From contig JAVVFY010000011.1 in the NCBI GenBank assembly GCA_032249395.1, positions 1 through 18,507 on the forward strand: DNA of 18,507 bases. Reading direction: 5' to 3'. Numbering within the stretch: position 1 is the first letter of the stretch; the number at the start of each line of letters is the position of its first letter. Origin of the DNA: Candidatus Aenigmatarchaeota archaeon (lineage in GTDB: Archaea > Aenigmatarchaeota > Aenigmatarchaeia > CG10238-14 > SpSt-28). The position numbers were made by a program, and so were the translations under genes. A model generated the notes under the pieces. That model saw nothing but the letters and a program-made list of their open reading frames with translations, was not told where the DNA came from and did not search any database. Positions 1 to 18,507 of the stretch are shown piece after piece.

Positions 1-300
1 TCCAAACTTTGGAACTGCAAAACGTGGATTATAGGTCATTTACAAGCAGCTATAGAAATTAGAAAAGGAAACTTCAAAAAAATAGAAAAAGTTATCATAA
101 AATCAAGGCCAAAAATAGAAAAAGGAAAATTGCAAGAAATTATAATTTTGCCTGCTTTTAGCGATTTAGCTGGAAACCTACTTTTAAATAAAGAGCTCCC
201 TTCAGATTTCCTTTTTGAGAAAGTTATTGATATAAACAATTCAGAAGTCTATCTTTTGGATGGAAGTTACTTGGGGAAATTAAGTGAGTTAAGCATTTAA
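1..300 (+). CDS. 3' part of a calcineurin-like metallophosphoesterase (COG1407-like), truncated by the window start
   Basis: Frame 1 is open from 1 to TAA at 298-300. Manual translation gives ...WIIGHLQAAI...IILPAFSDLAG...VYLLDGSYLGKL. The GH, LPAF and YLLDGxYLG motifs are typical of this archaeal family. Not in the ORF track. Confidence 0.7.
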   Translation, partial: SKLWNCKTWIIGHLQAAIEIRKGNFKKIEKVIIKSRPKIEKGKLQEIIILPAFSDLAGNLLLNKELPSDFLFEKVIDINNSEVYLLDGSYLGKLSELSI

Positions 301-322
301 CCTTTTCTTTTGAATTTGAGAT

Positions 323-961
323 ATGGTAAGAAAGCAATACATCCAAACTCTTCTCAATCTTCAGAAAGACTTTTCAAGAAAATATTATGTGAACCTTTAT
401 GAATCATTTGATCCTAGAAGATGGTTAAGTAGCAAGGAAGTCAAATTAGAACTAATTTGGCCAAAGAATGTTATGGAAGAATACGAAGCTTTTGAAAAAG
501 GTAAGTGTAAGTCTTTAGATTTTGCTTTTTTAATTTATTCAGATGAAGATAAATCGAATAAGCTCGAAAGAAAATATTTTCTTATTATAAAATACTCTCC
601 ATATACTTCTCAACGCTCTTCTTTAATATTTTATCCTAAAGTTTACTCTCATTCTTGTTATTTCTACGAGTTTCAGACAGTCTCTTTAGGAAAAATCTAT
701 CTAACTTGCAAACATGTTTATGCTGCTTTAAGAGAGGTAGATGCTATAGCTAAAAGATTTTCTCTTCCAGTTGAACAATCTTACTTCTATCCAAGAAGCC
801 CGTTTTTGCCAAGAAAGTTCGAAGAAATAGAGAAAAGCAAAGATAAGGCTGAAGTAAAACTTGAGAGGGCGTTCAGATTGTTAGAAGAGGAGCTATACAT
901 AAACGAGTTAGATTCTTTAAGAAGATTAAACAGAAGATTGAGGTATTTGAAAAAAGAATAA
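323..961 (+). CDS. Hypothetical protein with SWIM-type zinc finger
   Basis: 212-aa ORF. HSC-x16-CKHVYAA resembles the SWIM CxC...CxH motif, with His in place of the first Cys. Confidence 0.6.
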   Translation: MVRKQYIQTLLNLQKDFSRKYYVNLYESFDPRRWLSSKEVKLELIWPKNVMEEYEAFEKGKCKSLDFAFLIYSDEDKSNKLERKYFLIIKYSPYTSQRSSLIFYPKVYSHSCYFYEFQTVSLGKIYLTCKHVYAALREVDAIAKRFSLPVEQSYFYPRSPFLPRKFEEIEKSKDKAEVKLERAFRLLEEELYINELDSLRRLNRRLRYLKKE

Positions 962-971
962 AAATCCTTTC

Positions 972-1013
972 GAAACTACCACAGGATCTTGGGTTTATCA
1001 GGTTTCCAGCCGG
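972..1013 (-). other. 3' arm of the 23S pre-rRNA processing stem (BHB)
   Basis: Inverted repeat of 5925-5966. The central helix GUCA/UGAU is flanked by 3-nt bulges AAG and AAA and by long helices. Predicted cut between 995 and 994. Confidence 0.9.
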
Positions 1014-1326
1014 CTCGGGCGATTGGGAGTGGCGGGCTTACCGCTCGCCCGAAGGCTCGCGGCTTACACCCCCACCCCATCAACGTTATCGTCTATAACA
1101 GCCCTCGTCTCTCTGCCGGGTCTCCCCAACAGAGAGAATGGCCGTCTATTTTTCCGGGTGGTTTCCCCCTTAGATGCCTTCAGGGGTTATCCACTGGGGC
1201 GTGGCTGCCCGGCATGCCAAATGGACAACCGGTACACCAGAGGCCCCGGGAGCGCGTTCCTTTCGTACTTGCGCTCCCTTCCGGTCAGACGGCCAGCACC
1301 CCCAGTAGATAGCGACCGAACTGTCT

Positions 1327-1458
1327 TTGCCGCTGCATGCGAAGATAGAGTAGAGAGTAGACTATAGATTAAAATTTAGGTAAGTTTACGACCCGAGAAC
1401 GATACCCAATTCATCCTTAGCAAAATGCTACGTCTTTGGGTAGTGCTTCGCATGCAGT
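1327..1458 (-). other. 132-nt ORF-less BHB intron after ~G2597 (E. coli numbering)
   Basis: 12-bp terminal stem (1333-1344/1446-1457), central helix GUCG/CGGC, bulges UG|A and AA|A. Removal restores GUCGUG|AGACAG. Confidence 0.93.
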
Positions 1459-1490
1459 CACGACGTTCTGAACCCAGCTAACGTCCCCCT

Positions 1491-2273
1491 TTAACCAGTG
1501 GACACCTGTACCCATAGCCTTGAGGAGGTAAAATTTACAAAATTTTTCCATTCTTCAAAATTATGAAAAGAATTTTTCCCTTCATTACACAAATTAGCTA
1601 CTACATCTAGGATTTTATTTTTCTCAATCCCAAACCATGTTTTACTTTTCTTGGATATTCTTACTCCATCTAAGAATCTAATTTCCTTGGCAAATTTCAA
1701 TATTTCTTCTTTCTTTGTGAGTACTACTTCATTTTTCCATATCGACGGTCTAAATCCTAGTTTTTCCAGTATTTTCTTTATGAAAATCTTTAATGATTCA
1801 TTTTTAACTGTTACTTGAATTCTTTTGTTAACTATCCATAATTTCTTGGTTTTGTGCCACTTACATCCCAAAATCACTGAGCCTTCGGCGGAAAAGAAAC
1901 TTCGAATGAAACTTATTAGGTTATCAGAGGATATACTTTCTATTGATGGTAGCCTAATATTGTTGTTTTCCTTTCTTTTCCAATCTGGTATAAAGGTCTG
2001 GAGAATTTCTACGACTGTCTTGTTACAAACTCTAATGATTTTAACTTGTTTTCTATCGACTCTTTCTGTAAAATGCAAATCTCCGAATATTATCTTCATA
2101 TTATCCTCACATACTTGTATCAACTTTTCTTCTTTTGCAGCAAATATTACTTCAAAATGTCTATGTTTTTTGTTAATTCTTACGGTACCATCTGCTAATA
2201 GAAGACCAACTATTTCCCAAAACTCCTTCTTATTTTTTACCTCCTCAATTTGGCCGCTTGCAGTTGAGGGCAT
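1491..2273 (-). CDS. Double-motif LAGLIDADG homing endonuclease
   Basis: Motifs WEIVGLLLADG and FIRSFFSAEG. The ATG at 2273 follows an SD-like GGGTGAT. The ORF crosses both boundaries of intron 1514-2249. Confidence 0.9.
   Translation of the reverse strand: MPSTASGQIEEVKNKKEFWEIVGLLLADGTVRINKKHRHFEVIFAAKEEKLIQVCEDNMKIIFGDLHFTERVDRKQVKIIRVCNKTVVEILQTFIPDWKRKENNNIRLPSIESISSDNLISFIRSFFSAEGSVILGCKWHKTKKLWIVNKRIQVTVKNESLKIFIKKILEKLGFRPSIWKNEVVLTKKEEILKFAKEIRFLDGVRISKKSKTWFGIEKNKILDVVANLCNEGKNSFHNFEEWKNFVNFTSSRLWVQVSTG
1514..2249 (-). mobile_element. 736-nt BHB intron after ~A2542 carrying most of a LAGLIDADG homing endonuclease gene
   Basis: 14-bp terminal stem (1520-1533/2235-2248), central helix GGCC/GGCU, bulges AA|A and AU|G. 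Removal restores GGCCAA|GGGU. AT-rich insert in GC-rich rRNA. Confidence 0.92.
2250..2257 (-). other. 8-nt 23S micro-exon GCGGCCAA (~2535-2542, helix 91)
   Basis: Needed to rebuild UGGCCGUGCAGCA|GCGGCCAA|GGGU, in which UGGCCG pairs with CGGCCA. Bounded by BHB cut sites on both sides. Confidence 0.9.
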
Positions 2274-2357
2274 TCATATCACCCAATTTCTATATATTAA
2301 TTCTACACCAATATATAAACTTTATCTGGTTAAGGTTCAATAAAGAACGCCCTCAAT
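2258..2357 (-). other. 100-nt BHB intron after ~A2534 containing a promoter, RBS and start codon
   Basis: 12-bp terminal stem UUGAGGGCGUUC/GAAUGCCCUCAA, central helix GCAG/CUGC, bulges CA|A and AA|G. Confidence 0.9.
2278..2326 (-). promoter_or_regulatory. BRE/TATA promoter and Shine-Dalgarno for the LAGLIDADG ORF 1491-2273
   Basis: On the minus strand: GATAAAG (2326-2320), TTTATATA (2319-2312) and GGGTGAT (2284-2278), the last 4 nt before the ATG. Confidence 0.65.
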
Positions 2358-2414
2358 TGCTGCACGGCCAGGAGGGGGGGAGCCGACAGCTACGCACCAA
2401 CGCGCCGGGTCAAT

Positions 2415-2465
2415 TTGCCTGTCGCTATCTGCAAGGAAACGTAGACCCACGCAGATAGCTTTACT
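2415..2465 (-). other. 51-nt BHB intron after ~2477 (helix 89 loop), largely antisense to 23S 2052-2079
   Basis: Stem GCUAUCUGC/GCAGAUAGC. Relaxed BHB with central helix GCCC/AGGC (one mismatch) and bulges AC|A and AA|A. Removal restores GCCCAC|AUUGACC. Confidence 0.88.
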
Positions 2466-2637
2466 GTGGGCTTTCACCGGCCACGGGCCCATTATCCCCG
2501 AGGTAGCTTTTCTGATACCACCGGCCCCCATTAATGGGAACCGATGTATCGCTAACCCACGCTTTCGCGGCTGGAACCCTCGCTTTGTGGGTTCCAGTCA
2601 GCCCACCTTTTGCGTTTGCACTCTACCCCGGATTTCT

Positions 2638-2722
2638 TTCGGGTGAAAAACTCCCATCAATAGCTACCCCGCTAATCATTCAATCATTCGGGAGCGACCT
2701 TATCATTACGGGAGTTTTTCAT
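2638..2722 (-). other. 85-nt BHB intron after ~C2306 (helix 84 loop)
   Basis: 12-bp terminal stem UGAAAAACUCCC/GGGAGUUUUUCA, central helix CGGG/CCCG, bulges UC|A and AA|A. Removal restores GGGUC|AGAAAUCC. Confidence 0.93.
2657..2706 (-). ncRNA. Putative intron-encoded box C/D sRNA
   Basis: In order: AUGAUAA (C), 12-nt guide GGUCGCUCCCGA, AUGA (D'), UUGA spacer, AUGAUUA (C'), 12-nt guide GCGGGGUAGCUA, UUGA (D). This is the canonical archaeal spacing, and each box is 1 nt off consensus. Confidence 0.72.
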
Positions 2723-2795
2723 GACCCGGGTGAGGTGAGCTTTGGGCCCCCTCGATATCTTTTCGAGGGGGTGCCGCCCCAGCCGAACTGCCCAC

Positions 2796-2828
2796 TTCGC
2801 CAAGAGTTAGCCGATTGACTAACTCTTT
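2796..2828 (-). other. 33-nt minimal hairpin BHB intron after ~G2234
   Basis: Hairpin AAGAGUUAGUC-AAUC-GGCUAACUCUU, central helix CGCU/GGCG, bulges AG|A and AA|G. Removal restores GCGCUAG|GUGGGCAG. Confidence 0.9.
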
Positions 2829-3122
2829 CTAGCGCTGTCCCCTCGTCGGGTAAGCTGTAGAGTCCCAGAAGGCTGGTGTTACACTTGCCCCTCGGCCTCG
2901 GCCGAAGCCTACGCCTGATAGCGGGTCCCAGCTACTCTATGCAACCAGGACTCTACAGCAACGCCAGGCTGCAGTAAAGCTCTACGGGGTCTACGTTTCC
3001 CACTGGGGGTCTCCGGCCTATTCACCGGAAAGCCGATTTCGCCGGGTCCCACCCCGGGACAGTGCCCAGGTCGTTAAGCTGTTCACAGGCCGCCATTTAA
3101 GCGGCAAGGGATTATGCTACTT

Positions 3123-3167
3123 GTGTCGCCCTAGGCGGCGATCATTAAATCAGATGACCGCCTGAGA
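3123..3167 (-). other. 45-nt BHB intron after ~A1927
   Basis: Central helix GUCG/CGAC, bulges UA|U and AC|A, inner stem AGGCGG/CCGCCU. Position 1927 is an established archaeal 23S intron site. The loop contains CUGA-UUUA-AUGAUCG. Confidence 0.88.
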
Positions 3168-4650
3168 TACGACGGTCAGAGTTACCGCCGCCGCTCTGCG
3201 GGGCTTAGCCCGGTTGGAACCGGGTTTCACACACCGCAGCTGGGCAAGCCTCAGGGACTGTACTCATCCTTTCGGACTAGCAGTCCCCTGCGTTTTTGTT
3301 AAACAGTCGCCTGGGCCTTGTCACTGCAACCTGCGGTCCCTCCCATCCTTTGTCCTCTAATGAGGACTCAGGATGGTCAAGACCACAGGCACCCCTTCTA
3401 GCGAACATACGGGGCCAACTTGCCGATTTCCCTGGGGTGGGTTCTCCCGACACGCCGTTCCCTTCTCAGGAAGCCCACCTGTGCCGGTTCTCGGTACGGT
3501 CTAGGGGGATCCTTGTGGATTGCCTTTTCACCGGCTCCAGGGATCGGCCGAACTTCCCATTCGGGAAGCCCATCCTGCCTTCAGCCTCTTCTCCTCATTA
3601 CGAGACTCCGAGGCCTTAAGCAGTTGGCTTGCGTCGGCCTACCCCGAAGCGTCGGCAATCCACCCTAGCCTTGCGGCACGTACCCCCTAGGTTCCGGAAT
3701 ATTAACCGGATTCCCTTTCTCGGGCACGCCGATTAAGGGTGCCCTTAGGACCGACTAACTGCCGGCTGACGAACATTGCCGGCAAACCCTTGGGCTTCAG
3801 GCGGCCGGGATTCTCACCCGGCTCGGCTGCTACTTTCGGCGGGATCTGCATTGCTGCGTGGTCCACTGGAGCTCACGCCCCAGCTTCTGCCCACGCAGCA
3901 CGCCCCCCTACCAGGCCTCTTCGGCCTCCGGGGTCTCGGTGGTCGGCTTAGTCCCTTCCATCTTCAGGGCACTACCCCTCGGCGGGTAAGTTGTTGTACA
4001 CTTCTTAGCTGATGGCTACTTTTAGGCCCACAGCCCCGCTGTCTAAGGGGTAGTACCCCTTCGTCGTTTAGCCGACACTTAGGGACCTTAACCCCGGTCT
4101 GGGTTGTTCCCCTCACGAGTGCCGAGCTTACCCCAGCACTCATTTTCCCGCCGTCTACGGGGCTGGCGGATTCGGAGTTTGACAGAGAGGCTGAGCCTTT
4201 CGGCCCTTGACCCCTCGATCAGTAACTCTACCCCGCCAGCACCCTCGGGCGAGACTGCTCTGTGGAGCATATCGGGGGGAACCGGCTATGAGGCCGCTCG
4301 ATTGGCTTTTCACCCCTAATCCTGGCTCACGAGAGGGATTGGCATCTCACCACCTCTATCGGGCCTCCATCCCCCTTTCGGGGGACTTCACCCTGGCCAG
4401 GATTAGATCGCGGCCCTTCCGGTCGTAGGCGAGTGACTTCAGGCACTTTCATACCCCGCGCCTCGCTCTTTCGAGCTGCGCGCAAGTCGCTTTCGCTTCG
4501 GCTTCGTGGTTTCACCACTTAACCTCGCCACTCGCCTACACTCCCCGCCCCGTTTTTCCAAACGGACGCCAGGACGGTGTAAGCTCCCTCTCGCTTTTTC
4601 AGCTTCGAGGGAGCACCTTTCCCGCCCTGGCAGACTATAGCCACCTGGTT

Positions 4651-5346
4651 TCAGGCTCTTTTAATGGGAGACAAGTAGGTTTTCCTTACCAAAGGGATTG
4701 TTTGCAAGAATGTCAAAGCATTTTTATTCCTTATTCTTAGACGAAACGCATTGTTAGAATGTTTATAGAGATAGGGTCCGTTAGAGTTTATCCCCAATTT
4801 ATTCAACATTAGCTTTAAGTCTGATAAAGGTGGACATTCTGTTTGATTATTCCATGAATGGTATACATAGATTACCGGTTTACCATCTTCAAGACATATA
4901 CTCCCTTCTGCATCAACAAATCCTGCAATATACCATTTCTGAATTTCTGGAGGAGCTTCTAAGATTAATCTTGGGGTTCCCCACCATTTTTGTGTTTTAT
5001 TCGGTGGATACTCGAAAACTTTTGTAAAGAAAAGAAATAATGGTTTTGAATCTACTTGCCATACGAAATCTTCCCCACTTTTCATTATTTTTACTTTTTT
5101 GTTAAATAGATCCTGTGAGATGCGATTTACTACATTTTCTAAGAATGCTTGATCTTTCTGATAGATTCTTACCTTATAACTTCTCTTGGCTCTGCTTAAA
5201 TTTCCGTCTCTAAGTAGACCAACAAAGTATGCAAGAGGAGGGGTAAGTTTCTTGGGGATAGCTATGCTGTTTTTCCTTAAATTCATCTCGAGAGTAACGT
5301 TTATGGGTATTGATGGATGTATTGGTATATCTATGTCTGGATTCAT
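4651..5346 (-). CDS. Double-motif LAGLIDADG homing endonuclease
   Basis: Motifs LAYFVGLLRDG and WYIAGFVDAEG. The linear stop at 4651-4653 lies in the downstream exon. Confidence 0.92.
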   Translation of the reverse strand: MNPDIDIPIHPSIPINVTLEMNLRKNSIAIPKKLTPPLAYFVGLLRDGNLSRAKRSYKVRIYQKDQAFLENVVNRISQDLFNKKVKIMKSGEDFVWQVDSKPLFLFFTKVFEYPPNKTQKWWGTPRLILEAPPEIQKWYIAGFVDAEGSICLEDGKPVIYVYHSWNNQTECPPLSDLKLMLNKLGINSNGPYLYKHSNNAFRLRIRNKNALTFLQTIPLVRKTYLSPIKRA

Positions 5347-5394
5347 ATTTATATATATTGTTTTATAGTATTTAAAGCTTACTACTTGTCTCCT
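4661..5394 (-). mobile_element. 734-nt BHB intron after ~A502 (domain I) encoding a LAGLIDADG endonuclease
   Basis: 12-bp terminal stem GGAGACAAGUAG/CUACUUGUCUCC, central helix GGUG/CAUU, bulges AA|A and AA|A. Removal restores GGGGUGAA|AAGAGCCUGAAACC. Confidence 0.92.
5369..5376 (-). promoter_or_regulatory. TATA box for a probably leaderless endonuclease transcript
   Basis: TTTAAATA ends 22 nt upstream of the ATG at 5346, and no SD motif is visible. Confidence 0.55.
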
Positions 5395-5924
5395 TTCACC
5401 CCGTTTGCACGGTGCTTTTCAGCTTTCCGTCACCGTACTAGTGCGCTATCGGACTTGGGATGTGTTTAGGGTTGGATGTTAATGCCACCCAGCTTCCCAC
5501 TGCCAAACCAGGCAATGGTACTCAGGATACCTGGAATCTTCCTTCCCTCCTTCCCCTACGGGACTATCACCCTCTAAGGTGGGGCATTCCAGCCCACTTC
5601 GGGTCGGAGGGTTAGGAAGTGCCCAGGTCCTGCAACTCCACATTCCACTTGGCTTATCGCCAAGCGGTTCGGTTTGCCCTCTGCCGGTTTCGGTCGCCCC
5701 TACTCCCGGCATCTCGTTTGATTTCTCTTCCTGCGGGTACTGAGATGCTTCACTTCCCCGCGTCCCCCTTCCAGGCTTTTAGGCCTGGAATGCCGCTTAA
5801 CGCGGCAGGATTCCCATTCAGGCATCCGGGGGTCTACGGCTGCATGCGCCTAACCCCGGCTTATCGCAGCTTGCCACGCCCTTCCTCGGCTCCCAAGCCG
5901 AGCCATCCACCAGGTGGCGTACCT

Positions 5925-5966
5925 CCGGCCGGAAACCCTTTGACCCCAAGATCCTGCGGTAGTTTC
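5925..5966 (-). other. 5' arm of the 23S pre-rRNA processing stem (BHB)
   Basis: Pairs with 972-1013. Predicted cut between 5939 and 5938. Confidence 0.9.
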
Positions 5967-6201
5967 ATCTAATGGTCTCTTAAAGACAGTTCGTTCTTCA
6001 TTCTCTTTTCAGAAACGACCTTCAAATCATCGACCTTCAACACTTCACCCTTTAGCATAAAGCTAAAGAGTTGCATACAAAGTGGCTAGCAAGGTGTCCT
6101 CCTTCTTCATTTAATTTTTCAGAAAAGAGGTAGCTAGCTCATCGCCACTTTTCATGAGCTTAAGCTTCCATAATAATCACTAAAAATATTGTAGTAATAT
6201 G

Positions 6202-6217
6202 TATTTAAATCTTTTTG
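6202..6217 (-). promoter_or_regulatory. Likely 23S rRNA promoter (BRE + TATA)
   Basis: Minus-strand CAAAAAGA-TTTAAATA lies immediately upstream of a structured ~210-nt leader. Predicted start near 6178. Confidence 0.6.
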
Positions 6218-7093
6218 TACTGCACGATTAAGATAAGTAATGAAAGTAGTGTTTTCGAAAAAAATTATAAATTATTAGAATAAAAAGTTTTGAGCTATCC
6301 AAAAACCCCCTGAAAAAATTCTAAACTTTTTTAATTTTCCGAAAGAAAAAGGTTTTAAGTTTTCGAAGCAAAATCATGCGAAGAAAATGATTGGTTAGAG
6401 GTGCATTCAAACGAATATGTAGAAAGAAGAAAAAGTTGCAATTTTTTGATGAAGACACTCCTAGCCTTGACCAACATTTATGAGTATGCAAGACTTTTGT
6501 GTAGTAGTTACACTACAAGCTATATAAATTTCAATTAAAAATGAAAGAGCCTTTCCTTTAATGCGTCCAGCAGACGATCATGCTAGAAAGAATGGAATAG
6601 CTTTAAACGCTAGTAGTTTGGTATTTTACTATCTTAACAACACAATCATAGCTACAAAGATTTCCTTTAAAAAAGTTATTAGACTTGAATTTTAGATATT
6701 GACTATCTTCATGGTAATATTATTCAAGAAATATTTTTTGGTAACGATAAAGTCCTTTTCGTATCTTTGTACACATATCCTACTTGTCTATAGACTGACA
6801 AGTTCTCATAAAAGAATTATTTGAATTATAAATCGCACTATTCAATAAGGGAAGAAGAGTATTTAAAAGTTTTGAAAAAAGCTTGGGAAAAATATAAAAG
6901 TTTAATCCAGAATTACCTATAATTTCAGTAATGACAAACTTAATTTAAATGATTATAGCTATTTAAAAATTGGAAAAATGATAGCAATCTTGAAAATTCC
7001 ACTGTTTGTCGTTTTGAAATGGACTACAAAGTTGAAAAAATGCCAAAGTGCTTTTGTCAGTTATTTATTGGTTTGGAAACTTAAAATCTAACT

Positions 7094-7693
7094 TTATTGT
7101 TCTTTTCCAACAAAATCTTCAAGCTTAAAATTAAACTCCTCATCTTTTTTTATTTCTCCTCTTTCTTTCAAAATTTCTCTAGCTAGCAAATAGAAAATTA
7201 AAGCTAACGATTTTCTTCCCCTGTTGTTTGCTGGTATTATTAAATCGATGTGCTTCGTTTCATTTGAGCTATTACAAATTGCAATTACGGGGGTTCGTGC
7301 TTTCACTGCTTCCTGCAAAGCTCTTTTATCTGTTAGCGGATCAGTTATTAACACCACATCCGCCTCATAAAAATATTCACAATTAGGATTTGTTAACGTT
7401 CCTGGCAAAAATCTTCCCACGAAAACTTTAGCATTTACAGCTTCTCCAAATTTTTCAGCAGCGTTTTTCGCTATTTTTTTTCTAGTCGCAACTAATATGT
7501 TTTTACTTCTTGCCAAAAACTTTGCAGCGATTCTTATTCTTTCGTCTATTTTCCTTAAATTTAAAATTGTTAAGCCATCGGGTCTTGTTTTATAAACGAA
7601 CTCTTTCATGTCTTTAGTCTTAGTTTTAGCTCCAAAACAAATTCCGCTAGCTAAATAATCTTTCCTTGGTATTAATAGTTTAGTAGGCATCAA
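7094..7693 (-). CDS. rps2: 30S ribosomal protein uS2 (archaeal S2)
   Basis: YLASGICFG, RPDGLTILNL, GRFLPGTLTNP and DLIIPANNRGRKSLAL motifs. Confidence 0.97.
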   Translation of the reverse strand: MMPTKLLIPRKDYLASGICFGAKTKTKDMKEFVYKTRPDGLTILNLRKIDERIRIAAKFLARSKNILVATRKKIAKNAAEKFGEAVNAKVFVGRFLPGTLTNPNCEYFYEADVVLITDPLTDKRALQEAVKARTPVIAICNSSNETKHIDLIIPANNRGRKSLALIFYLLAREILKERGEIKKDEEFNFKLEDFVGKEQ

Positions 7694-7726
7694 TTTATTT
7701 TATGTTTAAAATTTAAAACTTTACTT

Positions 7727-8608
7727 TTAACGTTTCTTTTTTAATTTCTCTTTAAGAATTAATAATCTCTTTAAAACTTCAGATTTAGTCCTCTTCCAAT
7801 TGTCCCTATTTTCAACCTTTAATGTTATGAATACGTGCTCCTTATCGCTTTGTTCATTAAAATATGGACCTTCAACAATATTAAACCCTTTCAAACTTTT
7901 TTTTATCTCATTTTCAAGCTTTTCTAAACCTATCTTCAGTTTAAGTGGAAACTCTACTCTAACTGAAATAATAGCATTCTCTTTATCTCTATCTAAGATT
8001 ACAGAGTTCAACAACATTGCGTTAGGTATCTTTATTTCTTCGCCTTCTTCCAATTGAAATACTGAATAAAAGAGTGTTACTTTTTTTATAGATCCTTTAT
8101 AACCTAGGTCAGTATTCTCAACAGAAAGAAACTTATAAGGAGGCAGCGGAACTAGTCCGTAGGGAATTTGAGATGAGAGAATTTTTATCTTTTTCCCAAC
8201 TTCAACATATCTAGTTGAAAGTATAATAATTCCTGCAAATATGTTTGAAAGGATTGGCTGTAGCGCTAAACCCAAAACCAAACCAAGTACTACACTACTT
8301 TGTAGTATAATGCTTGTATCTACATTCCATATTTTTAGAATAACTAAAGCTGCTATCAGAAAAGCTAAGACATGCAAAAGATTTGAGAAATTTTTTGAAT
8401 AAGGAAGATTTAATCTATCTAAAGATTTTATTATGTAGGAGTTTATTAAGAGCAAAAATGTAATAACGGCAAGTGACAACGATCCTCTAGTAGCATAAAT
8501 TTTCATATTATTCGGAATAAAAGGAATTGAAGCCAGTAGGATTACAGAGAAGATTATTAATATTAAAATTGTTTTGTTCAAATTCGACTTTCCTTTTTGA
8601 ATTTTCAT
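7727..8608 (-). CDS. mscS: Small-conductance mechanosensitive channel family protein
   Basis: N-terminal TM helices, GLVLGLALQPILSNIFAGIIIL and IKIPN motifs. I chose the ATG at 8608 rather than 8653 because it leaves room for the divergent promoters. Confidence 0.88.
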   Translation of the reverse strand: MKIQKGKSNLNKTILILIIFSVILLASIPFIPNNMKIYATRGSLSLAVITFLLLINSYIIKSLDRLNLPYSKNFSNLLHVLAFLIAALVILKIWNVDTSIILQSSVVLGLVLGLALQPILSNIFAGIIILSTRYVEVGKKIKILSSQIPYGLVPLPPYKFLSVENTDLGYKGSIKKVTLFYSVFQLEEGEEIKIPNAMLLNSVILDRDKENAIISVRVEFPLKLKIGLEKLENEIKKSLKGFNIVEGPYFNEQSDKEHVFITLKVENRDNWKRTKSEVLKRLLILKEKLKKKR

Positions 8609-8653
8609 TAAATATATTGATTTAATTATAAAAAACTTTGAGTTAATACTCAT

Positions 8654-11407
8654 ATGATTGAAATTTTTAACGAGAAAATCAAGGTAGCATTGAACAGATT
8701 TGGTATAAGAGAGTTAACAGAAGTTCAAAAACTATCTTTTAAGCCAATCTATGATGGCAAAGATGTTCTCATAATTTCTCCTACAGGAACTGGAAAAACA
8801 TTAGCAGCTTTATTACCAATTTTTGAAAAATGGTTAAAAGAAAGACCAAAACCAACAAGCATTCTTTATGTTTCCCCAATGAAAGCTTTGAATAGAGACC
8901 AACTTGAGCATTTAAGATTTTGGGCTGAACAGCTTGGGATTGAAATTTCTGTTAGACATGGAGATACTTCTAGTTATGAAAGAAAAATGCAGGCAGAGTT
9001 TCCAAACGACATGCTAATAGTTACGATAGAAGCTTTGCAATCGTTGCTTGTTGGTAAGAAAATTAGAGAGTTTTTAAGGAATGTGAAATGGGTTATTTTA
9101 GATGAGGTTCATGAAGTTGTAGATTCTAAGAGAGGAGTTCAATTGACTTTAGCTTTAGAAAGGTTAAGAGAACTTTCGAAAGACTTCCAAACTATAATGC
9201 TTTCTGCAACAATTGGCGACGAAAAAAAGGTTAGCGAGTTTTTCTCCAAAAAGAGATCTGAGATAATTAAAGTTGAAATGGATAAATTAATAGAAATAAA
9301 GGTTTTTTATCCTTTAGCAAGCGACTTAGATGAAAAAAATGCAATGAAGATTTTTTCCTCGAAAGAAAGCGCAGCTAGAGTAAGATTTATTTTAGAAAAG
9401 TTAAAAGAGTTTAATTCAGCTTTAATATTTACAAATACTAGAGAATTTGCTGAGGTATTAGCAAGCAGGATAAGACTTTTGAGCAAAATTAACATCGGAA
9501 TACATCATTCAAGCTTAAGTAAGGATGTAAGAGAAAAAACAGAAAAAGAGTTTAAAGAAGGTAAGCTTAAGGCTTTGGTTTGTACTTCTAGTTTGCAGTT
9601 AGGAGTAGATATCGGAAATGTTGATGCTGTTTTTCAATATCAGTCACCAAGAGAAGTTATTCAACTTTTACAAAGGGTTGGAAGAAGTGGGCATAAATTT
9701 TGGAAGAAAAGCGTCGGTCTAATAATTGCAACAGACGAAGATGATATTTTAGAATCTGCTGTTATTGCGAGAAAAGCTTTGAATAAGGAATTAGAAACAT
9801 TTAAGGTTCATGAAAAAGCTTATGATGTTTTGGCTCATCAAATTGTTGGTTTAACTTTTGATTTTGGCGAAATTTCAATAGAAAAAGCTTTTGAAATTGT
9901 AAAAAGAGCAAAGCCTTATGAAAAACTGTCAATAAATGAGTTTTTGCAAGTTTTAGATGTTTTAATAAAAATAGGAATTTTAAGCTCTGAGAACGGTATA
10001 ATAAGAAAGAGGAGAAAAGCCTATGAATATTATTTTTCTCAACTATCCACAATTCCTGATGTTAAAGAGTATAAAGTTTACAACATTGTTGATCAAAGTT
10101 ACATAGGAACTTTACACGAAGAGTTTGTAGCTTTGTATGGGGAGGAAGGCTTTTCCTTTATTTTAAGAGGCGAACCTTACAGAATCGTTTCAATAGAAGA
10201 AGATAAAATTTTCGTCGAGCCAAGCAAAGATTTTGAGGCTGCTATTCCTGCTTGGGAAGGAGAATTAATTCCTGTTCCTTTTGAAGTTGCGAAAGAGGTT
10301 GGAGAATTAAGAGAAAGAATTTTGATGGAAGATCTAAAAGAATATCCTATGGATGAAAATAGCGTGAATGTTGCGAGAAAATTCTTTCAAGAACAATCAA
10401 AATATTTTTTACCAACTGATAAAGAAATTTTTATTGAATTTTTTGAGAATAAGGTTGTAATTCATTCTTGTTTTGGAAATAAAGTTAATGAAACTTTAAG
10501 TAAGTTAATTTTAAGCAAGCTTACTCACTTTGCTAGAAGCAAGGTAGATGCTTATAGAATAATTTTTATTTTTGAAGGTTTGGTTGATGAAAAGCTTGCA
10601 AATAAAATTAAAGATATTATTGAAAATTATGAAGGAAATTTGGAAGAAGATTTAGATACTTTTGTCTCTCAAACGGATTTGTTTTATTTAAGATTTACAA
10701 ACGTTGGTAAAAGGTTTGGAATAATAAGAAGCGATGCAGAAGTTACAAAAACAATTGTTAGAGGTTTAGCAAAAGAATTTTTTGGGAGCGTTGTTTGGCA
10801 GGAAGCTTTAAAGGAATTGAAAGTTGAAAAGCTGGATATTGAGAAATTAAGAGAAGTTCTAAAGATGATAAAAGAAGGGAAGATCAAAGTTTTTGTTGTT
10901 AAAGGAATTTCTCCTTTGGCAAAGCTGGGATTAAAAAAGGTTTTTGTTGAATTTTATGAAGAAAAGTCGAAAGATATTTTAGAAATCTTCAAGAAGAGAG
11001 TTTTAGAAAGTAAAATAAAATTAATTTGTTTAAATTGTGGCACTTGGAAAGAAGTCTATACTTTGGCCGAGATGCCAGAGGAAATTACATGTAAGCACTG
11101 TAAAGCAAGGTTATTAACAATAGTTAAATCGACAAATTTGAAAGCCGAAAAAATAGTTGATAAGTATGTTGGAAAAAAGAAAATGAATAAGGTTGAAGAG
11201 TTAGAATTCAAAAAACTTTTAGCGAAGGCAACGCTTTTTATGACATACGGTAAAAAAGCTGCTATTGCTTTTTCTGTTAGAGGGATTGGGGTGGAGAATG
11301 CTAAGAGAATTTTGAGTAGATATTTTAGAGATGAGAATGAATTTTTTGAAGCACTCTTTGATGCTGAAAAAACTTTTATAAGGAATAGAAGATTCTGGAA
11401 AATATAG
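8654..11407 (+). CDS. lhr: Lhr-like SF2 (DEAD/DEAH) helicase with C-terminal Zn-finger/HhH region
   Basis: SPTGTGKT, RHGDT, DEVH, SAT, QRVGRSGH, STIPD and IPAWEGE motifs. C-terminal CLNC...CKHC and RGIG. Confidence 0.93.
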   Translation: MIEIFNEKIKVALNRFGIRELTEVQKLSFKPIYDGKDVLIISPTGTGKTLAALLPIFEKWLKERPKPTSILYVSPMKALNRDQLEHLRFWAEQLGIEISVRHGDTSSYERKMQAEFPNDMLIVTIEALQSLLVGKKIREFLRNVKWVILDEVHEVVDSKRGVQLTLALERLRELSKDFQTIMLSATIGDEKKVSEFFSKKRSEIIKVEMDKLIEIKVFYPLASDLDEKNAMKIFSSKESAARVRFILEKLKEFNSALIFTNTREFAEVLASRIRLLSKINIGIHHSSLSKDVREKTEKEFKEGKLKALVCTSSLQLGVDIGNVDAVFQYQSPREVIQLLQRVGRSGHKFWKKSVGLIIATDEDDILESAVIARKALNKELETFKVHEKAYDVLAHQIVGLTFDFGEISIEKAFEIVKRAKPYEKLSINEFLQVLDVLIKIGILSSENGIIRKRRKAYEYYFSQLSTIPDVKEYKVYNIVDQSYIGTLHEEFVALYGEEGFSFILRGEPYRIVSIEEDKIFVEPSKDFEAAIPAWEGELIPVPFEVAKEVGELRERILMEDLKEYPMDENSVNVARKFFQEQSKYFLPTDKEIFIEFFENKVVIHSCFGNKVNETLSKLILSKLTHFARSKVDAYRIIFIFEGLVDEKLANKIKDIIENYEGNLEEDLDTFVSQTDLFYLRFTNVGKRFGIIRSDAEVTKTIVRGLAKEFFGSVVWQEALKELKVEKLDIEKLREVLKMIKEGKIKVFVVKGISPLAKLGLKKVFVEFYEEKSKDILEIFKKRVLESKIKLICLNCGTWKEVYTLAEMPEEITCKHCKARLLTIVKSTNLKAEKIVDKYVGKKKMNKVEELEFKKLLAKATLFMTYGKKAAIAFSVRGIGVENAKRILSRYFRDENEFFEALFDAEKTFIRNRRFWKI

Positions 11408-11519
11408 GTTTATTTTTTATAATCATGAAAATAATATATTACTATTAACAAGCGATGATTAAATTGGTTAGGCGATGATAAATGAATAAATAGAAGGTTA
11501 TGAGCTTGAGTTATTTTTT

Positions 11520-11747
11520 CTATTTTTGCTTTATTTCTTCTTTTAGCTTCTTAACATTCCTCTTTAAAAATTTAAGTTCATCTACAACTATTTTTCGACA
11601 AAAATTCTGAACGTCTGTTGTTGTTATTTTTATTTGCTGAACTAACTTAGTAAGATGCTCTGGTATACTAGATTCCCAGAATTTTATTCTAGATTCAACT
11701 AAGTTTAACACCCTTTCTAATATTTCTTCTTTATCCTTATCGTTCAT
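11520..11747 (-). CDS. Small hypothetical protein
   Basis: Charged, helical-looking ORF. An SD-like GGGTGAT precedes the ATG at 11747. Confidence 0.55.
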   Translation of the reverse strand: MNDKDKEEILERVLNLVESRIKFWESSIPEHLTKLVQQIKITTTDVQNFCRKIVVDELKFLKRNVKKLKEEIKQK

Positions 11748-11796
11748 CTCAATCACCCTAAAATATAATTTTTAAATTTGGAAAATAAATATTTTT

Positions 11797-12759
11797 GTGA
11801 AGATAGTTTGTTTTGGAGGAGGAAATGCATTACCAAAAGCTGTTCTAGCTGGCTTGAAAAATTATGAAGTAGATATAACAACAATAACATCAATGGTAGA
11901 TAGTGGCGGCTCCAGCGGGAAATTAAGAAAAGAACTAAACGTATTGCCGCCAGGAGATATTAGAAGACATCTACTAGCTTTATCAAACGCTCCTCAGTGG
12001 AAAAAAGATTTGTTCTCATTTAGATTTGGGTCAGAAGATTTTGGTAGTGGTCATGTTGGACACCCATTTGGCAACATATTTATAGCACTACTGGAATATA
12101 TATTAAAAGATTATGAAAAAGTTTTAGAAATAGTACACCAATTTTTGGAAGTCAGAGGAAAATGTTTGCCGTCTACTATTGAAAAAACAACCCTTTACGC
12201 TATTCTTGAAAACGGAGAAATTATAGAGGGGGAAGATGAAATCGATGTTCCAAAAAAACATAATCCAAAATTAAAAATTAAAGAAATCTTTCTCAAACCA
12301 CAAGTTAAAGCATACGACAAAGCAATAGAAGCTATTGAGGAAAGTGATGCAATTATTATAGGTCCTGGAGATTTATATTCCTCTATATTGCCATGCTTTC
12401 TTCCAATAGGGACGAAAGATGCTATCTCTAAAAGCAGTGCAAAAAAGATTTTCATATGTCCACCATTAACAAAAATTGGGGAGACTAATGGTTTTTCGGT
12501 TTTGGATTTTTCTAAAGAAGTAGAGAAGTATATTGGTTGTTCGCTAGATTTTGTAATCTACAATAGCTCTCTTCCCCATGTAGAAAGATTAATGAAATAT
12601 AAAGCTAAAGAATCTTGGGTAGAGGATGTAGTAAAAATTAATGAAAATCTAGATGAAAGAGTTTTTATTGGAGAAAATCTTCTAGCAAACACAGACGAAA
12701 TTGTTTATGATGCTAACAAAGTTTCAAAAATTATTATGAGGTTGGTGGCTAAATATTAA
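11797..12759 (+). CDS. yvcK: YvcK/CofD-like (UPF0052) family protein
   Basis: FGGGN, DSGGSSG, PPGDIR, GHPFGN, GEDEID and GPGDLYSSILP motifs. Confidence 0.9.
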   Translation: MKIVCFGGGNALPKAVLAGLKNYEVDITTITSMVDSGGSSGKLRKELNVLPPGDIRRHLLALSNAPQWKKDLFSFRFGSEDFGSGHVGHPFGNIFIALLEYILKDYEKVLEIVHQFLEVRGKCLPSTIEKTTLYAILENGEIIEGEDEIDVPKKHNPKLKIKEIFLKPQVKAYDKAIEAIEESDAIIIGPGDLYSSILPCFLPIGTKDAISKSSAKKIFICPPLTKIGETNGFSVLDFSKEVEKYIGCSLDFVIYNSSLPHVERLMKYKAKESWVEDVVKINENLDERVFIGENLLANTDEIVYDANKVSKIIMRLVAKY

Positions 12760-12798
12760 TTAAAATTTTTAAACGACCAATTAATCTTATTTTGTACT

Positions 12799-14046
12799 AT
12801 GAGCGGAATAGCAATAATTGGCTTACAATGGGGAGATGAGGGAAAAGGAAAAATATCCTATCTTTTATCTAGAGATGCGGATTATGTAGTTAGATTTCAA
12901 GGAGGTGCTAATGCTGGACATACTGTTGTTGTTGGTAATAAAGAACTAAAATTCAACATGATTCCGGCAGGAGCCGCAGCCGGGGCAAAACCTTGTATAG
13001 CAGCTGGTACGGTTGTAGATTTGTCGGAAGTAGTAGAAGAAATAGAAATACTTAAAAATATTGGAGTGTTCAAAGGACTCTTAATAAGCAGGAATGCAAA
13101 CGTAGTTTTGTCTATTCATAAGGAGTTAGATGGAATTATAGAAGAATTAAGAGGAAGTAAAGCAATCGGTACGACAAAAAGGGGAATAGGTCCTACTTAT
13201 GCTGACAAAATGCTTAGAATAGGAATAAGGATGGAAGATCTTTTAGACAAAAACCAACTAATATCTAAAATAAAACTATTAGAAGATTATCACAAGCTTA
13301 AATTAGACAATATAGATGAATATATTAGGGTTGCCGATTCGCTAAAAGATTATGTTTGTGATTTAGATATTATTATAAACGAAGAGCTCGATAAAGGAAA
13401 GAAAATAATTTTTGAAGGGGCTCAAGGAAGCTTGTTAGATATAGATCATGGTACATATCCTTATGTTACTTCTTCTAATACAACTATAGGAGCAATTTTT
13501 ACTAGTTGTGGAATTGGACCTAAAAAAATTTCTGAAGTTGTGGGAGTTACAAAAGCTTACACTACTAGAGTGGGGGCAGGCGTTTTTCCTACAGAACTTA
13601 AAAATGAGAAGGGAGAGATAATAAGAGAAAAAGGTAAAGAATATGGAACAACTACTGGTAGACCTCGAAGAGTCGGGTGGCTTGACATACCTCTATTAAG
13701 ATACGCTTCAAAAATAAACGATATAGACTGGATAGCAATGACTAAATTAGATATTCTGTCAGGTTTTGAAAAAGTTAATATATGTGTAGAATATGAAATT
13801 GATGAAAAAAGATTCAAAATAGTTTCTCCAAGCGTGAAAACTATGGAGAGAGCAAAACCAATATACATAGAATTGGATGGTTGGCCAGATTTGGAAAGAG
13901 AAGAATGGAAAAAAATTGCAAATAAGGGATTTGATGGCTTGCCAGAAAATGCAAAAACATACATTGAAACAGTAGAAAAATTGGTAGGAAAACCTATAAA
14001 AATTGTTTCTTTTGGAGCGGAAGCTGGAATGGAGGTAATAAAATAA
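12799..14046 (+). CDS. purA: Adenylosuccinate synthetase
   Basis: QWGDEGKGK, GGANAGHT, GTTKRGIGP, EGAQG, GTYPYVTSS and EYGTTTGRPRR motifs. Confidence 0.98.
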   Translation: MSGIAIIGLQWGDEGKGKISYLLSRDADYVVRFQGGANAGHTVVVGNKELKFNMIPAGAAAGAKPCIAAGTVVDLSEVVEEIEILKNIGVFKGLLISRNANVVLSIHKELDGIIEELRGSKAIGTTKRGIGPTYADKMLRIGIRMEDLLDKNQLISKIKLLEDYHKLKLDNIDEYIRVADSLKDYVCDLDIIINEELDKGKKIIFEGAQGSLLDIDHGTYPYVTSSNTTIGAIFTSCGIGPKKISEVVGVTKAYTTRVGAGVFPTELKNEKGEIIREKGKEYGTTTGRPRRVGWLDIPLLRYASKINDIDWIAMTKLDILSGFEKVNICVEYEIDEKRFKIVSPSVKTMERAKPIYIELDGWPDLEREEWKKIANKGFDGLPENAKTYIETVEKLVGKPIKIVSFGAEAGMEVIK

Positions 14047-15428
14047 TGGATATCCTAGAAGCAATAACTCCAATAGATGGTAGATATAAGGAGAAACTTT
14101 CTGGAATTGAAAATTATTTTTCTGAATATGCGTTAATAAAAGAAAGAATAAGGGTAGAGATAGAGTATTTAATTAAATTAGTTGAAGAAGTTGAAAAAGA
14201 AAGATTAAACAGATTACCAAAGGATTGGAAAGAGACTCTTAGAAAAATTCATGAAGAATTCAACCTTGAGGATGCAAAAAGGGTAAAAGAAATAGAAAAG
14301 AATGTGGGTCATGATGTTTTTGCAGTAGTTAAATTTATTGCAGAAAGACTAGAATCTCTAGGTCTCAACGAATTAAAGTCATTGGTTCATTTAGGATTAA
14401 CTTCAGATGACATTAATAATATTGCTTACTCGAGTCTGCTAAAAAGATTCAATAGAGAAGTTTTTATTCCATCATTAATAAAACTTTTAGACAAAATAGT
14501 TAGCCTATCTATGGAGTATAAAGATACTATAATGTTAGCCAGAACTCATGGAATGCCTGCAGTTCCAACAACATTCGGAAGATTCCTTATTAATTATGCG
14601 TATAGAATTGCTATAGTTTTGGAAGAATTATATAACACGAAATTTTACGGTAAGATTGGAGGGGCCGTTGGGGATTTCAATGCGTTAAAGTTTCTATATC
14701 CAACGGTTGATTGGATTTCTTTTGCAAAACATTTCATAGAATCTCAAGGATTGGAATATTTTCCTGCAAACACTCAGATATTACCTCATGATAAAATTTC
14801 GGATTATTTGAGTAAAGTAGCCCTTATTGCTTCTATTTTGTCAAATCTTTGCAGAGATCTATGGATGCTTAATATGCTTAGATATATATCTTTTACTTTT
14901 AGCAAGAGTGAAGTTCATTCTTCCACGATGCCCCATAAAGTAAATCCATTATTAATTGAGAATGCGGAAGGTTGCTTTGACTTATCTTCAGAAATTCTGG
15001 CATACATGAATAGAAGACTTATATCTATTAGACTTCATAGAGATTTGTCAGACTCTGTAATAAAAAGATTCTATGGATTGCCGCTTTCTCTTATTTATTT
15101 GGGTATAACTAATCTAATATCTGCATTTGAAAAAATGCTAGTTAATAAAGAAGCTATGTATATTGATGTTAGAAATCATCCTGAAACTCTTTCAGAACTG
15201 TATCAACTTTATTTAAAAAAGATTGGATTTTTTGATGCTTATGAAACTATTCAAAAGTTAACCAGAGAAAAACCAGAAAAAATATTAGAAGAGATAAAAA
15301 AACTTATACCAAAAGAAAAATTTGTAGAAATAGAGAAGTTAACTGTTTTAGAGTACTCTGGAGAAGCACAAAGAATTGTAGAGCTTTTGGCAAAAGAAAT
15401 AGAAAGCCTAAAGAAAAAATTTTTATAA
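14046..15428 (+). CDS. purB: Adenylosuccinate lyase
   Basis: TPIDGRY, HLGLTSDDI, ARTHG, SSTMPHKVNP and RDLSDS motifs. TAATG stop/start overlap with purA. Confidence 0.96.
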   Translation: MDILEAITPIDGRYKEKLSGIENYFSEYALIKERIRVEIEYLIKLVEEVEKERLNRLPKDWKETLRKIHEEFNLEDAKRVKEIEKNVGHDVFAVVKFIAERLESLGLNELKSLVHLGLTSDDINNIAYSSLLKRFNREVFIPSLIKLLDKIVSLSMEYKDTIMLARTHGMPAVPTTFGRFLINYAYRIAIVLEELYNTKFYGKIGGAVGDFNALKFLYPTVDWISFAKHFIESQGLEYFPANTQILPHDKISDYLSKVALIASILSNLCRDLWMLNMLRYISFTFSKSEVHSSTMPHKVNPLLIENAEGCFDLSSEILAYMNRRLISIRLHRDLSDSVIKRFYGLPLSLIYLGITNLISAFEKMLVNKEAMYIDVRNHPETLSELYQLYLKKIGFFDAYETIQKLTREKPEKILEEIKKLIPKEKFVEIEKLTVLEYSGEAQRIVELLAKEIESLKKKFL

Positions 15429-15734
15429 TTCACATCTGTCACTTAAAATTTTTTCTAGTATGGTTGTAATTTCTTTTTCTTCCTTAGAACAACCGTACCT
15501 TCTAGCAATATATTTACCTAACTCATAAGCTGTCATCAAAATAAATTCATTTCTCCCCCCATATCCTATAATTTCAGATGCGGACCTGTCTTGGATAACA
15601 TCGTATAGTCCAACGTCTTTAAGAATTTGTTTGGTGTCATACCTTTTATTCACTGAACAATGCATAGAGTAGTAATCTACAGTAAGTATTAAAGTTAAAG
15701 CCATTTCGATCCTGTATAAGCTTTCTTCTTTCAT
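15423..15734 (-). CDS. Hypothetical protein
   Basis: 103-aa ATG-initiated ORF convergent with purB. No motif recognised. Confidence 0.55.
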   Translation of the reverse strand: MKEESLYRIEMALTLILTVDYYSMHCSVNKRYDTKQILKDVGLYDVIQDRSASEIIGYGGRNEFILMTAYELGKYIARRYGCSKEEKEITTILEKILSDRCEL

Positions 15735-15940
15735 AGTGAAATATTTAGTGTAATAAAGCTTAAATATCTTTATAAATGTTCCTTTGTTAGACTAGATTTC
15801 TTATTATTTGCTACTACTGTAGGAGTTTAAAAATAGTTGGAATCGCCGAGTGAACTATTGTTAATCTGTTTATATCCCTCTCTTTCTTTTGCCATTTATT
15901 TTATTATCAATGATAAATTTAAAATGATAAATTTAAGATT

Positions 15941-16177
15941 ATGATTTGGGATAAAGTCGGTTTTGTTTTAGCGAGCAAGCAAAGAAGGGAAGTGTTTAGT
16001 TTTTTAAGAGAATTTGGAACGATTGGCGAGGTAGACCTTAAGATTAGAATAACAGCTTTCACTGGAGTTAAAAGAATTTTAATGGATTTTGAGAAGGAAG
16101 GTCTGATAAAAATTTAGGGAAATAAAAGTGAATTGACAAAAATAGGAAAAGAAGTTATGAAAAAATTTGTTTTCTAA
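15941..16177 (+). pseudogene. Winged-helix transcriptional regulator with an in-frame TAG
   Basis: MIWDKVGFVLASKQRREV...FEKEGLIKI*GNKSELTKIGKEV. The TAG at 16115-16117 interrupts the wing motif. Confidence 0.65.
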
Positions 16178-16315
16178 GATTTTAAGAAACTTTATGTTCA
16201 AATTAAAGCACAAACCTCAGAAATTTTTTCTTTTAGATATAGCAAATCAAACTGTTCAGATTGTAGTACTTCTCATAACTGTTTTAAAACTGTCGATATT
16301 TGCACACATTCCTGT

Positions 16316-16849
16316 CTATAGATTCAAAAATTTTCTATCGATAAGAACTTTAATAAGGTATCTTATTATATCTAACTCTTTTCCAGAAGCGCCAGTTTTT
16401 CTTTCTCGATAAGTATCCTCACGCGACTTTATAGAGTGTATTAACTCCTTCAACATTTCGTCCATATCATAAATCTCAAATCCTTCTCTTTCCAAAATCT
16501 TTATAGCTCCCGGAGGATTTTTGGAATTAACTACTATACATCGTTTTATTTTTGTTTCAGAAGTTATCAACTCTTTGTAATCTGATTCATTTTTCAAAAA
16601 TTCTTCTGCAAATTCAAACCACTTTTTAATTTCTTTTGTTATCACACTTATTTTTTTATTACCTAAAAATTCTTTACATTGCACTATCTTAATTTCTCCC
16701 TTTTTATAAGCTATTAGGTCTATATCACTCCAACCAGAAACCTTTTTTCCAGATTTTTCTCTGGGGACAAAGAATAGAACATTTTCAACAACCAAATATC
16801 CTTTACTCATAAAAAACCTCTTTGCAATTTCTTCTAGGTTGCTTATCAT
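16316..16849 (-). CDS. PD-(D/E)xK restriction-endonuclease-like protein (Mrr/Hjc-like fold)
   Basis: LEEIAKRFFMSKGY...SDIDLIAYK...IVQCK gives an E...D...QxK catalytic pattern. Confidence 0.75.
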   Translation of the reverse strand: MISNLEEIAKRFFMSKGYLVVENVLFFVPREKSGKKVSGWSDIDLIAYKKGEIKIVQCKEFLGNKKISVITKEIKKWFEFAEEFLKNESDYKELITSETKIKRCIVVNSKNPPGAIKILEREGFEIYDMDEMLKELIHSIKSREDTYRERKTGASGKELDIIRYLIKVLIDRKFLNL

Positions 16850-17084
16850 TATATATATATTTTAGATTGTCATATTAAAGCAAGATTATTGGAAATGTCT
16901 ATCAATATGGAAGATTATATTGAATTTAATGGCTAAACCGACTTCCTATTATAGAATATAAGGAGAAATTACAGGAATATAATTTTGCTAGAAGATGAAA
17001 AAGGCTGGTATAAAATTTTTGATGAAACTAAAGTCTTAGTTCTTATGATTCGTTTCCCTTAATAGAAATTCAAACAGCTTGTAA

Positions 17085-17411
17085 ATTACTAACCTATCAT
17101 ACCCAACTTGGACAAAAATAGATGAATATATGCTTTCTCAACTATATATACCAGATTTAAAGAGTTTAAAGGATGATGAAAAAGAAACATTACTTCAATT
17201 GTTTGAAAAAGTTAGAGATAAAGAATGAGATTCAATTATAGAGCAATTTAGAAGAAAGGACAAAGACAGATATGAGATTTACAAAACATTTCTAAAGATC
17301 CTAGGGTTTGAAGAAAAAAGAATTGGCGAAATTCTGAAGAGGATTTATACAATTATCTTAGGTGAGCTTGAAAGTTTAGCTTCCGTAGGCGAAAATGAAT
17401 CAGTAGAGTAA
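17085..17411 (+). pseudogene. C-terminal remnant resembling archaeal N-6 DNA methylase / type IIG R-M proteins
   Basis: LYIPDLKSL...LLQLFEKVRDKE*DSIIEQF...RYEIYKTFLKILG. In-frame TGA at 17226-17228 and no intact N-terminus. The family call is from recalled resemblance only. Confidence 0.45.
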
Positions 17412-17488
17412 GATAATATTTCAGTAATATGCACTAACAAAGTTAGGCAAACAAGTCGCTGAAAAAGATTTCTAAGACTTTACTTTGA

Positions 17489-18027
17489 AAAATTTTCTCG
17501 ACCCCTTCTGTTAAGGAAGTTTTCATTTTACACTCCCTTTATAATAACGGTCCATCTACTATAAGAAATTTGAGAAGAGGGTATGCCCTCGAAATTATGT
17601 CTAAGTCAAAGTTAAATTCAGGATTCATTCGAATTCTCCAAGCACGAACATATGAAAAAACACCATTTTCAGATATTTATGATGAGTTAGCTAGAAGCTT
17701 AGAGAAAAAAATATGGATAATTTAAGAAAATTGCCTGATAACTACTTTTAGAAAGTTATTGGTTTTTTAAATTGGTATCAACCTAAGAAGATTCCTTCAT
17801 ATTATACTATCAAAAAAATTTTGAAAGATTTGGAAAAAATCGGTGTTGTCGGAAAAAGAAAATTAGAAGAAAGAAGAGCCGAGACAATCTATTTTCTCGC
17901 ACCAAAATTTTCAAAGCTTTGTTCGAAAACAGTAAGTTATCTAGAAGCATTAGTTCGCAAGAGGGATTTAACTTCAATTGAAGAAGAAGTTTATAGATAT
18001 ATAACAGTAAAAGATTCACTAGAATGA
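17489..18027 (+). pseudogene. Degraded winged-helix-like gene
   Basis: One frame reads EVFILHSLYNNGPSTIRNL...LEKK. There is an apparent frameshift at the A-run near 17705-17711, then an in-frame TAG near 17749, then PSYYTIKKILKDLEKIGVV, which continues into ORF 17821-18027. Confidence 0.45.
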
Positions 18028-18210
18028 TTCATACACATAAGAGCAAAATTCAGATCTTCAAAACCTTTCCGTATAGGATCAATATCAAACGAGAGCAATT
18101 TTCACATAAGCGCGAAAAAATTAGACACCATTTTCCGAGTTTTGAAAAATTCGTTTCACTTAAGTGCTAAAATAGACAAAAGCTATTAAAAAAAAAAACA
18201 ATATTATTTT

Positions 18211-18507
18211 ATGAGTCTAAAATCAATTTCATCTTTTATAGCAAGCGTTTTATTGATTGGATTTACTATTGGAACAGGCATTGTTATTTATTATTTTTTA
18301 ACAACTTTACCAAAAGTTCAAACTAAAGAAGTTTCTTCTTTAAGTCAGCAAGTTATTTCTTGCTCTGGAGGACTTTTTGATGTAAAAAATTTTTATGGTA
18401 TCTATAAAAAACCAATTACAATAGATAACACCCAAAATTCTAACACTTTAACTGATTATCAAGTTTTAGTTAATTTAGATACTCAAAGTTTAATTTCTCA
18501 AGGAAAA
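18211..18507 (+). CDS. Pilin/archaellin-like class III signal peptide protein with the start of a DUF2341-like domain (runs off the window)
   Basis: MSLKS/ISSFIASVLLIGFTIGTGIVIY, followed by YKKPITIDNTQNSNTLTDYQVLVNLDT. Confidence 0.75.
   Translation, partial: MSLKSISSFIASVLLIGFTIGTGIVIYYFLTTLPKVQTKEVSSLSQQVISCSGGLFDVKNFYGIYKKPITIDNTQNSNTLTDYQVLVNLDTQSLISQGK

Follow-up and report, generated by a model that had tools for sequence, protein, structure and literature searches.

Archaeal rRNA genes contain introns of the bulge-helix-bulge (BHB) type that carry LAGLIDADG endonuclease genes, of which the I-DmoI, I-Tsp061I and I-PorI systems are the closest described relatives of the locus analyzed here. 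To our knowledge, the entire ORF of an enzyme of this type, including its start, lies within one intron. The expression of such enzymes is poorly understood: the host gene is untranslated and the excised intron is circular. They are generally assumed to be made from the excised introns. Mitochondrial group I and group II intron ORFs can be fused in frame to an upstream protein-coding exon and use the host promoter; twin-ribozyme introns and twintrons are nested self-splicing ribozymes in which one element serves the expression of the endonuclease gene of the other; and multi-intron archaeal pre-tRNAs carry adjacent or nested BHB introns.

We analyzed a window of 18,507 nucleotides from a Candidatus Aenigmatarchaeota archaeon. 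The host is a tiny hot-spring archaeon, and the locus under study is a selfish-gene insertion in its large ribosomal RNA gene. Here, an endonuclease ORF runs across two BHB introns and the 8-nt rRNA exon (micro-exon) that separates them. Our full-text literature search, whose reach stopped short of the archaeal rRNA intron work published in subscription journals in the 1990s, brought up no paper on an ORF that spans two BHB introns or on an archaeal rRNA micro-exon. We favor, with a probability of roughly 0.6, a gene that is split over two co-inherited BHB introns, with the start codon and the expression signals in the small intron, the body of the ORF in the large intron, and an mRNA that most likely arises from an internal promoter.

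Two introns flank an 8-nt exon of the 23S rRNA gene

The features of the locus are collected in Table 1. At the position of the introns the Rfam LSU model reads GCAG-nn-gcggCCAAGGGU, and an 838-nt insertion is needed to accommodate the window. In intronless relatives the uninterrupted GCAGCAGCGGCCAAGGGTAC is present, exactly in two of them and with substitutions in five others. The E. coli numbering of the insertion sites (2534 and 2542) fits with a +1 offset from the annotated start, which we take to be the standard numbering. The micro-exon forms the outer helix of the small-intron BHB and the central helix of the large-intron BHB, and it also provides ORF codons 6–8. As read from the sequence, the small intron holds the TATA-like boxes, the Shine-Dalgarno (SD)-like element and the start codon. 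A preliminary description had assigned coordinates to the small intron and the micro-exon and had placed the TATA, SD and ATG in the former, and all of its coordinates were reproduced.

Table 1. Features of the two-intron endonuclease locus (positions in the window)
Feature	Position	Strand	Remarks
Archaeal 23S rRNA gene, several insertions	1003..5935	-	Rfam RF02540
Small BHB intron, 100 nt, E. coli site 2534	2258..2357	-	junctions read off the sequence; BHB pair counts
Small-intron closing stem, 5′ strand (UUGAGGGCGUUC)	2345..2356	-	partner is 2264..2275, thus covering the AUG
TATA-like box 1 (TTTATATA), with purine-rich AAAG ahead of it	2312..2319	-	starts at −46 from the ATG; kept in most aligned lineages
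TATA-like box 2 (TTAATATATA)	2291..2300	-	starts at −27 from the ATG, the leaderless-gene spacing of the host genome
SD-like GGTGAT	2278..2283	-	GGTGA begins at −10; complement of the 16S 3′ end GGAUCACCUCCU
Putative start codon ATG	2271..2273	-	within the 3′ strand of the small-intron stem
Micro-exon GCGGCCAA, 8 nt	2250..2257	-	between small and large intron
Large BHB intron, 736 nt, E. coli site 2542	1514..2249	-	RNA circle joint; BHB pairing
Large-intron terminal helix (14 bp), 5′ strand	2235..2248	-	doubles as ORF codons 9–13
Large-intron terminal helix, 3′ strand	1520..1533	-	followed by GGCU (1516..1519), partner of the micro-exon GGCC
LAGLIDADG homing-endonuclease ORF, 260 aa	1491..2273	-	PF14528, predicted fold, dN/dS
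LAGLIDADG motif 1, GLLLADG, residues 23–29	2187..2207	-	kept in all 9 full-length proteins
LAGLIDADG motif 2, FFSAEGS, residues 126–132	1878..1898	-	invariant in 11/11 aligned proteins

The two-intron layout recurs in 21 loci (4 genomes and 17 metagenome loci with the intron pair), which correspond to 15 distinct sequence pairs. This recurrence places the layout beyond chance, and the two-intron endonuclease arrangement is confirmed.

BHB structures and splicing

The small-intron BHB consists of a 4-bp central helix (GCAG/CUGC), two 3-nt bulges (CA/A and AA/G, where the slash marks the cut), a 12-bp inner stem and a 5-bp outer helix. Over 12 lineages 96% of the cells were paired and 5 pairs were compensatory, a result as high as which was obtained in 0 of 500 shuffles; the first central pair was non-standard in 4 of these lineages. 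In the large-intron BHB, GGCC of the micro-exon forms the central helix with GGCU, the bulges are AA/A and AU/G (slash as above), and the inner helix measures 13–14 bp. Over 10 lineages 99.4% of this structure was paired, with 4 compensatory pairs. No convincing outer helix was found in the large-intron BHB, which is thus of the relaxed form. A cross-BHB that would skip the micro-exon, by combining the 5′ site of the small intron with the 3′ site of the large one, was rejected: its GCAG/GGCU central helix was unpaired when inspected by eye.

The joint of an RNA circle, at which position 2249 continues into 1514 and the sequence goes back 736, was detected in contigs of four out of four hot-spring metatranscriptomes. 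The contigs with this joint measured 171–766 nt, and two of them (766 and 745 nt) matched the length of the circle. Over their aligned parts they differed from the window by 1–30 letters, indicating that they stem from close variants. The presence of the joint in all four RNA runs shows that the large intron is cut and circularized at exactly 2249/1514. Other RNA contigs ended at 2358 or 1513 and continued with the micro-exon and the opposite exon, i.e., both introns were absent. Co-resident intronless relatives would give identical letters, so that these contigs are no proof of small-intron splicing in this very allele. Neither the 100-nt small intron nor its circle was found among the assembled contigs of the four runs. 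The host genome encodes two proteins with a tRNA-splicing-endonuclease domain (PF01974, E = 3.5e-27 at one locus and 1.0e-22 at the other) and an RtcB ligase (one PF01139 match, E = 9.2e-173).

We conclude that (i) the large intron is removed from the pre-rRNA and accumulates as a 736-nt circle; and (ii) the small intron is probably removed as well.

Start codon and reading frame

Among the 12 lineages in which motif 1 was located, none has an in-frame ATG, GTG or TTG between the start of the large intron and that motif. In every lineage examined a start codon is kept in the small intron, eight codons upstream of the large one. All 12 aligned lineages have it at the equivalent place in the stem, as ATG in 11 of them and as GTG in L052; where GTG takes this position (L052/L053), an in-frame ATG is found three codons further upstream. 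In the window, an in-frame TGA immediately precedes the ATG, and the predicted N-terminal peptide reads MPSTASGQ..., (M)PSTASGQIEEVK. The claim that the frame spans the small intron, the micro-exon and the large intron, with its sole canonical start in the small intron, was borne out in all these lineages.

The AUG sits in a conserved stem, so that its conservation may be partly structural. On the strand opposite the AUG only wobble-compatible changes were observed, and five neighboring pairs showed double changes. RNA structure fully determines which peptide is encoded from the AUG up to the large intron, and this peptide hence provides no independent test.

Alternatively, the large intron might serve as the template for the enzyme after its excision, in linear or circular form, with initiation at a non-canonical codon such as AUU or AUA, and the upstream ATG would then be an accident of the conserved stem. 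The start-less circle is the sole abundant RNA species seen from the locus in the contigs of the four runs, a strong SD-like GGAGGU complementary to the 16S tail is present at the 5′ end of the large intron, and the one-piece endonuclease intron at site 2534 of genome G094 carries GUG at the same stem position downstream of its ORF, where it cannot serve as the start. These observations suit translation of the excised intron. However, GGAGGU belongs to the 14-bp terminal helix, the large intron opens with the codon AUU in 8 of the 10 aligned lineages and with AUC in the other 2, and canonical starts are missing from the frame both ahead of motif 1 and upstream of the circle junction, a junction that also introduces a UGA into the frame of the ORF. 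We therefore consider this origin of the enzyme unlikely.

Putative promoter and SD signals

Ahead of the ATGs of 517 long ORFs of the host genome, peaks were observed for GGTGA at −9/−10 and for TTTAWA at −27/−28; the positions of GGTGA (−10) and box 2 (−27) in the small intron agree with these gene starts. When scored with a PWM that was built from a crude set of 516 ORFs, has low information per column, was scanned over ∼40 registers and is supportive only, box 1 reached 5.0 at register −18, which exceeds the 99.9th percentile of random positions and predicts a TSS near 2291, and box 2 reached 2.95 at register 0, which ranks it at the 82nd percentile of genes and is attained by 1.7% of random ATGs. 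The SD-like element is found at −10 in 10 of 13 lineages. The distance from TATA to start varies among lineages from 19 to 45 nt. The loop of the small intron is AT-rich, so that TATA-like words are cheap in it; in the lineage alignment, a BRE/TATA-like block is retained in this otherwise divergent loop. The same module (TATA box, RGTGRT and start codon) was detected in the one-piece 2534 introns of three genomes.

The earlier reading of these elements as a promoter and an SD gains support from the spacing statistics of the host genome and from the like signals in one-piece introns, which are consistent with a candidate internal promoter. None of the RNA contigs of the four runs covers 2271..2321 or joins the small to the large intron; contigs cannot show absence.

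The AUG of the small intron might also be used as a start without any internal promoter, if ribosomes load on the nascent or unspliced pre-rRNA that the rRNA promoter yields, before it is folded and cut. The start-codon, frame and SD evidence would fit such a scheme equally well, and so would the abundance of TATA-like words in AT-rich loops and their variable distance to the start. In the minimum free energy (MFE) fold of the pre-rRNA stretch, however, the AUG and GGGUGAUA are paired, and a 12+4+4-bp stem hides both the AUG and the SD. The BRE/TATA-like block, moreover, is kept at host promoter spacings in a divergent loop and is shared by the one-piece 2534 introns, which argues against translation of the pre-rRNA. 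We regard it as improbable.

The ORF as a homing endonuclease under purifying selection

The ORF matched PF14528 (E = 4.5e-08, 33.7 bits at a cutoff of 22.5), and its stop codon (1491..1493) sits in the downstream rRNA exon. An AF2 model of the product had a pLDDT of 86.3, and the best folds returned by Foldseek were I-Tsp061I (2dch), E-DreI and I-DmoI (E from 1e-9 to 1e-7); a profile search of PDB sequences with the same protein gave nothing at E ≤ 0.01. Each of the two LAGLIDADG motifs has a conserved acidic residue. The dN/dS was 0.12–0.25 for unsaturated pairs among 10 intact lineages, whose proteins are 58–95% identical. Profile and modeled fold identify the ORF product as a LAGLIDADG homing endonuclease of the monomeric, two-motif kind, and the dN/dS shows purifying selection; the enzyme may cleave the intronless allele and drive homing.

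The ORF is broken or lost in four lineages, suggesting that decay is under way. That the gene in the window is itself decaying and no longer expressed, having lost its own start so that the extension to the ATG is coincidental, is very unlikely: these broken ORFs and an upstream open stretch of merely 8 codons would suit it, but the dN/dS among proteins this divergent, the retention of both catalytic motifs, and the start codon and frame kept in all lineages speak against it.

Co-occurrence and origin of the intron pair

Among 371 genomes, an allele with the 2542 intron only was found in none. A mini-2534 intron on its own was likewise absent from this set: all six matches were one-piece endonuclease introns with ORFs. 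Intron pairs persist even in lineages with a decayed ORF, and within one genus the introns are patchily distributed, being present in two genomes and missing from two others, which is only an indirect indication of homing. The proposal that introns 2534 and 2542 travel together is upheld by these counts. The two introns are inherited as one unit, and they presumably home as one unit.

A common origin of the two introns, which had been proposed on account of their AUUGAGG/CCUCAA ends, was rejected. Of 12 lineages, only that of the window and L038 have identical 7-mers. The common ends are therefore a lineage-specific trait, and other lineages differ, e.g., AUCUGAG vs. AUUGGGG. GGCU resembles GGCC of necessity, since it has to pair with a palindrome.

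An in situ split of a one-piece 2534 intron was also considered and is unsupported. In a BLOSUM62 NJ tree of 18 proteins (a weaker method; four partial ORFs were left out), the one-piece 2534 proteins fell outside the group of the window, and a clade of the pair with the 2534 proteins appeared in 0 of 100 bootstraps. The split keeps some standing because the upstream modules of the pair and of the one-piece introns look alike.

Discussion

In the split-gene reading, which we prefer, the start and its signals are in the small intron and the frame crosses an exon, so that the translatable RNA cannot be the excised intron. The reading frame would lead from the small intron through the 8-nt rRNA exon and the large intron to a stop in the downstream exon. 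The mRNA would most likely begin in the small intron, either with a TSS near 2291, which would give a short leader with the SD, or leaderless at 2273. An internal transcript of this kind would lack the 5′ strand of the small-intron stem and leave the AUG free, whereas in the pre-rRNA the AUG and the SD would be base-paired.

A more far-reaching version is offered tentatively, at less than even odds. The small intron may be what is left, in domesticated form, of a former one-piece endonuclease intron at site 2534, with its promoter, SD and start captured by a second endonuclease gene 8 nt downstream at site 2542. The enzyme would then be made only from the internal-promoter transcript, and the host tRNA-splicing endonuclease would inactivate this mRNA, cutting the ORF out of it as a circle devoid of a start. 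If so, a contest between splicing and translation would set the dose of the selfish gene, and 8 nt of the mature rRNA would also be protein-coding.

The locus provides a natural dissection: a segment of rRNA stands between the body of the gene and its expression signals, and this layout has been conserved over deep divergence. Its sister loci show three further states: both introns absent, a one-piece intron, and a decayed ORF. If the internal promoter is real, selfish genes within rRNA operons would possess transcription units of their own, and an rRNA exon would be translated. Two mobile introns would also have come to depend on each other and so have moved from parasite towards fixed composite element. 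In what order and how faithfully archaeal splicing proceeds could be tested stringently on an 8-nt exon that lies between two BHBs sharing its nucleotides.

Comparison with known systems

The locus has the BHB motifs, the stable circle and the monomeric two-motif enzyme in common with the I-DmoI, I-Tsp061I and I-PorI type. It differs from that type in that a second intron supplies the start and its signals, the frame passes through an rRNA exon and the stop falls in the following exon. The one-piece introns at site 2534, found in six genomes, resemble the small intron in their insertion site and in the motif at the 3′ end (ACUGnAn followed by GCGGCCAA), and have in common with it the upstream TATA box, RGTGRT at about −10 and the start codon; the 3′ end of the G094 intron is nearly identical to that of the small intron of the L042/L047 lineages. 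In contrast to the pair, they hold the ORF inside the same intron and occur without the 2542 intron, and their proteins are only 29–33% identical to that of the window over aligned columns (31–37% in the search).

As in the mitochondrial exon-fused intron ORFs, the start and the expression signals are borrowed from outside the intron that carries the body of the gene; here, however, the host gene encodes an rRNA, the borrowing is from another intron, and the putative promoter is internal. The resemblance to twin-ribozyme introns and twintrons lies in the presence of two intron-type elements at one locus, one of which would serve the expression of the endonuclease of the other. The elements at this locus are adjacent, protein-dependent BHB introns rather than nested ribozymes, and the 8-nt spacer between them is kept in the mature rRNA and in intronless alleles. 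With multi-intron pre-tRNAs the locus shares close BHB introns whose motifs have nucleotides in common, the micro-exon being part of both; such motifs are therefore probably folded and cut in sequence. It differs from those precursors in having an rRNA as its host and a protein-coding frame that extends over the two introns.

Two introns and an 8-nt exon in the 23S rRNA gene

In the archaeal genome of the window (0.75 Mb, 68% A+T), the Rfam model of 23S rRNA expects GCAG-nn-gcggCCAAGGGU at the feature site and opens an 838-nt insertion there. Both insertion sites are uninterrupted in seven intronless relatives (loci L003, L004, L005, L006, L009, L010 and L026); L003 and L005 read GCAGCAGCGGCCAAGGGTAC, and the other five carry substitutions. 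By gene alignment, the insertions follow annotated positions 2533 and 2541 of E. coli rrl, which we take to be sites 2534 and 2542 in standard E. coli numbering, on the assumption that the rrl annotation begins one base late.

Features of the interrupted 23S rRNA gene
Feature	Coordinates	Strand	Basis or remark
Archaeal 23S rRNA gene, G+C-rich	~1003..5935	(-)	Rfam model
Small intron, 100 nt	2357..2258	(-)	Sequence reading
Micro-exon GCGGCCAA, 8 nt	2257..2250	(-)	Sequence reading
Large intron, 736 nt	2249..1514	(-)	Sequence reading
LAGLIDADG ORF, 260 aa	1491..2273	(-)	In-frame TGA directly before start

Contigs of four hot-spring metatranscriptomes (X1–X4) were placed on window positions 1200..2700. 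A joint from 2249 to 1514, going back 736 nt, was present in 4/4 metatranscriptomes (depths 196, 7.6, 5.4 and 5.7). The contigs with this joint measured 171 to 766 nt, and those of 766 and 745 nt match the circle length. This joint represents the large intron in circular form, its ends exactly as proposed. The four circle contigs differed from the window by 30, 25, 20 and 3 letters over the aligned parts; the circle RNA derives from close variants of the window. Contigs ending at 2358 run on into the reverse complement of GCGGCCAAGGGT(ACA) (4, 2 and 3 contigs in X1, X2 and X4, respectively), and contigs at 1513 run on into ...GCAGCAGCGGCCAA. These contigs have the mature form, in which the micro-exon is retained; since the rRNA of intronless relatives reads identically, they are no proof that the small intron is excised from the window's own allele.

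Pairing of the intron ends

The small-intron junctions read GCAG-CA/A-UUGAGGGCGUUC ... GAAUGCCCUCAA-CUGC-AA/G-CGGCC (slash, junction). Across 12 distinct lineages, 96% of the cells of its bulge-helix-bulge (BHB) motif were paired, and slid controls gave pairing of only 24–37%. The 12-bp stem showed two-sided changes at 5 pairs (22 cells), a number reached by 0/500 shuffles. For the large intron (GGCC-AA/A-UUGAGGAGGUAAAA ... UUUUACCUCCUCAA-GGCU-AU/G), 99.4% of the cells were paired, with 4 compensatory pairs, in the 10 lineages that remain when the shortened introns of genomes G025 and G103 and loci L043 and L051 are set aside; judged by eye, the helices also hold in G025 and G103. By their conserved pairing, both introns are BHB introns, and the genome encodes two proteins with tRNA-splicing-endonuclease domains and RtcB.

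In the small BHB the micro-exon forms the outer helix, and in the large BHB it forms the central helix. Because these nucleotides are common to both, the two motifs cannot form at once. In the minimum free energy fold of 1495..2375, the small intron adopts its structure and the large intron its 14-bp terminal helix.

The ORF and its probable start codon

The ORF protein matches PF14528, and its motifs GLLLADG (residues 23–29) and FFSAEGS (126–132) are conserved. Solved structures searched by sequence profile yielded no relative; the AF2 model has a confident fold (pLDDT 86.3, pTM 0.86) most like I-Tsp061I, E-DreI and I-DmoI. The ORF ends within the downstream rRNA exon, which holds its final seven codons and its stop. 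Read across the circle junction, the sequence would give an in-frame UAU-UGA, and the ORF frame upstream of that junction holds no canonical start.

A protein search recovered ten relatives (58–95% identity), and the N-terminus M[PS][SQ]T[AE][SC][GS]QI[EG]E was found in 8/8 that are full length. Seventeen metagenome loci, genomes G001, G025 and G103 and the window made up 21 loci, or 15 distinct sequence pairs, every one arranged in the order exon, small intron (75–128 nt), micro-exon, second intron. All of the scanned lineages (14/14) have a start codon eight codons ahead of the large intron; it is ATG in 13 and GTG in L052, where an additional in-frame ATG stands three codons upstream. A second in-frame start is also there in L042, L043, L044 and L046 (GTG) and in L049 (ATG).

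Between the beginning of the large intron and motif 1, none of the 12 lineages with motif 1 located has an in-frame ATG, GTG or TTG, a count outside which stand L046 (motif missed by the search pattern) and G103 (motif lost). A GTG or ATG occurs within motif 1 in L042, L046 and L049, and starting there would remove most of the first helix. Among the ten lineages with an intact ORF, dN/dS was 0.12–0.25 where dS was unsaturated (window–L038, 0.14; G001–L048, 0.15; L042–L047, 0.12), so that selection acts on the protein, which must have a start ahead of motif 1. The ORF has decayed in four lineages, by a stop at 121 in L051, a stop at 96 in L052/53, an internal deletion to 213 nt in G025 and loss of the ORF in G103 (158 nt left); both introns are still present in all four.

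The AUG itself sits in the small-intron stem. The strand opposite it shows wobble-compatible changes only (A/G opposite U; C/U opposite G), and the five neighboring pairs show changes on both sides. The reading that fits best, with a probability of about 0.75, places the start codon in the small intron; the observation in the preliminary description, an ORF beginning in the small one of two introns around an 8-nt exon, is borne out.

Proposed expression signals in the small intron

Signals were compared with those of 517 long ORFs of the genome. TTTAWA peaks at –27/–28 from the ATG (27 and 14 cases), a distance typical of leaderless genes, and GGTGA peaks at –9/–10 (11 and 6 cases); most mRNAs are therefore probably leaderless, with a GGTGA minority. 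The 16S rRNA 3′ end is GGAUCACCUCCU. In the small intron, GGTGA begins at –10, TTAATATATA at –27 and TTTATATA at –46, with AAAG before it.

A position matrix built from the genome's own upstream regions gave 2.95 with the transcription start set at the ATG (82nd percentile of genes; reached by 1.7% of random ATGs) and 5.0 with the start 18 nt upstream, at ~2291 (99.9th percentile of random positions, 4.23), scores that are soft given a weak matrix, ~40 registers scanned, an AT-rich loop and variable distances. The BRE/TATA-like block and the RGTGRT element recur in loops that otherwise diverge. Of 13 lineages, 10 carry an SD-like element at –10 and 12 have a promoter-like register within –25..+2. 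An internal promoter in the small intron is predicted as probable. The pre-rRNA fold holds both the AUG and GGGUGAUA in base pairs; a transcript begun in the small-intron loop would be free of the strand pairing to the AUG. Positions 2271..2321 were covered by no contig of the four metatranscriptomes.

Distribution and origin of the intron pair

With the intronless exon as query, the region was present in 78 of the 118 genomes of the order. As judged by eye from the hits, four (the window's genome, G001, G025 and G103) have the pair, four (G028, G039, G081 and G094) have a single large intron at 2534, and in three (G049, G050 and G100) the site coincides exactly with the end of a contig; the remainder are uninterrupted. 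Those contigs end at the 2542 site (G049:C55:1, G050:C64:3283 and G100:C23:1), where intron-plus and intron-minus alleles mixed in the population may cause the assemblies to break.

Among 371 genomes of the phylum, pattern searches found none in which a 2542 intron follows an uninterrupted exon 1, and six in which a 2534 intron precedes an uninterrupted exon. All six are one-piece introns, holding a LAGLIDADG ORF; the G094 contig has the ORF 3′ end only and the G179 ORF is more distant. In these searches neither the 2542 intron nor the small 2534 intron occurred without its partner. The co-dependent architecture proposed at the outset holds. Close homologues of the protein occurred only in the window's genome and G001 among the 371.

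The one-piece 2534 introns share the upstream module of TTTAWATA box, RGTGRT 4–5 nt before the start, and start codon. Between the end of the box and the start, the gap is 38 nt in G039, as in the window, ~32 nt in G081 and ~43 nt in G028b. The G094 intron has the 3′ end GTGTCTCAGACTACAA, which differs little from the small-intron 3′ end in the L042 and L047 lineages. From this module and 3′ end, the small intron looks like an ORF-less derivative of a one-piece 2534 intron.

A neighbor-joining tree grouped the proteins of the pair in 100/100 bootstraps, with the one-piece 2534 proteins in 0/100, and with two LAGLIDADG genes of G036 and G053, the nearest outgroup (~25% identity), in 85/100. The latter ORFs (L033, G036:C52; L032, G053:C115) lie in loci without an rRNA match and may be free-standing genes. 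Since the window's protein clade stands apart from the one-piece proteins, we infer from this weak tree that a separate 2542 endonuclease gene probably captured the signals of the relic, a course favored over a split in situ. Common origin of the two introns had been argued from their matching termini; that argument fails because identical termini are limited to the window and L038.

Other insertions in the rRNA genes

Two more mini-introns are spliced out in the RNA contigs. One, a 51-nt 23S insertion at 2414..2464 (-) that lacks an ORF, is skipped by a joint from 2413 to 2465 in 4/4 RNA runs. The other, a 133-nt insertion at ~1328..1460 (-), after CGUCGUG, gave a joint from 1327 to 1461 in three runs, with one extra G between, and a joint going back 132 nt in X1, which suggests a small circular intron. 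Another 23S insertion holds a second LAGLIDADG ORF, 4651–5346 (-) (231 aa; PF14528 and PF00961), with its own ATG well upstream of the motifs. The joint from 2513 to 2593 in 4/4 runs (skipping 79 nt, the letters between not known) covers a stretch that aligns to conserved rRNA; other organisms are the probable source of the contigs concerned.

In L044 and L045, at ~45 nt on the upstream side of the small intron, a 36-nt BHB mini-intron makes a third, with 7 nt between it and the small intron (junctions read by eye only); three introns thus follow one another, with exons of 7 and 8 nt between them. L028 (G071), L029 (G010) and L023 (G039) carry insertions, some with ORFs, that interrupt helix 92 and the A-loop region some tens of nt past site 2542, so that introns are concentrated in this stretch of the 23S gene across the group, a hot spot. 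The 16S rRNA gene of the window's genome (L060, G000:C13:~470–3110) spans >2.5 kb and so holds ~1 kb of insertions too; one of them, near the 3′ end, separates GTAGCCGTAAGGG from the terminal GGATCACCTCC.

Comparison with known systems

The proposed mechanism taken whole is somewhat favored, less firmly than the position of the start codon. The splicing endonuclease might serve as an off-switch for the mRNA, and the homing target might span both insertion sites, as suggested in the preliminary description. In the portion of the literature that our search reached, nothing similar to an ORF across two BHB introns was found. The locus is a variant of the known archaeal theme of intron and homing endonuclease.

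Follow-up and report, generated by a model that had tools for sequence, protein, structure and literature searches.

Intron-borne guides are known from archaeal tRNA-Trp, where the intron of the precursor carries C/D boxes and two 10–12-nt guides for the 2'-O-methylation of its own tRNA exons. In eukaryotes, pairing of the snoRNA U3 (and U8), both trans-acting box C/D RNPs, with pre-rRNA blocks premature folding. The 51-nt intron in the H89 loop of the archaeal 23S rRNA described here is likewise antisense to its own host RNA and removed by the BHB machinery, as is the intron of pre-tRNA-Trp, but it resides in an rRNA, lacks the boxes and can form a duplex of 14–29 bp. With U3/U8 it would share the function, i.e., an antisense that holds a strand of the rRNA and thereby delays a core structure, whereas it sits as an intron inside the targeted rRNA and U3/U8 are encoded outside of the rRNA. 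Archaeal rRNA introns are usually seen as selfish or neutral, while the one family described here appears to be selected for 14–29 bp of pairing, and its partner is the most conserved among the functional strands of this subunit's rRNA (A2058–C2063, helices 73/74 of the large subunit).

In the available excerpts of work on the 16S rRNA introns of Thermoproteales (PMC4496867) and on EndA substrates (PMC7714728), archaeal rRNA BHB introns appear as insertions that are mobile or degenerate. The H89 intron belongs to these archaeal BHB introns and shares with those of the excerpts the BHB junction, the excision by the endonuclease, the insertion at a conserved functional rRNA site and the LAGLIDADG-bearing neighbours. 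It differs from them, and is new, in that a long stretch of it is antisense to, and covaries with, a functional strand far away in the host rRNA; in the text portions returned by a full-text search of the literature, no rRNA intron of this kind was described. A further report (PMC6125680) names a group I intron from Aenigmarchaeota, which is unrelated to the one described here.

The window, i.e., the whole 18,507-nt stretch of DNA that was analysed, harbours a 23S rRNA gene of 3689 nt, which is ~700 nt above the length of the archaeal LSU model. Five introns interrupt this gene, and 2741 nt are left after splicing (Table 1). The source bin comprises 753 kb, is 89.5% complete and encodes the splicing endonuclease (PF01974, two genome matches above the cut-off), the RtcB ligase (PF01139, 573 bits) and fibrillarin. 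For the largest intron of 734 nt, a back-joint, i.e., a circle, was present in run X15. This intron holds an ORF of 231 aa with a LAGLIDADG_3 domain (E 1.4e-7), which overruns the intron end by 9 nt.

Table 1. Position of the 23S rRNA gene, its introns and the pairing elements in the window; rRNA numbers follow E. coli-style numbering.
Feature	Position	Strand	Basis and remarks
23S rRNA gene	2247..5935	-	Rfam RF02540, 2044 bits
51-nt BHB intron, H89 loop	2415..2465	-	Rfam-alignment insert, intron-less relatives, RNA contigs
85-nt intron	2637-2721		23S rRNA; removed in metatranscriptome contigs
33-nt intron	about 2796-2828		23S rRNA; removed in metatranscriptome contigs
45-nt intron	3123-3167		23S rRNA; removed in metatranscriptome contigs
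734-nt intron	4660-5393		23S rRNA; removed in metatranscriptome contigs
Exon-1 strand GCCC of BHB central helix	2468..2471	-	local fold; partner AGGC at 2417-2420 (intron)
Intron's own hairpin	2424..2459	-	folds; 10-bp stem 2450-2459 / 2424-2433
Antisense block 1	2435..2448	-	14/14; pairs with about 2052-2065; in intron hairpin loop
Antisense block 2	2450..2454	-	predicted duplexes; 5 nt, one G.U; pairs with about 2066-2070
Antisense block 3	2457..2466	-	10/10; pairs with about 2071-2080; includes 5' splice site
Target strand in rRNA	2972..3000	-	Rfam structure line; whole-rRNA scan
Native H74 3' strand	2496..2514	-	Rfam structure line; natural partner of 2064-2075

The 51-nt intron is located between what we take to be positions 2477 and 2478 of the E. 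coli-style numbering, which was anchored on conserved motifs in the Rfam alignment. Alignment to the archaeal LSU model of Rfam placed an insert of 53 nt, including two model positions, in the loop of H89, and nine relatives without the insert have uninterrupted sequence across this site; the intron bounds were fixed on the basis of both. In metatranscriptome contigs, 2413 is joined to 2465 and 51 nt are skipped (X15, n = 4; X16, n = 1; X18, n = 1). These RNA runs originate from three different studies, and the exact splice joint is uncertain by a single base. In DNA run X2, which stems from a different sample, the joint was absent, and a contig of this run covers 2200–4131 without a break. 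A misassembly, named in the sequence-only reading as an outcome that would overturn it, is excluded by these independent DNA and RNA runs. Back-joints of the 51-nt intron amounted to zero among the contigs, a data type that is poorly suited to a 51-nt circle. One X15 contig over 2385–2493 represents an unspliced variant (depth of 796 vs. 37,242 for the spliced joints) with five changes, all of them in or beside the 14-nt antisense block, and may stem from a co-occurring strain.

BHB introns are characterised by two 3-nt bulges on opposite strands with a 4-bp helix between them, located at the exon–intron junctions. The local fold of intron and exon flanks comprises an exon helix, a central helix and an inner helix, and both splice sites are located in bulges. 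The central helix consists of GCC/GGC with C.A as fourth pair in the window, and it covaries in the relatives (GCCC/GGGC, GCUC/GAGU and GUCC/GGAC). As an archaeal BHB intron the 51-nt insert is genuine, and it is excised in vivo at the predicted bases: BHB fold, precise excision and ligation in RNA, as well as endonuclease and RtcB genes were all found. On its own, the intron folds into a hairpin of -20.1 kcal/mol, and the folds confirmed the earlier claim that the 14-nt antisense block lies in the loop of this hairpin.

The sequence-only reading had further described an inverted copy of a distant 23S rRNA strand within the intron. This copy was recovered at the claimed place, with complementarity of 14/14 between 2435–2448 and 2987–3000 and of 10/10 between 2457–2466 and 2972–2981, the latter including nine intron bases and base 2466 as last base of the exon. 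Between these arms, CUGCG pairs with CGUAG, including one G.U, and the two bulges of 1 nt and 2 nt are both located on the intron strand. The pairing of ~28 bp with 1-nt and 2-nt bulges proposed previously was thus reproduced and extends to 29 bp (14, 5 and 10) when the last exon base is included, the predicted partner being rRNA about 2052–2080. This target comprises the last part of the H73 5' strand, the PTC ring (about 2058–2063), which is unpaired, and the H74 5' strand, while the native H74 3' strand is encoded ~30 nt upstream of the intron. Cleavage of the target via a BHB formed by intron and target was considered and rejected, as the duplex bulges comprise 1 and 2 nt on one strand only and RNA contigs are unbroken over 2829–3122.

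The base at 2059 (window 2993), part of the target, is U, and the Rfam consensus has A; the description of U2059 as unusual was therefore correct. A2059 at the entrance of the exit tunnel is normally invariant. Within the order, position 2059 varies (A, U, G, C) with or without an H89 intron, and positions 2056–2058 vary as well. A link of U2059 to the intron was rejected, since U2059 is also found in eight relatives without H89 intron.

The duplex of the intron with a 44-nt target reached -48.9 kcal/mol (-48.6 in the precursor-fold comparison) compared to -22.6 ± 3.5 kcal/mol for dinucleotide shuffles (z -7.6), and none of 300 shuffles matched the real duplex, so that the shuffle control proposed along with the original claim came out in its favour. 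A scan of the 2741-nt spliced rRNA returned the target region as best site (z -5.1; 0/40 shuffles). For the target and its native H74 3' strand, -23.9 kcal/mol was obtained. In the MFE fold of a 641-nt pre-rRNA segment, the intron is paired with the target, with a mean pair probability of 0.998 for the 14-bp block. The 85-, 33- and 45-nt introns of the same rRNA showed no distal match (z 0.7, -0.1 and 0.9, respectively); complementarity as a general trait of the small introns in this gene was therefore rejected, only the 51-nt one of four matching distally. The complementarity is far beyond chance. An assembly artefact or a chance match is effectively refuted, given that the independent DNA run holds the same sequence, the intron family occurs in 26 genomes and shuffled sequences fall short.

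A search of 118 genomes of the order for the site pattern, i.e., an insert of 30–60 nt at the H89 site, returned short introns in 26 genomes at 27 places and in 13 of 46 genera; the reversed pattern, used as control, had no matches. When the window's own genome is left aside, 5 of 18 genomes of family f1, 19 of 70 of f2 and 1 of 3 of f3 harbour such an intron, and none of 23 in f5. Four more loci harbour longer inserts of 76–140 nt at this site, which likewise start with the antisense. Six of the 27 places, where the target is off the locus or split by introns at two internal sites, were excluded from the pairing counts. Of the 21 introns with an unbroken target, 20 had a z no higher than -2.5 against 300 shuffles each, and L045 is the exception, showing weak complementarity (z -0.7). 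A further motif, GAUAGCGAC in the 3' half of the intron (2421–2429, - strand), recurs without change in 9 of 27 members of the family, several of which leave it unpaired; it resembles exon sequence of the H89 loop. Outside the order, the picture is patchy, and the pattern matched six more times among 371 genomes of the phylum. Here, G124 features an antisense of ~14 bp with a bulge, G225 is family-like with its target absent from the locus, G283 and G337 are complementary over only about 7 bp, and no antisense was found in G271; G232 was discarded as probably not rRNA.

Comparison of the H89 introns of relatives with their respective 2052–2079 regions, proposed with the original observation as a check for covariation, favours a selected pairing at the RNA level. 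Among the 21 genomes, position 2059 is paired as U-A in 8 of 11 (3 unpaired), A-U in 8 of 8 and G-C in 2 of 2 cases (one of the latter requiring a 1-nt bulge), position 2057 as C-G in seven, U-A in 3 of 3 and G.U in one, and position 2056 changes from A-U to G-C in L033, in a pair table that is biased because RNAduplex gives canonical pairs only. Counted from genus and family labels, position 2059 needs at least three separate double changes, namely within genus g1, within family f2 and in family f3. With the register kept ungapped and counted from the base facing C2063, canonical pairs occupy 60 of the 84 variable-column cells at 2056–2059 compared to 47.8 ± 2.7 after permutation of the targets among genomes (maximum of 57; 0/5000 reach 60), figures whose significance, like that of the covariation, is overstated due to the relatedness of the genomes. 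Moreover, G.U wobbles outnumber A.C single mismatches by 40 to 1, and bulges and register of the duplex vary among lineages with the pairing retained. Energy ranking among ten target variants gave only moderate support and counts among the results against the reading: the own variant came first in no more than 9 of 21 and among the top two in 14 of 21 cases.

These patterns bear directly on the alternative of a neutral relic, according to which an inverted duplication of rDNA was kept by descent or by gene conversion at the DNA level and has no function as RNA. Inverted repeats can indeed be homogenised, and such an origin could draw on the likeness of the 5' half of the intron to the nearby H74 3' strand in genus g1. 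In this genus, the sequence of 2446–2466 could pass for a copy of the H74 3' strand (2496–2514) that has diverged, a likeness that could be due to convergence on the same partner or to a local duplication. However, compensatory changes occur in separate lineages, DNA-level copying is expected to yield G.U and A.C at about 1:1 instead of 40:1, the pairing persists despite lineage-specific bulges and registers, and the repeats are contiguous over 14 bp at most. The compensatory changes and the excess of G.U over A.C therefore indicate a constraint on RNA rather than mere copying of DNA, and we consider a neutral relic improbable. Birth of the intron through inverted duplication, the alternative offered in the sequence-only reading, is insufficient on its own. 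From comparison of the sequences, the pairing of intron and target RNA appears to be under selection, and the intron very probably pairs with its own rRNA while the ribosome is being assembled.

As best explanation, to which we assign a probability of roughly 0.4, the 5' two-thirds of the intron, an antisense element that has retained its complementarity to 23S rRNA about 2049–2080, would act in cis as a clamp on the strand of H73, PTC ring and H74 and would also mask the 5' splice site. In the precursor, the loop-borne block would seed pairing with the H73 5' strand and the PTC ring while these are still single-stranded, and the duplex could then grow into the H74 5' strand. As long as it is bound, the core of the catalytic centre would be prevented from folding, while the 5' splice site of the intron and the inner BHB helix would be locked and no cutting would occur. 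Formation of native H73 and H74, together with ribosomal proteins, would displace the duplex, and the freed intron could snap to its own hairpin, allowing the BHB to form. The splicing endonuclease would then cut out the intron, RtcB would join the exons and H89 could mature. Such an element might serve as placeholder or checkpoint coupling the maturation of H89 to the folding of the peptidyl-transferase core, and unspliced precursors would stay inert.

Several features of the intron are in line with the proposed clamp. Antisense nucleotides are shared with the self/BHB fold to a large extent (16 of 30 in the window; 8–23 of 17–32 across the 21 genomes), and the target-bound and the splice-competent state are therefore mutually exclusive. 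The first base of the duplex is either the last of the exon or the first of the intron in 12 of 21 genomes. Against the clamp, the predicted energies favour the native state (self fold plus H74) over the duplex in most relatives, by 8–15 kcal/mol. The duplex is itself a prediction of the folding model, and we infer its formation in vivo, its action in cis and the order of events. The interpretation given in the sequence-only reading is supported in part: the folding chaperone or checkpoint that it puts forward fits the anatomy with regard to shared nucleotides and to the coverage of H73, PTC ring and H74, and its timing and cis action stand as conjecture. In transcription, the intron follows its target by ~545 nt and the native H74 3' strand by ~30 nt. 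As a result, H74 may have formed by then, and the target lacks protection during most of the wait, which weakens a purely cis-acting placeholder, and local BHB folding may also outpace the long-range pairing.

This timing problem would be gone if a pool of the excised intron, probably circular like other archaeal introns, paired in trans with 2049–2066 of new rRNA, as it could bind the target once this is transcribed. The intron would then represent a chaperone of the snoRNA type that is derived from an intron, lacks protein-box motifs and is presented by the hairpin loop. The 14-nt block is located in this loop as in other loop-presenting antisense RNAs, the splicing machinery is encoded, the 734-nt intron, located in this gene too, shows a circle junction, and the covariation fits action in trans equally well. 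Neither a circle junction nor the free 51-nt intron is seen in the contigs, which could hardly show one, and the fact that complementarity sets in with the splice junction and takes in the last exon base (12/21) is easier to understand if the precursor is the active form. Overall, we regard action in trans as the main competitor of the clamp, though as rather unlikely.

The distribution of the family is also relevant to the question of who benefits. The H89 intron is absent from nine relatives in one set and from eight in another, and is therefore dispensable on evolutionary time scales. Pairing in cis could accordingly be a selfish damage control without benefit for the host, in which the antisense keeps unspliced and potentially poisonous precursors from translation or the rRNA became dependent on it. 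The patchy spread over 13 of 46 genera, the lack of an endonuclease gene in this intron, the viability of relatives without it and the mobility of other introns of the same rRNAs, equipped with LAGLIDADG ORFs, could all be reconciled with this scenario. Its molecular prediction, pairing in cis, is however the same as that of the clamp, and only the beneficiary differs; we judge purely selfish maintenance to be quite unlikely.

A guide for modification in or near the PTC ring, either degenerate C/D or box-less, deserves mention since fibrillarin is encoded and intron-borne guides exist in archaeal tRNA-Trp. Box C/D sRNAs feature C (RUGAUGA) and D (CUGA) boxes, a K-turn and a guide of 10–12 nt ending by D or D'. 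Neither motif and no K-turn was found in the 51 nt, no snoRNA family was hit in the Rfam scan of the window, where only LSU was above threshold, and duplexes of 14–29 bp with variable bulges do not resemble a fixed 10–12-nt guide beside a box. H/ACA sRNAs, for their part, comprise a hairpin with a two-sided pseudouridylation pocket and an ACA located 3 nt from the 3' end. Here, the antisense occupies the terminal loop and one strand of the stem, and an ACA is located 5 nt from the intron end. The previous statement that neither C/D nor ACA boxes are visible hence holds for C/D, whereas an ACA trinucleotide is present near the 3' end, albeit outside of any H/ACA architecture. A guide function of this kind is therefore a poor candidate with a low probability.

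If the preferred reading of a clamp acting in cis is followed, the H89 introns could, somewhat more tentatively still, represent an unrecognised class of ribosome-assembly elements, i.e., an antisense free of protein boxes, delivered by an intron, which clamps the strand of PTC ring and exit-tunnel entrance and whose removal is linked to the folding of the core. Provided that the pairing acts in assembly, it would offer a sequence-defined handle on the folding of the archaeal peptidyl-transferase centre. Introns could then be recruitable as built-in devices for folding or quality control, and the family would be a natural case of splicing gated by long-range RNA structure as well as a self-encoded functional analogue of the snoRNA chaperones of the U3/U8 type in organisms with minimal genomes.

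Apart from the H89 site, further introns were observed inside the target in L038, L044, L037, L034 and L056, inserted after GGGAA and after CCCCGUAG, and some of these target-internal introns carry long ORFs. In G103, a bin of 1.7 Mb, two different 23S genes are present, which differ in the type of their H89 intron and in the target variant that matches it; this bin is probably mixed, as one of the 23S genes resembles genus g4 of another family. The antisense of L038 matches the spliced target across a target-internal intron site, and that of L056 (G004) also matches unspliced sequence into a neighbouring mini-intron.

Follow-up and report, generated by a model that had tools for sequence, protein, structure and literature searches.

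The 23S rRNA Gene and the 85-nt Insertion

The window analyzed here is an entire contig of 18.5 kb from an archaeal genome of 0.75 Mb with 31% G+C, and the sequencing runs that contain its DNA carry hot-spring metagenome labels. Its minus strand holds a 23S rRNA gene at 1017..5935, identified with Rfam RF02540 and a motif search. Several insertions interrupt this gene: its main body runs from 5935 to approximately 2358, an A-loop exon lies near 1480-1455, and the 3′ part is found at 1298-1017. Unless stated otherwise, positions are those of the window, and all features of this gene are on the minus strand.

Alignment to RF02540 revealed an 89-nt surplus in a hairpin loop at model position ~2400. 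The hairpin, which we take to be helix 84, carries an insertion in the loop equivalent to E. coli 2305-2311, between 2306 and 2307. E. coli numbering was read from the E. coli row of the 23S alignment of Dennis et al. 2015 (PMC4644070, Additional file 3). Joints in RNA contigs and comparison with intron-less relatives define the insertion as an 85-nt intron of the bulge-helix-bulge (BHB) type at 2638..2722; because of a repeated A, which leaves a 1-nt ambiguity, 2637-2721 is an equivalent placement. Eleven relatives carry the intron-less allele GGGUCAGAAAUCC at this site. The 85-nt intron has no open reading frame and lacks the endonuclease by which a mobile rRNA intron is recognized.

Splicing and Circularization

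Splicing was followed in assembled contigs, not raw reads, from four metatranscriptome runs of four studies, which were placed on the 23S gene. In all four runs, position 2636 is joined to 2722 with 85 nt skipped. One of the joined contigs shows no difference from the window over 215 nt, one RNA contig crosses three consecutive spliced sites, and the sequence of the exon–exon joint is the same as the intron-less allele of the 11 relatives. A back-joint from 2722 to 2638, the junction expected of a circular intron, was present in run X15 (one of the four) at a depth of 19.7. The joints come from RNA contigs, and an intron-less strain with identical flanks would give the same exon joint. These contigs demonstrate exon joining and a circular intron at the RNA level, and they bear out the original prediction that 2638..2722 is a 23S rRNA intron. 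Since the circle junction is seen, the intron RNA persists after excision.

The same data bear on the possibility that the 85 nt are an expansion segment retained in mature 23S rRNA, with two kink-turns that recruit L7Ae as a ribosomal protein. The insertion does lie in a surface hairpin loop, and L7Ae binds kink-turns in archaeal 23S rRNA. However, contigs in all four RNA runs lack exactly the 85 nt, the depth of the X15 contig with joined exons was 24,935 vs 93.8 for the contig holding the insert, and the circular junction is present. A retained expansion segment is therefore highly improbable.

The splice sites lie in a BHB motif. The 5′ strand of its 4-bp central helix, CGGG (2725..2728), is contributed by the 5′ exon, and the 3′ strand, CCCG (2643-2640), by the 3′ end of the intron. 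This helix is flanked by two 3-nt bulges, one on each strand. The first, U2724 C2723|A2722, comes next after the CGGG strand and contains the 5′ splice site, while the second, A2639 A2638|A2637, contains the 3′ splice site (3′ element, 2637..2643). Inside the intron, UGAAAAACUCCC (2710..2721) pairs with GGGAGUUUUUCA (2644..2655) over 12 bp, 2721-2710 with 2655-2644, and this inner helix doubles as the terminal stem of the sRNA described below. All four central base pairs are formed in all 15 homologous introns, and both 3-nt bulges are kept. The central helix covaries, from CGGG/CCCG to CUGG/CCAG in G013 and G011 and CGGG/CCUG in G039. The inner helices range from 7 to 15 bp across the 15 introns and are unrelated in sequence.

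The strict hBHBh′ arrangement is not formed at this site, as no contiguous outer helix adjoins the 3′ bulge, so that the intron is of the relaxed BHB type. Heteromeric splicing endonucleases have been linked to relaxed BHB motifs. The genome encodes two splicing-endonuclease paralogues (C2:53656-53934 and C3:60241-60486, in open frames of 225 and 408 aa), which fits the many relaxed BHB sites in its rRNA genes, and it also encodes RtcB.

Other Insertions in the rRNA Genes

Three further mini-introns were found on the minus strand of the 23S gene, at 2414-2464 (51 nt), 2795-2828 (33 nt), and 3123-3167 (45 nt). RNA joints support the 51-nt intron in all four runs, the 45-nt intron in three of four, and the 33-nt intron in three of four with a 1-nt shift. 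The C/D box pattern was not found in these three introns, which are probably too short for a dual guide; the 33-nt intron ends 12 nt upstream of the P-loop.

A larger intron of 734 nt (4660-5393, minus strand) is spliced in three of the four RNA runs and has a circular back-joint in X15. Its open reading frame (4651-5346) encodes a 231-aa LAGLIDADG protein (Pfam PF14528, E 1.4e-7), and it is a classic homing-endonuclease rRNA intron.

Further downstream, the 23S alignment breaks at ~2358 and the last 250 nt are found at 1298-1017; the gap holds a 260-aa LAGLIDADG open reading frame (1491-2273). A search of the genome for the 3′ part of 23S rRNA located it nowhere else than at this position further down the window. 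RNA contigs of run X16 join 2358/2360 back to 5940/5912, which would make a circle of the 5′ 3.58 kb, and depth falls below position 2361. The region from ~2358 to 1017 may represent one large, unusually processed intron, or the 23S rRNA may be fragmented.

The 16S gene (contig C13, 566-3110, locus L031) spans 2545 nt for 1478 model positions, with approximately 1 kb of insertions that include surpluses of 152 and 105 nt. Among the relatives, locus L017 (G033) has ~35 extra nucleotides a few bases into the 3′ exon (AGAAAUCGGAUGUAGGUAAAUUACUCUGACUGGUUAUCCGG), which may be a second small insertion. Locus L018 (G034) has a gap of ~970 nt near the same 23S site (945 nt by the flank parse, which is unreliable there), with no match to the sRNA model.

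The Intron as a Dual-Guide Box C/D sRNA

Read on the minus strand, the 5′ exon runs into the intron as GGGUC|A-UGAAAAACUCCC-GUA, followed by box C, D′ guide, box D′, loop, box C′, D guide, and box D, after which U-GGGAGUUUUUCA-CCCGAA|AGAAAUCC leads from the 3′ end of the intron into the exon. Box C is AUGAUAA (2700..2706), the D′ guide is the 12-nt GGUCGCUCCCGA (2688..2699), and box D′ is AUGA (2684..2687). A 4-nt loop, UUGA (2680-2683), separates it from box C′, AUGAUUA (2673..2679), which is followed by the 12-nt D guide GCGGGGUAGCUA (2661..2672) and box D, UUGA (2657..2660). The layout C-12-D′-4-C′-12-D had been proposed from the window sequence and matches base for base. The four boxes are degenerate and are canonical only in their UGA cores.

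In a core alignment of 15 intronic and 2 free-standing homologues (n = 17), the UGA cores are invariant in the C, C′, and D′ boxes and are present in 16 of 17 D boxes; the D box of G020 reads CUAA, with one G·A pair broken. Spacers of 12 + 12 nt occur in all homologues except G019 (13 + 12), that is, in 16/17. Position 6 of box C forms a standard pair with position 1 of box D in 17/17 (UA 10, AU 5, GC 2), and so does D′ position 1 with C′ position 6 in 16/17 (AU 7, UA 7, CG 2). Thus, the C/D pair of boxes has the UGA cores and closing pair of a kink-turn, with degenerate outer box positions, and the D′–C′ loop, 3-11 nt long among the homologues, has the features of a kink-loop. Beyond this alignment, box conservation in homologues had been put forward as a check on the proposal, and the full C/D architecture proved to be retained by 15 intronic homologues and by at least 15 that are free-standing.

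General motif searches are less informative. No curated C/D family of Rfam scored above threshold, LSU_rRNA_archaea alone reached its gathering score in the window, and the sRNA family described here is absent from Rfam 15. A loose C/D regular expression gave 5 matches in the whole genome vs 8 in a shuffled genome; this intron was the sole match within the two rRNA genes. By a rough estimate, the loose pattern would arise by chance within one 85-nt intron in ~5 of 10,000 cases and is not diagnostic alone.

The D Guide and the Nucleotide Equivalent to U2438

The D guide forms a duplex of 10 bp, one of them G-U, with AGCUACCUCG (2499..2508), ~130 nt downstream of the intron in domain V. Counted from box D, the fifth base of the guide lies opposite U2505, the equivalent of E. 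coli U2438 and the predicted site of 2′-O-methylation. This pairing had been noted before and was reproduced here. In this genome taken by itself, the D match is not significant, being equalled by 179 of 2000 shuffled guides, and the D′ match to 16S rRNA described below was equalled by 229 of 2000. The single genome therefore does not prove targeting, and the targeting claim is carried by comparative and RNA evidence instead. The D guide also has a second 10-bp match at about window position 5264, inside the 734-nt intron.

The D target could be read in the 23S rRNA of 25 genomes. In 22 of these, 9-11 guide pairs (at most one of them G-U) are unbroken at the same site, and an A at position 5 always faces the target U. 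Changes in guide and target are paired: most genomes combine the target ACCUCG with the guide GAGG, four g2 genomes and G001 have ACCCCG with GGGG, and G037 has AACUACC with GUAGUU, while a G-U intermediate is seen in G000, G004, G006, and G010. Deviations include an A × C mismatch at position 4, adjoining the target nucleotide, in G001, and just seven consecutive pairs in G040, where the spacer may hold an extra base. In G028, G025, and G038 (loci L066, 4580-4640 on the rRNA strand; L007, 520-580; and L020, respectively) a mini-insertion, 31-33 nt long in G028 and G025, lies inside the target (AGCUAC^...^CUCGGGG), so that the full D duplex could form only on spliced rRNA.

The D guide of Nanoarchaeum equitans sR14 contains GGAGUAGCU and is listed with the target 23S U2712 in consensus numbering (Dennis et al. 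2015, PMC4644070, Additional file 1). According to Additional files 1 and 3, U2712 is the U of AAGCUAC, the very nucleotide predicted here. The guide–target covariation across relatives supports the original prediction that the D guide is aimed at the U2438 equivalent of its host 23S rRNA, where methylation is predicted.

These comparisons also decide against a functionless mini-intron, the relic of a mobile rRNA intron in which C/D-like motifs and the guide match arose by chance. Such a relic would be in keeping with a loose box pattern no commoner in the genome than in its shuffled version, with guide matches that lack significance in a single genome, and with a gene that also holds three other mini-introns and two LAGLIDADG introns. 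However, 15 introns with wholly diverged stems retain the boxes, 12-nt spacers, and D guide, and this divergence also excludes assembly copies of one sequence as the source of the homologous introns. Furthermore, the kink-turn pairs covary, guide and target covary, and free-standing genes have the same architecture. We regard a chance origin of the motifs as very unlikely.

The D′ Guide: P-Loop or 16S Hairpin

Although the original prediction found no convincing D′ target in the window, comparison across the family points to one, the 23S P-loop (GCUGGGGCGG at 2783-2774). The P-loop segment GCUGGGGCGGCA (2772..2783) lies 55 nt upstream of the intron and is the family-wide D′ target. Guide position 5 falls on the second G of GGGG, and the N+5 nucleotide would be G2779, equivalent to E. 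coli G2251. To our knowledge, G2251 is methylated in all three domains. According to the main text of Dennis et al. 2015 (PMC4644070), C/D sRNAs of three archaea are predicted to target this nucleotide.

Among 17 genomes with a readable, uninterrupted P-loop, a count that excludes genera g1 and g15, the D′ guide pairs with the P-loop over 8-12 consecutive positions covering position 5 in 11. In the remaining six, the run is 5-7 positions long; these include G020 and G025, whose P-loops were read separately from the main table, and G011, whose run consists of seven Watson–Crick pairs only. Genus g15 has a replaced D′ guide, which matches best at GAUCAAGGGU, a site ~30 nt upstream of the intron.

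In the genus of the window, all four members carry the D′ guide GUCGCUCCCGA, with 11 of 12 guide bases identical while the surrounding stems have diverged. Here, 9 of 12 positions of the window guide pair with the P-loop (2783-2772; 7 Watson–Crick pairs and 2 G-U), at position 2 and positions 4-11, with a C × U mismatch at guide position 3 and an energy of -15.3 kcal/mol. By comparison, the guide forms nine Watson–Crick pairs (-19.1 kcal/mol) with UCGGGAGCG, a site in a variable hairpin of 16S rRNA (contig C13, 1407-1399) that is identical in three genus members. Judged by pairing, the D′ guide of this genus thus fits the 16S hairpin better than the P-loop, and both sites are candidate targets.

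Two other sites had been named for the D′ guide. The 16S region near ~775 reads GGGGAGCAAUCGGG and does not fit; the match UCGGGAGCG lies ~70 nt further on. The weak match at 5692-5700 does exist (9 bp, one G-U, guide positions 4-12) but is one of several at that level. A shared 16S target, GCCGGAGCG, was considered and rejected: it is matched by the D′ guide of G013 but forms merely 6 bp in the window genome. A search for tRNA targets gave no match of at least 9 bp to the D′ guide inside any ARAGORN tRNA of the genome.

Intronic and Free-Standing Copies

Copies of the sRNA were searched for with a covariance model of its core, in 41 relatives and then in 151 sampled genomes of the class. Exactly one strong match was found in 30 of the 41 relatives, 15 of them in a 23S intron and 15 elsewhere. 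Two strong copies never occur together in one genome; the additional match in G011 is weak (E 0.0045). The 15 free-standing loci are preceded by A+T-rich, promoter-like sequence, and most have a short G+C terminal stem. Of 11 genomes with an intron-less 23S gene, 10 hold a free-standing copy and one, G027, holds none. In the window genus, the model matches all four genomes in which the 23S region is assembled and none of the five others, while all seven genomes of genus g2 have the free copy. Both states also occur within a single family (f1).

Across the class, 46 of the 151 sampled genomes have one match each. Thirteen further loci were read, with 16 remaining matches left out: four, in family f2 of the same order, are intronic, and nine, in other orders, are free-standing and bear the same two guides. 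The free-standing state looks ancestral and the intronic state derived, because other orders carry free-standing copies. The intronic sRNA of the window genus most closely resembles the free copies of g2 and g3, with which it shares the GGGG guide variant, and all four of its box variants are common to it and G017 of g2. In a neighbor-joining tree of 1136 columns, built without support values, the free-standing copies fall in two clades; this tree is crude, splits family f2, and is used as a hint only.

The intron had been described as a useful, domesticated one rather than a parasite relic. The direction of change in that description may be reversed, as the free-standing copies in other orders suggest that a guide gene became an intron. 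Tentatively, and with somewhat less than even confidence, we suggest that a C/D guide gene switches between a free-standing gene and a 23S BHB intron at a fixed site. A possible route is the insertion of a circular sRNA, or of its gene, into the rRNA gene, followed by co-option of the tRNA-splicing machinery.

The free-standing copies also bear on whether the C/D particle acts mainly in cis, as a helper of folding or splicing that bridges two stretches of domain V or presents the BHB motif to the endonuclease, with methylation secondary or absent. In favor of such a role, the intron has its two family-wide targets within one domain, at 55 nt on the upstream side and 130 nt on the downstream side; the mini-insertion in the D target of G028, G025, and G038 makes the guide span two exon ends; and the degenerate boxes could weaken catalysis. 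However, at least 24 genomes have the same two guides in free-standing form, which implies that the guides work outside of cis, and the circle represents an RNA that persists after excision. In addition, position 5 of the D guide is always an A facing the same U, which the methylation rule needs and a chaperone does not. A role mainly in cis therefore seems unlikely, though it is a more serious contender than the relic or the expansion segment.

Proposed Mechanism

We consider it very probable that the 85-nt element is a 23S BHB intron whose whole body is a dual-guide box C/D sRNA, with methylation predicted. The genome encodes the corresponding machinery, with Pfam matches above cut-offs for L7Ae-family proteins (PF01248, two genes), Nop5 (PF01798), and fibrillarin (PF01269); the Nop5 gene adjoins the fibrillarin gene.

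On this model of a spliced guide, the intron would be transcribed within pre-23S rRNA, and the splicing endonuclease would cut at the two 3-nt bulges (UC|A and AA|A) flanking the 4-bp helix. RtcB would then join the exons, restoring the 7-nt hairpin loop UCAGAAA, and close the intron as an 85-nt circle. The sRNA would use the 12-bp inner helix for its terminal stem, while the C/D kink-turn and C′/D′ kink-loop would be binding sites for L7Ae and the platform on which Nop5–fibrillarin assembles. Pairing of the D guide with AGCUACCUCG is predicted to direct 2′-O-methylation to the U2438 equivalent, next to the peptidyl-transferase ring; we infer this from the N+5 rule and guide–target covariation. 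Across the family, the D′ guide would pair with the P-loop and place a methyl group on G2251. In the window genus, the D′ guide would face a choice between the P-loop with one mismatch and nine perfect pairs to the 16S hairpin loop. As part of the rRNA transcript, the guide would need no promoter of its own, and each 23S molecule made would yield one copy of it.

Significance

Archaeal rRNA introns are usually viewed as selfish homing elements or their remains. The present case suggests an rRNA intron that, through its predicted guide function, is part of ribosome biogenesis and is aimed at the peptidyl-transferase region of its host RNA. First, it would extend the single textbook case, that of tRNA-Trp, to rRNA, in DPANN-type archaea with tiny genomes. 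Second, since intronic and free copies alternate among close relatives, comparison offers a way to test how guide-bearing introns, and possibly BHB rRNA introns, arose. Third, the covariance model defines a family with one copy per genome across the class and predicts methylation at the equivalents of G2251 and U2438. If the switch from gene to intron is real, some archaeal rRNA introns would have an origin that is not selfish, the intronic snoRNAs of eukaryotes would have a counterpart in archaea, and in a reduced genome the supply of guides would be coupled one-to-one to the synthesis of rRNA.

Comparison With Known Systems

BHB introns in rRNA genes are known, both those that have homing endonucleases and those that lack them. 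A C/D guide in the intron of pre-tRNA-Trp has been described in Euryarchaeota (Haloferax volcanii, and Pyrococcus sR50), as cited in Breuer et al. 2021 (PMC7994747), where circular C/D sRNAs also appear as already known. A 2013 review (PMC3608112) still named non-coding RNAs derived from rRNA introns as something to be searched for. A full-text literature search, with most subscription journals outside its coverage, turned up no rRNA intron described as containing a C/D guide. What appears new here is not the rRNA BHB intron, the C/D guide in the tRNA-Trp intron, or the circular C/D sRNA, but a guide that lies in, and is released from, an intron of the rRNA that it is predicted to target.

The closest relative in design is the tRNA-Trp intron, in which the body of a BHB intron is likewise a box C/D sRNA that guides 2′-O-methylation of its own host RNA, as is predicted here. 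In that case, however, the host is a tRNA and the targets, positions 34 and 39, lie in the flanking exons. The intron described here has a 23S host and targets in domain V at distances of 55 and 130 nt, and its guide also exists as a free-standing gene in relatives.

Individual guides have counterparts elsewhere. N. equitans sR14 (PMC4644070) has a D guide for the same 23S nucleotide, but it is a free-standing gene whose second guide has no predicted target and hence is no guide for the P-loop. G2251, the target of the family-wide D′ guide, is also the predicted target of Thermoproteus tenax sR7 (Dennis et al. 2015); yet in G2251 sRNAs such as sR7, the partner guide is directed at U2544 and not U2712, and these are free-standing sRNAs of Crenarchaeota or Methanopyrus.

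As an intron, the element resembles the crenarchaeal rRNA BHB introns (Desulfurococcus mobilis 23S with I-DmoI; Thermoproteales 16S), which are also excised from rRNA and circularized, but those carry homing-endonuclease open reading frames or have no known function. In its logic, it resembles the eukaryotic intron-encoded snoRNAs, in which a methylation guide is released from an intron of a host transcript and its expression is coupled to the host gene. The eukaryotic guides differ in being released from spliceosomal introns of mRNA or non-coding hosts by exonucleolytic trimming, and their host is not the target rRNA.
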